Below, piece after piece: positions 1 through 64,000 of a stretch of 64,000 bases of DNA. The stretch comes from Planctomycetota bacterium (lineage in GTDB: Bacteria; Planctomycetota; UBA1135; UBA2386). Within the stretch, counting starts at the first letter, position 1. Each line of letters opens with the position of its first letter. The position numbers and the translations under genes were made by a program. The DNA is taken from the NCBI GenBank assembly GCA_947501605.1, contig CANMWZ010000002.1, positions 192,001 to 256,000 on the forward strand, written 5' to 3'. The notes under the pieces are model-generated. The model was not told the DNA's origin. It searched no databases and saw only the letters and a program-made list of their open reading frames with translations.

Positions 1-49
1 CGCAAAGGTCGCAAGCCGCCATGTCCGGCGCCGCGCCCCGCCCCGCGGC

Positions 50-2755
50 TCAACGGCCGCGGGCCCACGGCAGCAGAACGAACGACATGCCACCAGCGCG
101 GACCGTGGCGCCGGCATCGACGGGGTGTTCGTCCCGGAACGGCACGCCATCGATCTCGCCGCCACTGACGCACCGAACGCGGATCTGGCCGACCTTGGTG
201 CCGAACAGCTCCACCTCGGCGGTTGCCGAGGCAACTCGGATGTGGACGTCCTGGCTTGCCCCGAGGCAGATGCGGCCGTCGCGGCCGCGGTCCTTGAGCA
301 ACAGCACACGATCCGTGCCCGCCACCTGGAACCCACCATGCACCTGCAGCATGGCCGTCAGAGAGCGCTTGCAAGGCAGTTGGTAGGAGCACTGAAGTGC
401 CGCACCGAGCTGGAACTTGTCGCCTGGGCGCAAGGCGTGGGTCGTCACTCTCCCGCCGCGGACTCGCACCTCACCACTCTCGGCGGAGAGCGTGTCCTGC
501 ATGCCGCCATGAAACGACATGCTGCGCTGGATGCGCGCGTGCTTGCCGGCGATCGCAGCCAGAATTGGGAGGTCCGAGGTGCCGTCGCGGAGGTTCCCGA
601 TCGTGATCGACTCGCCGCGCAGCACGACGAACTCGCCGCCTTCGTCCACTCGGAGCAGGAACGACCCTTCGAGCCCTTGGGCCTGCGCTAGGCTCCGCTT
701 CATGTCGTAGATGCGCGTGCGCAGCATCGGCGGGGTCGGCGGCATGGCATCGAGCGCAGCGTGGGCCGTGCTGAGGTCTCCGCCCCTGGTCAGGGCATCC
801 ACATGCGCCAGCGCCGCCTCCTGCTGGCGCAAGCCCGCGAGCGCGGTCTCGAGTTTGGTTACGCAGGTGCCGTCGACCCACATCTGCCGGGCGGCCTCGC
901 ATCGGCTCTCGGCGCCGCGCAGGTCTCGCTGCGCGAGAAGCGCTTCCGCTTCGGCGGTGAGCTGCTCAGCGCGCAGTCGACGCTCGCGGCACGACGCGAG
1001 CAGTCGGTCCGCACTGTCACCACCTGCAGGATGGACCGATGCAGCGGCAGCGATCCCGCGCAAACAGGCCTCAGCCTCGGTCAGTCTCCCCCCCAGCAGA
1101 GCGCGATCCGCAGCCTGCTGCAGACGGTCGACCAAGTTCAGGATTCGGGCGTCCAAACGATCGGAGACCAGAAGGCTCGGCCGCCGCGCAACAAGCTGCT
1201 GGATCGCAACCACAACACTTGCGACGTTGCCCACGTCGAGCGCGCGAGCAGCGGCTTCCGCCTGCTCGGTTCCTTCCACCTCGCTCGCAATCGCTAGCCT
1301 CAGGGTTGGCAGGTCCTCGTGATCGCTCTGGACTTTGGCCAGTTCGTCGAGGCGCGAAAGACAGTGTCGCAGGCCGCCGAGACCACCCGACGTACGCCCG
1401 TGGAGCGCGGCGCGAACCTCATCAAGACCGCGGCTGACCAAGTCTATGCGGGCGCGCATTTCCTGCGCGAACATCGAGGCCATCGCACCGTCCGTGCCGG
1501 CGTGCACCTCGGCCAGAGCCAGTGCGTAGGCATGGCCAAGGCGGCACTCACGGGCGGCATCACGAGCGACCTGCAGCCGCTGCTCGCGTTCTCGCGTGCT
1601 GCGGTCGATCGCGTCGCGTTCTTGACGGGCTTCGTCGTGCATAGGCATGTCCTCGAGGACCCCTGCGAGCAACGTGCGAGCGGCGTCGAACTCACCTGCC
1701 GCCGCGTGCTTGCGAGCCCGCTGCACCCGCTCGTTCGCGGTTTCCGCTTCTTGCAGAAGGACCTTCGCCTCGGCCAAGAAGTCGCGGCGATCCAGCAGTT
1801 CAGCAAGCTGGCGCAGGATCCCCGCGACCGCGGCCGGGCGCCCACTGGTCCGCGTCGTCGGCAAGCGCAGTAACAACTGCGCCGCGGACTGCGCGCGTTC
1901 CCACTCGGCCGGCGCGTTCGCCGGCGCCGGCAGCGGGCAAACCGCGCACGCCTGCAACAACTCGAGGTCCTGCGAGCCTTCCGCGGTGCCCATTTCTAGC
2001 AGCGCGGCGCCAGCCCCAGCGCGCAAGGCAGCCACTGCAGCCCCAGTCGTCGCCAGCTCAGGAAGCTGCTGCAGTCGCCGCTGCAGCCAGGGCATCACCC
2101 GCCTGGCCCCCCCAGCGCGCAGATGGGTCGCAGCATCGACCTCGAGCGCTCGGGCAGCGGCAGCAACCAGAGCGGCCGCTACAGGCCAGCCACCAGCCGT
2201 GTCATCGCAGGCGCGGGCGGCCCGCAGGGACTCTTCGGCCTCGGTCAGACGCCCAGCAGCAACAGCCGCTTCGGCTTCGGCCCGCAACCGGACGGCCTCC
2301 GCACGCCGTGCAGCAACAAACGCAGCGACAGCGGCGACACTGGCCACAAGCTTCGGGTCTGGGGACTTGGCCAGCTCTGCAAGCACGGCCTCCGCCTCAG
2401 CCAAGCGACCGCGTTCGGCGCCTTGTTGTGCACGCTCGACCGCCTGCTGGGCTGCTCGAGTCTGGTCGCCCTCGGCCTCAAGGCGTTGGCGGGCGGCACC
2501 GAGGTCAAGGCTTGCTTGGCTGTGCGCCGCAACACCGATCGCCCGTTCCAAGTCGCGGACGGCTGCCGCTGCATCGCCCGAAAGGAGGCGCTCCCGTCCG
2601 CGCTTCGCCAATGCCTCTTGGGCAGAATCACGGACCTCTCGCGCTCGCCGGTCGGCGGCGATCAGCGGGTCGGTCGCCAGCCGGGCAGCTTCTTCGAAGC
2701 GGCCATCGTGCAGCGCCTTCCTGGCCTGAGCCAGACGAATGAAACGATCGAACAT
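50..2755 (-). CDS. Large helical-repeat (TPR-like) protein with C-terminal FHA-like domains
   Basis: 901-aa ORF. About 690 aa of Ala/Arg/Leu-rich helical repeats, then beta-rich segments with FHA-like signatures (ESITIG..., GKHARI, LRPGDKFQLG; second copy GRICLG...HIRV). Confidence 0.7.
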   Translation of the reverse strand: MFDRFIRLAQARKALHDGRFEEAARLATDPLIAADRRAREVRDSAQEALAKRGRERLLSGDAAAAVRDLERAIGVAAHSQASLDLGAARQRLEAEGDQTRAAQQAVERAQQGAERGRLAEAEAVLAELAKSPDPKLVASVAAVAAFVAARRAEAVRLRAEAEAAVAAGRLTEAEESLRAARACDDTAGGWPVAAALVAAAARALEVDAATHLRAGGARRVMPWLQRRLQQLPELATTGAAVAALRAGAGAALLEMGTAEGSQDLELLQACAVCPLPAPANAPAEWERAQSAAQLLLRLPTTRTSGRPAAVAGILRQLAELLDRRDFLAEAKVLLQEAETANERVQRARKHAAAGEFDAARTLLAGVLEDMPMHDEARQERDAIDRSTREREQRLQVARDAARECRLGHAYALALAEVHAGTDGAMASMFAQEMRARIDLVSRGLDEVRAALHGRTSGGLGGLRHCLSRLDELAKVQSDHEDLPTLRLAIASEVEGTEQAEAAARALDVGNVASVVVAIQQLVARRPSLLVSDRLDARILNLVDRLQQAADRALLGGRLTEAEACLRGIAAAASVHPAGGDSADRLLASCRERRLRAEQLTAEAEALLAQRDLRGAESRCEAARQMWVDGTCVTKLETALAGLRQQEAALAHVDALTRGGDLSTAHAALDAMPPTPPMLRTRIYDMKRSLAQAQGLEGSFLLRVDEGGEFVVLRGESITIGNLRDGTSDLPILAAIAGKHARIQRSMSFHGGMQDTLSAESGEVRVRGGRVTTHALRPGDKFQLGAALQCSYQLPCKRSLTAMLQVHGGFQVAGTDRVLLLKDRGRDGRICLGASQDVHIRVASATAEVELFGTKVGQIRVRCVSGGEIDGVPFRDEHPVDAGATVRAGGMSFVLLPWARGR

Positions 2756-2810
2756 GCGGTCGTGAGGGCCGTGACAGGCCCTGCGCAGCCCGATTCGGGC
2801 AACTCAGCCA

Positions 2811-3764
2811 CTATTCCCAGGCGACCACCACGCCGCTAGCCCCTGCATCTTCGCGCGCTCGGCGAAGGCACTCCTCGGCCACCACCAAGAACTGCCGTCG
2901 ATCGGAGATTCCAGCCATTGGCACCGACGCGACACCAGCAGCGGGCCGCAGCGGCACCGAGTACTCACGACTGCTCAAAGCCTGCAATAGGCGCCGCGCT
3001 AGGGCTTGCGCGCCAAGGGGTGGTGTCCCCGGCAGTAGGAACAAGAACGTGGTCGTCGTGAACCGCCCGAGTACGTCGATGTCGCGGCATTCGTTCAGGA
3101 ACACCGACGCCACTTCGGCGAGCAGGACGGATCGATCCGGCCCTGCCGGCATCGCCGCAGCCGCGGTGCCAATGTCGAGCAACACAATGGACAGCGGCAG
3201 GTGAAACCGCTGCGAGCGCTTCCACTCCTCGTCAAGTTTGAGCGCGGTGTATGGACCGTCGAACAGACCGGTCTCCGCATCCTGCAGTCGCTGCAAGAAC
3301 GAGACGGAGCTCTCCCATTCGCGCACTCGGCCGGCGAGTTCGGACTGATCCGCGTTGGCCAACGCGGCGCCGTAGCGGTCGAGCAACGTGTCGATGTTCT
3401 TGTGGGTCTTGCCGCGATCTCGAGGAGCGAGGTGTTCAAGCCCATCGACGTGCCCTTGCTGATCGAGACGCATGACCCCGTCAGCCAGCACGAATCGGGC
3501 CAGGAGAACACCCGTCGGGTCCTCAGTACGGACGACAATGTGGACGCTGACGCCTCGCGTCTGCTTCCAGGCACGGCACGCGGAGAAGGCATTGCCTCCA
3601 AGAACGTCCTCCCGGCCTGCCAAGCTTGCAAAGGCCTCGACCACCACCGCGTCTCCGGACTGCAACTCGGTCGCCGGTTCGTTGCTCGGTTCCTTGCCGA
3701 ATGCCGTGGTGATCGCGGTGCGAACTGCGGGCGAGCTGCCCACGTGGAACAGGCGTTGCGTCAT
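2811..3764 (-). CDS. Degenerate GGDEF-domain protein with degenerate receiver-like N-terminus
   Basis: DAETGLF...EEWKRSQRFHLPLSIVLLDI and RDIDVLGRFTTTTFLFLLP match the GGDEF fold, with GGDEF replaced by TTTTF. The ATG overlaps the yebC stop. Confidence 0.8.
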   Translation of the reverse strand: MTQRLFHVGSSPAVRTAITTAFGKEPSNEPATELQSGDAVVVEAFASLAGREDVLGGNAFSACRAWKQTRGVSVHIVVRTEDPTGVLLARFVLADGVMRLDQQGHVDGLEHLAPRDRGKTHKNIDTLLDRYGAALANADQSELAGRVREWESSVSFLQRLQDAETGLFDGPYTALKLDEEWKRSQRFHLPLSIVLLDIGTAAAAMPAGPDRSVLLAEVASVFLNECRDIDVLGRFTTTTFLFLLPGTPPLGAQALARRLLQALSSREYSVPLRPAAGVASVPMAGISDRRQFLVVAEECLRRAREDAGASGVVVAWE

Positions 3765-4522
3765 GCGTCTGCAGCCAGCTTGCTGGCCACCTCATCGGGA
3801 AAGTGCTCGTTGCTGTAGACCGCCTGCACGTCGTCGTGGTCTTCCAATGCGTCGAACAACGCAATCACGCGACGGGCAACTTCGGCGTCCGCGACCGAAC
3901 AGTGTTGTTTGGGCACGTAGGCAAGGTCGGCGCTGAGCAGCCCCAAGCCCGCCTGCTGGAGTGCCGTCTTTACTGGGTGGAACTCCCCAGCAGCACCGTA
4001 GATGGTCACGAGCTCCGGGGTCACGACAAGGTCCTCCGCGCCAGCACCAAGGACCACTTCGAGCAGTCGCTCCTCGGCCACTTTGGAATCTGGCTGGACC
4101 GTGAACACCGCGCGGCGTTCGAACATCCAACCGACTGCACCCGTAGCAGCGAGATTGCCGCCGGCATCCTCGAAGAGCAGACGCATCTCGGGTGCGGTGC
4201 GGCTGCGCTTGTCCGTCAGGATCTCGAGAACGAAGGCCACGCCGCCGGGGCCATAGCCTTCGTAAAGCATCTCTTCGAAATCGCCGGCAGAACCCTCGCC
4301 AAGCCCCTTCTTGATGGCGCGCTCGATCGCGTCCTTGGACATGGACGCGAGCCGCGCCTTCTCGACATAGTCCCGCAGGCGTGGATTGCCCTCCGTGGTG
4401 CCGCCGCCATGCTTGGCAGCGACAGTCATCATGCGGGACAGCTTGGCGAATAGTTTCGCTCGCTTGCTGTCGACTCGGTCCTTGCGGAACTTGATGTTCG
4501 AGGAATGGGAATGGCCAGCCAT
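3761..4522 (-). CDS. yebC: YebC/PmpR family protein
   Basis: MAGHSHSSNIK start, YEGYGPGG, LEDHDDVQAVYSN. SD GGAGG upstream of the ATG at 4522. Confidence 0.95.
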   Translation of the reverse strand: MAGHSHSSNIKFRKDRVDSKRAKLFAKLSRMMTVAAKHGGGTTEGNPRLRDYVEKARLASMSKDAIERAIKKGLGEGSAGDFEEMLYEGYGPGGVAFVLEILTDKRSRTAPEMRLLFEDAGGNLAATGAVGWMFERRAVFTVQPDSKVAEERLLEVVLGAGAEDLVVTPELVTIYGAAGEFHPVKTALQQAGLGLLSADLAYVPKQHCSVADAEVARRVIALFDALEDHDDVQAVYSNEHFPDEVASKLAADA

Positions 4523-4569
4523 CGACCAGATCCTCCGCAGAGTGGACGCGTGCGCAGCGAGCTTCGCGC

Positions 4570-4599
4570 GGTGTGTGCGCTGCACGCAGCGCACGCACC
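4570..4599 (-). terminator. 13-bp stem-loop downstream of rpsI (terminator or processing hairpin)
   Basis: ggtgtgtgcgctg-cacg-cagcgcacgcacc inverted repeat with one mismatch and no clear U-tract. Confidence 0.4.
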
Positions 4600-4614
4600 A
4601 GAGGCGCACACCAA

Positions 4615-5013
4615 TCAGCGCTTGCTGAACTGCGTCGAACGACGCGCCTTGTGGCGGCCGTACTTCTTGCGCTCGACTTCGCGCGAATCGCGCGTCATCA
4701 AACCGTTGTCACGCAGGGCGCGTTCGAAGTTCTCGTTGTCGATGCACAGAGCACGCGCGATTCCGAGGCTGACAGCGCCAGCCTGGCCCGTGATGCCACC
4801 GCCGTCGACGTTGACCCAGATGTCGTAGTTGTTGCGCGACTCGGTGACTTGCAGCGGCATCGTCGCTTGACGACGCGAGTCATCGGTCACGAAAAACTTC
4901 TCGAACTCGAGACCATTGACGAGGAACTTGCCGGAGCCGGCCTTGACGCGAACCCGGGCGGTCGCGGACTTGCGACGGCCGGTGCCCCAGATGTAGGGAT
5001 TGTTGACTACCAC
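4615..5013 (-). CDS. rpsI: 30S ribosomal protein S9
   Basis: GTGRRKSATARV, GGGITGQAGA, ERKKYG...QFSKR. GTG start with GAGG SD. Confidence 0.98.
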   Translation of the reverse strand: MVVNNPYIWGTGRRKSATARVRVKAGSGKFLVNGLEFEKFFVTDDSRRQATMPLQVTESRNNYDIWVNVDGGGITGQAGAVSLGIARALCIDNENFERALRDNGLMTRDSREVERKKYGRHKARRSTQFSKR

Positions 5014-5027
5014 GTGCAAACCTCGAA

Positions 5028-5474
5028 TTAGCTGTTGCCCGTCCACGACGCAGGCTTCTGCGCCACGTGTGGATGCTCGGAGCCAGTGTAGACCTTGAGA
5101 CGGCGGAGCATGTGCTCGCCGAGACGATTCTTTGGAAGCATGCGGCGCACAGCCAATCGGATCAGCTCGCCTGGGGCATGCTCGCGGTAGTCGGCGAGCT
5201 TGACGTATCGCAGACCACCCGGATAGCCGGTGTAGTAGGTGTATTCGCGCGTCTCACCCTTGTTGCCGGTGAGCGCGATCTTGCCTGCATTGAGGACGAT
5301 CACACCCTCGCCGACCAGGATGTGCGGGGTGTAACGCGGGCTGTGCTTGCCCATGAGAACCGTGGCGATCTCGGTCGCCAGACGGCCGAGAACCTGGCCC
5401 GACGCATCGACGACGCGCCAAGTGTTCATGGCTACGTGACGATCGGCCTCGGTTGCAAAGGTGGTCTTGGTCAT
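5028..5474 (-). CDS. rplM: 50S ribosomal protein L13
   Basis: WRVVDA..LGRLA, GKHSPRYTPH, TGYPGGL, AVRRMLPKN, HPHVAQ. Confidence 0.98.
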   Translation of the reverse strand: MTKTTFATEADRHVAMNTWRVVDASGQVLGRLATEIATVLMGKHSPRYTPHILVGEGVIVLNAGKIALTGNKGETREYTYYTGYPGGLRYVKLADYREHAPGELIRLAVRRMLPKNRLGEHMLRRLKVYTGSEHPHVAQKPASWTGNS

Positions 5475-5536
5475 TGCCTGCTGACTGTCGGCCGCGGCCC
5501 TGCAGAGCTGCGCGCCTGGAATGGGAAGGGGCGAGG

Positions 5537-5564
5537 ATGGTAGCGAGGCTACTTTCGGAGTCAA
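5537..5564 (-). promoter_or_regulatory. Sigma70-type promoter of rplM-rpsI
   Basis: Minus strand TTGACT-N16-TACCAT, about 60 nt upstream of the rplM ATG. Confidence 0.7.
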
Positions 5565-5653
5565 CGGTGCGAACGTTCCTTCTGTGGGCCGCAGGACCCG
5601 TCCTCCATCGGCCTCGCGGCCAGCGATGGAGCGCACGCCAGCCCGCCGTGGAG

Positions 5654-7102
5654 CTACAGCTCGCGGATGGACATCGTGTTGGTCAGACCCGTTTCCCGGA
5701 TCGTGCCGGCGATCTGCACCAGACGGTCGCCCTTCCGCATCCACCCCTCCACGCGCAGGATTCGGTCGCCCGCCACCGTCAGCGCGTGGGCCGTGCGCTT
5801 TGGTGGGATCTTGCGAGTCGTAATGCCCCACGTCAGCGACAGCCGCTGCATCGTCCGCTGCGACGGCGTGAACGCCAGAATGTGCGTCGGCGGGCGCTCT
5901 CCGGCCAGGAGGTTCGCGGTGGTCCCGGTTTCGGTGTAGACGGCGATCAGACGCGCGTGAGACTCATAGGCGGCATAGGCCGCGGCGCGGACGGTGGCCT
6001 GCGCCACGGAACTGCTCTTGCTGCCCATTGGGCGTCGGCGCATCCGCTCACCCATGCCGGTGTAGCAGGACTTCTCGGCCGTGCGAATGATCTTCTCCAT
6101 CGTCTGCACGCTGCGGACCGGGTGCTTGCCCGACGCGGTTTCCGCGGACAGCATCACTGCCGAGGTCCCGTCATAGATGGCGTTGGCAACGTCGGAGGCT
6201 TCTGCGCGCGTGGGCCGCGGATTCAACACCATCGACTCCAGCATCTGCGTCGCGGTGATCACCGGCTTTCGCGCCTCGTTGCACATGGCGATGATGCGCT
6301 TCTGCACCGGTGGAACCGCTGCCGGCCCCATCTCCACCCCCATGTCGCCGCGCGCGACCATCAGGCCGTCCGCGACTGCGAGGATCTCCGGCAGGCAGCC
6401 GACGGCCTCGGGCCGTTCGATCTTGGCGATGATCTGCACATCGCCTTTGGCACGAGTGATGTGGCGCCGCAGTTCGACGACGTCTTCGGGCGCCCGAACG
6501 AACGAGAGCGCGACGAAATCCACGCCGGCAGCGAGCACCACCTTGAGGTCCGCAAGGTCTTTCGGCGAGAGGCAACTGGTCGAGACCTTGCTGCCTGGCA
6601 GGTTGATGCCCTTGAACTGGTGGAGCATGCCGCCGTAGACGACACGCGTGTGGATCTCGTCGCCATCGACGCGGAGGACTCGCAACTCCAGGTTGCCGTC
6701 ATCCAGCAGGATGCGTTCCTTCGGCTTCACATCGCGCGCGAGATGGCGATAGATCGTACCGATGCGGATTTCGCCAGCGCCGTTCGCCTCACCGACGACA
6801 CCTGGGGTCGCATCGATGACAACCTGCGCGCCGCGCTTCAGGTAGATGGGCTCCGCGTTCTTCAGCTTGCCAACGCGAATCTTCGGCCCCTGCAGGTCGG
6901 CGAGCACGCCGACAGCGTGACCCTCCTTTTGGGCAACCTGGCGGATCATGCTGATCGTGCGGACCAGCGTCTCGTGATCCGCGTGCGCGCAGTTGAGACG
7001 GAAAACATCGACGCCAGCGCGCACCAACTGCGCGATCATGGAGGATGTATTGGATGCGGGCCCCAACGTGGCCACGATCTTGGTGCGGTTCTGCCAGGCC
7101 AT
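5654..7102 (-). CDS. pyk: Pyruvate kinase
   Basis: RTKIVATLGPAS, DLQGPKIR, IIAKIE, MVARGDMG, ATQMLESM, MLSAETA. Confidence 0.98.
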   Translation of the reverse strand: MAWQNRTKIVATLGPASNTSSMIAQLVRAGVDVFRLNCAHADHETLVRTISMIRQVAQKEGHAVGVLADLQGPKIRVGKLKNAEPIYLKRGAQVVIDATPGVVGEANGAGEIRIGTIYRHLARDVKPKERILLDDGNLELRVLRVDGDEIHTRVVYGGMLHQFKGINLPGSKVSTSCLSPKDLADLKVVLAAGVDFVALSFVRAPEDVVELRRHITRAKGDVQIIAKIERPEAVGCLPEILAVADGLMVARGDMGVEMGPAAVPPVQKRIIAMCNEARKPVITATQMLESMVLNPRPTRAEASDVANAIYDGTSAVMLSAETASGKHPVRSVQTMEKIIRTAEKSCYTGMGERMRRRPMGSKSSSVAQATVRAAAYAAYESHARLIAVYTETGTTANLLAGERPPTHILAFTPSQRTMQRLSLTWGITTRKIPPKRTAHALTVAGDRILRVEGWMRKGDRLVQIAGTIRETGLTNTMSIREL

Positions 7103-7241
7103 CCTGATCTGTCTCCCGGCGGTCAAGCCGGGCCTTCAAAGCGTTAGCGCCCAATGCGGGCGGCGCGGAGTTGTAGCGCAACGGACTGCGCGGCGCGAAC
7201 AGTGCGCGAAGAGGGCGCGGCGAAGACTGCGGACGACCCGA

Positions 7242-8339
7242 TCAACTACCGAACGTGGCGCGGTTCTTGTCCCACCACTCCTGCCACTTCTGCTGCGCGC
7301 GCACGCGCACGTCTTTGCTGGTCGCCGCCGCTTCGAACGGCAGAGTCTGGCCGGTGACCTCCTTGAGCGATCGCCAGGCCGAGTCGCGCACGATCACTTC
7401 GGGATCTGCCAGCGCGATGATCAAGGCATCGACCACATCGGGCGTCTTGAAGTCCTTCAGTCCTTCGACGCTGAGCCGACGAACGAAGGTGTCGGCATCC
7501 TTGGTCATGAGCAACACGTGAGGGAGAACCCGCACATCCTTGCTCCGCAGCAGTTCGTCAACCGCTTCGAAGCGAGCGCCGTCATCGGCATCGCCAAGCC
7601 GCGTCACCATGTGCGCGAGTTGAGGGGGCAGATCATTGGCGGGGACGGCAGGCTTCGGCAGCTCGGGCGGCGTGACCGGCTCCGCCGCGGACCGCGGCCG
7701 AGCAAGGATCTCGGCGAGAGTCACCGCCTGCTGCTGCAGCTTGACCTGGATCTCGGCCAGGGCGGGCCCATGATCGGGCCGGGCCTTCTCCGCACGCACA
7801 ACAGCCTGCTGCACAGCCTGCACGCTCGCAGCGGCAGCGACCAAGTCTTCCCCGATGGTCTGCAAGCGCTGCGTCGACGACTGCTGGTTGGCATCGAGCG
7901 CTTTCACCTGGGAGTCGAGGCGGTCGACATCCGTGCGCATCGCGACCCGATCGAGCGCCAGGCTCACACTCTGGACGACTTCCGACTGCGACTTCAGGCT
8001 GCCAGCTAGGTGCCCGTAGTCCGTCTCCAACCGCAACTGCATCTGGCCAATGCGATAGTCAAGAAAGAGGGATGCCGCCGCGACCGCGCCGAGCAGGACG
8101 ATGCCGAGCGGAAGCAGGCGCACATCGCCGCCACTACTCGGGCGGGCCACGGCCACCACGCCGCCACCAAGAGCCGGGTCCGTCGAAGCCGGTGCGTTCC
8201 CGCGCACGACCGGCAGACAGCAGGCTCCAATCGTCTTCCCCAGATGCAACATCGCAACGCCCCGCTCCACATCCTGGACCGGAACCGAAGTGCTACAGAG
8301 ATCGCAGAACAGAACCTCGAGCGATGCTGGCGTATCCAT
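7242..8339 (-). CDS. Membrane-anchored HEAT-repeat protein (N-terminal Cys cluster, TM helix, coiled coil)
   Basis: CDLC...CC, a hydrophobic segment LLPLGIVLLGAVAAASLFL, a Q/L-rich coiled coil, a Pro linker, then HEAT repeats (DADTFVRR, DPEVIVRDSA). Confidence 0.75.
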   Translation of the reverse strand: MDTPASLEVLFCDLCSTSVPVQDVERGVAMLHLGKTIGACCLPVVRGNAPASTDPALGGGVVAVARPSSGGDVRLLPLGIVLLGAVAAASLFLDYRIGQMQLRLETDYGHLAGSLKSQSEVVQSVSLALDRVAMRTDVDRLDSQVKALDANQQSSTQRLQTIGEDLVAAAASVQAVQQAVVRAEKARPDHGPALAEIQVKLQQQAVTLAEILARPRSAAEPVTPPELPKPAVPANDLPPQLAHMVTRLGDADDGARFEAVDELLRSKDVRVLPHVLLMTKDADTFVRRLSVEGLKDFKTPDVVDALIIALADPEVIVRDSAWRSLKEVTGQTLPFEAAATSKDVRVRAQQKWQEWWDKNRATFGS

Positions 8340-8482
8340 GGTGGTCAGTCTCAGCCGTGGGCAATCTGCGGATTGGCGGCGGAGTTGCCCGCCATGCAGC
8401 AACTAGTCACGAGCCCGGCCAACGATACCGGCGCATCGGGCGCGCGCAGCAAGGTCGCCGCGCGCGGGAGGACGGAGCATAC

Positions 8483-9649
8483 TCAGGCGAGTCCGGCCTT
8501 GGCGCGCAGTTCGGCGGCCTTGGCCGTCGATTCCCAGGTGAACCCCTCGCGGCCGAAGTGGCCGTAGGAGGCAGTCTTGGTGAACACCGGGCGCTTCAGT
8601 TGCAGGTCGCGGATGATCGCCGCCGGCCGCAGATCGAACACCTGGCGCACGAAGCTCGTGAGTTTCTCTTCGGAGACCTTGCCCGTGCCAAAGGTGTCGC
8701 AGCGAATACTCACTGGCTGGGCGACGCCGATCGCGTAGGCGATCTGGACCTCGCAGCGGTCCGCCAGGCCGGCAGCGACGACGTTCTTTGCAACCCAGCG
8801 GCCGGCGTAAGCCGCCGAACGGTCGACCTTGCTCGGATCCTTGCCCGAGAACGCGCCGCCACCGTGACGCCCCATGCCGCCGTAGGTGTCGACGATGATC
8901 TTTCGACCCGTAAGTCCCGCGTCGGCCTTGGGACCGCCTTCGACGAACCGACCCGTCGGGTTCAAGAACCAGCGCGTGCTGTTGTCGACCATGCCCTTTG
9001 GCAAGACTTCGAGCGCGACGCTCTTCAATGCCTGGTGCAGCTCGTCGGTCGAAACCGAATCACGATGCTGGTGCGAGATCACCACCGTATTGATGTGGCG
9101 CGGCTTGTTGTTGTCGTCGTACTCGACGGTCAACTGGCTCTTCGCATCCGGCCGCAAGAACGAGAATCGCTTCTGTTTGCGGGCGGCGGCGAGCGCTTCG
9201 AGGATGCGGTGCGAGAAATGAATCGGGAAGGGCATCAATGCATCGGTCTCGCGACACGCGAACCCGAACATCATGCCCTGGTCACCGGCTCCCTGCTCCT
9301 TGCCCTGCGAGGTCGTCGCATCGACGCCGAGCGCGATGTCCGCCGACTGGCGCTGAATCGAAGTCAGCACTGCGCACGAGTTGTAGTCGAAGCCGATCTC
9401 TGGGTCGTCGTAGCCGATGTTCTTGATCGTGCTACGAATGACATCCTGGAAATCCACCTGCGCACGGGTCGTGATCTCTCCGGCAATCACGACAAAGCCG
9501 CGCGACACCATGGTCTCGCAAGCCACGCGCGACTCCGGATCCTGAGCCAGGATCGCGTCGAGCACGGCATCGGAGATCTGGTCGCAGACCTTGTCCGGAT
9601 GCCCTTCGCTCACGGACTCACTGGTGAAAAGACGAAGTTCCTTGTCCAT
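8483..9649 (-). CDS. metK: S-adenosylmethionine synthetase
   Basis: [42 protein letters not shown]. Confidence 0.99.
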
Positions 9650-9730
9650 CGGTATGGGCGGGTGCAGTCGGTTCAGTTGCAAGGCGGCCCGCCAGAACGA
9701 AGTCACAGCGAGCCAGATCGAGGGGCGGGG

Positions 9731-9736
9731 AGTCTA
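9731..9736 (-). promoter_or_regulatory. Putative -10 element of metK
   Basis: TAGACT on the minus strand about 80 nt upstream of the ATG. No good -35 seen. Confidence 0.4.
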
Positions 9737-9954
9737 GCGAGGCCGACTCGGCTTCCGCGCGCGTTTCAGAGCAAAACTCGTGGGACCGGGGCTCCGCGTC
9801 GCGGAAATCACGCCAACACCCACCCACCGATGGCGGCCCCACGTCGGTGACGACCCGGAGCCCAACACGTTCCGGCGAAACAGGCCGGGGCTGAAACTCA
9901 GGCGCAGCTGCAACCATCCGGTCCGCTGTGCCTAGACAAACTGCGCATCCATCT

Positions 9955-9981
9955 GAACTGCCGGCCGAACCGCTTGGTCAA
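9955..9981 (+). promoter_or_regulatory. Putative ECF-sigma (RpoE-like) promoter
   Basis: GAACTG-N16-GTCAA, 24 nt upstream of the small ORF at 10006. Confidence 0.45.
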
Positions 9982-10005
9982 CGGCCTCCATCACTTCCTC
10001 TTCCG

Positions 10006-10098
10006 ATGCACGCCACCACCCACTCTGTACGCCGAACGCCCATCGCGCTCACCCTCACAGCGGTCGCCCTGCTCTTGATCCTGGCGGCGTTGAGCTGA
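10006..10098 (+). CDS. Putative 30-aa single-TM small protein (not in the ORF track)
   Basis: MHATTHSVRRTPIALTLTAVALLLILAALS*: basic residues followed by a hydrophobic helix. Sits in the metK-waaA gap and ends 11 nt from the waaA stop. Confidence 0.5.
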   Translation: MHATTHSVRRTPIALTLTAVALLLILAALS

Positions 10099-10109
10099 GA
10101 ACAGTCGCT

Positions 10110-11486
10110 TCACGTCGCTGCGTTCGCGGCAGCCAAGGCGTCCGGAAGGAGCGGCCCGAGCAACTCCAAGGTCCGCTGGGTCGCCCCCTGATTGCCGGCA
10201 ATGACCGCACGAGCCCGCTGGCCAAGCTGTCGTCGTAGACCGCTATCGCGAACCAACTCATCGATGCTCCGTGCGAGGCCTGAGGCATCGGCCACTTGCA
10301 GCGCCGCGCGCGCGCGGAGCAGCAGATCGACGTCGGTGCGAAAGTTCGCGACATGCGGACCGAAGACCACCGCACGCCCCTGAGCCGCTGGCTCCAGCAT
10401 GTTCTGGCCGCCGTGAGGGATCAGGCTGCCGCCAACGAACGCGATGTCGCAAGCAGCGTAGAAGTTCTGGAGTTGGCCGATGGCATCGACGACCAGCACC
10501 GCGTCGTCGGGAATCGGCTGCAATCCACGCTGCGTCTCGCTCCACCGAACTGCCGTGCGCCCGAGTCCGCGCACCGCGTCGATGACGGCGGCAGAACGCT
10601 CGGGATGGCGTGGCACCAAGACGATTCGGCATTGGCGCACGCGGGCGCTCTTCGCCGCCGCCTCGCAGACTGCAATCTCCTCATCGGCGTGCGTCGAACC
10701 CGCCACCAGCACCAGACGGTCGCCGGGTGCGAGCCAGCGTCGCAGCGAGGCACCCTCACTGTCGAAGCCCCCCATCACGACACTGTCGTACTTCATGTTG
10801 CCGGTGACAAACACACTCGCGGGATCCACGCCGAGGTCGAGCAATCGCTTTTGATACGCCCCGTCCTGCACGCAGAAGAGGCGAATGCGGTCAAGCTGAG
10901 GCAACAGACCTCGCGCCCGGCGGTAACCGTGAAACGTCTTCTCGGAGATGCGGCCGTTGATCACCGCCACCGGAATGCCGCGCCGTGCCGCTGCCTGCAG
11001 GAAGTTCGGCCAGATCTCCAGTTCCATCAGCAACACACACTGCGGCTTCACGCGGTCGAGCGCGCGACCCGGCCAGAAACCGAAGTCGAGTGGGTAGAAC
11101 ACGACCTGAAGGTCCGGGTGCTCCTGGCGCGCGACCTGGTGCCCGTTCGGCGTCGTCGACGACAAGACGATTTGCAGATCGGGTCGCTGCTGGCGCAACC
11201 GCGCAATGATGTTGGTTGCGGCCTTGATCTCGCCTACCGAGACGCCGTGGATCCAAACGATGTCGCCCGACGTGCGCACGAGATCGACGTAGCCCATCCG
11301 TTGGCGAAAGCCGCGCCGATAGCGCGCATCGAATAGCGAGCGCCAGCCAAGTACTGGCAGGTAGAAGCACAGGCCGACCAGGAAGACCACTTGGTAGAAC
11401 GCCATGGTCGCTGCACCACGAAGCCACGAACGCGGACCGCGGGGTCTCTCGCTTGTAGGCTGCGTCAAGGGATCAGTCAGCGTCAC
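10110..11486 (-). CDS. waaA: 3-deoxy-D-manno-octulosonic acid transferase
   Basis: WIHGVSVGE, ELEIWPN, TGNMKYD, AGSTH, VPRHPER, GGQNMLEP. Exact start uncertain. Confidence 0.95.
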   Translation of the reverse strand: MTLTDPLTQPTSERPRGPRSWLRGAATMAFYQVVFLVGLCFYLPVLGWRSLFDARYRRGFRQRMGYVDLVRTSGDIVWIHGVSVGEIKAATNIIARLRQQRPDLQIVLSSTTPNGHQVARQEHPDLQVVFYPLDFGFWPGRALDRVKPQCVLLMELEIWPNFLQAAARRGIPVAVINGRISEKTFHGYRRARGLLPQLDRIRLFCVQDGAYQKRLLDLGVDPASVFVTGNMKYDSVVMGGFDSEGASLRRWLAPGDRLVLVAGSTHADEEIAVCEAAAKSARVRQCRIVLVPRHPERSAAVIDAVRGLGRTAVRWSETQRGLQPIPDDAVLVVDAIGQLQNFYAACDIAFVGGSLIPHGGQNMLEPAAQGRAVVFGPHVANFRTDVDLLLRARAALQVADASGLARSIDELVRDSGLRRQLGQRARAVIAGNQGATQRTLELLGPLLPDALAAANAAT

Positions 11487-11532
11487 GGGTCCGAAGCGTC
11501 TTGGGTCGCGGCGGCGCCCGCCGCGGAAGAAC

Positions 11533-14577
<3,045 letters not shown>

Positions 14578-14749
14578 CGGAATACCTGCGATCTGCGGGC
14601 AGCGTGCCCGCGCGGCGACCAGAAATGCACAACCAGCGATCCGCGGTCGGCCGATCGCCATCGGCCGCGGACCTGCGCCACCACGCTCACCTTCGCCACG
14701 TTTGCCGAGCCCGGGTCGTGCGCCTCTGAGGCACGAGACCGCGATCGGT

Positions 14750-15019
14750 TCAGCAGCTCGGTGCAAAAACGCGGTCAGGCGCGCGCGAGGGCGGCAAGCC
14801 CCCGGCGGTGCGATCGAGCCAGCGGGGAATCCGGCGCGTCATGGACGGTCGCACCGGCGCGGCACTGCGATCCTCGACTCCGGCCCAACGAATGCCGACT
14901 GTGCTAGTCGCGGCCGGGGCTTCGACACAGCAGGCGACCGCCGACGGGACTCCGTCCATGCATCGGACCAGGGCGGGGCCACCCACCATCAGGACCAGTG
15001 CCAGGAGGACGCCGATCAC
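14750..15019 (-). CDS. secA upstream ORF, candidate SecM-like translation-arrest peptide
   Basis: 89 aa with a hydrophobic N-terminus (IGVLLALVLMVGG) and C-terminal GGLPPSRAPD. The GTG start overlaps the upstream stop (GTGA), with SD GAGAGG. Confidence 0.65.
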   Translation of the reverse strand: MIGVLLALVLMVGGPALVRCMDGVPSAVACCVEAPAATSTVGIRWAGVEDRSAAPVRPSMTRRIPRWLDRTAGGLPPSRAPDRVFAPSC

Positions 15020-15861
15020 AGCCGCACCTCTCGCGATCGCAGAACCCGATCGACCATCTCATAGAGCAGCGCTTCTTGGAACGGCTTGGCCAGAAACCCG
15101 TCGGCCATCCGAATGTCGGCCAGTGACACTTGCGCCGCACTGGCGAGCAGCACCGGAATGCTCCTCGTCGCCGGGTTGCTGCGCAGTTGCGCGATCACTT
15201 GCAGGCCGTCCATCTCAGGTAGTTCGTAGTCCAACAGCACCAGGTTAGGCAACAAGTGTGCAGCAGTTGCGGCCGCGATGCCGCCGCCGTGAACCTTGAC
15301 GGTGCGAAACCCTCGGGCTTGGAGCAACAACTCGATGGCCTCAGCCAAGTCGACCTCGTCGTCGACGATCAGAACCGTACCGCGGTCAAGACTCGCAGCG
15401 CCCGACCCGGCACAGCGCGCCTCGACGCTTCGGCGCAAGCAGGCAGCAGTGTCGAGGCCATGGCGGTCAAAGGCGGTTTCGATCTGTTGCTTCAGATCGC
15501 GGTTGAAGCGCCGCACCGCCATCCAAGACTCGTAGTCCGGGAAATCGGGCTTGATCTCCATCTGGTCATGGCTGTCGACCGCGAAAAAGAACTCACCAGG
15601 CACGATGTGTTCCTGCAGCACCAACTTCATGAACGGGTAGTTGCGATTGCCCAAACGCAGGCTGTAGCGCACGCAGGGATGCCCCGCCTCGGGCTCGATG
15701 CACTCCTTCTGAAACATCGCCAGCACACTCTCCGGGTCCTTGCTGGCCATGGCACTGAAGTCTGGGTCACGCCGCGCACGAGAGTGCGTGCCGTAGGCAA
15801 TCTCTTGATACAGCGCGATAGCGGTCGCCACGGTCTCCGAGCGCAAGGCGGTGAGTTTCAT
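15016..15861 (-). CDS. Response regulator: unknown N-terminal domain plus C-terminal receiver domain
   Basis: REC motifs LIVDDE, LLDYELPEMDG, FLAKPF. The ATG overlaps the pyrD stop (ATGA). Confidence 0.85.
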   Translation of the reverse strand: MKLTALRSETVATAIALYQEIAYGTHSRARRDPDFSAMASKDPESVLAMFQKECIEPEAGHPCVRYSLRLGNRNYPFMKLVLQEHIVPGEFFFAVDSHDQMEIKPDFPDYESWMAVRRFNRDLKQQIETAFDRHGLDTAACLRRSVEARCAGSGAASLDRGTVLIVDDEVDLAEAIELLLQARGFRTVKVHGGGIAAATAAHLLPNLVLLDYELPEMDGLQVIAQLRSNPATRSIPVLLASAAQVSLADIRMADGFLAKPFQEALLYEMVDRVLRSREVRL

Positions 15862-16883
15862 CGGCCCTCCGCTTGCCCCGCCGGCCCCGGCCGCGGCGCC
15901 ACAGCGGGCTGTGGCGCGAAGGAGATCGGCGCCACAGCGGGCTGTGGCGCGACGGGGATCGGCGCCTGCAAACTGCCGCAGAGTTCGGTGATCGTGGTCT
16001 TGGCGGCGGCGAGCAGACGCGCAAGTTCCTCGACGATGCTGACCAAAACGGCCGGATCGACGAACGCCGCAGTCCCGACCTGCACCGCACGCGCACCGGC
16101 GCAAACGAACTCCAGCACGTCCTCAGCAGTGCGAGCACCACCGACGCCGATGACAGGAATGCGTACTGCGCGACTGATCTCGTGAACCATGCGCAACGCC
16201 ACTGGCTTGATGGCGGGACCCGACAAACCGCCGATGCCACGCCCGAGCACTGGCCGGCGTCGACGCCAATCGACTGCCATCCCGATCAGTGTATTGATCG
16301 CAGTGATGCCATCCGCGCCGCCCTGTTCGGCAGCCCGCGCGATCGCCGTCACATCGGTGACGTTGGGCGACAACTTGGCGAACACGGGCACGGTCGCGAC
16401 CCGCTTGACCGCAGTGACCGCGCGCTCGCACATGCGCGCTTCGGTCGAGAACAAGAGGCGCCCCTCTTGGACGTTGGGGCACGACAGGTTGACCTCGAGC
16501 GCATCGACCCCAGCTTCGCAGAAGCGCTCCGCCAGCTCGACGAACTCGTCCACCGCCTCGCCGCCGATGTTGATGATGATGCGGCGGCACAGGGTCCGCA
16601 TCCGCGGCAGCGTCTCGGCCAAGAAGTAGTCGGCGCCTTTGTTCTCCAGCCCGATCGAGTTCAGCATGCCCGACGGCGTCTCGGCGAGACGCGGGGGCGG
16701 GTTACCGTGGCGCGGACGCACCGTGACAGTCTTGGACACGAGCGCACCGACACGCGAGAGCGGCGAGAAGTCGCGACCCTCCCAACCGGAGCCGAACGTA
16801 CCCGAAGCACTCAGCACCGGGTTCGCCAGTTGCAGCGAACCGAGGGAAGTTCGCAAGGAGTCAGAGCCGCTGGGTTCCGCCAC
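15858..16883 (-). CDS. pyrD: Dihydroorotate dehydrogenase (class 1)
   Basis: NPVLSASGTFG, NSIGLEN, EVNLSCPN, KLSPN, GGLSGPAIKP. Confidence 0.95.
   Translation of the reverse strand: MAEPSGSDSLRTSLGSLQLANPVLSASGTFGSGWEGRDFSPLSRVGALVSKTVTVRPRHGNPPPRLAETPSGMLNSIGLENKGADYFLAETLPRMRTLCRRIIINIGGEAVDEFVELAERFCEAGVDALEVNLSCPNVQEGRLLFSTEARMCERAVTAVKRVATVPVFAKLSPNVTDVTAIARAAEQGGADGITAINTLIGMAVDWRRRRPVLGRGIGGLSGPAIKPVALRMVHEISRAVRIPVIGVGGARTAEDVLEFVCAGARAVQVGTAAFVDPAVLVSIVEELARLLAAAKTTITELCGSLQAPIPVAPQPAVAPISFAPQPAVAPRPGPAGQAEGR
15896..15950. repeat. Two tandem copies (33-bp period) of a palindromic 22-bp unit in the pyrD 3' end
   Basis: GCGCCACAGC-GG-GCTGTGGCGC at 15896-15917 and 15929-15950. Encodes APQPAVAP twice. 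Confidence 0.9.
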
Positions 16884-16885
16884 GC

Positions 16886-17497
16886 TCAGGAGGATACCGC
16901 CTTGGCCTTCCGGTGCGACTCCCGATCCTCGCGCAGCATCAATAGCAAGAGACCGATGGCACCGACGGTGATGCACGAGTCGGCGACGTTGAACGCTGGG
17001 AAACCCCACCTCACCGGCCAGTGACCCTCGAAGCGAAGGAAGTCACGAACCGAGCGCGCAGGCAGGGCATCTGCGCGCGTGAAGTTGTCGTACAAGTTGC
17101 CGATGGCACCGGCGAAGATCAGCGACAGTACCGCGAGTTGGAAGCGCTTCGTCCTCGGCGTACCGGCGACGAACCACACCAGTCCGAGCACGGCACAGCA
17201 ACGCAACACCATCAGCACGACAGTGCCATTCTGGAACAAACCCCAGATCGTGCCGGGGTTCTCCCAGGTGACGATCAGGAAGCGCAAGAGCTGACTGTCG
17301 AACACGAGATGCCGGTTGTGGTCGCCCGCACCGTAGTTCTCCGCCATCCAGGAGAACGCGGCATCCTTGCTCCACAGATCGAGCAGGACGAGAAACGGCC
17401 AGGGCATCCAGAACCAAGCCTTGCCGGCAAACCAATGTCGGGGAGCTCGCGGGGGGTGCCCCGCCGCAGCGTCGCCGTTCCCGGCCACCACGCTCAC
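16886..17497 (-). CDS. lspA: Lipoprotein signal peptidase II
   Basis: DLWSK, NPGTIWG, GAIGNLYD, VRDF, PAFNVADSCIT. The GTG start overlaps the upstream stop. Confidence 0.93.
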   Translation of the reverse strand: MSVVAGNGDAAAGHPPRAPRHWFAGKAWFWMPWPFLVLLDLWSKDAAFSWMAENYGAGDHNRHLVFDSQLLRFLIVTWENPGTIWGLFQNGTVVLMVLRCCAVLGLVWFVAGTPRTKRFQLAVLSLIFAGAIGNLYDNFTRADALPARSVRDFLRFEGHWPVRWGFPAFNVADSCITVGAIGLLLLMLREDRESHRKAKAVSS

Positions 17498-17973
17498 GCG
17501 ATCTCGCGGTTGCGCTCTTCGGCTTCCTGGTGGCGAACGCAGTAGCGCGCCCACGGCAGGTACTCGAGTCGGGGCTTCGGGATCCACGGGTCAATCTTTG
17601 CTGCCGGTGCTGCTTTGGCCTTCTTGGCGGCAGCCGCCTTCTTGGCCGCTGATTCCTTCTTCTTCGCGCCGCCCTCGGCTTCCTCGACGCACAGCGGGCA
17701 AATGCCGAACTCCCATTCGCCGCGCTCCTCGATGCGATCGATCGCCTCGACGATGTGCTGGATGGTCTCTTCCTCGTTCTCGATCAGACCCAGCATGAAG
17801 CCCTGGTCGTAGTTGTCGGTGCCCTGGTCGGCCATGTGGTCGACGGACGCGTCTTGCTCGGACGCGCGCAAGGCCTCGTCACGCATGGAACCTACGTCGC
17901 CCCGCAGCGAAGCGAGTTGACGCTCGAGCACGGCTCGATACTTGGTCAGTTCCGTCTTGGTCGGCTTAGGCAT
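17494..17973 (-). CDS. DksA/TraR family zinc-finger protein
   Basis: Coiled coil with HMADQGTD tip, AIDRI..G.FGICPLC, IPKPRLEYLPWARYC. Confidence 0.88.
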   Translation of the reverse strand: MPKPTKTELTKYRAVLERQLASLRGDVGSMRDEALRASEQDASVDHMADQGTDNYDQGFMLGLIENEEETIQHIVEAIDRIEERGEWEFGICPLCVEEAEGGAKKKESAAKKAAAAKKAKAAPAAKIDPWIPKPRLEYLPWARYCVRHQEAEERNREIA

Positions 17974-18063
17974 GAGCAGGATTGTCGAGCGAAGGAGGTC
18001 GTGCGGCCGGAGCCGCGCATTCCTGGCCCTTGGCGCAGCGCGCGGGGCCAGATTGGGGCGGGG

Positions 18064-18092
18064 ACCTTAGGCGCTGCCGCGAAAGGGGTCAA
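18064..18092 (-). promoter_or_regulatory. Sigma70-type promoter of the dksA-lspA-pyrD-RR-uORF-secA run
   Basis: Minus strand TTGACC-N17-TAAGGT. Confidence 0.65.
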
Positions 18093-18237
18093 GCGCCCCG
18101 CAAGTCCCCGGCACCGACGTTCGGCGCGAGTCCGACGCTTGCTTTCGCCGCTCTGGCACACCACTACTGTGCGCCATCCCACGTGGCGATGCCCGCGCCG
18201 CCGCGCGCTACCGACCTCTCCCCAGCACGACCCCGCG

Positions 18238-19122
18238 ATGGCACCGAGCCCCCAGCAGCACCTAGCGGACTTCTTGGTCTACCTCGGCGTCGAGCTACAA
18301 GTGTCGCCGAACACCGTCTCCGCCTATCGCCGCGACGTCAGTCGCTTCCTCTCGACCACGGCCTCGTTGCCCGACCGCGAGGCCATCGCCGCACACCTTG
18401 CGGACCTGGCCGCAAGCCATGCGCCGGCGTCGGTGGCGCGCGCAGCGGCGGCGATCCGCGGCTTCTATCGGTTCTTGCACGCCGAAGGCCACTGCAAGGA
18501 GGACATCGCCACTGGGCTGCTCGGACCCCGGATCGAACAGAAGCTGCCAAAGGCCCTGAGCCGAGCCTCGGTACAGCGCCTCCTCACCGCGACGGATGAG
18601 AGTTCGCCACTGGGGCTACGGGACCAGGCAATGTTGCACGTGCTCTACGCCACGGGTTGCCGTGTCAGTGAAGTGACCGGCCTGCGAACGACGAGCTTGG
18701 TCGAAGAACACCGCCTGTTGCGTGCCTACGGCAAGGGCAACAAGGAGCGACTCGTGCCGATCAGCGACCGCGCCGTCCAGTTGCTACTCGCCTACAAGAC
18801 CGAAGTCCGACCACTGCTGCGCTCGCGAGCCCTGCGCGATCCCGGCGACGTGCTGTTCTTGTCGCGCACCGGCCGCCCCCTCGACCGCGTCCGCGTCTGG
18901 CAGGTCGTACGGGCCACGTGTCGCGCGGCCGGGCTCGAAGTCGCCTGTTCGCCGCACGCGCTGCGGCACTCGTTTGCAACCCACCTTGTCAGCGGCGGCG
19001 CCGACCTGCGGTCGGTGCAGGAGATGCTCGGGCATGCGTCGCTGGCGACAACGCAGATCTACACCCACGTCGATCACGAACGACTGCGAAAGACGCATGA
19101 ACGCTGCCACCCGCGCGGCTGA
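18238..19122 (+). CDS. xerD: Tyrosine recombinase XerD
   Basis: SPNTVSAYRRD, LYATGCRVSE, GKGNKERLVP, SPHALRHSFATHL, QEMLGHASLATTQIYTHV. Confidence 0.88.
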   Translation: MAPSPQQHLADFLVYLGVELQVSPNTVSAYRRDVSRFLSTTASLPDREAIAAHLADLAASHAPASVARAAAAIRGFYRFLHAEGHCKEDIATGLLGPRIEQKLPKALSRASVQRLLTATDESSPLGLRDQAMLHVLYATGCRVSEVTGLRTTSLVEEHRLLRAYGKGNKERLVPISDRAVQLLLAYKTEVRPLLRSRALRDPGDVLFLSRTGRPLDRVRVWQVVRATCRAAGLEVACSPHALRHSFATHLVSGGADLRSVQEMLGHASLATTQIYTHVDHERLRKTHERCHPRG

Positions 19123-19130
19123 GGCCGAGT

Positions 19131-19187
19131 CGGCTCCGCCTACCCCAGTTGTCTGCCACATTGCTGTCGGCGGCAACCACGGAGCCG
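19131..19187. terminator. Stem-loop between convergent xerD and lpxA
   Basis: CGGCTCCG...CGGAGCCG outer stem with an inner imperfect stem. Confidence 0.45.
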
Positions 19188-19207
19188 GAGGTCCGCGAAG
19201 GGCGCCG

Positions 19208-20029
19208 TCAGTCCACGCTGGCGGCGCCGTCGGTGCTGCGCCGGGCGCGCCGCTTGTGACCAAAGCCGCGGTGGCCACCCGCGAAGAACTCCAGGAAGGC
19301 CTTCCCTTGCAAAGTCGTGGCGAGTTCCTGGTTCTCGCGCGCGCGGGCGGCTTCTTCGCGAACGTTGCCACCGCCATGGAACACCGAACGGAAGCAGCGC
19401 TTCAGATCGGCCATGACGTCCGCCGGGAAGCCTCGACGACGCAGCCCGACGAGGTTCAAACCGACGATGTCGTTGCGATCCGCAGCCACTGAGTACGGCG
19501 GCACGTCGTAGGAGATCGCGGCATTGCCGGCGACCATCGAACTCTCGCCGAGGCGCACGAACTGGTGCACGCCAGCGCCGCCGCCGACGAAGGCGTGATC
19601 GCCAACCTGCACATGGCCTCCGAGCATCGCGCCATTGGCCATCGTCACGAACGATGCCACTTGGCAGTCGTGGGCCACGTGCGTGTTGGCCATGAAGAAG
19701 CAATCGGGTCCGATCACCGTCGAACCGCCGGCGCGGGCTGGGCGATGCACGGTGACGCCTTCGCGGAAGATCGTGCGGGGCCCCACCACCACGCGGCCGC
19801 CTGCCGCTTCTGGGTCGGGGACTCGCATCTGCGCCTCGCCGCCAATGACGACGAAGCTGTCGATCAGACAACCGTCACCGAGGACGCAGCCTTCGCGCAC
19901 GATGGCATGCGGCTCGAGCCGGCAATCGGCGCCCAAACGAGCCGAAGCGCCAACGATGCAGTAGGCGCCGATCTGCACGCCTGTGCCCAGCGTCGCTGTC
20001 TCGTGGACGACCGCAGTCGGGTGGATCAT
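19208..20029 (-). CDS. lpxA: UDP-N-acetylglucosamine O-acyltransferase
   Basis: IHPTAVV, hexapeptide repeats, REGVTVHR, HVAHDC, GVHQF, GLNLVGLRRRGF. Confidence 0.95.
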   Translation of the reverse strand: MIHPTAVVHETATLGTGVQIGAYCIVGASARLGADCRLEPHAIVREGCVLGDGCLIDSFVVIGGEAQMRVPDPEAAGGRVVVGPRTIFREGVTVHRPARAGGSTVIGPDCFFMANTHVAHDCQVASFVTMANGAMLGGHVQVGDHAFVGGGAGVHQFVRLGESSMVAGNAAISYDVPPYSVAADRNDIVGLNLVGLRRRGFPADVMADLKRCFRSVFHGGGNVREEAARARENQELATTLQGKAFLEFFAGGHRGFGHKRRARRSTDGAASVD

Positions 20030-20131
20030 GGCGCGGCATTGTGCCGTGCCCCTGCCGGAAAGCGAGCGGGGGGCAGCGATTGCTTCGCTCCCCCCCGCCG
20101 CGCTGCGCACCGCTGTGCGGTGGACCGGAGG

Positions 20132-21769
20132 TCACTTGCCGCGCAGTTCCTTCACCAACTCGGCTTCCCCGTAGACCTTGTCGAGCGCCTCGATCATGCC
20201 GGCGGCATGGACGCCAACGCAGCGGTTCACGCGTTCGTCGAACCAGTAGTTGCCGGGCAGCGACTCGATGTTGCCGTCGAACACGAGGCCGACGACGTTG
20301 GCGTTACGGTCGAGGATCGGGCTGCCCGAGTTGCCGCCGATGATGTCCGCGGTGCAGACGAAGTTGTAGGACGTCTCGAGGTTGAGCTTCGCCTTTGCGT
20401 CCTGCCAGCGCTTGGGCAAGTCGTACGGAGCCTCGTTGTCGAACGACGAGTTGCGCTCGTAGAGCCCGTTGAACGTCGTCCGCGGCGGCACTTTGGTCGT
20501 TCCGGCCTCGTAGCCGGTCACCGTGCCGAAGGCGAGCCGCAGCGTGAAGGTCGCATCCGGGTACAGGTCCTTGCCGTAGGCATCGAAGCGGGCCTTGTTC
20601 AGGATCGCCTTGTTCGGCGGCACGATCTCCTGGGCCAGAGTGCGCTGCATATTGGTGCGCGCCGATTGCTTGGAGGACTTGTCTTCGATCAGCGCCTTGA
20701 ACTCGGCGTAGCCGTTCGCGATCGCCTCGAAGGCAGCCTTGACCTCGGGCTTGCCCGACTTCTCGACCAGCGCCTCATCGCGCGCCTTCATCTTTGCCAT
20801 CATCGCCGCATCCTGTAGGCCGGTCAGGTGACCCTCGTACGCCTTCAGACTGTTGGCAATGCCAAAGAACTGGTCGCGCAGCGCAAAGGCCTTCTCCGGA
20901 TCGCTGTCCATCTGGCTCTTGGTATCAGCCAGCATGCCTTTCAATCGATCGACGATGCGCGGGCACTGGAAGTCGCGGTGGAACTCCATTTCCGCGTGCG
21001 TCAGCAGACGCTCGGTGTTGCCCGGGTGCCCCGAGACAAACACGAGGTCATCCTTCTTCGCGCCGTCCGCGTTCCAGTGAAAGTAGTACTTGGACGAGTC
21101 GATCGGCTTGTCGTCCTCGTAGACGCGGAAGAACGCGCAGTCCAGGCAGTAGCGCGGATAGGTGAAGTTGTCGTAGTCACCGCCATAGAACGCCACTTGC
21201 TTCTCGGGCGCGAACACGAGCCGTACGTCGTCGTAGACGTGGTAGACGTGGATGCGGTACTCGTTGCCGTCGTAGAGCACGACCGGGTCGGCGACGATGT
21301 GCTTGCCCTCGTCCTTCTGGGCGTCGCACATCTCCTTCAGCTTGTCGTCCCGCGCGTCCTCAGCGACCGCGAGCACTTCCGTGGTCACGTTCTTGATCTC
21401 GATGAGCTGGCGCAACGTCAGGCCCTTGCCCTTCACTTCGCTGCCGTAGAGCTTGCTGCTGAACCCAGGCTCGACCCAGTCCTTCTCTTGCGTCGAGACC
21501 GCTTGAATGGTCTGCAAGGCAACGTGGTGGTTGGTCATGACGAGGCCGTTCGGCGAAACGAACGAACCCGAACCGCCCGTGTCAAAACGCACCGAGCCGA
21601 GCCGAACGTGGTCGAGCCACTCGCTGGTCGGCTCGAACTGGTACTTCTCCTTGAGATACTGCAACGGCAGACCATCGAAGGGCCACATGCCCTCGTCGGG
21701 CGGCGTGGTCGGCAGGGCAACGAGAACGGCGATGGCGCAGAGCCAGCGCGAGACCGGGAACAACTGCAT
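20132..21769 (-). CDS. S46 family dipeptidyl peptidase (compact)
   Basis: Signal peptide, DEGMWP, GSGSFVSPNGLVMTNHHV, PDATFTLRL, DIIGGNSGSP. Confidence 0.92.
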   Translation of the reverse strand: MQLFPVSRWLCAIAVLVALPTTPPDEGMWPFDGLPLQYLKEKYQFEPTSEWLDHVRLGSVRFDTGGSGSFVSPNGLVMTNHHVALQTIQAVSTQEKDWVEPGFSSKLYGSEVKGKGLTLRQLIEIKNVTTEVLAVAEDARDDKLKEMCDAQKDEGKHIVADPVVLYDGNEYRIHVYHVYDDVRLVFAPEKQVAFYGGDYDNFTYPRYCLDCAFFRVYEDDKPIDSSKYYFHWNADGAKKDDLVFVSGHPGNTERLLTHAEMEFHRDFQCPRIVDRLKGMLADTKSQMDSDPEKAFALRDQFFGIANSLKAYEGHLTGLQDAAMMAKMKARDEALVEKSGKPEVKAAFEAIANGYAEFKALIEDKSSKQSARTNMQRTLAQEIVPPNKAILNKARFDAYGKDLYPDATFTLRLAFGTVTGYEAGTTKVPPRTTFNGLYERNSSFDNEAPYDLPKRWQDAKAKLNLETSYNFVCTADIIGGNSGSPILDRNANVVGLVFDGNIESLPGNYWFDERVNRCVGVHAAGMIEALDKVYGEAELVKELRGK

Positions 21770-21872
21770 GAAGGGGTCCTTGGCTTAGGAGGAGCGCCGC
21801 GACTATCGGTCGGGCTAGGGTTCGGGGCGGCGATGATACGGAGACGCGCGCGCGCACGCCAAGTTCTGCTGG

Positions 21873-23771
21873 CTAGCGCTTGCGATCCTGCTGTCCCCGA
21901 TCCTCCGCACGCCGCTCGTCGCCGTCCTTGCCGGCATCCGCCGGGCGCGGCTGAAGCTTGTCGAACACTTGGTCGGCGACGCGCACCGGCAACCCCGGGA
22001 CCCCCCGGATCTGCTCCCGACTTGCTTGCTGCAGCGCCGACAGGGAGCCGAAGTGCCGCAGCAGCGTCCGGCGCCGCTCGGGACCGACGCCCTCGACTTC
22101 ATCGAGCTCGCTGCCGATTCGACCGCGACGCTGACGATGGAAGGTGATGGCAAAGCGGTGGGCCTCGTCACGAAGCGCCGCCACCAAGAGCGTCTCCGGC
22201 GCGTTCTCCGCGAGCGGGATTGGTAGCTCCTTTCCGGGCAGCACCAACCGCTCCCCGGTCGCCAGCTTGTTGCCAGGGAGGCCGCGCATCCGGCTCTTGG
22301 CGAGGCCACACACGCGCAGTTCGCCGTCGAGCGCCAACTCTGCGATCGCCCGCTGCGCCGCCGCCAGCTGACCGTGACCGCCGTCCACCACCAACAGATC
22401 CGGAAGCTCCTCGGAATCGCGTTCAAGACAGAGCTGCAAACTGCGCAAAACGGCCTCTTGCATCGCCGAGAAGTCGTCGGCGGCATGCACGGCCGAGATG
22501 CGAAAGCGCCGGTACTGCGACTTGTCGGGCTCGCCGTCGACAAAGCACACGCGCGACGCGACGGTCTCGTGACCCTGCGTCGTCGAGACGTCGATGCAGT
22601 GCATTCGCTGCGGCGCAGCGTCGAGCTCGAGTCGGCGACCAAGGCGCAGCGCAGCCTCCGCTCGGCGGGCGGTGGCATCGGCCGTTACTGCATCCGCGAG
22701 TGCCGCGTTCTGCTCGGCGAGCTCCAAGTGACGTCGCCGTGGACCGCGCAACGGCACATGCAGCGACACCGCGCCACCGCGCTTGCCGCGCAGCCACTCC
22801 TCGATGAGCGGGGACTCGGCCGGCTCACTCGGCACCAACACCGATGCTGGCACGTGCCGATCGCCCTCGTAGAGCCGCGGCAACAGGTCGGAGAGCAGCA
22901 AGTCGTCGGGCAATTGACTGCGAAACGAGAAGCGGCGGCATGACTCCAAAGAACCGTCGCGGAACGACAGGAATGCGCAGGCAACTTCGTCGCCGGCGCG
23001 ATGGAGCCCGATCGCATCCTCGTCGCCGTCTTGCCCCACGACCGCTTGCCGTTCCGCGATGGTCTGCAGCGCTTCGATCTGCTGCTTCAGCACCTGCGCC
23101 CGCTCAAACTCCAAGGTCGCGGCAGCGGCGCCCATCTGCGTCCGCAAGTCGCGGAGGACCGTCGCCGAGTCGCCGCGCAACAGTCGCATCGATCGCTGCA
23201 GCAAGTCGTCGTAGTCAGCCCGCGCGATCAGTCCGGTGCACGGCGCTGGACACCGGCCGATCTGGTGCTTGATGCAGGGGCGACTGCGGTTGTCGAAGAC
23301 GTGGTCGGTGCAGTCGCGCAGCGGCGTGATCTTGTGCAACAACCGCAACGTGCGCCGCACGACCTTGGCCGACGGCCACGGCCCGAAGTAGAGAGCGCCG
23401 TCGTCGCGACGGCGACGCACCAGTCGATACCATGGCCACGGCTCCTTCGGATCGAGCCGCAGCATCAAGAACGACTTGTCGTCCTTGAGCTTCACGTTGT
23501 ATGGCGGCTTGTGCTTCTTGATGACCGTGTTCTCGAGAAGCAGGGCTTCTTGCTCCGTCGCGGTCGAGACGAACTCGACATCGACGGCTTCGTTTTCGAG
23601 GAAGCGCAGGAGCCAGCGTCCATCGCCGCCAGGTCGCAGATAGTTGCGGACGCGCGCGCGCAGGTTCGCAGCCTTGCCGGCGTAGAGCACGGCCCCGTCG
23701 GCGGCGAGGAACTGGTAGACGCCAGGCCCATCAGGGAAGCGCGAGACCTTGTCAGCGATCCGCGGGTCCAT
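21873..23771 (-). CDS. uvrC: Excinuclease ABC subunit C
   Basis: PGVYQF..LYAGKA.NLRARV, P.YNVKLKDDK, PDLLVVDGG.GQL, RDEAHRFA, C-terminal HhH. Confidence 0.97.
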   Translation of the reverse strand: MDPRIADKVSRFPDGPGVYQFLAADGAVLYAGKAANLRARVRNYLRPGGDGRWLLRFLENEAVDVEFVSTATEQEALLLENTVIKKHKPPYNVKLKDDKSFLMLRLDPKEPWPWYRLVRRRRDDGALYFGPWPSAKVVRRTLRLLHKITPLRDCTDHVFDNRSRPCIKHQIGRCPAPCTGLIARADYDDLLQRSMRLLRGDSATVLRDLRTQMGAAAATLEFERAQVLKQQIEALQTIAERQAVVGQDGDEDAIGLHRAGDEVACAFLSFRDGSLESCRRFSFRSQLPDDLLLSDLLPRLYEGDRHVPASVLVPSEPAESPLIEEWLRGKRGGAVSLHVPLRGPRRRHLELAEQNAALADAVTADATARRAEAALRLGRRLELDAAPQRMHCIDVSTTQGHETVASRVCFVDGEPDKSQYRRFRISAVHAADDFSAMQEAVLRSLQLCLERDSEELPDLLVVDGGHGQLAAAQRAIAELALDGELRVCGLAKSRMRGLPGNKLATGERLVLPGKELPIPLAENAPETLLVAALRDEAHRFAITFHRQRRGRIGSELDEVEGVGPERRRTLLRHFGSLSALQQASREQIRGVPGLPVRVADQVFDKLQPRPADAGKDGDERRAEDRGQQDRKR

Positions 23772-23774
23772 CGC

Positions 23775-25838
<2,064 letters not shown>

Positions 25839-25881
25839 CAGTTGCGATGATGGGACGGCAACGACCTGGACGCCAGCCGAC

Positions 25882-27147
25882 TCAGCGCCGATGCGCCAAG
25901 GCGACACAGAGGTTGTCGTCGGCAATCAGTCGGTGGCGCCGCGCGTCGATGTCCGACGGTCGCAGCGAGGCGAGGACCGAAAGACCGGCGAACGGCTCTA
26001 TGCCCTCGAGCTCTTCGCTGGCGTGGTGGAAGGCAAGGGCGCGCACGCTCTCACAACTGCGAACGAAGGCCCCGACGACGCGGCGACGCAGCCGTTCGAG
26101 TTGCTCGTCGTCGAACGACACCGGTGCGTTCAGCGCCTCGCGGATCGCCGCCTCCGCGCGCGCGGGGTCCTCGGTGTCGCACCCGATCGTGGCGACGCCA
26201 AAGGTGCGCTCGCCCATGTAGCCAGCCCCCAAGGTGTCGTCGACCAGCCCGCGCTGGTGCAGGGACTCGCGAACGTCGGAGCTGCCGGCGAAGAGGCGAT
26301 CGAGGACGACCCCCGAGGCCATCGCGCGCTCGGCTCGATGTCGCCACGTCGAGGCCTCTTGACGTTCTTTGAGCCCGATCATGAGCTTGGTCCGCGCAAC
26401 TGCCATCGTGCGCTCGACGCGAGGCTTTGCAGGCGGGCCGAAGTCGGTGATGTTCGCCCGCTGTGGCGACGATCCCGGGCGCAGCGTGCACTCTTCGCAC
26501 AAGCGCAGCACGAGCTCCGGGTCGACGGGTCCGGCGACGGCAATCGCCGCATTGCCGGTGCGATAGAAGGCGGCGTAGGCGCGCATCAGTGTGGTGGCGG
26601 TGATCTCGCCGATCGAGGTCACGGTACCACCGACCGTCGCCCGCACCGGGTGCTCCGCGTAGAGGGCACCCAGCAGCGAGAAGACCAGACCCTGGTCGGG
26701 CGAGTCTTCGTACATGCGCACTTCTTGCGCGATGATGCCGCGTTCCTTCTCGACGTTCTGATCGGTGATGTGCGGCTTCCCGACCAAGCGAAGCAAGTCG
26801 CGCAGGTTGTCTTCCACGGCCGTGGCCGACTGGAAGAAGTACGTCGTCCGGGTGAACCCGGTCTGCGCGTTGACGCGGGCGCCGCGCGCCGAGAACCGCT
26901 GGAACACGGCGAGCTCTTCATCCTCGAACAACTTGTGCTCTAGGTAGTGCGCGGTGCCGGCAGGCGAGGTCACCGGCCCCTGGCCGTCGTCGAAAGCGAC
27001 GTCCGTACTGCCATAGCCAAAAGTGATCACAGCGGCGGTCTCGCGCAATTGCGGCCGGGGCAGCACGCGCAACCGCAGACCAAAGGACGTCGTCGCGAGC
27101 CACACCTCTTCGCCCACCACGGGATCTCGAACGATGCGAAACGTCAT
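25882..27147 (-). CDS. M16 family zinc peptidase, catalytic subunit (YmfH-like)
   Basis: GTAHYLEHKLFE (HXXEH), NAQT.F.RT.Y, VEKERGIIAQE. Confidence 0.9.
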   Translation of the reverse strand: MTFRIVRDPVVGEEVWLATTSFGLRLRVLPRPQLRETAAVITFGYGSTDVAFDDGQGPVTSPAGTAHYLEHKLFEDEELAVFQRFSARGARVNAQTGFTRTTYFFQSATAVEDNLRDLLRLVGKPHITDQNVEKERGIIAQEVRMYEDSPDQGLVFSLLGALYAEHPVRATVGGTVTSIGEITATTLMRAYAAFYRTGNAAIAVAGPVDPELVLRLCEECTLRPGSSPQRANITDFGPPAKPRVERTMAVARTKLMIGLKERQEASTWRHRAERAMASGVVLDRLFAGSSDVRESLHQRGLVDDTLGAGYMGERTFGVATIGCDTEDPARAEAAIREALNAPVSFDDEQLERLRRRVVGAFVRSCESVRALAFHHASEELEGIEPFAGLSVLASLRPSDIDARRHRLIADDNLCVALAHRR

Positions 27148-28424
27148 GATCCAGTCCTCGGCAACAGCGCGTAATCGAGGTCGAGCCACAACGACTGCGC
27201 CGCGGCCACGACATCGTCGCGCCGAACTCGCCCCAGCGCCGCGATACGCTGCTCGGGCTTCTCATCGAAGCCGCGAAGATACTGTTCGGCGGTGAACGAC
27301 AGCCGCGCCGCTGGCGAATCATCCACGCTGCGCAGCGGACCCTGACACACGGCAATCGCGGTCGAAAGCTCGGCGTCGCTGAAGCGCCCCGCGGCGATCT
27401 CGGCGAGTTGCGCCATCGACTGCTCGGCAACTGCCGGCGCCGCGTGCGCATCGCAGCCCGACTGGACGATGACGAGGCCCTTGTCCGAGTCGCCGCCAGC
27501 GCTCGCGTAGTAACACAGCGAACGCTTCTCGCGGACTTCCGTGAACAGCCGCGAATGCGGTCCCCCTCCCCACAGCGACAGCGCCACGTGCAGGACGCAC
27601 AACTGCGCCGGCAACGTGGGCACCGGTGTCCGCAGCACCAGGACGACCTTCGCCTGCTGCATCTCGGCGTGGTCGCGCACGACGCGCACCGCACGCGGGG
27701 CTGGCTGCACGAGCGGTGGCGCCGTGAATGGCGTCCACGGCGGCAAGGCCGACAACAGGGGCGACAGCGCCGCATGGAGATCGTCTGGAATCACCCCGGC
27801 CAGCAGCACGAACGGACTGCCATGCTGGACGTAGTCCGCGAGCATGGCCGCGGGTCCGTCTGGCTCCGTGGCGGCGATCGCGGCCTCGCCGCCGTGGTCT
27901 TCGACCCCGTACGGCTCACCTGCGCACGCGGCCAGCACTGCCGAACTACGAGCCAACCGCCCCTTGTCGTCCACCACCGAACGCGCGCTGGCCAGCGCCT
28001 GGGCGCGCTCGCGCTCGAAGATCGATCGCGGCAGTCCCGGCGTCACCAGCCGCGGCCGCAACAGTTGCTCTGCCAGGAGCTCTTGGAGCGCCGAGAACTG
28101 ATCCGGTCGCGACGGCAAGAACTGACCGGCAACCGCGTCGGCGGACAGTCGCAGCACCGAGGATTCGCCATGACGCCCGACTCCGAAGCCCGTGCTTGCA
28201 CCGTAGAGCCGCTCGCGAGCCCGCAGGAGCGCCGGGCGATCGGGATGGCGCGCGGTTCCGTGTTGCAGCAGCGCCGGCAGCAAGGCCCTGGCCGCCTGCT
28301 GGGCATCCAGCGGTCGGCGCCAGAGCACGGCGACACGAAACGTTTTGCCCAGCGAATCGCGACGATGCAGGACCGGCACACCGCGGACGAGCGACTGGTC
28401 GAAGCCGGCGAAGGGTGCGTCCAT
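27144..28424 (-). CDS. M16 family non-catalytic subunit (YmfF-like)
   Basis: GGGPHSRLFTEVREKRSLCYYA with no HXXEH. Overlaps the start of its partner gene. Confidence 0.85.
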   Translation of the reverse strand: MDAPFAGFDQSLVRGVPVLHRRDSLGKTFRVAVLWRRPLDAQQAARALLPALLQHGTARHPDRPALLRARERLYGASTGFGVGRHGESSVLRLSADAVAGQFLPSRPDQFSALQELLAEQLLRPRLVTPGLPRSIFERERAQALASARSVVDDKGRLARSSAVLAACAGEPYGVEDHGGEAAIAATEPDGPAAMLADYVQHGSPFVLLAGVIPDDLHAALSPLLSALPPWTPFTAPPLVQPAPRAVRVVRDHAEMQQAKVVLVLRTPVPTLPAQLCVLHVALSLWGGGPHSRLFTEVREKRSLCYYASAGGDSDKGLVIVQSGCDAHAAPAVAEQSMAQLAEIAAGRFSDAELSTAIAVCQGPLRSVDDSPAARLSFTAEQYLRGFDEKPEQRIAALGRVRRDDVVAAAQSLWLDLDYALLPRTGS

Positions 28425-28511
28425 AGGGAAGTGCGGCCATGCCGCGGTGCGCATCTTGCCGGCGAAGCCGGACGGGAGCCATGGCGCAGCCGGCGTGCTA
28501 TGTTCGTCACC

Positions 28512-29606
28512 ATGTTCCAACGCGCCATGTTCGCCACGCTCTGCGCCGCAGCCCTCCCGGCGCAGCAACTGAAGGTCGTGCCGGTGGGAATGGACTTCGT
28601 CGAGGGCCCCGCAGTCTCGACCACGCCCTTCAGTGCGACGACCGGCGGCATTCAACTGCTGATTGACGCGAGCCAGGTCACGCAGAGCGTCGGCTACCTG
28701 AATGGCATCCGGTTCCGCCCGACCCAGACGACCAGCAGCTCGGCGGGATTTACCAAGAACTACCAGATCAACCTCTACACGGTGCCGACCACGGCGGCCG
28801 CGTTCGAGGCGAGTGCGTCGCCCTACGATCCCAACGCCATCATCGCCGGAGCCACGCCGACCACGGTCTTCAACGGGCCGATGACCTTCCCGGCCACGGC
28901 CCCACTCTCGCTCGCCCCGGCGTCGTTCTCGATCCACTTCCCGTTCACGACGCCCTACATCTTCGATGGCACGCAGGGCAACCTGCTGATCATGCTGGAG
29001 ACCACGGACTTGGTCCCGACGCCGGGGACCTACCGCATCGACGCCGTGCAATTCCGCGAGGATCAGATCACGGGCATCGCGGCCCCCATCGACACCGCCG
29101 GCTGTGTCGTCAACGGCACTTCGCTGACGAGCGCCGTCAACGCCTCACGATTGGTCTACAACGGATCGATCGACGTGACCCTGGCCAGCATCCCGGCGTC
29201 GGCGTTCCCAGCGGCGATCGTCACCCTCGGTCTTGTGCGCGCCGACGTCGATCTCGGCAGCCTCGGACTCACCGGCTGTACGGGACGCGCTGGCAGCCTC
29301 GACTTGACCCAGTTCGCGGTCTCGGGTGGCGGCGTCTACCCGCTGGTGTCGTGGCCCGTTCCCAATTCGACGATCTTCAGCGGGCTCGCGCTGGTTAGCC
29401 AATCGCTCGGCCTCGCCGCATCCGGCGTGTTCTTGGACAGCGCGGTCAGCAACGCTCACGCCCTGCGCCTCGCGGAGAACCTCATGCCGGCAACCGTCAC
29501 CGCGATGTACGGCTTCCATACCGTGACCATGACGACCAACGCCTGGTTCCACGGCACGGTCGGCCAGATCACGCCCGTCGTGCAACTCGACGGCCTGTTT
29601 CCGTGA
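28512..29606 (+). CDS. Secreted hypothetical protein
   Basis: Signal peptide ending AALPAQ, Thr/Ser/Pro-rich beta protein with C-terminal GC...DLGSLGLTGC...Q..SNA segment. Alternative ATG at 28500. Confidence 0.75.
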   Translation: MFQRAMFATLCAAALPAQQLKVVPVGMDFVEGPAVSTTPFSATTGGIQLLIDASQVTQSVGYLNGIRFRPTQTTSSSAGFTKNYQINLYTVPTTAAAFEASASPYDPNAIIAGATPTTVFNGPMTFPATAPLSLAPASFSIHFPFTTPYIFDGTQGNLLIMLETTDLVPTPGTYRIDAVQFREDQITGIAAPIDTAGCVVNGTSLTSAVNASRLVYNGSIDVTLASIPASAFPAAIVTLGLVRADVDLGSLGLTGCTGRAGSLDLTQFAVSGGGVYPLVSWPVPNSTIFSGLALVSQSLGLAASGVFLDSAVSNAHALRLAENLMPATVTAMYGFHTVTMTTNAWFHGTVGQITPVVQLDGLFP

Positions 29607-30484
29607 TGCACCACCGAATCCGTCCCTGGCACGCGGCGCCGTCGCTGCTTCTGCTCAGCCTTTCGACCGTCGCCGTTGCCCAGGCAGAGCCGACGCTGGC
29701 GCAGCTCACCGAACTGGTCACCGAGGCCCACCGCACGGCGGCGGCCACGACGATCGTGTCCTTCCGCGCCGACTTGCGCATCGAGGAGCTTGCGCGCACG
29801 GCCGAGGAACATCGCGGCCAGGTCGAACTGGAAGTGAGGTTTCTCGACTGGAAGCACCCAGACACCGGTCGCTCCTATCCACTGATCCGCTACCGGCAAA
29901 CCGACAGCTCGCGTTCGATCGAGCACGGCCGCGATCGCGAGGACTACTGGGCCATGGCCGATGGCAAGCCACAGAACATGCGTTCTCGTGAGTTGGCTAC
30001 CGACCTCGAACACGCACGGCGCAACATCAAGCTCGCCCGGCAGATGGTCCAACTGGTCGACCCGAGCCACCTGCTGGCCACGGTGCAGGAGCCGTCCTTG
30101 GTTCACGACGAAGAGCTGGTCCAAGGTCGAACGTTGAAGACGCCGTGCTACACGGTGACCGGCAAGCTCCCATCGTTCCCGCTGCGACAGCAAGACGGTG
30201 AAGAGGCCGCGGTCGAAGCCAAGCTGTTCGTCGACAAGGTCAGCCATCGCCTAATCGGTCTCGAAGTGCGGCCTTTGCCAAAGGACGGCGAGACGGCTTC
30301 GCGCGACGGCGAGTTCGTGCTGCTGTCGGAGCACCGCGAAAACCAGGGTCGCATCGTGCCGACGCGCATCGTCCACTTCGCCATCGACGCGAACGGCAAA
30401 CGCCGCGCGCAGATGGGCGTCGATCTGACCACCTTGGACCTCGACGCCAAGCTCGAGCCCGCTGCGTTCGACCGTCCGGAGTGA
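29603..30484 (+). CDS. Secreted hypothetical protein (possible LolA-like fold)
   Basis: Signal peptide ending AVAQA, amphipathic beta strands, C-terminal LEPAAFDRP. Overlaps the upstream stop. Confidence 0.6.
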   Translation: MMHHRIRPWHAAPSLLLLSLSTVAVAQAEPTLAQLTELVTEAHRTAAATTIVSFRADLRIEELARTAEEHRGQVELEVRFLDWKHPDTGRSYPLIRYRQTDSSRSIEHGRDREDYWAMADGKPQNMRSRELATDLEHARRNIKLARQMVQLVDPSHLLATVQEPSLVHDEELVQGRTLKTPCYTVTGKLPSFPLRQQDGEEAAVEAKLFVDKVSHRLIGLEVRPLPKDGETASRDGEFVLLSEHRENQGRIVPTRIVHFAIDANGKRRAQMGVDLTTLDLDAKLEPAAFDRPE

Positions 30485-30497
30485 CCGCGCATAGGCC

Positions 30498-31496
30498 TTA
30501 GCGCGACCGCAACTGCAACAAGGCATCGGTCGGCACTGCGGTGCGCACGACCATCTGGATCTCGAGTACCTCGGCTTCCGGATCGACCGCGACCGAGGCG
30601 GTCGATTGCGCGATCCCGACGACATTGCCGCAGGCATCGACCACCGGCGCGCCCGAGGAGCCGCTGGCGAACTCGCAGGTGACTTGCAAGAACACGCGCC
30701 CTCGATCCGAGCCGACGGCCGCCAGCGCTTGGTGCCGATCGCCAACGCCTCCCGCCTCGGCCGCCGATTCTGGCACTGCTGTTCCGTCTGGCCTGGCTGT
30801 TCCGGGGGCCGGTCCACGGACCAGGTAGCGGCGCGCGATCGTGCCTGCAGTGAAGGTGGCGAAGAGGTGGTCCGGGTTCGAAAGGCAATACACCGGCTCG
30901 CCGGCCATCGCCCCCGGACGCAGCGGCAGCGGCACCAGGTTGCTCGCCGAGCAGCGCAGTACGGCCAGGTCGCTGCTGGCGTCGGCGGCAACGCACTCGG
31001 TGACCGCGAACACTTGGCCGTCGTAGCCGGCGACAAACGCGTAGGCGGGCGAGTCCTGTTGTTCCGCGTCGTCAGCGAGGACGTGGCAGCAGGTCGCCAC
31101 CAATCCGTCGCGGGCGACGGCAAAGCCCGTCGATGCACTCGCGTGCCAACCCGAGCATTCCTCGCAGTGGTAGTAGACGCCGACGAGAACAGTGCTCTGT
31201 AGCAACAGGTCGCGCAAGCGGGGCAGCGGCAGCGGTTCTGGGCGCAGTGGCGGCGACGCGAACGCGACGGTGCGTCCATCGGCAGCAGCGCGAACGCTCG
31301 CAACCGTGCGCAGTTCGCCCTTCAGGCGCAGAACCTCACACGCGGCCTCGATGCGCAGGAGCAGAGTGGCGTCGTCGATGACGTCCGGCGGTACCACCGG
31401 CACGGCCGCGGCCGAGATCGGCTCTGGCCTCTGCGCCGCCAACACGCTTGCCGAGAAACCGAACCAGAGAACGCAGAACGGGAGCAGCAGACTCAA
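30498..31496 (-). CDS. Secreted trypsin-like (S1) serine protease
   Basis: TGFAV..ATCCHV (His), SDLAVL (Asp), ASGSSGAPV (Ser), signal peptide. TTG start overlapping the permease stop, or ATG at 31508. Confidence 0.8.
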   Translation of the reverse strand: MSLLLPFCVLWFGFSASVLAAQRPEPISAAAVPVVPPDVIDDATLLLRIEAACEVLRLKGELRTVASVRAAADGRTVAFASPPLRPEPLPLPRLRDLLLQSTVLVGVYYHCEECSGWHASASTGFAVARDGLVATCCHVLADDAEQQDSPAYAFVAGYDGQVFAVTECVAADASSDLAVLRCSASNLVPLPLRPGAMAGEPVYCLSNPDHLFATFTAGTIARRYLVRGPAPGTARPDGTAVPESAAEAGGVGDRHQALAAVGSDRGRVFLQVTCEFASGSSGAPVVDACGNVVGIAQSTASVAVDPEAEVLEIQMVVRTAVPTDALLQLRSR

Positions 31497-32437
31497 CGGT
31501 GCCTCCATCGATCGAGGGCCACGGCGGCAACGATGATCGCGCCGACCAACACGTCCTGCCAATGGTCGGCGATGCCCAGTTGCGTGCATCCGGCTTTGAG
31601 CACGACGGTGAGCAAGGCGCCGACCACCGCACCGACCAGCGACCCTTCGCCGCCAGACAGGCTCGCGCCGCCGATGACTACGGCGGCGATCACTTGCAGT
31701 TCGAGCCCCGCCCCCGCCGTCGGCACGCCGCAGCCGAGCTCGCCAAACTGCAGCGCGCCCACCACGCCGGCACCCAGTCCGCACATGGCATACACCAGCA
31801 GGAGAGTGCGCTCGACGCAAACGCCGCAGAGACGTGCGTTCTCGGGGTTGGAACCGATGGCGACGACGTGCAGGCCAAAGACCGTCCGCCGCAGGACGAC
31901 GGCGCTGATCGCGAGCGCTGCCAGCAGGATCCACACCGCGGGGCCCACAAGCAGCCAAGGCGAGGCTGGCACAGCACGCACGCAGTCGGCGAGGAAGCCC
32001 GGGTCGGCATCGATCTTCTGGTCGTCCGCGAGCCACTTGGCCAGACCGCGCGCGATCCCCATCGTGCCGAGCGTCACGAGAAACGGTGCAACCCGCAAGC
32101 CAGTGACGAGCAAGCCGTTGCCCAGTCCCCACAGCGCGCCGATCCCCGCAGCTGCCAGGGCTGCGAGCAGCGGGCTGGCGCCATCGCGCACCAGATGCGC
32201 CGATGCGACTGCGGCGAACGCAACCACCGAGCCGATCGAGATATCGATGCCGCCGGCGATCACGACGAAGGTCATGCCGAGCGCCGGCAACGCCACGAAG
32301 ACCGACTGCATGGCCATCGTCTGCAGACTCAGCACGCTCAGAAACGACGGTCGCGCCGCGCCGATCGCGATGACGAGTAGCACCAACGACAGCAGGGGCA
32401 GCAGACTCGACCACGAACTGCGCAGTGCGGACTTCAT
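31493..32437 (-). CDS. Sugar ABC transporter permease (RbsC-like)
   Basis: GGIDISIGS, PFLVTLG, AIGSNPENARLCG, ELQVIAAVVIGGASLSGG. Confidence 0.93.
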   Translation of the reverse strand: MKSALRSSWSSLLPLLSLVLLVIAIGAARPSFLSVLSLQTMAMQSVFVALPALGMTFVVIAGGIDISIGSVVAFAAVASAHLVRDGASPLLAALAAAGIGALWGLGNGLLVTGLRVAPFLVTLGTMGIARGLAKWLADDQKIDADPGFLADCVRAVPASPWLLVGPAVWILLAALAISAVVLRRTVFGLHVVAIGSNPENARLCGVCVERTLLLVYAMCGLGAGVVGALQFGELGCGVPTAGAGLELQVIAAVVIGGASLSGGEGSLVGAVVGALLTVVLKAGCTQLGIADHWQDVLVGAIIVAAVALDRWRHR

Positions 32438-33945
32438 GCAACGGTCTCCGACGTGGGCGACGACTGTAGGGCCTCGGCCAACAACGATTCCTGCGTCCAT
32501 TCGGAGGCGGCGCGCACTTCACCGAGGCACCCGTCTCGCATCACCGCGATGCGATCGCACAACTGCAGCAACTCGGGCAACTGCGAACTCACGATCAAAA
32601 TCGCCGCACCGCCGGCCGCCAGCTCGTGCAATGCGCGATAGAGGTGGACCCGACTCTGCACATCGATGCCGCGCGTCGGTTCGTCCAACAAGAGCACGCG
32701 ACACCCAGCAGCGAGCAGGCGTGCGAATGCGACCTTCTGCTGGTTGCCTCCGGATAGTTCGCCGCTGCGCTGATCGAGACTGCGGCACTTGACCTGCAGG
32801 ATCTCGCACGGCCCCCGCGCCGTGGCCGCCAAGCGGCGAGCGCTGACGAAGCCGCGGCGGCTCGTGCGCCACAGACTCGGCAGCACCACGTTGCTGGCGA
32901 TCGACTGCGACAACGAGAGCCCCGAGCGCTTGCGGTCTTCGGCGACCATGCCAACGCCCTCGTTCCAGCGGGCAGCGATCGTCGATCCAATCGGACGAGT
33001 GCGCAGCTCGATCGTTCCCGCCGTGCGCGCGCGCAGGCCGAAGAGGACCTCGAGCAGTTCGGTGCGCCCTGCGCCACACAGTCCGCCGATGCCGAGGATC
33101 TCACCTTGGCGCAGCGCCAAGGTCGCCGACCGCGGCAACGGTGCGGCGGCGAGATCACAGACGTCGAGCACAACCGCCGCGGGCGTGCGCACTGCAGCAC
33201 GGCGGACAAAGGTCGCATCGAGCTCGCGCCCCGCCATATGCCGCACGAGTTCCTGGTCGCTGACCCGTGCGAGCACGCCAGCAAACACAGTGCGACCGTC
33301 GCGCAGCACCGTCGCCGTCGTCGCCACGCGGCGAACTTCCGCGAGGGCGTGGCTCACATAGACCACGGCTATGCCTCGTTCGCGCAAGTGCGCCAGCACG
33401 ACGAACAGCCGCTCCGCGTCGTCGCTGCCGAGCGAACTCGTCGGTTCATCCATCACGACGATGCGGGCGTCCTGCTGCAACGCGCGGGCGATCTCGACGA
33501 TCTGGCGCTGGGCCGGCGACAGCGCTCCGACGCGCGCGCGCAGCGAAATGTCGGCGCGGTGCACGAGTTCGAGCGCCGCGCGCGCCGCCGCATCGCGGGC
33601 GCGTCGATCGACCAGAAAGAACCGGCTTCGATGCCGACCGAGCACGATCGCGTCGGCGACTTCGAGGTGGCCCACGATCGACAATTCCTGGTGGATCATC
33701 GCGATGCCAGCCCGCTGCGAGTGCAGCGAGCCACTCGGCGAGAACGGTTGACCATCCAGTTCGATCTGGGCCCGCTGCAGCGGCACCAGCCCGGTGAGGG
33801 CCCGCAGCAACGTGCTCTTGCCAGCGCCGTTCTCGCCGAGCAATGCGTGCACTTCGCCCGGCCCGACTTCGAGGCTGGCACCGTCCAGAACGCGCGCGTC
33901 GCCAAACGCGACCAAGACGTCCTGCATCGAGAGTCTCGGTGTCAT
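32434..33945 (-). CDS. Sugar ABC transporter ATP-binding protein (RbsA-like, two domains)
   Basis: GENGAGKST, MDEPTSSL, LSGGNQQK, LDEPTRGID. Confidence 0.95.
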   Translation of the reverse strand: MTPRLSMQDVLVAFGDARVLDGASLEVGPGEVHALLGENGAGKSTLLRALTGLVPLQRAQIELDGQPFSPSGSLHSQRAGIAMIHQELSIVGHLEVADAIVLGRHRSRFFLVDRRARDAAARAALELVHRADISLRARVGALSPAQRQIVEIARALQQDARIVVMDEPTSSLGSDDAERLFVVLAHLRERGIAVVYVSHALAEVRRVATTATVLRDGRTVFAGVLARVSDQELVRHMAGRELDATFVRRAAVRTPAAVVLDVCDLAAAPLPRSATLALRQGEILGIGGLCGAGRTELLEVLFGLRARTAGTIELRTRPIGSTIAARWNEGVGMVAEDRKRSGLSLSQSIASNVVLPSLWRTSRRGFVSARRLAATARGPCEILQVKCRSLDQRSGELSGGNQQKVAFARLLAAGCRVLLLDEPTRGIDVQSRVHLYRALHELAAGGAAILIVSSQLPELLQLCDRIAVMRDGCLGEVRAASEWTQESLLAEALQSSPTSETVA

Positions 33946-33954
33946 CGACAGCGA

Positions 33955-34929
33955 TCAGCGCGACAAGATCGAGAGATCGGGCGCCAACAGCGACCGGATG
34001 CGGGGCTCCGAGCAGTTTTCGGGCGTCGCCAGCGCCAGCTCGGTGGTTTGCTCGCGCACGACCGCGGTGCCGCGCAGCACGGCGACCATGGCCTGCACCC
34101 CCTGTCGTCCCATGGCCACAGGGTCCTGCAGTACGAGGCCATGAATCTGACCCTGCTCCAGGCCGCGCTGCAGCGGCTCGCTGCTGTCGAAGCCGACAAA
34201 CTTGACGGCACCGGCCTTGCCGTTCTGTTGCAGCGCCACCAGGAAGCCGTGCGTCGTGGATTCGTTGGGACAGAACACGCCGGCGACATCGGGATGCGCC
34301 AGCAGCAGCGATGCGGCCGTCTGCTGCGCCTTCTGTTCATCGCTGGCGTAGCTCTCGCTCGACACGACGGCGATGCCCGGAAACGCAGCCAGCGCCTCGA
34401 GACACCCCTGTTCGCGGGCGGTCGTGCTGGCCGAGCCCTGTTGGAAGCGCAGCATCACCACCTTGCCCGTGCCGGCGAGCAACTCGCCGAGGTGCTTGCC
34501 GGCGAGGGCGCCACCGGCGCGATTGTCGGTCGACACAAACGCCTTGTGAGCCGCTCCCGCCAGCGCCGAATCGATGACTACGACCGGAACGCCGTTTTGC
34601 AGCGCCTCGGCGACTGGACGTTGCAGAGCTTGCTCGTCGACGGGGGCGAGCACGACGCCGGCCACACCGCTGAGCACGAGATTCTGCAGCAGGTGCACCT
34701 GCGCCTGGCGACTGCCCTCGGGATCGGGGCCCTTCCATCGGATCTCCACGCCGAGGTCCTTCGCCGCCTGCTCAGCCCCGGCGTGCACCGCCTTCCAGAA
34801 CACGTGCTGGGTGCCCTTGGGCACGACCGCGATCGTCATCCCCGCGGACTTCAATTCGGCGCCGCATGACCAGAACACGAGCGGCAACAGCAGCGTGCAG
34901 AAGGACGACCGACGAGTGAGCAAGCCCAT
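33955..34929 (-). CDS. Sugar ABC transporter substrate-binding lipoprotein (RbsB-like)
   Basis: Signal with Cys (VFWSC), IAVVPKG..H.FW, PVVVIDS, STDN, VGFD, QDPVAMG. Confidence 0.92.
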   Translation of the reverse strand: MGLLTRRSSFCTLLLPLVFWSCGAELKSAGMTIAVVPKGTQHVFWKAVHAGAEQAAKDLGVEIRWKGPDPEGSRQAQVHLLQNLVLSGVAGVVLAPVDEQALQRPVAEALQNGVPVVVIDSALAGAAHKAFVSTDNRAGGALAGKHLGELLAGTGKVVMLRFQQGSASTTAREQGCLEALAAFPGIAVVSSESYASDEQKAQQTAASLLLAHPDVAGVFCPNESTTHGFLVALQQNGKAGAVKFVGFDSSEPLQRGLEQGQIHGLVLQDPVAMGRQGVQAMVAVLRGTAVVREQTTELALATPENCSEPRIRSLLAPDLSILSR

Positions 34930-34974
34930 CGCCGAGCAACGTTGCGGACTGGCCGTGCCGCCGTCAAGGATGGG

Positions 34975-36297
34975 TCAACGAACGGGCCCGCCGGTCGCGC
35001 GCCGCTGCACCAGCGGCAGCCGCGGCTCCGCGACCTCGCCGAGCGGCATGGCCGCGGCCACGGTGCGAGCCGCGGCAGCTGCTGCCGCCGCCGTCCGGGC
35101 GTGCACGAACGCCAGTGGCGCACCCTTTTCCACGCGCTCGCCGCGCACTCGCTGCAGCACGATGCCGACCAACGGATCGACTTTGTCGGCAGGGGCACGA
35201 CGGCCGCCACCGAGGTCGACAACGGCATGGCCGAGGGCAAGCGGGTCGACATCGAGGACGACGCCGCTACGCAGAGCCGGCACCGGCACGAGGTGCGGCG
35301 CGCGGCCAAGGCGCGATGGGTCGTCGACGACCCGCGGATCGCCACCCTGGCGTTCGAAGTTCTGTTGCAGGGCCCGCGCGACGGCGCCGCTGCTGAGCAG
35401 CTTGCTGAGCCGCGATCGCGCGCTCGCTGCTTGTTGTTCGACGCCCGCCAACAACAGCATCTCGACTCCGAGCTCGACGGTCAGTGACACCATGTCGGCC
35501 GGTCCGCGACCCTGGCTGGCCTCGATGATTTCGACGATCTCGAGCGCGTTGCCGAGTGCTAGCCCGAGCGGATGGTCCATGTCCGTTCGCAACGCCGTTA
35601 CGCGAAGGCCCGCCGCAGCGCCAACGTCAACGATGGACTGCAACAAGCGGTCGGCATCGGCAGCGTCCTTCATGAAAGCAGCGCGGCCGCACTTCACATC
35701 CATCACCAGGCCATCGAGGTTCTCCGCCAGCTTCTTGCTGAGGATCGAACTGGTGATGAGTGGGATGCTCTCCACCGTGCCACTCACGTCCCGCGTCGCA
35801 TACATGCGGCGGTCGGCTGGCGCGATATCGGCACTTGCCTGCGCCATCGCAAAGCCGCAGTCGCGCAGCACGGCGTCGAAGGTCGGCAGATCCAGCGCCG
35901 TGCGATACCCAGGAATCGCCTCCAACTTGTCGATGGTGCCACCGGTGTGGCCAAGCCCTCGACCGCTGATCATCGGCACGTGGACCGAACACAGCGCGAC
36001 CAGCGGAGCCAGCAACAGGCTGGTCTTGTCGCCGACGCCGCCAGTGGAGTGCTTGTCGATACGCGGCTGGTCGCCGCAGCGAGCGAGCAGGGCGCCACTA
36101 TCGCGCATCGCCAGCGTCAACGCGGCCGTCTCGGACGGCGTCATCCCGCGCAGGCATACGGCCATCAAGAACGCACCGAGCTGGGCGTCGTGCAAACTGC
36201 CATCCACCACGCCGGCGACGAGGTCTTGGATCTCGGCGGGCGACAACGCCTCGCCATCCCGCTTTTTCTGGTTCAGCCGCGCTGGGTGATAGTGCAC
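34975..36297 (-). CDS. pdp: Pyrimidine-nucleoside (thymidine) phosphorylase
   Basis: KKRDG, DKHSTGGVGDK, SGRGLGHTGGTIDKLE, SILSKKLA. Confidence 0.95.
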   Translation of the reverse strand: MHYHPARLNQKKRDGEALSPAEIQDLVAGVVDGSLHDAQLGAFLMAVCLRGMTPSETAALTLAMRDSGALLARCGDQPRIDKHSTGGVGDKTSLLLAPLVALCSVHVPMISGRGLGHTGGTIDKLEAIPGYRTALDLPTFDAVLRDCGFAMAQASADIAPADRRMYATRDVSGTVESIPLITSSILSKKLAENLDGLVMDVKCGRAAFMKDAADADRLLQSIVDVGAAAGLRVTALRTDMDHPLGLALGNALEIVEIIEASQGRGPADMVSLTVELGVEMLLLAGVEQQAASARSRLSKLLSSGAVARALQQNFERQGGDPRVVDDPSRLGRAPHLVPVPALRSGVVLDVDPLALGHAVVDLGGGRRAPADKVDPLVGIVLQRVRGERVEKGAPLAFVHARTAAAAAAAARTVAAAMPLGEVAEPRLPLVQRRATGGPVR

Positions 36298-36319
36298 GAA
36301 TCCGCCTTCGCTCGGCGCA

Positions 36320-37168
36320 TCACTGCGCGACCGGGTGCCAGAGAGTCTTCAGTTCCACGAACGGCTCGATCCACGATAGCGACCGCACGGCCTCGGGCTT
36401 GGTCCAGTCGGCGGCGGGCACATCGCAGAAGCGCAACCGTTTGCAGTTGTCCGCGGCGGCCTGCCCCACTGCCGCCTCCGGTTTGCCGGCGACCAGCAAG
36501 GCGTCGATGTCGCGGTGCGCCGCGAAGTGCGGCAGCAGCTCACGGCGATGGCCCGCGAGCAGGTTGATGGTCCCCGCCGGGAAGTCGCTGGTTGCCAGTG
36601 CTTCGCCCAGCGCCAAGCCCGCGAAGGGTGCCGTCTCGCTGCACAGCGCGATCACGGCGTTGCCGCCCGCGAGCACCGGCAGCACCAACGCGAGCAGCCC
36701 GAGGAGCGACGGCGTCTCCGGTGCCACGACGCCGACAACCCCGGTCGGCTCGACGGTGCTGAACGCGAAGAACGGCCCCTGCACGGCATTCTGGCTACCG
36801 AGCAGGCTCTGCAACTTGTCCGGCATGCCGGCGTACCAGGTCACCAGCGCGATCGAAGCGTCGAGCTCCTTCTGCGCCGCACCCGACTTCAGTCCGCCCT
36901 GGCGCAGCTCGGCGACGAGGGCCTCGCGGCGGGTCTCAAGCATCTCGGCGAGCCGGTAGAGAATCTGACCGCGCAAGTAGGCCGAGCTGCTACTCCAAGC
37001 CTTGAAGCCCGGGCGAGCGGCGACGACGGCATCGCGAAGGTCCTTGCGGCTACCGCGGGCAACGTTGATCAGAGGGGCCGAAGCGGGCTGGAAGCTGCGC
37101 CCAGATTCGCTGCGCGGAAACTTGCCGCCGACGAAAAGCTTGTAGGTCTTGCGCACGGGAACCGACAT
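36320..37168 (-). CDS. Short aldehyde dehydrogenase-family protein (NAD-binding domain only)
   Basis: KTYKLFVGGKFPRSESGR, RGQILYRLAEML, EPTGVVG, ELKTLWHP. No catalytic Cys domain. Confidence 0.88.
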   Translation of the reverse strand: MSVPVRKTYKLFVGGKFPRSESGRSFQPASAPLINVARGSRKDLRDAVVAARPGFKAWSSSSAYLRGQILYRLAEMLETRREALVAELRQGGLKSGAAQKELDASIALVTWYAGMPDKLQSLLGSQNAVQGPFFAFSTVEPTGVVGVVAPETPSLLGLLALVLPVLAGGNAVIALCSETAPFAGLALGEALATSDFPAGTINLLAGHRRELLPHFAAHRDIDALLVAGKPEAAVGQAAADNCKRLRFCDVPAADWTKPEAVRSLSWIEPFVELKTLWHPVAQ

Positions 37169-37447
37169 GAGCACGACGTTCGCCGTTGCCGCGGCTCGAT
37201 GCAAGAAATCGCTGCGCGGAACGCCGCATGCGATTCTGGGAAGACCCTCCCGGCGCATGGATTCACCACACCGACCGCGATCTCGGTGTATGGCACGCGC
37301 ACAGCGATGAGGCGGTCGACGACCGGCAGAAAAAAGAAAGGACCCCGTCGCGGCAGAACAGAGCCCGCGCGCACCCAGGGATTCAACGCCCGCTCCTCGC
37401 CCCACCGCAACCGACAGCGAGCCATCGGTGTGCTTGGCTACGTGCCG

Positions 37448-37463
37448 TGGCACGTGGGTTGCT
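37448..37463 (+). promoter_or_regulatory. Sigma54 (-24/-12) promoter
   Basis: TGGCACG-TGGG-TTGCT, a full consensus match with GG at 37449 and GC at 37461, 115 nt upstream of the ATG at 37579. Confidence 0.8.
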
Positions 37464-37578
37464 CCTTACCACACAGATCCGAGCCGAGTCTCTTCAATAT
37501 TCGCAGGACTCCTATGTTGGCCCCGCCTCGTCTCGCGGAATCCCTGCAAACCCTCCTAACTGATCGAGGTTCGCTCAC

Positions 37579-38793
37579 ATGGTCTGCTCCCGCATTCTGC
37601 TCGCTTCCATTGCACTCGCCGCGGCGCTCCAAGCCCAAGGCACGACGGCAACGCTGGCCGACGGCCGCATCCTGACGCCCCTCAGTCCTCCGGTCGAGTT
37701 TCTGACCGAAGGTCCGATCACGGCGCTCGACACCGCCAGCAAGATCATCTCGGCCCAGGGCCTCAACGTCACCGTACCCGCAACGATCGATGGCCTGCCG
37801 TTCAAGCTCATCGGCACCAACTTCGCCGGCGCCGAGATCACGGCGGCCACGTTCAACGCACTGCTCGACGAAAACGCAGCCGCTGGTGGTCGTGACGCCG
37901 GTGGCCCGCTGCACCCAGGCGCCGTGCGCTCGATCTTCAGCTCGGGCAAGATCCAGATCGAAGCCACCCAGGATTCGCCGGCCAGTCTCGCGATGCGCGC
38001 GCAGCTCGATGCGATCCGCAGCACCGTCGAAGCGAGCCACGCTGTCGTCCTGCTCCCGACCGAAGGCATTGCCTTCCCGGGCCAGAGCGACAACCCGCCC
38101 CCGGACACGTTCCAGTACAGCGGCAGCACGCTGAAGTCGGCTGGTCAGGTCTATCAGGACGCTGCCGGCAATCGCTTCCTCATCCCGGACGGCGACGCCG
38201 TGGTCGAGTTTGCCGAGAACCTGGTCATGGGACCGATCACGTCGGTGAATGCGACCGGCGCGTTCCCGTCGTTCGTCATGGGTGAGATGCCAGTGGTCCT
38301 CAACCCGGACCCGCGCCTCCCCACCGTCATCACCGGCCTCAGCGGTGTCGAATTCAGCCCGAGTGAGTTCTACACGATCCTGGGCAACGCCACGACCGAC
38401 CCGCACATGGTCGCCGCCGGTTACGTCGTCGACGGCGTGCTGTTCGCTACGATGATCGAGTCCGAACTCATCAACCCGGTGACGCCGCCCACGGTCTCGA
38501 TCGACCGCGCGACGTTTGACAACCGCAGCAACGAAGTCCGCCTGCGCGGCACGGTCGACAAGCCGACCGGCCTGCGTGTGCGCATCGAGTTCCTGCGCGG
38601 CGCCGTCGTCGCCGGCACCTTCATCGAGAACATCGTCGTCGACCCCGCCGTCGGCCCGTTTGGCGAGTGGCTCTACCGCGGCCGCAACACGGTCCCCGGT
38701 GGCCTCGCCACCGTCACGGCGATTCGCCTGACGCTGATCAACGAGGTCAATGCGACGGTCACGACCCGGACGTTCGAACGCAGCGCGCTCTGA
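37579..38793 (+). CDS. Secreted protein with two DUF5666-like repeats and a C-terminal beta domain
   Basis: Signal peptide ending ALQAQ. Repeated EGPITALD / MGPITSVN ... G..V... and GVLFATMIE patterns. SD GAGG. Confidence 0.65.
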   Translation: MVCSRILLASIALAAALQAQGTTATLADGRILTPLSPPVEFLTEGPITALDTASKIISAQGLNVTVPATIDGLPFKLIGTNFAGAEITAATFNALLDENAAAGGRDAGGPLHPGAVRSIFSSGKIQIEATQDSPASLAMRAQLDAIRSTVEASHAVVLLPTEGIAFPGQSDNPPPDTFQYSGSTLKSAGQVYQDAAGNRFLIPDGDAVVEFAENLVMGPITSVNATGAFPSFVMGEMPVVLNPDPRLPTVITGLSGVEFSPSEFYTILGNATTDPHMVAAGYVVDGVLFATMIESELINPVTPPTVSIDRATFDNRSNEVRLRGTVDKPTGLRVRIEFLRGAVVAGTFIENIVVDPAVGPFGEWLYRGRNTVPGGLATVTAIRLTLINEVNATVTTRTFERSAL

Positions 38794-38986
38794 TCGCGGA
38801 GCGAGCCCAGCAGCCAGTCCGGGAACGGCGCCGTCGCCGAGCGTCCCGCGGGATGCGATCTTGGACTGGCCTAGAACGATGAGCCCGGTGCGCCCAACGG
38901 CGCGAACCGGGCTCGAACTCTGTACCGGACGTGACGATTTCGTCCGCAGTGGAATCAGGCGGATGGCTGCGTTTGCTGCGCCACTC

Positions 38987-41137
38987 ATGACTGCCCCAAA
39001 GGTGCACCCGTCTGCCTGGCTCGCGCCAACGCGCCCTCGACCGATCCTCGCCGGCGTCGTTCGCGGACTCCTGCTTGGTGCCGCGCTGACTCCGGCGATG
39101 GCCCAAGACGGACCCGGCGGTCCGTTTGGCGGCCCTGCCGGTGGACCAGGAGGCCAAGGTGGCCCGGGCGGACCTGCGAGCGCGCGCGAACAGAAACTGG
39201 TGGAGCGCTTTGACACCGACAACAACGGCCGCCTCGACCAAGAGGAGCGGAACACCGCGCGGAAATGGCAGCAGCAACAGCCGCGGCGCGGCATGGGCGG
39301 TCGCGGTGGACCGGGATTCCCTGGTGGACCGGGATTCCCTGGTGGAGCGGGATTCCCAGGTGGAGCGGGCGGTCGCGAAGCGGACGCTGCCGCGGAGTCA
39401 CCGCGTCAACCCGTGACGATCGCCCCGGAAGACGTGACGAACTTCGTGGATCACGCCCTCTACGACCCGGCAGTTGTGCGCACGATCTTCCTCGAGTTTC
39501 CAACGGCCGATTGGTTCGAGGAGCTTGCCGACTTCTATCGCACGGATGTCGAGGTCCCGGCAACGATGCGCGTCGACGGTGTCGAGTACCGCGATGTCGG
39601 CGCCGGCTTCCGCGGCAACTCGTCGTACTTCGGCGTGCAAGGCAAGAAGAAGTCGTTCTCGCTGTCCGTCGATGCCGTCGACAGCAAGCAGAAGCTCTAC
39701 GGCTTTGGTGAGCTCAACCTGTTGAACTGCAATGACGACCCGTCGTACCTGCGCGAAGCGATCCATGCGTTCGTCGCGCGGCAGTTCACGCCGGCGCTGC
39801 AGGCCAACATCGTGCAGCTCGTGGTCAACGGCGAAAACTGGGGCCTCTACGCCAACGTCCAGCAATTCGACAAGACCTTCCTCGACGGCGAGTATGGCAC
39901 CAAGAAGGGCGTGCGGTGGAAGGTCCCGGCCAACCCTCGCGGCGGGGCGGGACTCGCGTGGCAAGGCGAAGAGCGCGAGGCCTACGAACGGTCCTACGAG
40001 TTGAAGGGCAAGGTCGAAGACGAAGCCGGCGCGTGGCAACGCCTCATCGAACTCTGCCGTGTGCTGAACACGACGCCGATCGAAGACCTCGAACGCGTGG
40101 TTCCGGGGGTGCTCGACATCGATGCTGCGCTGTGGTTTCTCGCCATCGACGCCGCGCTGCTCGACGGCGACGGCTACCAAAGTCGCGCCAGCGACTTCCT
40201 GCTCTGGGAAGGCCCCGATCATCGTTTCCGGCCGCTGCCGTACGATAGCAATGAGATCCTCGGCGCCGGCATGCGCGGCATGCGCGGTGGACCTGGCGGG
40301 CAGGCTGGACCTCCTGAGCAAGGCGGACCCGGGCGCCGCGGCGGCAACGGCGACGCGCCGCCCGGCGGTCGCGACGTTGGCCCTCTGGAAGATGGCAGTG
40401 CCCCTCCCGGCAGCGAACGCCGCGGCCAACGCGGCGGCCGCGGCGGCGGTCCGGGTGGCATGATGGGCGCGCCGAGTCCGACTTCGAGCCCCCTTGCGCT
40501 GGCCGACCAACAGGCGCGGCCGCTTGGTCGCCTGCTGCTAGTCCCCCGCTGGCGCGCCGCCTATCTGGCGCACCTGCGCGCCATCTCGACGCAGGCGCTC
40601 GAGTGGGAAATCCTCGGCGAGTTCGCCACGTCCCTGCACACGAAGATCGACGCCATGGCGAAGCAGGACGACAAGGCGCTCGCCAGCTATACCGCGTTCG
40701 GCAAGAGCCTTCAGTCCTTGCAACGGACCGCGATGGCGCGTCACCAGACCCTGCAAGAACACGCGTGCATGCAGGGCCCTTGGCCAGAACTCTCCGACCT
40801 CCGCGCCGAGGTCGGGCGCCACGGTGAGCGCGACGCCAAGCTAGCGGTCTGCGTGCGCAGCAACGACGCGAGCAAGGTCGCCAACGTGTGGTTGCATGTG
40901 AGCACCGCGAAGCGTGGCCCGTTCGCCGCCGTCGTCTTGCACGACGATGGCCAGCACGGGGACGGCGCCGCCGACGACGGCGTCTTCGGTGGCAGCAGCG
41001 AACCGTTCGCGCAGAACGAGGCGGTGCACTACTACATCGAGGCCCTCGACGACGGCGAACAACCAAAGGCCGCGTTCCTGCCCGCGGCTGCGAGCGGGCG
41101 CCCGCTACGCGCGGAACTCGACGACAAGAAGCGCTGA
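38987..41137 (+). CDS. Secreted CotH-family kinase with EF-hand and C-terminal DDG-motif domain
   Basis: GAGFRGNSS, KKSF, LNLLN...DPSYLRE, VNGENWGLY.NVQQ, PLPYD. EF-hand DTDNNGRLDQEE and LHDDGQHGDGAADDGVFG. Start could be 38963. Confidence 0.85.
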   Translation: MTAPKVHPSAWLAPTRPRPILAGVVRGLLLGAALTPAMAQDGPGGPFGGPAGGPGGQGGPGGPASAREQKLVERFDTDNNGRLDQEERNTARKWQQQQPRRGMGGRGGPGFPGGPGFPGGAGFPGGAGGREADAAAESPRQPVTIAPEDVTNFVDHALYDPAVVRTIFLEFPTADWFEELADFYRTDVEVPATMRVDGVEYRDVGAGFRGNSSYFGVQGKKKSFSLSVDAVDSKQKLYGFGELNLLNCNDDPSYLREAIHAFVARQFTPALQANIVQLVVNGENWGLYANVQQFDKTFLDGEYGTKKGVRWKVPANPRGGAGLAWQGEEREAYERSYELKGKVEDEAGAWQRLIELCRVLNTTPIEDLERVVPGVLDIDAALWFLAIDAALLDGDGYQSRASDFLLWEGPDHRFRPLPYDSNEILGAGMRGMRGGPGGQAGPPEQGGPGRRGGNGDAPPGGRDVGPLEDGSAPPGSERRGQRGGRGGGPGGMMGAPSPTSSPLALADQQARPLGRLLLVPRWRAAYLAHLRAISTQALEWEILGEFATSLHTKIDAMAKQDDKALASYTAFGKSLQSLQRTAMARHQTLQEHACMQGPWPELSDLRAEVGRHGERDAKLAVCVRSNDASKVANVWLHVSTAKRGPFAAVVLHDDGQHGDGAADDGVFGGSSEPFAQNEAVHYYIEALDDGEQPKAAFLPAAASGRPLRAELDDKKR
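39305..39369 (+). repeat. 18-bp coding tandem repeat (GGPGFP/GGAGFP), about 3.6 copies
   Basis: ggtggaccgggattccct twice, then ggtggagcgggattccca and a partial fourth copy. Confidence 0.9.
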
Positions 41138-41171
41138 TCCACCGGAGCGACCAGATCGGTTGCGCCAAAGG

Positions 41172-41216
41172 GAGCTGGCCGAGCTGGAGCTGACCCAACT
41201 GGAGCTAACCCAGTGG
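41172..41216. repeat. Intergenic 15-bp degenerate tandem repeat (3 copies)
   Basis: gagctggccgagctg / gagctgacccaactg / gagctaacccagtgg. Confidence 0.7.
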
Positions 41217-41347
41217 CAGCAACTCTGCGCTGCCGTTCCAGAACGCCTCGCGTCTCGGCGCTGGTGTGCCGGGCGCTCAGCGACGGCGCCCTTGCGCCGG
41301 CGGCTGTTGGTCGCTGTTCGGGAGCGGGCGCCGGCGTGGCCCAGAGA

Positions 41348-42865
41348 TCAGCCAGCGGACAGCGAGCCTGGAATGCGCAGATACGCGCGCAGTCCCTGCC
41401 GACCACCCTCGCGACCGAAGCCTGACTCCTGGAAGCCACCAAACGGCGCCGCCGCATCGAAACGGTTGAAGGTGTTGTTCCAGATCACCCCGGCGCGCAG
41501 GCGTTCGGCGAGCCACAAGATGCGCGCACCCTTGTCGGTCCAGATGCCAGCCGACAGGCCGTAGCTCGTGTTGTTGGCCTTCTCGACCGCTTCCTCGGGC
41601 GTGCGAAAGGTCATCACCGACAGCACCGGGCCGAAGATCTCCTCGCGCGCAACACGGTGGCTCGAGGCGACGCCGGTGAACACCGACGGCGGGAACCAGT
41701 AGCCCTTGCTCGGCAGCACACACGGCGGTTGGAACAGACTGGCGCCTTCGTCGACACCGCTCTGCACCATTTCTTGGATGCGCGACAACTGGGCCTTGCT
41801 GTTGATCGCGCCCATGTCGGTGTTCTTGTCCATCGGGTCACCGGTCCGGATGCGCGCCATGCGCTGCCGCAACTTCGCCACGAACAGGTCGTGGATGCTC
41901 TCCTGCAACAACAAGCGCGAGCCGGCGCAGCAGACGTGACCTTGGTTGAAGAAGATGCCGCGCACGACGCCGTCGACGGCCTGGTCGATAGCCGCGTCCT
42001 CGAACACGACATGGGCTGCCTTGCCGCCCAGTTCGAGCGTCAGCTCCTTGCCGGACCCAGCGAGCTGTTGCTGGATCCGCTTGCCTACCTGCGTACTGCC
42101 CGTGAACGCGACTTTGGCGAGGTCCGGGTGCGAGACCAGTGCGGCACCGGTACGGCCATCGCCGGTCACGATGTTGACGACGCCCGGCGGCAGGCCGGCC
42201 TGCTGGCAGATCTCCGCCAGCCGCAGCGCCGTGAGCGGCGTCGTCTCGGCGGGCTTCAGCACGACGGTGTTGCCGCAGGCCAATGCGGGCGCCAGCTTCC
42301 ACGCCGCCATCAGCAGCGGGAAGTTCCACGGGATCACCTGTCCAACCACACCGAGCGGCTGCGGCTTGGCGCCGGGGAAGGCCAGCTCGAGCTTGTCGGC
42401 CCATCCCGCGTGGTAGAAAAAATGCTGCGCCGCGAGTGGCACGTCCACATCGCGCGACTCGCGGATCGGCTTGCCGCCGTCCATGGTCTCGAGGCAGGCG
42501 AGTTCGCGGGCCCGCTCCTGGATGATGCGAGCGATCCGGTAGAGGTAGCGGGCACGCGCCTCCCCGGAGAGCTTGCTCCACGCCGGGAATGCGGTCTTGG
42601 CCGCTTGCACCGCGCTGTCGACGTCCGCCGCTGAGCCCTGCGCAACCTCGCTGAGTGGTTGCTCCGTGGCCGGGTTGGTGGTCGCGAAGTACTCGCCTTC
42701 GGCCGGGGCCCGGAACTCGCCGCCGACGAACAGCTCGTAGCGTTTGGCGACGACGAAGTGGTCGGAGCCCTCCTTCGATGGTGCGTAGTTCCACACCCCG
42801 TCGAATCGGAGTTCGGGACCTGGGACAGCGGTCACGTGCGCCTGCTTCTCATCGTGGTCGACCAT
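41348..42865 (-). CDS. Aldehyde dehydrogenase (full length)
   Basis: IPWNFPLLM, FTGST, LELGGK, NQGHVCCAGSRL, EEIFGPV, PFGGFQESG. Confidence 0.96.
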   Translation of the reverse strand: MVDHDEKQAHVTAVPGPELRFDGVWNYAPSKEGSDHFVVAKRYELFVGGEFRAPAEGEYFATTNPATEQPLSEVAQGSAADVDSAVQAAKTAFPAWSKLSGEARARYLYRIARIIQERARELACLETMDGGKPIRESRDVDVPLAAQHFFYHAGWADKLELAFPGAKPQPLGVVGQVIPWNFPLLMAAWKLAPALACGNTVVLKPAETTPLTALRLAEICQQAGLPPGVVNIVTGDGRTGAALVSHPDLAKVAFTGSTQVGKRIQQQLAGSGKELTLELGGKAAHVVFEDAAIDQAVDGVVRGIFFNQGHVCCAGSRLLLQESIHDLFVAKLRQRMARIRTGDPMDKNTDMGAINSKAQLSRIQEMVQSGVDEGASLFQPPCVLPSKGYWFPPSVFTGVASSHRVAREEIFGPVLSVMTFRTPEEAVEKANNTSYGLSAGIWTDKGARILWLAERLRAGVIWNNTFNRFDAAAPFGGFQESGFGREGGRQGLRAYLRIPGSLSAG

Positions 42866-42977
42866 GGCGTGGCGACCATAGGCGGAGCGGGCTCGTGATG
42901 CACGCAAGCGCACCGGCGGCGCGAGTCTTGCGCTGCCCTATCCTCTGAACCGGGTCTTGGCCGATAGACTTCGGCGT

Positions 42978-43439
42978 ATGCGGTCACCCGTCCTCGCGCT
43001 CGCCCTGTTGTGCACTGGCTGCACTTGGTTCAAGGGCCATCAGGAAGTGCTCATCACCAGCGAGCCGCCGGGCGCCCACATCTGGCTCGACGGCCGCGAC
43101 ACCGGCGAGACCACCCCGCATGCCTTCAACATCGCCGGCAACTTTGGCTTCGACCACCCCCTCGAGCTGCAGAAGAAGGGCTACCGCGCGGAGCGTCGCA
43201 TGCTCTACCAGCAGACCCGGATGTACACCTCGCGGTGGATCGACGGCGCTGGCCCACCCGAGTTGCCGCCGTGGCCGATCGACTGGACCATGGGCGACGT
43301 CTTGTTCCCGTTCGGCGTGCGCGGCGCCATCGTTCCCGGTGAGGTCTACGTGAAGCTCTACCGCGAGGACGAGCCGCTGCTCGGTTTCGACGTGCTGCGC
43401 GAACGGGCCAAGACCGCGACCGCTGCAGAAGCGAAGTGA
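42978..43439 (+). CDS. PEGA-domain lipoprotein
   Basis: Lipobox-like LCTGC, ITSEPPGAHIWLDG..G.TTP, LQKKGY. Confidence 0.85.
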   Translation: MRSPVLALALLCTGCTWFKGHQEVLITSEPPGAHIWLDGRDTGETTPHAFNIAGNFGFDHPLELQKKGYRAERRMLYQQTRMYTSRWIDGAGPPELPPWPIDWTMGDVLFPFGVRGAIVPGEVYVKLYREDEPLLGFDVLRERAKTATAAEAK

Positions 43440-44005
43440 CGCGCGCGGTCTTTCTCGACCGCGACGGCACGATCAATCGCGAGGTCAGCTTTGTCGCGCG
43501 TGCCGACCAGTTTGTGCTGCTGCCCGGCGTGCACTCGGCCCTAGGACGACTGGTCGACGCTGGCTTCGCAGTCGTCGTCGTGACGAACCAGAGCGGCATT
43601 GCCCGCGGCCTCTACACCGAGGACGACCTCGCCCGCATTCACGAACTGGCCCAGCAACAGCTCGGACACCTCGTGCGCGCATTCTTGCACTGCCCGCACC
43701 ACCCCGATCTACCGGGCCCTTACGGCGGCGCCTGCACCTGCCGCAAACCGCAGAGCGGCCTCGTGCTCGCGGCCCAGGAACTGCTCAGTCTCCAGCTCGA
43801 AGGCTCCTATCTGGTCGGCGACAGCGCCCGCGACGTACTCGCGGCCAGAGGACTGCCATTGCGCACGGTCTACGTGCACAGCGGCAAGCCACCGCGCGAA
43901 GAGCTGGCGCAGCTCGCAGCAGCGAACTTCGCGCCCACGGCAGAGGCGATGGACCTGCCGGCGGCGGTTGACTGGATCCTGCGCGACTCGAGCGGCGAGG
44001 AGTAA
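43436..44005 (+). CDS. gmhB: D-glycero-D-manno-heptose 1,7-bisphosphate phosphatase (HAD-IIIA)
   Basis: FLDRDGTIN, VTNQSGIARG, CPHHP, CTCRKP, VGDS. Confidence 0.9.
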   Translation: MTRAVFLDRDGTINREVSFVARADQFVLLPGVHSALGRLVDAGFAVVVVTNQSGIARGLYTEDDLARIHELAQQQLGHLVRAFLHCPHHPDLPGPYGGACTCRKPQSGLVLAAQELLSLQLEGSYLVGDSARDVLAARGLPLRTVYVHSGKPPREELAQLAAANFAPTAEAMDLPAAVDWILRDSSGEE

Positions 44006-44072
44006 CCCCCCACCGCTATGCTCGGGGTGTTGCACCGCGCTGCAAATCGACGCGCGGTTGCACCACTGCGCC

Positions 44073-45521
44073 ATGACGAACCTCCGCTGCGTACTGCTTC
44101 TGCTCGTCTGTAGCCTCGCCCCAAAGCTGTCCGACCTCGCCGCGCAGTCGCGCCCGGCGGCCGATCGCTACGAGCTCGGCCTGCGCTTGCGCGCCTTCGA
44201 ACGCCAACTCGACCGCACCACGGATGCCGCGCGTCGCAAGGCGGCCTTCGTCGAACTCGACGCCGCGGTGCAGGCGTTCTTCGGCATGAATCTCGACGCC
44301 GTCGCAACCAGCGTCGAAGCGGCGGCCACGGCGCTGCACGCGAAAGTGCCCACCGACGACGAGCGCTTCGCCGCGCGGCTGTGGCTGCATTTGCCGCAAC
44401 GCCTCGTCGACTGCGAGGCGGTCTCGGTCGCGTGCGAACTGCGCTCCCTGCCACCACCGCGCGGCGATGACGAGTTCGTTGCCCCGACCGACGCCGTGCT
44501 CGTGTTGCGAGTCGTCGGCCACGATGCCGAACTCGCGCGCCTCGCTATCGGCGAACTGCCGCAGACCGTCGCGCTGCCGCTCGCGGGCCTGAGCGCTGGC
44601 GACCTCACGCTGCAGTGGTCAGTACAGCGCGGGGCCACGGTGCTGCAGGTCCGCGAACAGGGAATCTCGCTCGTAACGGCGCGCGACCAACGACTGAAGG
44701 CCCTGGAGCAATCCGCAGACGCGACGGAAGATCGCACGGACCTCGAGGGCCACACCCTGATGCGTCTCGTACGCACGCTGCGCGGGATGACCAAGGACCA
44801 CAGCGAAGAGACCATCCTTCCCGGGGCCCGGCTGCTGGCCGAGGCCGAGAGCCTGGCGAAACTCGAGGCCAACGCGCGCCACTACGCGGCGACTGCTAGC
44901 GGCCAGTACTGGCTGTGCGTGCCGACCGAAAAGGGCGCCGTGCATGTGCGCTTGTGCCTGCCCGCGAACAGCACGGCCGGAGACTTGGCCCCGCTCGTGC
45001 TGGCACTCCACGGCGCTGGCGGCAGCGAGAACCTGTTTTGCGACGGCTATGGCGATGGCGCCACAGTCCGGCAGTGCGCAGAGCGCGGTTGGATCCTGTG
45101 CGCCCCGCGGTCGTCGGGGATGACCGGTGTCGAGTTGCCAGCACTCATCGACGCCCTGGCCGAGCGATTCCCAGTCGACCGCGACCGCGTCGTGCTGATC
45201 GGCCACAGCATGGGCGCGATGCAGGCCATTGCGCAGGCAACGCGCGCACCTGACCGCTTCGCTGCCGTTGCCGCGCTCGGCGGCGGCGGCTCGGTCAGGG
45301 CCGGGGCCAAGCTCGAACGGCTGCCGTTCTTCGTCGGCGCCGGCGAACGCGACTTCGGGCGCAACGGGGCCTACTCGCTGTCGCAGCAACTGGCGAAGGT
45401 CGAGGCCAAGACGACGTGGCGCGAGTACGCGGACGTCGAACACCTCGCCGTCGTGCAAGTGGCACTGCCCGACGTGTTCGCGTTCTTCGATCGCTCGCTG
45501 GAAGCCGCGCGTGCACGCTGA
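44073..45521 (+). CDS. Secreted alpha/beta hydrolase (esterase-like)
   Basis: Signal peptide, LVLALHGAGG, GHSMG nucleophile elbow, C-terminal Asp and His. Confidence 0.85.
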   Translation: MTNLRCVLLLLVCSLAPKLSDLAAQSRPAADRYELGLRLRAFERQLDRTTDAARRKAAFVELDAAVQAFFGMNLDAVATSVEAAATALHAKVPTDDERFAARLWLHLPQRLVDCEAVSVACELRSLPPPRGDDEFVAPTDAVLVLRVVGHDAELARLAIGELPQTVALPLAGLSAGDLTLQWSVQRGATVLQVREQGISLVTARDQRLKALEQSADATEDRTDLEGHTLMRLVRTLRGMTKDHSEETILPGARLLAEAESLAKLEANARHYAATASGQYWLCVPTEKGAVHVRLCLPANSTAGDLAPLVLALHGAGGSENLFCDGYGDGATVRQCAERGWILCAPRSSGMTGVELPALIDALAERFPVDRDRVVLIGHSMGAMQAIAQATRAPDRFAAVAALGGGGSVRAGAKLERLPFFVGAGERDFGRNGAYSLSQQLAKVEAKTTWREYADVEHLAVVQVALPDVFAFFDRSLEAARAR

Positions 45522-47055
45522 AGCAATCGCGACGGCGCGTTCCCTGGCCCCGGCACGCAAGACGCACGCGAGCCTCGCGTGTTGGCTGCTCGTTGTACCT
45601 CTTTGGGCACCGCTCTGGCTCGTGGCACCAATCGTCGCTCAGGATCCTGTGCTCGTAGCCGCCGGGGCCGACGCCGCGACGTTGGCAGCCGCGGCAGCGC
45701 GGGTGCGGCCAAGCCCTCGCCAACTCGCTTGGCAAGCGCACGGGTTCGTCGCCTTCGTGCACTTTGGCATGAACACATTCACGGACCGCGAATGGGGCGA
45801 CGGTACCGAGACACCCGCCACGTTCGCGCCGACCGACTTCGACGCCGCGCAGTGGGTTTCCACGTTTGCCGATGCCGGGATGCGCGGGCTGGTATTGACC
45901 TGCAAGCATCATGACGGCTTCGCCCTGTGGCCAACTTCGGTGACCGCACACAGCGTCGCGTCCTCGCCGTGGCGGCACGGCGACGGCGACATCGTCGCTG
46001 AGGTCGCCGACGCGTGCCGGGCACGCGGACTGTCGTTTGGGGTCTATCTGTCCCCGTGGGATCGACACTGCAAGGAGTTCGGCACGCGCGCCTACCACGA
46101 GATTTTCCAGACGCAGCTTCGCGAACTGTGCACGAACTACGGCCCGCTGTTCGAAGTCTGGTTCGACGGCGCCAACTGTCCGAGCGATCAGCCCGAGGTG
46201 TTCGACTGGCAGGCCCACTTCCGACTCGTGCGTCAACTGCAGCCGGATGCCGCCATCGCCATCACCGGGCCAGACGTGCGCTGGGTTGGCAACGAGGCTG
46301 GCCGCACTCGCGAGCAGGAATGGAGCGTGCTGCCACTCGATGTCGCCGAGAGCGGCGGCTTCGAGCAGGATCGAACTGCCTGGCAGTCGCTCTGGCGGTT
46401 GCGGGAACGCAACCAAGCGCACGATCTCGGCTCACGCAGCGCCCTGACCGGGGCTCGTCGCTTGTGCTGGTGGCCTGCCGAAACCGATGTCTCGATCCGT
46501 CCCGGCTGGTTCTTCCACGAGGCCGAGAACGACAAGGTGAAGAGCAAGGGCGAGCTGCTCGACTTCTGGTTCGCCGCAGTCGGCGGCAACGCGGTCTTGC
46601 TGCTCAACGTGCCGCCCGACCGCCGCGGCCGCATCGCCGACCAAGACGTGGCCGTACTCCGCGAAGTGGGCGCCCACTTGCAGGCGACGTTCGGCATCGA
46701 CTTGCTCGCGCAAGCCGACCGGCGCGACCGCCGCGGAACGTGGGAGTTCTACTTTGCCGAGGAGCGCACGTTCGACGTGGTCGACCTCCGCGAAGAGGTC
46801 GGCAGTCGCGGCCAGTGTGTGGAAGCCTTCGCCATCGAGGTGTGGGACGGCGAGCGCTTCACGGAGGTGGCGACCGGCACCACGATTGGGTTTCGCCGCC
46901 TCGTGCGACTGCCGCTCACGACGGCCCGCGGGCTGCGCGTTCGCATCCGGCAGAGCCGCAGCGAGACGCGACTCGCCCACATCTCGCTCCACCGGCAGCC
47001 GCCTCCGGCACCAGCCAGCACCGAGCCGACGAAGCCGAGTTCGCGGCCTCGCTGA
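45511..47055 (+). CDS. Alpha-L-fucosidase (GH29) with C-terminal beta-sandwich
   Basis: FVHFGMNTF, TCKHHDGFALW, YLSPWD, VWFDGA, RWVGNE, SIRPGWF, LLLNVPP. Start approximate. Confidence 0.92.
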   Translation: MHAEAIATARSLAPARKTHASLACWLLVVPLWAPLWLVAPIVAQDPVLVAAGADAATLAAAAARVRPSPRQLAWQAHGFVAFVHFGMNTFTDREWGDGTETPATFAPTDFDAAQWVSTFADAGMRGLVLTCKHHDGFALWPTSVTAHSVASSPWRHGDGDIVAEVADACRARGLSFGVYLSPWDRHCKEFGTRAYHEIFQTQLRELCTNYGPLFEVWFDGANCPSDQPEVFDWQAHFRLVRQLQPDAAIAITGPDVRWVGNEAGRTREQEWSVLPLDVAESGGFEQDRTAWQSLWRLRERNQAHDLGSRSALTGARRLCWWPAETDVSIRPGWFFHEAENDKVKSKGELLDFWFAAVGGNAVLLLNVPPDRRGRIADQDVAVLREVGAHLQATFGIDLLAQADRRDRRGTWEFYFAEERTFDVVDLREEVGSRGQCVEAFAIEVWDGERFTEVATGTTIGFRRLVRLPLTTARGLRVRIRQSRSETRLAHISLHRQPPPAPASTEPTKPSSRPR

Positions 47056-47135
47056 CACGATTCCTTACGTTGTCGCGGCCGAAGTGCCGCCAGGGACTCG
47101 ACCGCACGCCGCCAGACGGCAGACTTCTCGGGATC

Positions 47136-49496
47136 ATGCGCCGGTTGTTGTGCTGCTGCCTCGCGGCCTCGTTTTCCGGGACCGCCGACGCCCAGGGATT
47201 GGCTTGGTCCGTGCCGGATCAAGGGGCGCTGGTCTACACGCGTGTTGTCGAGCACTTGGCGTTCCTTCCCGCCGCGACCGCGCTCAAGCAGGACGTGGTG
47301 GTCGCCGGCGGCGAAGACGGTGGCCACGAGTGGCGTGTCTTCACGTGCCCGAGCAACGGCGTGCCGCCGGGCTTTGAGAACCCGGGCTTTGACGACAGCA
47401 GCTGGAGCACAGGACGGGGCGAGTTCGGCACCGACGTCGGCACCAACCAGAATCAACGAACGCACTGGGGCAGCGAGGTGCTCCTCCTGCGCAGCCGCAT
47501 CGATGTCGGCAAGAAGAAGCCACGAGCGATCCTCTTCCGCATCACGCACGACGATGCCGTACGGGTGTTCTGGAACGGCGAGAAGCTGATCGAGAACCTC
47601 GGCTACGGACGCGACCGCACGTACATCATTGCCGGCAAGCAACTGGCGGCCATGAGCTCAGGCGGTGCGGGTCTGTTGGTCGCATCGTGCGAGAACACCG
47701 GCGGGGCGCAGATGTTCGACCTCGCCATGTCGGTGTTGCCGAGCTTGCCTGCGGGTGTGAAGAGTGCCGAGGACCTGCAGCAGGTCCTCGATCAAGGTCG
47801 GCAGACAGCCGATCATGTGTCGCGCGAATTCGTCGGCTCCTTTCGACCGCCAGCGCTCCTGCTGCACGGCGAACTCGATGCCGAGAAGCAGCGGGTGCGG
47901 TGCCCGCCGGGCGACGTTCGCGAACTCGCGTTCTGGGTCGCCTGCGACCTCGAACACGGCGTCACCGGCGGCGCCTACCAGCAGGAGATTCCCCGCCTCT
48001 ACCGCCTCGGCGACGTGCAGCTGAAGGGCAAGGTTCTGCCCGTGGATGCTGAGGGCTGGCAGACGCTCGATGTCACGGTCAAGAACCCCGGCGAGCCCGC
48101 ACTGCGCGGCGACACCAAGCGCTACGTGCAGCGGCACGTACTGCCCTACGTCAACTACGGCATCGATGGCCGCATCCAGATCCGGCGGCGGCTCGAGATG
48201 AAGGGCGATCGCGCCCGCATTGCCGAGGCCCAGTGCACCTTCACGGCCCGCATCCTGCGCGGCAAGGACAAGAACGACTACGCCGCCGACTTCCGCCAGC
48301 GCGAGAACTTCCGCTTTGCAGAAGAGCGCGATGGCCAGGACGCGCCGTTCCGACTCGCAGTCAGCAAGGCGATCGATGGCGGCACGAAGTTCCTGCGCGA
48401 CAAGTTGGGCAACCTCGGGGCGCCATCACTGCGCGCCGAAGGCGACGAAGACAACCGCACCTACCACACCGGTCGGATGGCGCTGGGTCTCCTGGCCCTG
48501 ATCAAGGGCGGCATCAAGAAGACCGACCCGGTACTGCTTCGCTGCTTGGACGAGTTGCGCCAGCGCCCCCTCATCGACACCTACTCCCTGGGCAACGCGC
48601 TGATGGCGATGGAGGCGTTCCATTCGAGTGGCCATGACGCCGCCGACCTCGCCCAGGGTGCGATCGACCGCGCCCGCCGCCTATCGGTGCCCGAAAACGA
48701 CAAGGCGTTGATGCAGCGGTGGACCAACCAGTTGCTCGACAACGTCGACACCCGCGTCGAGAGCAACTACCTGCTGCGCTTCAACTACGTCCGCGACCGC
48801 CGCTTCGACAACTCCGTCAACCAGTACGGCCTGCTCGGCCTCTACTCGGCCCACCTCTGCGGCATCGACATCTCACCGAGCCTGTGGGAAGGCGCCGCCA
48901 ACCATCTGATTACCGCGCAGTGTGAATCCAAGGGCACGCTCAACCTCGACCTCACAGACTTTCGCACGCTCGCACGCGTCGAAGTCGCGGACGACAGCAA
49001 ACGGACGGCGACGATGCTGCCCGTTCGCCCCGCGGGCTGGACGTATGAGGATCCGAAGTGGGATGGCGAGAACCAACCTGCTTGGGGGAGCATGACGTGC
49101 GCCGGCATCACCGGCCTTGCGATCAGTCAGGCCGCATTGCTCGATCTCGGTCAAAAGCGGATCAAGCTCCAGAATGACGCCGACGCGGCGCGCCATGCCG
49201 GTTTCGGCTGGCTCGCGCAAAACCTGACGTTGCGCTACCACCCAGGCCACATGGAGCGGCAGCAACACTGGCTCTACTACTACCTCTACGGCCTCGAACG
49301 CGCGGCGCTGCTCTCGGGCATCGGCCGGATCCAAGGCCGCGACTGGTACTTCGAAGGCGCAATGGTGCTGCTCGGTGCTCAGGATGCAAACGGCAGCTGG
49401 CCCGGTGAGCTGTACCCGGACCAAGAAATCGAGCGCGCGGCCATGGCCGTCTTGTTTCTGAAGCGCGGGACCTCGCCCGTCCTCACCGGCCAGTGA
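47136..49496 (+). CDS. Secreted protein: galactose-binding-like domain plus prenyltransferase/terpene-cyclase-like barrel
   Basis: Signal peptide, GFDDSSW..G, HDD.VRVFWNG, DNSVNQYGLLGL, SMTCAG, YYYLYGLER, DWY, Q...GSW. Confidence 0.7.
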   Translation: MRRLLCCCLAASFSGTADAQGLAWSVPDQGALVYTRVVEHLAFLPAATALKQDVVVAGGEDGGHEWRVFTCPSNGVPPGFENPGFDDSSWSTGRGEFGTDVGTNQNQRTHWGSEVLLLRSRIDVGKKKPRAILFRITHDDAVRVFWNGEKLIENLGYGRDRTYIIAGKQLAAMSSGGAGLLVASCENTGGAQMFDLAMSVLPSLPAGVKSAEDLQQVLDQGRQTADHVSREFVGSFRPPALLLHGELDAEKQRVRCPPGDVRELAFWVACDLEHGVTGGAYQQEIPRLYRLGDVQLKGKVLPVDAEGWQTLDVTVKNPGEPALRGDTKRYVQRHVLPYVNYGIDGRIQIRRRLEMKGDRARIAEAQCTFTARILRGKDKNDYAADFRQRENFRFAEERDGQDAPFRLAVSKAIDGGTKFLRDKLGNLGAPSLRAEGDEDNRTYHTGRMALGLLALIKGGIKKTDPVLLRCLDELRQRPLIDTYSLGNALMAMEAFHSSGHDAADLAQGAIDRARRLSVPENDKALMQRWTNQLLDNVDTRVESNYLLRFNYVRDRRFDNSVNQYGLLGLYSAHLCGIDISPSLWEGAANHLITAQCESKGTLNLDLTDFRTLARVEVADDSKRTATMLPVRPAGWTYEDPKWDGENQPAWGSMTCAGITGLAISQAALLDLGQKRIKLQNDADAARHAGFGWLAQNLTLRYHPGHMERQQHWLYYYLYGLERAALLSGIGRIQGRDWYFEGAMVLLGAQDANGSWPGELYPDQEIERAAMAVLFLKRGTSPVLTGQ

Positions 49497-50092
49497 GAGC
49501 CTCGTGGATCGGCAACGCGGCCTTGCCGCTCCTGGCCGCCTGCGCCACGTCACCCGACTACCGAACGGTCGATCTCACCGCCGAGTTTGTGCCCGTTCGG
49601 TTTGGTGGAGAAGGCGACATCCACCGCGACGGCGAAGGGCTCGTGCTGGAGCCTGGTTCGCCGCTGACCGGCGGCACCTTCTCGATCTCGCTCCCCACCA
49701 CAGGCTACGAACTCGAGTTAGCTGTCGCGCGACTCGGTGGCGTCGACTTCTTCTGCGGCCTGACGCTGCCAACGAGCCGCGGTTGCCTCACGTTGGTGCT
49801 CGGCGGTTGGGGCGGCGCGGTCTGTGGCTTGTCCTGCCTCGATGGACTCGATGCTGCCCGCAACACCACCCGCACGCTGCGGCACTTCGTGACGGCAAAG
49901 GACTATGCCATCACGGTCCGTGTCGACGGCGAGGCGATCGCCGTCGCCATCGACAGCGAGCCGTTGTTTCGCGCCGAACTCGGCGAGCAGACCGTGGCCG
50001 TTCGCGCCGAGGTCGAATTGACCGAGCCGTTCGGCTTCTGCTGCTACGCGACCAAGGCCGCACTCCGGTATCTGCGGTGGCGAGCGCTGTGA
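49493..50092 (+). CDS. Lipoprotein, DUF1080-like (concanavalin-type) domain
   Basis: Lipobox LAAC, FGGEG, YELEL...G.DFFCGLT.P, LGGWGG.VCGLS. Confidence 0.7.
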   Translation: MRASWIGNAALPLLAACATSPDYRTVDLTAEFVPVRFGGEGDIHRDGEGLVLEPGSPLTGGTFSISLPTTGYELELAVARLGGVDFFCGLTLPTSRGCLTLVLGGWGGAVCGLSCLDGLDAARNTTRTLRHFVTAKDYAITVRVDGEAIAVAIDSEPLFRAELGEQTVAVRAEVELTEPFGFCCYATKAALRYLRWRAL

Positions 50093-50165
50093 CTCGCCGA
50101 TGGCAGGCGCTGTGACTCCACCGTTGCGCGCGCCTTGGCAGCGCGGGACAACTGCCGCAGCTCCT

Positions 50166-51629
50166 ATGCCCACGTCTTTCGTGTTCTGGCTCCTGCTGCT
50201 GACCGCAACTCTCTCGGCCCAGAAGCTGCCAGCACCACCGGCGCCGCTGTGTGAGTTTCGCGGTGCCTGGGTGGCGACCGTCGACAACATCGATTGGCCG
50301 AGCAAGCCTGGCCTGTCCAGCGAACGGGCGCAGCAAGAACTCGCCGCGATCGTCGATGCCGCGGCGGCGATGCGACTCAACGCGCTGGTGTTTCAGGTGC
50401 GGCCCTCGGGCGATGCGTTCTACGCCAGCGAACGCGAACCGTGGTCCGAATGGCTGACCGGTCGACAGGGGCAGGCGCCTGCGCCGCTGTGGGACCCACT
50501 GTCGTTCTTGATCGAGCGAGCGCACCAACGCGGCCTCGAAGTGCACGCGTGGTTCAACCCATTTCGTGCCAAGCACGAATCCGCGAACTCCTCGGCAGAT
50601 CGCGCGCACGTGACCCGCCGCCTCCCGGCCGCCTGCGTGAGCTACGACAAGCAGACCTGGATGGACCCCGGGGATGCGCGCGCCGTGGACTGGTCGCTCG
50701 CGGTGATTGCCGATGTCGTGCGGCGCTACGACATCGACGGCGTTCATCTCGATGACTACTTCTACCCCTACCCGGTGAAGGACTTGCCGTTTCCGGACGA
50801 CGTGAGTTTCGCGCGCTACCGCAAGGGCGGCGGCAAACTCGGGCGCTCCGACTGGCGGCGGCAGAACATCGACACCCTGGTCGCGCGACTCGCCGACGAG
50901 ACCCACGCGCAGAAGCCGTTCGTCAAAGTCGGCATCAGTCCATTCGGCATCGCGCGACCGGGAGTCCCGAGCGGCATCAAGGCTGGCATCGACCAGTACG
51001 ACCAGCTCTACGCCAACGTCGTGGGGTGGCTGCAGGGCGGCCACGTCGACTATCTCGCACCGCAGCTCTACTGGCCGATCGACCAGAAGCCGCAGAGCTT
51101 TGCCGTGTTGCTGCCGTGGTGGAACGGCCAGAACACCAAGAACCGCCACGTGTGGCCAGGCCTCAACGCCAGCAAGGCACTGCAAGCCAAGCGACCTTGG
51201 CGCGAGGACGAATTGGTCCAGCAGGTGGACATGATTCGCCAACAGGGTGCATCGCCAGGCCACGTGCATTTCAGCTGGAAGGCAATCAAGCCGGGAACAA
51301 CTCTTCATCGCCAACTGACGGCGGAGACCTACGGCGAAGCCGCACCGGTGCCGGCGTCGCCGTGGCTCGGCAACGCGCCACGGCCCGCGATTCCAGAACT
51401 GACGATCGAGGCGACTGGCAACGGGCACCGCGCGATCGTGCAGGTCGATGCAAACGCCCGCTTCTACGTCGTTCAAGTGTTGCGCGGCACGCGCTGGCGC
51501 ACCCTGTGCGTCCGCGGTCGGCAGACGACAGCCGTGGCGTTGCCGGCCGATGTTCGCGCCGTTGCCGTGCGCGGGATCGCCGCCAACGGCCTGTTCGGCG
51601 AGTGGCGAGGCCTGCCGATGACCCCGTGA
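50166..51629 (+). CDS. Glycosyl hydrolase-like 10 (DUF187, YddW/DigH family)
   Basis: EFRGAWVATVDNIDWPS, FQVRP.GDA.Y, HAWFNPFR, DGVHLDDYFYPY, DYLAPQLYW. Confidence 0.92.
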   Translation: MPTSFVFWLLLLTATLSAQKLPAPPAPLCEFRGAWVATVDNIDWPSKPGLSSERAQQELAAIVDAAAAMRLNALVFQVRPSGDAFYASEREPWSEWLTGRQGQAPAPLWDPLSFLIERAHQRGLEVHAWFNPFRAKHESANSSADRAHVTRRLPAACVSYDKQTWMDPGDARAVDWSLAVIADVVRRYDIDGVHLDDYFYPYPVKDLPFPDDVSFARYRKGGGKLGRSDWRRQNIDTLVARLADETHAQKPFVKVGISPFGIARPGVPSGIKAGIDQYDQLYANVVGWLQGGHVDYLAPQLYWPIDQKPQSFAVLLPWWNGQNTKNRHVWPGLNASKALQAKRPWREDELVQQVDMIRQQGASPGHVHFSWKAIKPGTTLHRQLTAETYGEAAPVPASPWLGNAPRPAIPELTIEATGNGHRAIVQVDANARFYVVQVLRGTRWRTLCVRGRQTTAVALPADVRAVAVRGIAANGLFGEWRGLPMTP

Positions 51630-51716
51630 ACGTGCCGTCGGCGGCCTCGTGCCACGGCCAAAGAGGCGCACGGGCTCAGCCGCCTGCCACGGCCTCTGGC
51701 CGGCGCGCCGTCGGCG

Positions 51717-52829
51717 TCAGTAGAGAAAGCCCGACAACTGCAGATCGTCGCCCGAGGCCTGCCAACTCCATTCTTCGATCGGCAGCGCTTCGGCCATGAA
51801 CGGCCGACCCTCGCCACCCACCGGCGTCGGTGACAGACGGCCACCGATGATCTTCGGCGCCACGAAGGCGGTTACTTGGTCGACGCAGTTCCACGACAGC
51901 AGGTCGGCGAGCAGGGAGCCGCCACCTTCGACCAGCACGCGCCGCAGACCGCGGCGGCGTAGCTCGCGCCAGGCTTCGCGCAGATGCAGGTGTCGCTGGT
52001 CCTCGGCGGTCCGAATCTGGATCACCTGCACACCGAAGTCCTGAAGACGGCCGGTGCGGCGCGCATCGACGCCGGATCCGACCAGAACCCAAGTAGGAGT
52101 CTTCTGCGCCGTGCGCACGAGGTTGCTGTCGTCGTCGACGTCGCCGCGTGGGTCGACCACGATGCGGATCGGTTGCTTGCCCTCGACGTGGCGAACCGTC
52201 AACTCGGGATCGTCGATCTGGGCCGTGCGGAACCCGACGATGACGGCATCGCACTGCGCCCGCAACACGTGCGTCCGCCGCCGCGACTCCGGACCGCTGA
52301 TCCACCGCGCCTCGCCAGTCGGCGCGGCGGTCTTGCCGTCGAGGGTCATGGCCCACTTCGCGATGGTCCACGGCCGATCGAGCGAGAGGCCCTTCTCGAA
52401 GGGGCGATTGATCGCGAGCGCTTGCTCGGCGAGCACCGAGTCCTGCACTTCGACGCCGCGCTGCTCGAGTTCGATCAGGCCCCGGCGTCGATGTCGCGGA
52501 TCGGGATCGATCGCTCCGACGATGACGCGGCGAATACCGGCATCGAGCAGGGCCTGGGTGCACGGGCCGGTCTTCTTGCCGCCCTCGCCCTTCTGCGCCG
52601 AACACGGCTCGAGCGTGACGACTGCGGTATCGGGCTTGGCGCCACGGGAACGCGCATCCGCGAGCGCTGCGATCTCGGCGTGCGGGCCGCCGTAGTAAGC
52701 GTGGAAACCGCGGCCGACCACCTCGCCGTCCTGCAGCATGAGCGCACCGACTCTTGGGTTGGGCTCGACGTCGCCTCGACCGTGCAGCGCGAGGTCGAGG
52801 GCCTCCTGCATCAGGACTTCGACGTTCAC
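51717..52829 (-). CDS. ribD: Riboflavin biosynthesis deaminase/reductase
   Basis: PNPRVGA, HAE, TLEPC..PC, KWAMTLDGK, VLVEGG. The GTG overlaps the miaB stop. Confidence 0.95.
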   Translation of the reverse strand: MNVEVLMQEALDLALHGRGDVEPNPRVGALMLQDGEVVGRGFHAYYGGPHAEIAALADARSRGAKPDTAVVTLEPCSAQKGEGGKKTGPCTQALLDAGIRRVIVGAIDPDPRHRRRGLIELEQRGVEVQDSVLAEQALAINRPFEKGLSLDRPWTIAKWAMTLDGKTAAPTGEARWISGPESRRRTHVLRAQCDAVIVGFRTAQIDDPELTVRHVEGKQPIRIVVDPRGDVDDDSNLVRTAQKTPTWVLVGSGVDARRTGRLQDFGVQVIQIRTAEDQRHLHLREAWRELRRRGLRRVLVEGGGSLLADLLSWNCVDQVTAFVAPKIIGGRLSPTPVGGEGRPFMAEALPIEEWSWQASGDDLQLSGFLY

Positions 52830-54286
52830 GGTGCGCTCACCTTCGCCTCGAGAACCACGTGCTCGTCGCGATCGTGCAGTCCGTGCTCCGCTTCGGTCTC
52901 GCGCAGACGCGTACCAATCAACGAATGCGTCATGGCTTGTTCGATGCGGACCGGAACGTAGCGAGATACCAAGTCGAGGCCGCCGTCGGTGGGCCGCTCG
53001 AAATGGACGATGCGATGATGCACGGTGCGGCCGGTGAGCCGCTTGCTGTCTTTCGGACTCACGCCCTCGACCAGCACCTCTTGGGTGGTGCCGATGAGGG
53101 CGCGATGCTTCTCGTCGCAAATCTCGTCCTGGATCGCGAGCATGACTTGATTGCGTCGCTCCTTCTCTGCGCGCGGGACATCGTCCACCAGCGCGGCAGC
53201 CAGGGTGCCCGGGCGCGGCGAGTACTGAAACACGTAGCTCTGCGAGTAGCGCACCTGCCGCAACAGCGACGCACTCTCCTCGAACTCAGCGGCCGTCTCG
53301 CCCGGATACCCGACGATGAAGTCGCTGTGCAGCTCCATGTCGGGCGCGCGCGCCAGCAGTTGTTCGACGCGCCGCAGGTAGCGATCGCGCGTGTAGCCGC
53401 GGCGCATCGCCTTCAACACCCGGTCACTGCCCGACTGGACGGGCAGGTGCAGATAGCGAGCAACCTTCGGCAACTCGGCCACGGCCGCGATCAGGTCCTC
53501 GGACAGGAAGTTCGGATGCGACGTGATGAACGCCAAGCGACGCAACGCCGGCACCTCGTGCAGCGCGCGCAACAACTTCGACAACGTGATCCCCGGGCCA
53601 AGGTCGCGCCCGTAGGCGTTGACCGTCTGGCCCAGCAAGGTGATCTCGGTGACACCATCGCCGCACAGCCGCTCGGCTTCTTCGACGATTTGCGCGATGG
53701 GCCGCGACACTTCGTCGCCGCGCGTCGTCGGCACGATGCAGTAGGTGCACGGCATGTTGCAGCCGCGCATGACGGACACGAAAGCCTGACTCTTGTGCGG
53801 CCGCACCGAGACGTCGCGGACGATCGTGTCGCCAGAGACGCCGATCCCGGCAGCGACGAGACCGGCGCCGTGGAGCGGGCTCCGGCTCGCTGTCCGAGCA
53901 TGTTCGTGCGCCAACTCGAGGTTCTTTTGCCGCGCGGCCTCGACGCTGATGTCGATGTCGCCGAACGCCGACGGGCCAACGACCAAGTCGATGTGCGGCA
54001 TGCGCGCCACCATGAAGCGCTGGTGCTCCTCCGCCATGCAACCAAGCACACCGACGACGAGATGCGGCTGCGTGCGCTTGCGAATGCGCAACTTGCCAAG
54101 GCGCGACCAGACCCGGTCCTCGGCGTGCTGGCGGACGGAACAGGTATTGAGCAGCACGACATCGGCGCTCTGCTCATCCGGCGCGGGCACGTAGCCGCGC
54201 TGCCGCAGCTTGCTCTCGACCAGTTCGCTGTCGAGCTTGTTCATCTGGCAGCCGTAGCTGGTCAGGTGGTACTTGGGTGCCGTCAT
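52826..54286 (-). CDS. miaB: tRNA methylthiotransferase MiaB
   Basis: GCQMN..DSE, NTCSVR, GCMA, radical SAM motif CNMPCTYC, C-terminal TRAM domain. Confidence 0.95.
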   Translation of the reverse strand: MTAPKYHLTSYGCQMNKLDSELVESKLRQRGYVPAPDEQSADVVLLNTCSVRQHAEDRVWSRLGKLRIRKRTQPHLVVGVLGCMAEEHQRFMVARMPHIDLVVGPSAFGDIDISVEAARQKNLELAHEHARTASRSPLHGAGLVAAGIGVSGDTIVRDVSVRPHKSQAFVSVMRGCNMPCTYCIVPTTRGDEVSRPIAQIVEEAERLCGDGVTEITLLGQTVNAYGRDLGPGITLSKLLRALHEVPALRRLAFITSHPNFLSEDLIAAVAELPKVARYLHLPVQSGSDRVLKAMRRGYTRDRYLRRVEQLLARAPDMELHSDFIVGYPGETAAEFEESASLLRQVRYSQSYVFQYSPRPGTLAAALVDDVPRAEKERRNQVMLAIQDEICDEKHRALIGTTQEVLVEGVSPKDSKRLTGRTVHHRIVHFERPTDGGLDLVSRYVPVRIEQAMTHSLIGTRLRETEAEHGLHDRDEHVVLEAKVSAP

Positions 54287-54385
54287 GGAGGGCGCGGGAT
54301 TGTAGGGAAGAGGACGGCGCTGCCAAACCCCGAGCTTTTTTGCTGCGCCGCTAACGCCGTGGGGCAGGCCTCCGTAGAGCGCGCC

Positions 54386-55537
54386 ATGACCCACGGCCCG
54401 ACGCGTCGTTCGTTCCTCCGCACCGCCGCAGCAGCTGCCGCGGCGAGCACGACCCTCACCGCCATCCGCCCGTTGGCGCGGCAGCGAATGGCAGCGACTT
54501 TTCGCGCCAAACAGAAGATCCTCGTGCTCGGCGGCACTGCATTCTTGGGGCCCGCGGTGGTCGAGCACGCGCTCGCGCAGGGCCACACGGTCACGCTGTT
54601 CAACCGCGGCAAGACCAATCCCGGGCTGTTCCCGACGGTCGAAAAGCTGCAGGGCCAACGCCGACGGCCGAATCCGAAGAATCCGAACTCCAAGCCGCAG
54701 GATCTCAAGTCGCTCGAGGGCCGCACGTTTGACGCCGTGGTCGACACCAGCGCCTACTTCACCGGTGAGGTCGAGGACGTCTGCAAGGTGCTCGCCGGGC
54801 AGATCCAGCAGTACGTCTACGTCAGCTCGCTGAGTGTCTACAAGTCGCTCGAACAATCGGACGCCGTGGTCGACGAGTCGTCCGAGCGGGCCTCGTGCAC
54901 CGACAAGTACACCCTCGACATGGGCGCCAACTCCGAGAACTACGGCGGCCTGAAGCGCCACTGCGAGGACGCGGTCGAGGCGGTGTTTCCTGGCAAGGCC
55001 ACGCTGGTGCGCCCGGGCTACATCGTCGGCCCCGGCGACCCGACCGATCGCTTCACCTACTGGCCCATGCGCTTCATTCGCGGCGGTGAGTGCCTCGCAC
55101 CTGGGCCGATGGACAATGACCTGCAGTTCCTCGACGTGCGCGACCTCGGTCAGTGGATCGTCCACCTCATCGAGCAGCGCATCGCCGGCGCGTTCAACGC
55201 CGTCGGCTTCGACGGCCCGCTGTCGACGGCCGAGTTCCTCCATACCGGCAAGGGCACGATCAACCAGAAGTGCTCCTTCACTTGGGTGGAAGACGCCTTC
55301 CTCGAAGCGAACGAGGTGAGCTCGTGGCAGGAAATGGGCTGCTGGACACCGCAGGCCAAGAACGGCCATAGCAGCAACCGCCGCGCGCTCGAGGCCGGCG
55401 CCACCTACCGTCCGATTGCCGAGACGATCAAGGCGACCGTCGAGTGGGCGACGAGCCGCGGCACGGGCCACGAGTGGCGGGCCGGGATGAAACCCGAGCG
55501 CGAAGCCGAACTGCTGGCAAAGTGGAAGGCACGCTGA
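54386..55537 (+). CDS. Tat-signal NAD-dependent epimerase/SDR family protein
   Basis: TRRSFL twin-arginine motif, ILVLGGTAFLG, YGGLK, RPGYIVGPGD. Confidence 0.85.
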   Translation: MTHGPTRRSFLRTAAAAAAASTTLTAIRPLARQRMAATFRAKQKILVLGGTAFLGPAVVEHALAQGHTVTLFNRGKTNPGLFPTVEKLQGQRRRPNPKNPNSKPQDLKSLEGRTFDAVVDTSAYFTGEVEDVCKVLAGQIQQYVYVSSLSVYKSLEQSDAVVDESSERASCTDKYTLDMGANSENYGGLKRHCEDAVEAVFPGKATLVRPGYIVGPGDPTDRFTYWPMRFIRGGECLAPGPMDNDLQFLDVRDLGQWIVHLIEQRIAGAFNAVGFDGPLSTAEFLHTGKGTINQKCSFTWVEDAFLEANEVSSWQEMGCWTPQAKNGHSSNRRALEAGATYRPIAETIKATVEWATSRGTGHEWRAGMKPEREAELLAKWKAR

Positions 55538-55559
55538 AGCGCACGCTATCCTCCGCCGC

Positions 55560-56213
55560 GTGACTGCCACGCCGCCCGCGCTCGCTCCTCGCCCCGCTCT
55601 GTTCCCATCGCTGATGGTCCTCTGCGTGTTGCTCGCAGCGTGGTCGTTTGCGGGCACCAAGGATGCGGGCGTTTGGGCCTTCGAGGTGATCCCGCTGTTA
55701 CTGGTGATGGGGATCTTTGCGTACCGCCGGCGCCACCACTTCTGCTTCTCCGACCTCGCCTACGTGCTGCTGACCTGGTTCTTCTTCATTCAAGCTCTCG
55801 GCGGCCGCTATGAGTTTGCCAACGTGCCGTTCCCCGACGCACTGAAAGACCTGTTCGGCCTCGAGCGCAACCCGGTCGATCGCATCGGCCACTTCTTTCA
55901 GGGCTTCGTACCGGCTGTGCTGTTGCGCGAATGGTTGATTCGGCGGCGCGCGATCCCACGCGGATGGACGCTGTTCTGGCTGGTCACCGGCTGCTGCCTC
56001 GCGTTCTCGGCGAGCTACGAGTTGCTCGAGATGGCAACCGTGAAGGCCTTCTATCCCGACCAGGGTCCGGAATGGCTCGGCACTCAGGGCGATGTCTGGG
56101 ACGCGCAGATGGACATGACGATGGCGCTGTGCGGTGCGACCCTCGCGCAACTGCTACTGCGGCGACTGCATGACCGCAGCATCGCGCGCGCTGAGCAGGG
56201 GACGCGCGGCTAG
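55560..56213 (+). CDS. DUF2238 (YjdF-like) membrane protein
   Basis: RNPVDRIGHFFQG, YELLE, LGTQGDVWDAQ.DM. Confidence 0.88.
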   Translation: MTATPPALAPRPALFPSLMVLCVLLAAWSFAGTKDAGVWAFEVIPLLLVMGIFAYRRRHHFCFSDLAYVLLTWFFFIQALGGRYEFANVPFPDALKDLFGLERNPVDRIGHFFQGFVPAVLLREWLIRRRAIPRGWTLFWLVTGCCLAFSASYELLEMATVKAFYPDQGPEWLGTQGDVWDAQMDMTMALCGATLAQLLLRRLHDRSIARAEQGTRG

Positions 56214-56217
56214 TGCC

Positions 56218-56616
56218 TCACATGCGCAGCGCGTGGCCAAGGGCGACGCCCTGCGCGGCGGCGAGCACAGCCACCGGCACGGCGAAGAAAAGCCACTTGG
56301 GCGCGAACTCGCGCAGCAGGGTCGCGGTGACGGCCAGCAACACCAGCGTGATCGAAAGTGCTGCCGCGACGAACGCGAGCCCGCTCACTCCGGTGAGGTG
56401 CGCGAGCAGCACGCCGGGTTGCACCGGCAGCAGTGCGAGATAGGTCCGCACGCAGTGGCTGCACTCGGCAAGCGGTGAGAACACCAAGGCCGAGAAGGAC
56501 CCGCCCCACCAAACCAGGGCAGTGCGACGGAGCGGCGCCTTCCACGAAGCGAACCCGCGCCCGGTCTCGGGGATGGCAGTGCGGCTATGAGGATCGTCCG
56601 GACTCGTGAGGGGCAC
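56218..56616 (-). CDS. Hypothetical membrane protein
   Basis: Three to four hydrophobic segments and a CSHC motif. Fills the gap downstream of the prepilin-like gene. Confidence 0.55.
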   Translation of the reverse strand: MPLTSPDDPHSRTAIPETGRGFASWKAPLRRTALVWWGGSFSALVFSPLAECSHCVRTYLALLPVQPGVLLAHLTGVSGLAFVAAALSITLVLLAVTATLLREFAPKWLFFAVPVAVLAAAQGVALGHALRM

Positions 56617-56629
56617 GAGCGACGAGGCC

Positions 56630-57292
56630 TCAGTGATCGAGCTTCTTCAGCGCCGGATGCGGCGAGTCCGGGCCCCAGGTCTTGAACACCTCTTCCAGAC
56701 CCTGCCACTGGAACTCCTCCATCATCGTCTGCAGCGATAGCGGCCGAACGTTGCCGTTGCCATAAAGGACGTTGACGGTGCCGCCGTTGAAGGCCCAACC
56801 CGGCCCACCGCGCGACTCATTGTCGTTGGCGATCCAGGCCTCGTCGCCCTTGCTCATGCCGGCGATGAACTCCTTGGCCCGCGCCGCATAATGCGTGTCG
56901 TCCGGCGTCAGCTGGCGAAGGTCGGTCCAGATCTTCTCGCCGCGGTCGACCTGTTTGCGCAACTCGATGTAGTGCGGATCCTCATCGCGCGTCGGCCCCG
57001 GTGTGAAGAACCGGTCGAAGTTCTCGACCGAAGGCTCGATGACCTTCTTGACCCAGAGATCGAGGACGAACTTGTGGCCGCCGTCGGTGGGCATGTGCCC
57101 CACCTTGGTCGGCGACTTGTAGATCTCAAACCACTGGTAGTGCTGGCTCATGTTCTTCGAGTCAGCCGCGATGTAGGCCTGTTCGCGGCCGGCCAGCAAG
57201 TCGGGGAGGAAGGTCGCGGCCAGCAGACCGATGATGCCGACCACGATCAGCAGTTCGATCAGCGTGAAGCCGGCGTTGCGCTTTGCGTTCAT
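56630..57292 (-). CDS. Prepilin-type N-terminal cleavage/methylation domain protein
   Basis: KRNAG^FTLIELLIVVGIIGLLA and C-terminal GGTVNVLYGNGNV. Confidence 0.88.
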   Translation of the reverse strand: MNAKRNAGFTLIELLIVVGIIGLLAATFLPDLLAGREQAYIAADSKNMSQHYQWFEIYKSPTKVGHMPTDGGHKFVLDLWVKKVIEPSVENFDRFFTPGPTRDEDPHYIELRKQVDRGEKIWTDLRQLTPDDTHYAARAKEFIAGMSKGDEAWIANDNESRGGPGWAFNGGTVNVLYGNGNVRPLSLQTMMEEFQWQGLEEVFKTWGPDSPHPALKKLDH

Positions 57293-57382
57293 GGCTCTCT
57301 ACCTGGCAGAGGGGTGGGACGAAGGCGCGCATGCTAGCCCACGGCCAGCCCTCCCGTCACCACAGCCATTTGGGCAGCCCCG

Positions 57383-57434
57383 AAACGAAGCGCGGCGCGC
57401 GACCACCGCCCGGGGTCGCGAGCCGCGCTTCGTT
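57383..57434 (-). terminator. Long stem-loop, probable intrinsic terminator
   Basis: aaacgaagcgcggc...gccgcgcttcgttt outer stem plus cgcgacc/ggtcgcg inner stem, 20 nt past the stop at 57455. Confidence 0.7.
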
Positions 57435-57454
57435 TTGGAGCTGCCGCGCTCGAA

Positions 57455-58243
57455 TCAGTCGTTGCGGCGACCGCCGGTCGGACCATTCGGTCGGTCGTTG
57501 TTCGGCTGCTGGTTCTGGCCATCGCCGCCGTTCGGCTCCGAGTTCGTGCCTGGCATCGGTGCCATCGGCTCGATCGGCATCGGCGCCTGGTCCTGCATCT
57601 GCGGCTGCCCTTCGCCCATCGGCTGGGCAGGCTGCAGCGAGAAGCGCTGCTGGTAGCTGGTGGCGAAGAACGCGTCGCCGGAGTAGTCGCTCCACCACTG
57701 GCGCCAGCCGAGCACCGACGTATGGCGCTGCGACTCGTTTTCGCTCAGGTGGTCGTAACCAAAGTCACGACCGGTCGTGCCCTTCAAGGCCTCGTGGCAC
57801 AGGTAGCGCACTTCCTTCTTGGGGCTGTCGAGCCCTTCGATCAGCAGAGGTGCCTGCTGGATGTCACCGAGGGTCAACAACGTGCGGGCGACTTCGAGGC
57901 GCACCGTTTCGTTGCTGTCCTGCACGGCGGCCTGCAGGTAGGGAATCGTGCGACGATCGCGGATGCGACCGAGGGCCCAGGCGCACGAACTGCGAACCTT
58001 GGGGCTCTCGTGCTTGATGCCGCGCAGCAGCGCCGGGATTGTCGACTCGCCGGTCTGCGACAGCCACAGCAAGTTCTGCAGGAGCTCATCACCGTGCTCG
58101 TACGGAATCTGCTGCACGCGGCTCTCGATTTCGTCCGCCATCAGCGAGTTGGGCGGAGTGAACTCCGACTGCTCGGCGCCGGAGAACAAAGAGCAGCTGC
58201 CGCAGAGCAGCAGCAAGGGAAGAGTCAGGACCGCGATCCTCAT
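57455..58243 (-). CDS. HEAT-repeat lipoprotein
   Basis: Lipobox-like LCGSC, HEAT repeats (ESPKVRSSCAWALG, DSNETVRLEVA), Pro/Gln/Gly tail. Confidence 0.8.
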   Translation of the reverse strand: MRIAVLTLPLLLLCGSCSLFSGAEQSEFTPPNSLMADEIESRVQQIPYEHGDELLQNLLWLSQTGESTIPALLRGIKHESPKVRSSCAWALGRIRDRRTIPYLQAAVQDSNETVRLEVARTLLTLGDIQQAPLLIEGLDSPKKEVRYLCHEALKGTTGRDFGYDHLSENESQRHTSVLGWRQWWSDYSGDAFFATSYQQRFSLQPAQPMGEGQPQMQDQAPMPIEPMAPMPGTNSEPNGGDGQNQQPNNDRPNGPTGGRRND

Positions 58244-58523
58244 GGGGGATTACCTCTCAGGAAACCAACTGTCCGCACGCGTCGTGCAAGACAGCACCTT
58301 TGTCGGCAGTGCCATGGGCTGTTCTTGAGCCCAACTTCGCGGTCGCACTGGTTTCTTGTGGCAACGATCGCTGCTCCCGACCTGGCAGGAGATTGCAGCG
58401 AGCGCGCCGGATTTGTGGCGCCCTCGGCACAGGACGAACTCTTGCCCGCACTTCCGCAGATTGCCAAGATCCATGAGCTCGACCGCCCGGTCGGGCCCAT
58501 CCCTGCTCCCACAGGAGACTCTC

Positions 58524-58799
58524 ATGAACAAGGCAGATCTGATCGCCGAAGTGCAGCGACATCTCGGCGCCGAGTGCTCAAAGGCCCACGCCGAGAAGGT
58601 CGTCAACAGCGTGCTGGCGTCGATCCAACGCGGCTTGAAGAAGGACAAGGAAGTCCAGCTCGTCGGCTTCGGCACCTTCGCGGTCAAAAACCGCAAAGCG
58701 CGCACCGGCCGCAACCCGCAGACCAAGGAACCCCTGCAGATCAAGGCCTCGCGGACCGTCGGGTTCCGGGCCGGCACCGGCCTCAAGGGCAGTATCTGA
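58524..58799 (+). CDS. hup: DNA-binding protein HU
   Basis: MNKADLI, VQLVGFGTF, RKARTGRNPQT. SD AGGAG. Confidence 0.96.
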   Translation: MNKADLIAEVQRHLGAECSKAHAEKVVNSVLASIQRGLKKDKEVQLVGFGTFAVKNRKARTGRNPQTKEPLQIKASRTVGFRAGTGLKGSI

Positions 58800-58902
58800 T
58801 TGCATGGGCACGGGCGCAGCCGCCCCCCCGAGGAGCCAGCAGACTCCCTACCGCAGCGTCGGGCGAAGCAGCGCGGACGCAGTCCTGGCGAGCAGAGACG
58901 CC

Positions 58903-58972
58903 AACTGGGTTAACTCGACTGGGTTAGCTCAACTGGGCTAACTCGACTGGGCTAACTCAACTGGGCCAAAAC
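58903..58972. repeat. Intergenic 14-bp tandem repeat, 5 copies
   Basis: aactgggttaactc / gactgggttagctc / aactgggctaactc / gactgggctaactc / aactgggccaaaac. Confidence 0.92.
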
Positions 58973-59004
58973 CCAACTCGCACCAGCTCCCTCGCTCCAG
59001 CAAC

Positions 59005-60045
59005 TCAGTCGAGGAAGCCACCGCCAAGCACACGGTCGTCGTCGTAGAACACCGCGGCCTGACCCGGGGTGATCGCGAACACCGGAGCGTCGAATGCCAC
59101 CGCGACCACGCCGTCAGGACGGACGTTCAACGTCGCCATGGCCGCTTTGCTGCGGGCGCGGACCTGGACGGCAGCGCGCAGCTCCGCACCTTCCGCCGGC
59201 GGTTCGCACAGCCAACGGAGGCCCGCGACGCGGGCAAACTGTTGATCGAGCCCCGGACGCTGCAGGACGGTCACATCGCCGCTCGCGGCATCGATGCGGG
59301 CGACGTAGTGCGGAGTCCCGAGTGCCGGCAGACCTCGCCGCTGGCCGACCGTGAAGGCGTCGATACCGTCGTGGCGGGCAACCTCCCGTCCGTGCTCATC
59401 GAGCACGCGACCCGGGATGCCGCCACCGCCGCGCTGGCGCACGACATCGCGGTAGTCGCCGGACGTGACGAAGCAGATCTCCATCGACTCAGGCTTCTGC
59501 GCCGTGCGCAAGTCCGCCTCCGTGGCGATGGCCCGTACCTCCTGCTTGTCGAGATCGCCGAGGGGGAAGTGCACCTGCGGCAGCACGCTGCGGTCGATGC
59601 CGAACAAGTAGTAGCTCTGATCCTTGTTCTGGTCCTTGCCGCGGCGCAAGGCGCCGTCCACGCAGCGCGCGTAGTGCCCGGTCGCAACGCCATCGGCACC
59701 GAGGTCCTTCGCCAGCGAAAACACGTGGCCGAACTTCAGCTGCTGGTTGCACAACACACAGGGGTTCGGAGTCCGGCCGCGCCGGTACTCGTCGGCGAAG
59801 TGATCGATCAGGCTGCCGAATTCCTTCTCGTAGTCCACGGAGTAGAACGGCATGCCCAGTCGATCGCAGACCAGCGCCGCATCGCGCGCATCACTGGCCG
59901 AGCAGCAGGACTTCTCCGCCGCTGGTCCGGAGCCGGAGACGCCGTTGCGGAAGAAAACGCCGACCACTTCGTGGCCCTGCCGCTGCAGCAGCAGAGCGGC
60001 AACGCTGCTATCGACACCGCCGGACATCGCAACCAGGACTCGCAT
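59005..60045 (-). CDS. mnmA: tRNA 2-thiouridylase MnmA
   Basis: AMSGGVDSS, GRTPNPCV.CN, ATGHYAR, KDQSYYL, ESMEICF, TPGQAAVFY. Confidence 0.97.
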   Translation of the reverse strand: MRVLVAMSGGVDSSVAALLLQRQGHEVVGVFFRNGVSGSGPAAEKSCCSASDARDAALVCDRLGMPFYSVDYEKEFGSLIDHFADEYRRGRTPNPCVLCNQQLKFGHVFSLAKDLGADGVATGHYARCVDGALRRGKDQNKDQSYYLFGIDRSVLPQVHFPLGDLDKQEVRAIATEADLRTAQKPESMEICFVTSGDYRDVVRQRGGGGIPGRVLDEHGREVARHDGIDAFTVGQRRGLPALGTPHYVARIDAASGDVTVLQRPGLDQQFARVAGLRWLCEPPAEGAELRAAVQVRARSKAAMATLNVRPDGVVAVAFDAPVFAITPGQAAVFYDDDRVLGGGFLD

Positions 60046-60122
60046 GAAGCACAAAGATGTAAGCAAAGAGGGCCGCTCCCTATACTCCTCGGCCCTCCGA
60101 TTTCCGCCCAGAGCCCCCAGTG

Positions 60123-60578
60123 ATGTCGACCGCCGCGTTCGCGATCTCCGCCCCCACGACCCACGTGCTGCCTCAGGAGCCCACGACCCCTGCCCCAGGT
60201 CCGTCTGGCGCCGGCCCGGCCGGGGCCGGCGATGCCGGCGCGGCCGGGACAGCCCAGCCGGGCGGCCCGGACGCCCCGCCGGCTACCGGAGCAGCGCAAC
60301 CCTGCGGCACCGATACCTTCCTGATGATGGGCCTGTTCGTGGCCCTCATGTGGCTGATGGTGCTGCGCCCCGAAAGCAAGCGCCGCAAAGAGACCATGTC
60401 GATGCTGCAGGCCCTGAAGCAAGGCGACACCGTGGTCACGTCCGGGGGCATGCACGGCAAGGTCGCCACCATCTCGGACAAGACCGTCGTGCTGCGCATC
60501 GACACCCAGATGGTCACGTTCGACCGCACAGCGATCGCGCGCGTGGTGCGCGATGACGGCTCGCCGACCAAGTCCTGA
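60123..60578 (+). CDS. yajC: Preprotein translocase subunit YajC
   Basis: TM helix followed by LRPE.KRRK, LKQGDTVVTSGGMHG. Long Pro/Gly/Ala N-terminal extension. Confidence 0.9.
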   Translation: MSTAAFAISAPTTHVLPQEPTTPAPGPSGAGPAGAGDAGAAGTAQPGGPDAPPATGAAQPCGTDTFLMMGLFVALMWLMVLRPESKRRKETMSMLQALKQGDTVVTSGGMHGKVATISDKTVVLRIDTQMVTFDRTAIARVVRDDGSPTKS

Positions 60579-61086
60579 CCTCGATTCAGGGGCCCGCGGC
60601 GAAGCCCTCGCCGCGGCCTTCCTGGAAGACCAGGGCTACCTCCTCCACGCCCGCAATCTGCGCACGCGACATGGCGAGATCGACCTCTTGCTCCGCCACC
60701 GCGATGAGTGGGTCGCAGTCGAAGTCAAAGCGCGGCGACACCATCCTGCGCCCGAGCGCACCGCCCAACCAGCACAGCTCGATCGGGTCGCGCGCGCGTT
60801 GTTGGCCGTTGCACCCTCGCTCCGACCTACACCCCGGCGCCTACGTCTCGATCTGGTCGCAATCCGCTGGCAGGAGGCGGCTGAGCCCGAAGTGCTGCAT
60901 TTTCCCGCAGTCCGCAGCTGGCGACGAACCAACGGGCCTTGCGGTTCTGCGTCAGTACCCGAATGGGTGCCTGCCGATATCGCTAGCCGGGTCGCGCCAA
61001 CAAACCGCGCCCACCACCTCTGGTCCCGCCTGCGACGCTTCGTCGCACGCATTCTGAGTCCGCTCGATTGGAACCGCGATCCCTGA
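60553..61086 (+). CDS. YraN (UPF0102) family protein
   Basis: GARGEALAAAFL..QGY, RN.R..HGEIDL, VEVKAR, RLDLVAI. Confidence 0.85.
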   Translation: MTARRPSPDLDSGARGEALAAAFLEDQGYLLHARNLRTRHGEIDLLLRHRDEWVAVEVKARRHHPAPERTAQPAQLDRVARALLAVAPSLRPTPRRLRLDLVAIRWQEAAEPEVLHFPAVRSWRRTNGPCGSASVPEWVPADIASRVAPTNRAHHLWSRLRRFVARILSPLDWNRDP

Positions 61087-61087
61087 G

Positions 61088-62533
61088 ATGGTCACGCTCA
61101 GCGAACAGATGATCCCGCGCCGCAAGCTGCTCCTCATGGTCGCGGAGTGCGTGCTGTTCACCGGGATCTTGTTTTTCGGCTCGAGCCTGCAGCCACTCGC
61201 TTCCCGGCCGCTGTCCGATGTGCCGCTGACCCCGGATCTGCTGCGCGGACTCCTGACCAGCCTGACCGTCGCCATCATCTGCCAGACGTCGCTCTCGTAC
61301 AACGACCTCTACGACTGGCGCACGGCGCAGAACCGCGCCGAGTTGCCAAACCGCCTGCTGCACGCCTGCGGCTACTCCCTCGTGATGCTGGCAGCGCTGG
61401 TGCTGCTCCTGCCGCGACTGTTCTACTTCCCGAGCCTCGACGTCAGCGGACAGACCTGGAAGCTCATCCTGCTGCTCAGCGTTTCGTTCCTCGCAGTCTG
61501 GGGCTTCCGCCACGCGTTCCACTGGTTCTTCTACAAGTGGCGCTTTGGCGAACGGGTGCTCGTGCTTGGTGCCGCCCAAGAGGCGCAGGACCTGGCGCGG
61601 ATGATCTCGACCAACCCGCTGGCTGGATACGAGCTGATGGGCCTCGTGCAGGAGACGGACGATCCTGTGCTGCCCTTCGATGCGGCGGTGCCGGTGCACC
61701 AGCGAATCGTCGGTTCTCTGGGCCAACTGCGCGAACTCTGCGACCAAGAGGGCATCGCGCGCGTGGTCGTCTCGCTGCGCGAGCGTCGCGGCCGCGTGCC
61801 GATCGAACAGTTGCTGGAATGCCGCATGGCTGGCATCACCGTCGAAGAGCGCGAGACGATGTACGAGCGCCTCACGGGCAAGCTCGCGGTCGAGAGCATG
61901 CGGCCGAGCTATCTGATCTTCGGCTCAGGCTTCGCTCGCGATCCGCTGACGCTGGCGCTGAAGCGTCTCCTGGACATCGGCGCCTCGTTCACGGGGCTGC
62001 TACTTTCGTTGCCGCTCGCGCTGTTCGCAGCGCTGGTGATCAAGATCTCCAGCAAGGGCCCGATCTTCTTCACGCAAGAACGCGTCGGTCAGGACGGCGA
62101 GGTGTTCCGGTTGATGAAGTTCCGCACCATGCGCGTGGACGCGGAGAAGGACTCGGGCCCGGTGTGGGCCAAGAAGAACGACTCGCGCGTGACCATCGTC
62201 GGACGTTTCCTGCGCCTCACGCGCATCGACGAGATCCCGCAGTTCCTCAACATTCTGACCGGCAAGATGTCGTTCGTGGGACCTCGGCCCGAGCGGCCCC
62301 ACTTCGTCGAGCAACTGACCAAGTCGCTGCCGTTCTACCCGCTGCGGCACACGGTCAAGCCAGGACTCACGGGCTGGGCCCAGGTTTGCCACTCGTACGG
62401 GGCCTCGGTCGAGGACGCGACCGAGAAGCTGCGCTACGACCTGTACTACATCAAGAACGTCAGCATGATGTTCGACATCAACATCATCCTGCGGACGATC
62501 GGCGTCATCCTGCTCGGCAAGGGCGCCCGCTGA
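61088..62533 (+). CDS. Polyprenyl-phosphate sugar phosphotransferase (WcaJ-like priming glycosyltransferase)
   Basis: N-terminal TM helices, KRLLDI, KFRTM, IDEIPQF.N, MSFVGPRPERP, KPGLTGWAQV, DLYYIKN. Confidence 0.93.
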   Translation: MVTLSEQMIPRRKLLLMVAECVLFTGILFFGSSLQPLASRPLSDVPLTPDLLRGLLTSLTVAIICQTSLSYNDLYDWRTAQNRAELPNRLLHACGYSLVMLAALVLLLPRLFYFPSLDVSGQTWKLILLLSVSFLAVWGFRHAFHWFFYKWRFGERVLVLGAAQEAQDLARMISTNPLAGYELMGLVQETDDPVLPFDAAVPVHQRIVGSLGQLRELCDQEGIARVVVSLRERRGRVPIEQLLECRMAGITVEERETMYERLTGKLAVESMRPSYLIFGSGFARDPLTLALKRLLDIGASFTGLLLSLPLALFAALVIKISSKGPIFFTQERVGQDGEVFRLMKFRTMRVDAEKDSGPVWAKKNDSRVTIVGRFLRLTRIDEIPQFLNILTGKMSFVGPRPERPHFVEQLTKSLPFYPLRHTVKPGLTGWAQVCHSYGASVEDATEKLRYDLYYIKNVSMMFDINIILRTIGVILLGKGAR

Positions 62534-62605
62534 CCGCGCACCCAGCCCTTGGGCTCCGGCACCGCGCCGTGGAGCCCGCTCGCGCTCCCGCATAGCCTCA
62601 CCACC

Positions 62606-64000
62606 ATGACCTACCGCATCCTCGTCGCCGATGATCTCGCTGAAGACGGCCTCGCGATTCTCCGTACCGCCGGCGAAGTCACGCTGCAAAAGGGCATGAA
62701 CGAGGATGCTCTGCGACAGAAGCTGCCGGGCTTCCATGCGCTGGTCGTGCGTTCGGCGACGCAGGTCACCGCCCGCTCGCTCGAACTCGCCGACGAACTG
62801 GCGCTGATCGGCCGCGCTGGCATCGGCGTCGACAACATCGATGTGCCAGCAGCTACCGAGCGCGGCATCGTCGTGATGAACACGCCCGAAGCGGGCGCCG
62901 TCACGACCGGCGAGCACGCCCTCGCGCTGATGCTGTCGATGGCCCGCATGATCCCGCAGGCCGATGCGTCGGTCCGCGCTGGCAAGTGGGAGAAGAGCAA
63001 GTTCACCGGCGTCGAGATCACCGGCAAGCAACTCGGCATCCTTGGCCTCGGCCGCATCGGCCGCGTCGTCGCCGAACGCGCCCGGGGGCTAGGGATGCTG
63101 GTCACTGCCTACGACCCCTTCGTCACCGCTGCGACCGCACCCCAAGGCGTGCGCATGCTCGAACTCGACCAGTTGCTGCAGACGTCCGACTTCCTCTCGG
63201 TCCACATGCCGCTGGCCGACGAGACCCGCGGCTTTCTGTCCAAAGCGCTGTTCGCCAAGATCAAGAAGGGCGCCCGGCTCGTGCACGCGGCCCGCGGCGG
63301 CATCGTCGACGAGGTCGCGTTGTGCGAAGCCCTGCAATCGGGCCAGCTCGCTGGCGCCGCCGTCGACGTGTTCGAGCAGGAACCACTCCTGCCAGACAGC
63401 CCCCTGCGCGCGGCCCCCAACCTGATCCTGACCCCGCACCTCGGCGCCAGCACCCACGAGGCCAAACACAACGTCTCGATCGAGATGGCCAAGCAAGTTG
63501 CACTCTGCTTGCAGAAGGGCATCGCTCTGAACGGCGTCAACGTCCCGCGCATTGCACCGAGCGACGCCGCGCAGGTGGGCCCCTATCTCGCCCTGGTGCA
63601 GCACCTCGCGAGCTTCTTGGTGCAGACGTTCCCCGGCTCGCTGCGTTCGCTGCGACTCACGGTCCAGGGCTCGATCGCCGAATCGGCGGTGCGGCCGCTG
63701 CGCGCCGCCATGATGGTCGGCGCCCTCAAGCCAACCACCGCCGGCGCCGTCACTCCGGTCAATGCCGATCGCATTGCCAAAGACCGCAACCTCGTGGTGA
63801 TCCACGAGTCCAGCACCATGAAGCGCGACTTCATGAACCTATGCCGCGTCGAAGCCCTGATCGACGACGAGCGCCACTTCGTCACGGGCACGGTACTGGG
63901 CCACCGTCATGGTCGACTCGTCGAACTCGACGACTATGTGCTCGACGCGATCCCCGAAGCACCGCTGCTCGTCACCTTTCACCGCGACCAGCCTGGCGTC
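62606..64000 (+). CDS. serA: D-3-phosphoglycerate dehydrogenase (3' end outside the window)
   Basis: Translated by hand, as it is absent from the ORF track: MTYRILVADD, VRSATQV, GRAGIGVDNID, GLGRIG, ARGGIVDE, DVFEQEP, TPHLGAST. Confidence 0.95.
   Translation, partial: MTYRILVADDLAEDGLAILRTAGEVTLQKGMNEDALRQKLPGFHALVVRSATQVTARSLELADELALIGRAGIGVDNIDVPAATERGIVVMNTPEAGAVTTGEHALALMLSMARMIPQADASVRAGKWEKSKFTGVEITGKQLGILGLGRIGRVVAERARGLGMLVTAYDPFVTAATAPQGVRMLELDQLLQTSDFLSVHMPLADETRGFLSKALFAKIKKGARLVHAARGGIVDEVALCEALQSGQLAGAAVDVFEQEPLLPDSPLRAAPNLILTPHLGASTHEAKHNVSIEMAKQVALCLQKGIALNGVNVPRIAPSDAAQVGPYLALVQHLASFLVQTFPGSLRSLRLTVQGSIAESAVRPLRAAMMVGALKPTTAGAVTPVNADRIAKDRNLVVIHESSTMKRDFMNLCRVEALIDDERHFVTGTVLGHRHGRLVELDDYVLDAIPEAPLLVTFHRDQPGV

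What the first reader, a model, noticed from the sequence alone, without database searches (positions are those of the whole stretch)
14578..15019. Candidate SecM-like ribosome-arrest peptide upstream of secA
Seen: an 89-aa ORF directly upstream of and co-oriented with secA. It has its own SD (GAGAGG), a GTG start overlapping the previous stop, an N-terminal hydrophobic signal-like segment, a spacer, and C-terminal WLDRTAGGLPPSRAPD, with RAP ending 9 codons before the stop. The 172-nt gap to secA holds two perfect hairpins: 14648-14667 (cggccgat/atcggccg) and 14595-14611 (gcgggca/tgcccgc), the second just upstream of the weak secA SD. Known: SecM (RAGP), ApdA/ApdP (RAPP) and ApcA (RAPG) are force-sensing arrest peptides with this signal-spacer-motif layout, encoded upstream of translocation genes. 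Inference: this is an independent monitor of Sec activity with a variant LPPxRAP(D) motif that controls secA translation.
Basis: partly seen in the sequence, partly recalled or inferred. Interest (0 to 1): 0.85.

Follow-up and report, generated by a model that had tools for sequence, protein, structure and literature searches.

The report
Ribosome-stalling peptide candidate before secA
A small gene just ahead of the protein-export motor gene secA in uncultured planctomycetes has the conserved layout of a peptide that stalls its own ribosome to sense export; the group was already listed in a 2024 survey but never tested, and how it would control secA is still open.

Summary
The 89-aa ORF is real, and the arrest-peptide reading is well supported. 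It is not new: Fujiwara et al. 2024 list the group in a supplement as uA_RQH_UBA2386 (3 rows, not among the peptides tested). This scan also noted it before on other DNA (e1-7085056).

- The layout (hydrophobic core, spacer, C-terminal LPxx-R[AG]P) stands before secA in 77 of 77 same-family loci with enough upstream DNA, 9 of 10 in a second family, and 0 of 37 in other families sampled.
- All 74 sense residues after RAP fall in the set that permits ApcA arrest; 12 loci have a stop there.
- The core-to-Pro distance is held at 70 ± 2.7 aa, although the spacer sequence is not conserved.

Folding tests found no SecM-type unmasking in the window or across the family, and 62 of 81 same-family secA starts lack an SD. 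Stalling itself is untested.

Verdict: very likely a RAP-x secretion monitor of a listed, untested group. Its output to secA is unresolved.

The parts
14750..15019 (-). uORF, 89 aa, candidate RAP-x arrest peptide (uA_RQH_UBA2386 group)
   Evidence: no Pfam match; no relevant NCBIfam match among 47 members scanned
15027..15032 (-). SD of the uORF (GAGAGG), inside the 3' end of the response-regulator gene
   Evidence: an SD of -4.5 kcal/mol or better precedes 60 of 70 uORF starts that could be placed
15016..15019 (-). GTGA start-stop overlap (translational coupling to the upstream gene, inferred)
   Evidence: the same overlap in 66 of 86 loci
14984..15019 (-). hydrophobic signal-like core MIGVLLALVLMV
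   Evidence: no signal-peptide predictor was available; the paper's rows carry SignalP or DeepTMHMM signal calls
14804..14983 (-). spacer: length conserved, sequence not (its last ~10 codons carry the weak PRxRxV pattern)
   Evidence: 69 aa from core end to the RAP proline here; family median 70, SD 2.67; spacer identity 0.23 against 0.22 for shuffles
14774..14803 (-). candidate arrest motif GGLPPS-RAP-D: Arg 14785-14783, predicted P-site Pro 14779-14777, predicted A-site Asp 14776-14774
   Evidence: the P- and A-site assignment is inferred from ApcA and the RQH family
14578..14749 (-). 172-nt gap between uORF and secA
   Evidence: 86-303 nt across the family; no sigma-70-like promoter or terminator match in the gap; no Rfam match
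14648..14667 (-). hairpin 1 (8 bp); not seen in the 4 congeners
   Evidence: by eye
14595..14611 (-). hairpin 2 (7 bp); kept in the 5 genus members, does not cover the SD-like site
14584..14587 (-). weak SD-like AGGT of secA (-4.0 kcal/mol against the anti-SD)
11533..14577 (-). secA, 1014 aa, with C-terminal SEC-C; the only full-length match in the genome
15016..15861 (-). upstream gene, 281 aa, with a C-terminal response-regulator receiver domain

Best explanation
The ORF encodes a secretion-monitoring arrest peptide of the ApcA-like RAP-x kind. (1) It is translated by coupling to the upstream gene (inferred from the conserved overlap and SD). (2) The ribosome stalls with Pro of RAP in the P-site and Asp in the A-site, helped by L and P at -4/-3 and by a PRxRxV stretch in the tunnel (inferred; conservation shown, stalling not). 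(3) The N-terminal signal-like core, about 70 residues away, is outside the tunnel and engages SecA/SecYEG, whose pull releases the stall; poor export prolongs it (inferred from SecM and VemP; the fixed distance is shown). (4) The stalled ribosome raises SecA output in cis from the same transcript (inferred from the invariant position). The route of step 4 is not identified. My split, given the monitor reading: about 0.25 direct SecM-type masking of the start region that equilibrium folding missed; about 0.5 another RNA-level route (co-transcriptional or long-range refolding, read-through, or mRNA protection); about 0.25 mainly holding the secA mRNA at the translocon.
For: Layout in 77 of 77 family-f1 loci with at least 500 nt upstream, 9 of 10 f7 loci and 0 of 37 loci of other families. 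Selection acts on the peptide: R, A and P codons are 97-100% fixed at positions 1-2 but 50-69% at position 3, with all six Arg codons used; R[AG]P itself was the search criterion. The residue after RAP was not a criterion, yet 74 of 74 sense residues are T, D, G, S, C, P or A. All lie in the 8-residue set that keeps ApcA arrest (G, N, T, S, D, A, P, C; PMC7897499 passages). Background for that set is 0.53 in the spacers and 0.47 after RAP in long ORFs of this genome, and the next position is 48 of 74. At least 20 changes at this site on a quick tree. Spacer 65-76 aa in 75 of 77 while its sequence identity equals shuffles, and the N-terminal extension varies from -2 to 45 aa. Start overlaps the upstream stop in 66 of 86 loci. 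One profile match at E < 1e-4 in G000, at this place. Listed as a candidate monitor in PMC10987492 supplement rows 849, 850, 866.
Against: No stalling or regulation experiment exists for this group in what I read. Most RAPP-like motifs in ordinary proteins do not stall (PMC10987492). No SecM-type unmasking was found: blocking the stall region changed the opening energy of the secA start by -0.8 kcal/mol in the window (5 of 12 shuffles as low or lower) and by -2 or more in 12 of 86 loci against 29 of 267 shuffles, whereas E. coli gave -4.1, beyond all 12 shuffles. Direct pairing of the stall region with the start was not enriched. Only 19 of 81 f1 secA starts have an SD, and the stall site lies 101-348 nt from the start against 82 in E. 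coli. Loci are kin, so the counts overstate independence.
Confidence: 0.75

Rival explanations
1. It stalls and is released by export, but it does not set the amount of SecA. It tethers the secA mRNA near the translocon so that SecA is made in place, a role reported for SecM.
For: No folding switch found. In the 58 SD-less f1 loci the stall region pairs with the secA start less than shuffles do (median z +0.5 to +0.8). Gap length varies 86-303 nt. The SecM precedent is Nakatogawa 2005 (PMC548944), of which I saw only the title in a reference list; the rest is recalled.
Against: All monitors tested so far act through an SD-masking hairpin (PMC10987492). My test was calibrated after the fact on one control and ignores kinetics. 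In family f7 all 10 secA starts have an SD, and Leu codons just before RAP are anti-SD-like CUC/CUU in 9 of 11 cases against 58 of 140 (p 0.012).
Confidence: 0.18
2. It is an arrest peptide that senses something other than Sec pulling, such as membrane insertion by YidC or a ligand, or a constitutive pause.
For: A narrow spacer is the trait that Fujiwara 2024 tie to YidC monitors (MifM median 54); Sec monitors mostly vary widely (section read). RAP-type peptides also sense copper (CruR).
Against: The downstream gene is secA. The 10 residues before the core are net positive in 59 of 77 loci, as for N-in signals (the window's own peptide has no n-region). Short SecM variants have a median spacer of 71 by that paper's measure. 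f7 spacers vary 69-118. No conserved ligand residues in the spacer.
Confidence: 0.12
3. It is a small exported or membrane peptide with its own function, and LPxxRAP is a binding or processing motif that does not stall the ribosome.
For: Stalling is untested, and most RAPP-like motifs do not stall.
Against: The residue after RAP follows the ApcA A-site rule, including a stop in 12 of 86 loci; the mature region has no conserved sequence; the position before secA is invariant.
Confidence: 0.08
4. The stall controls transcription: it blocks Rho loading in the gap, as TnaC does before tnaA (mechanism recalled).
For: The stall is at or near the stop, the gap is long, two Rho RNA-binding domain matches lie in the genome, and the gap is C-rich in 37 of 77 f1 loci.
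Against: The window's own gap is G-rich (skew -0.09), 22 of 77 gaps are G-rich, and 35% of 671 ordinary co-directional gaps in this genome pass the same C-rich cut.
Confidence: 0.1

Closest known systems
uA_RQH_UBA2386, one order-level group of the RQH family (Fujiwara et al. 2024, PMC10987492, supplement file MOESM5)
   Same: uORF of secA in Planctomycetota class UBA1135, with signal, spacer and RAP-x. The three listed peptides read, by eye, the same as the peptides of my loci L125 (family f1), L170 and L171 (family f7). L125 aligns with the window's peptide.
   Different: The paper lists 3 members (RAPA, RAPG, RAPS), does not name the group in its main text, and did not test it. Here there are 86 members, mostly RAP-T (33), RAP-D (23) and RAP-stop (12).
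ApcA (Actinobacteria, before yidC2; Sakiyama et al. 2021, PMC7897499)
   Same: RAP with a non-proline A-site residue; the same permitted A-site set; a Pro just before the Arg (Pro101 in ApcA; 51 of 86 here).
   Different: ApcA has a transmembrane segment and precedes yidC. Natural ApcA has mostly Gly or Ser at the A-site and does not tolerate RGP, which 3 of 86 members here carry. Homology outside RAP was not tested.
SecM (E. coli RAGP; short Pasteurellaceae variants)
   Same: Signal, spacer and arrest motif directly before secA; the short variants have a similar spacer (median 71 by the paper's measure).
   Different: No FxxxxWIxxxxGIRAGP motif; no Pfam or NCBIfam match; stall site about twice as far from the secA start; no SD-masking hairpin detected.
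uA_LPPP (Phycisphaerales, UBA1161, WQYP01; PMC10987492)
   Same: Planctomycetota, before secA, LPP near the C-terminus; LPPP directly precedes RAP in 20 of 77 f1 members.
   Different: The window has LPPS. The 7 uA_LPPP rows I saw (of 50) have no RAP after LPPP. Stalling there is at the third codon of LPPP.
ApdA / ApdP (RAPP, before secDF)
   Same: RAP core with a signal and spacer.
   Different: They need Pro at the A-site; only 2 of 86 members here have RAPP.

Membership tests
RQH family / uA_RQH_UBA2386 | small uORF of unknown function directly upstream of secA, secDF or yidC | tested here: met
RQH family / uA_RQH_UBA2386 | N-terminal secretion signal or TM segment | tested here: met
   hydropathy only (11-mer mean 3.24); no SignalP or TMHMM run; the window's peptide lacks a charged n-region
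RQH family / uA_RQH_UBA2386 | conserved C-terminal RAPP-like motif (RAPD is on the paper's query list) | tested here: met
RQH family / uA_RQH_UBA2386 | spacer over 30 aa between signal and motif | tested here: met
   69 aa
RQH family / uA_RQH_UBA2386 | lineage: order UBA2386 of GTDB r202 | tested here: met
   inferred: row 849 (family UBA2386) reads as the peptide of L125, whose genome the tool places in the window's family; compared by eye
Monitoring substrates (SecM, MifM, VemP type) | sequence-dependent ribosome stalling at the motif | not testable with these tools
   indirect support only: A-site rule
Monitoring substrates (SecM, MifM, VemP type) | release of the stall by the translocation machinery | not testable with these tools
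   fixed core-to-Pro distance is indirect support
Monitoring substrates (SecM, MifM, VemP type) | hairpin that masks the downstream SD and is opened by the stalled ribosome | tested here: not met
   in silico only, method calibrated after the fact on E. coli alone; weak hint in family f7
Monitoring substrates (SecM, MifM, VemP type) | co-transcription with the regulated gene | tested here: inconclusive
   contigs of RNA libraries bridge upstream gene, uORF, gap and secA start in 3 of 4 runs laid, 2 studies; contigs do not show one transcript; no promoter match in the gap
SecM proper | FxxxxWIxxxxGIRAGP motif or match to a SecM model | tested here: not met
ApdA / ApdP | Pro at the A-site (RAPP) | tested here: not met
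   Asp in the window; Pro in 2 of 86
uA_LPPP | LPPP or xPPP within the last 15 residues | tested here: not met
   window LPPS; LPPP in 20 and xPPP in 23 of 77 f1 members
ApcA | upstream of yidC in Actinobacteria | tested here: not met
   upstream of secA in Planctomycetota

The most novel reading that the evidence does not exclude
In family UBA2386 the monitor has lost the SecM-type output. secA mostly starts without an SD, 100-350 nt from the stall, and the stall region does not pair with the start. The peptide would then control SecA by a route not yet shown for any secretion monitor (read-through, mRNA protection, long-range refolding, or membrane tethering alone). It would use a sequence-free 70-residue ruler that spans ribosome tunnel, SecA and SecY, and one RAP core that arrests either elongation (T, D, G, S, C) or termination (stop).
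Probability: 0.3. Interest if true: 0.7.

Novelty: new member of a known kind. Interest (0 to 1): 0.36.

Why it matters
The kind is known and the group is listed, so the existence of this uORF would not surprise a specialist. The value lies in the set of 86 natural variants. It shows that evolution has kept the residue after RAP inside the set found by mutagenesis of the unrelated ApcA, which argues for one shared non-proline arrest chemistry. It gives natural RAP-T, RAP-D and RAP-stop pairs for asking how one motif blocks both elongation and termination. It offers a tight natural ruler for the distance at which a Sec-type signal can pull on an arrested chain. If secA control here runs without SD masking, it would be a new output for secretion monitors.

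Tried and rejected
(ribosome-footprint opening energy, 86 loci) was null, but the E. coli secM-secA control failed under the same settings (7.6 to 7.5 kcal/mol), so I discard it. I recalibrated on that one control and repeated the test.

One search tested only the window P-24..P+6 on the family, where the E. coli control does not score (z 0.03). One search added P-3..P+27, where it does (p 0.047): still null.

Consensus folding of six subgroups gave no structure shared between groups that joins the stall site to the secA start. The f7 consensus does join them, but rests on a poor alignment (5 of 31 pairs kept in all 7 sequences).

Rho-type control: not supported for the window. Promoter and terminator scan: none in the gap (weak for this lineage). 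Rfam: one chance hit outside the gap.

The CGCATTCC repeat before secA in part of the family also occurs at 9-45 other ATG-proximal places per genome; the reversed-pattern control is not adequate, so I draw nothing from it.

The genome has no assembled 16S; the anti-SD was read from 5 relatives. ESM Atlas gave only unnamed clusters at 0.93 and a low-confidence model: a lead only. The careful tree did not finish; the count of A-site changes comes from FastTree on short alignments, which inflates it. Profile hits outside f1 were all at E > 0.001 and partial. The genome-contig scan returned mostly distant secA genes. Run X4 did not bridge the gap in the pieces listed. No structure or complex prediction was run. 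The published peptides were compared by eye only.

Full report
OBSERVATION. The ORF runs 15019->14750 on the minus strand (89 aa, GTG). Its start overlaps the stop of a 281-aa gene with a receiver domain, and GAGAGG lies at 15032-15027. It begins MIGVLLALVLMV and ends GGLPPS-RAP-DRVFAPSC. secA (1014 aa) starts at 14577, 172 nt later. On the same strand lie lspA, pyrD and a dksA/traR-like gene (weak Pfam hit, below cut-off) upstream, and a Kdo transferase gene downstream. Both hairpins are perfect, and two such occur in 8 of 1000 shuffles of the gap, but the whole region folds no better than shuffles.

CONSERVATION. Of 91 genomes of the window's family (f1), 81 gave a secA N-terminus, and I read the DNA upstream of all 81. 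Four end at a contig edge; 3 of these still show the motif. The other 77 of 77, from 38 genera, carry an ORF with R[AG]P in its last 25 residues and a hydrophobic core upstream. Outside f1 I read 48 loci: all 10 matches of family f7 and a hand-picked 38 of the other families (131 non-f1 matches). The layout is in 9 of 10 f7 loci; the tenth has RGPT but no core by my cut-off. It is in 0 of 37 other loci with at least 500 nt upstream. The f1 consensus is P-R-x-R-x-V-x-x-x-G-L-P-P-P-R-A-P-[TD*], with P at -3 in 73, L at -4 in 64 and G at -5 in 55 of 77. Third codon positions of R, A and P vary freely, so the peptide is selected, not the DNA. The start overlaps the upstream stop as ATGA/GTGA/TTGA in 66 of 86 loci; in 4 the offset differs, in 6 no start lay near, and in 10 my rule did not find the upstream stop. 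An SD precedes 60 of the 70 starts placed. The anti-SD CCUCCU is intact in 5 of 5 relatives.

EVIDENCE FOR ARREST. The residue after RAP was not part of my search rule. It is T 33, D 23, stop 12, G 7, S 5, C 3, P 2, A 1. Sakiyama 2021 (PMC7897499; passages and one section read) found that ApcA keeps arrest with G, N, T, S, D, A, P or C at this A-site codon and loses it with the other twelve. All 74 sense residues here fall in the permitted eight. That set makes up 53% of spacer residues and 47% of residues after RAP in long ORFs of this genome, and 48 of 74 at the next position. The loci are kin. A quick tree needs at least 20 changes at this site (likely inflated); counting only six changes among seven states gives about 0.02.

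THE RULER. Yet spacer identity (0.23) equals that of shuffled spacers (0.22) over 600 random pairs, the N-terminal extension varies from -2 to 45 residues, and the gap to secA from 86 to 303 nt. In f7 the distance is 69-118. Fujiwara 2024 report that Sec-type monitors mostly have long, variable spacers, YidC monitors short and narrow ones (MifM 54), and short SecM variants a median of 71 (section read). Their measure starts at the end of the predicted signal and gives 63 for row 849 where mine gives 70. My inference, from recalled dimensions, is that about 70 residues is what it takes to span the tunnel, SecA and the SecY hairpin.

OUTPUT TO secA: NOT FOUND. Hairpin 2 is kept in the 5 genus members but ends 7 nt before the weak AGGT; hairpin 1 is not seen in the others. 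Only 19 of 81 f1 secA starts have an SD of -4.5 kcal/mol or better (window -4.0), against 10 of 10 in f7. SD-less starts are common in this genome: 38% of about 3500 roughly called genes have an SD. My first footprint test failed its E. coli control. After recalibration, E. coli gave -4.1 kcal/mol, beyond all 12 shuffles; the window gave -0.8 (5 of 12 shuffles as low or lower); and the family gave -2 or lower in 12 of 86 loci against 29 of 267 shuffles. Direct pairing of the stall region with the start was not enriched in any group, and was depleted in the 58 SD-less loci. In f7 there is a weak hint of an anti-SD in the Leu codons before RAP (9 of 11 against 58 of 140, p 0.012, noticed after the fact), and 4 of 9 loci reach -2. 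A Rho-type reading does not fit the window's G-rich gap. Contigs of RNA libraries bridge the upstream gene, uORF, gap and secA start in runs X1, X2 and X3 (3 of 4 laid, 2 studies). This fits co-transcription but does not show it. These tests are equilibrium folding in GC-rich RNA with one control, so they lower the SecM-type model without excluding it.

WHAT IS KNOWN. Fujiwara et al. 2024 (PMC10987492; I read parts 1-2 of 9, sections 12 and 14, passages, and rows of supplement file MOESM5) screened over 30,000 genomes, with RAPD, RAPT and RAP* among the query motifs. The supplement lists three rows as uA_RQH_UBA2386. By eye their peptides read the same as those of my loci L125 (f1), L170 and L171 (f7). 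The group is not named in the main text and is not among the eleven RQH peptides tested. A full-text search for UBA2386 gave two papers with unrelated listings. A search for arrest peptide + planctomycet + secA + upstream gave four listings: I read parts of PMC10987492 and PMC12992588 (passages and one section) and saw only the listings of the other two. PMC11470409 (VemP) was seen as passages and not used. The library lacks most subscription papers. The supplementary figures of PMC10987492 were too large to open, and I did not open the supplements of PMC12992588; they may say more about this group.

VERDICT. It works like ApcA at the peptidyl-transferase centre and like SecM in position. It is a member of the listed, untested uA_RQH_UBA2386 group. 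It is not SecM, ApdA/P, ApcA or uA_LPPP by their defining features. Confidence in a Sec-monitoring arrest peptide is about 0.75. The A-site rule, the fixed ruler and the missing SD switch did not appear in what I read and make the group a good test set. Interest 0.36.

Noticed in passing
L216:849-1271 (G000:C26, about 41348-41770, +): A second RAP-type uORF in this genome: a 140-aa DUF2946 protein (Pfam E 5e-10) with an HDHDCALC motif, ending LPPARAPPVALA. It precedes a long ORF with no Pfam match and a ZnuA-family gene. It looks like a CruR-type metal-responsive arrest peptide before a metal-uptake operon (the link of DUF2946 to CruR is recalled).
   Followed up: partly
L004-L009, L109-L149 (many), last 40 nt before the secA ATG: In a large part of family f1 the secA start has no SD and is preceded by a pyrimidine-rich, weakly paired tract, often with CGCATTCC repeats and ending CCGTC-ATG. 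Role unknown; the motif also occurs elsewhere in these genomes.
   Followed up: partly
L168-L177 (family f7), codons -5/-4 before RAP: Leu codons are CUC/CUU in 9 of 11 cases and could form an anti-SD; all 10 f7 secA starts have an SD and shorter gaps, so f7 may keep a SecM-type switch that f1 lost.
   Followed up: partly
L002, L029 (and VVGC in L017, L108), uORF N-terminus: The core ends in a lipobox-like VIGC/VVGC in the 4 congeners but GG in the window; lspA lies upstream on the same strand. Not conserved outside the genus, so probably incidental (lipobox pattern recalled).
   Followed up: no
G000:C7:116696-116908 and C3:249793-250023: Two separate matches to the Rho RNA-binding domain, each in a long open frame.
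   Followed up: no
window 15016-15861 (-): The upstream gene has an N-terminal part of about 150 aa with no Pfam match before its receiver domain. It sits before secA across most of the order, also in families without the uORF, where it lies 19-180 nt from secA.
   Followed up: no
window 11533-11870 (-): SecA has a long Pro/Gln/Ala-rich linker with several polyproline runs before the SEC-C motif.
   Followed up: no
L211 (G023, 16S 3' end): Both 16S copies read GGATTA in place of GGATCA just before the anti-SD.
   Followed up: no
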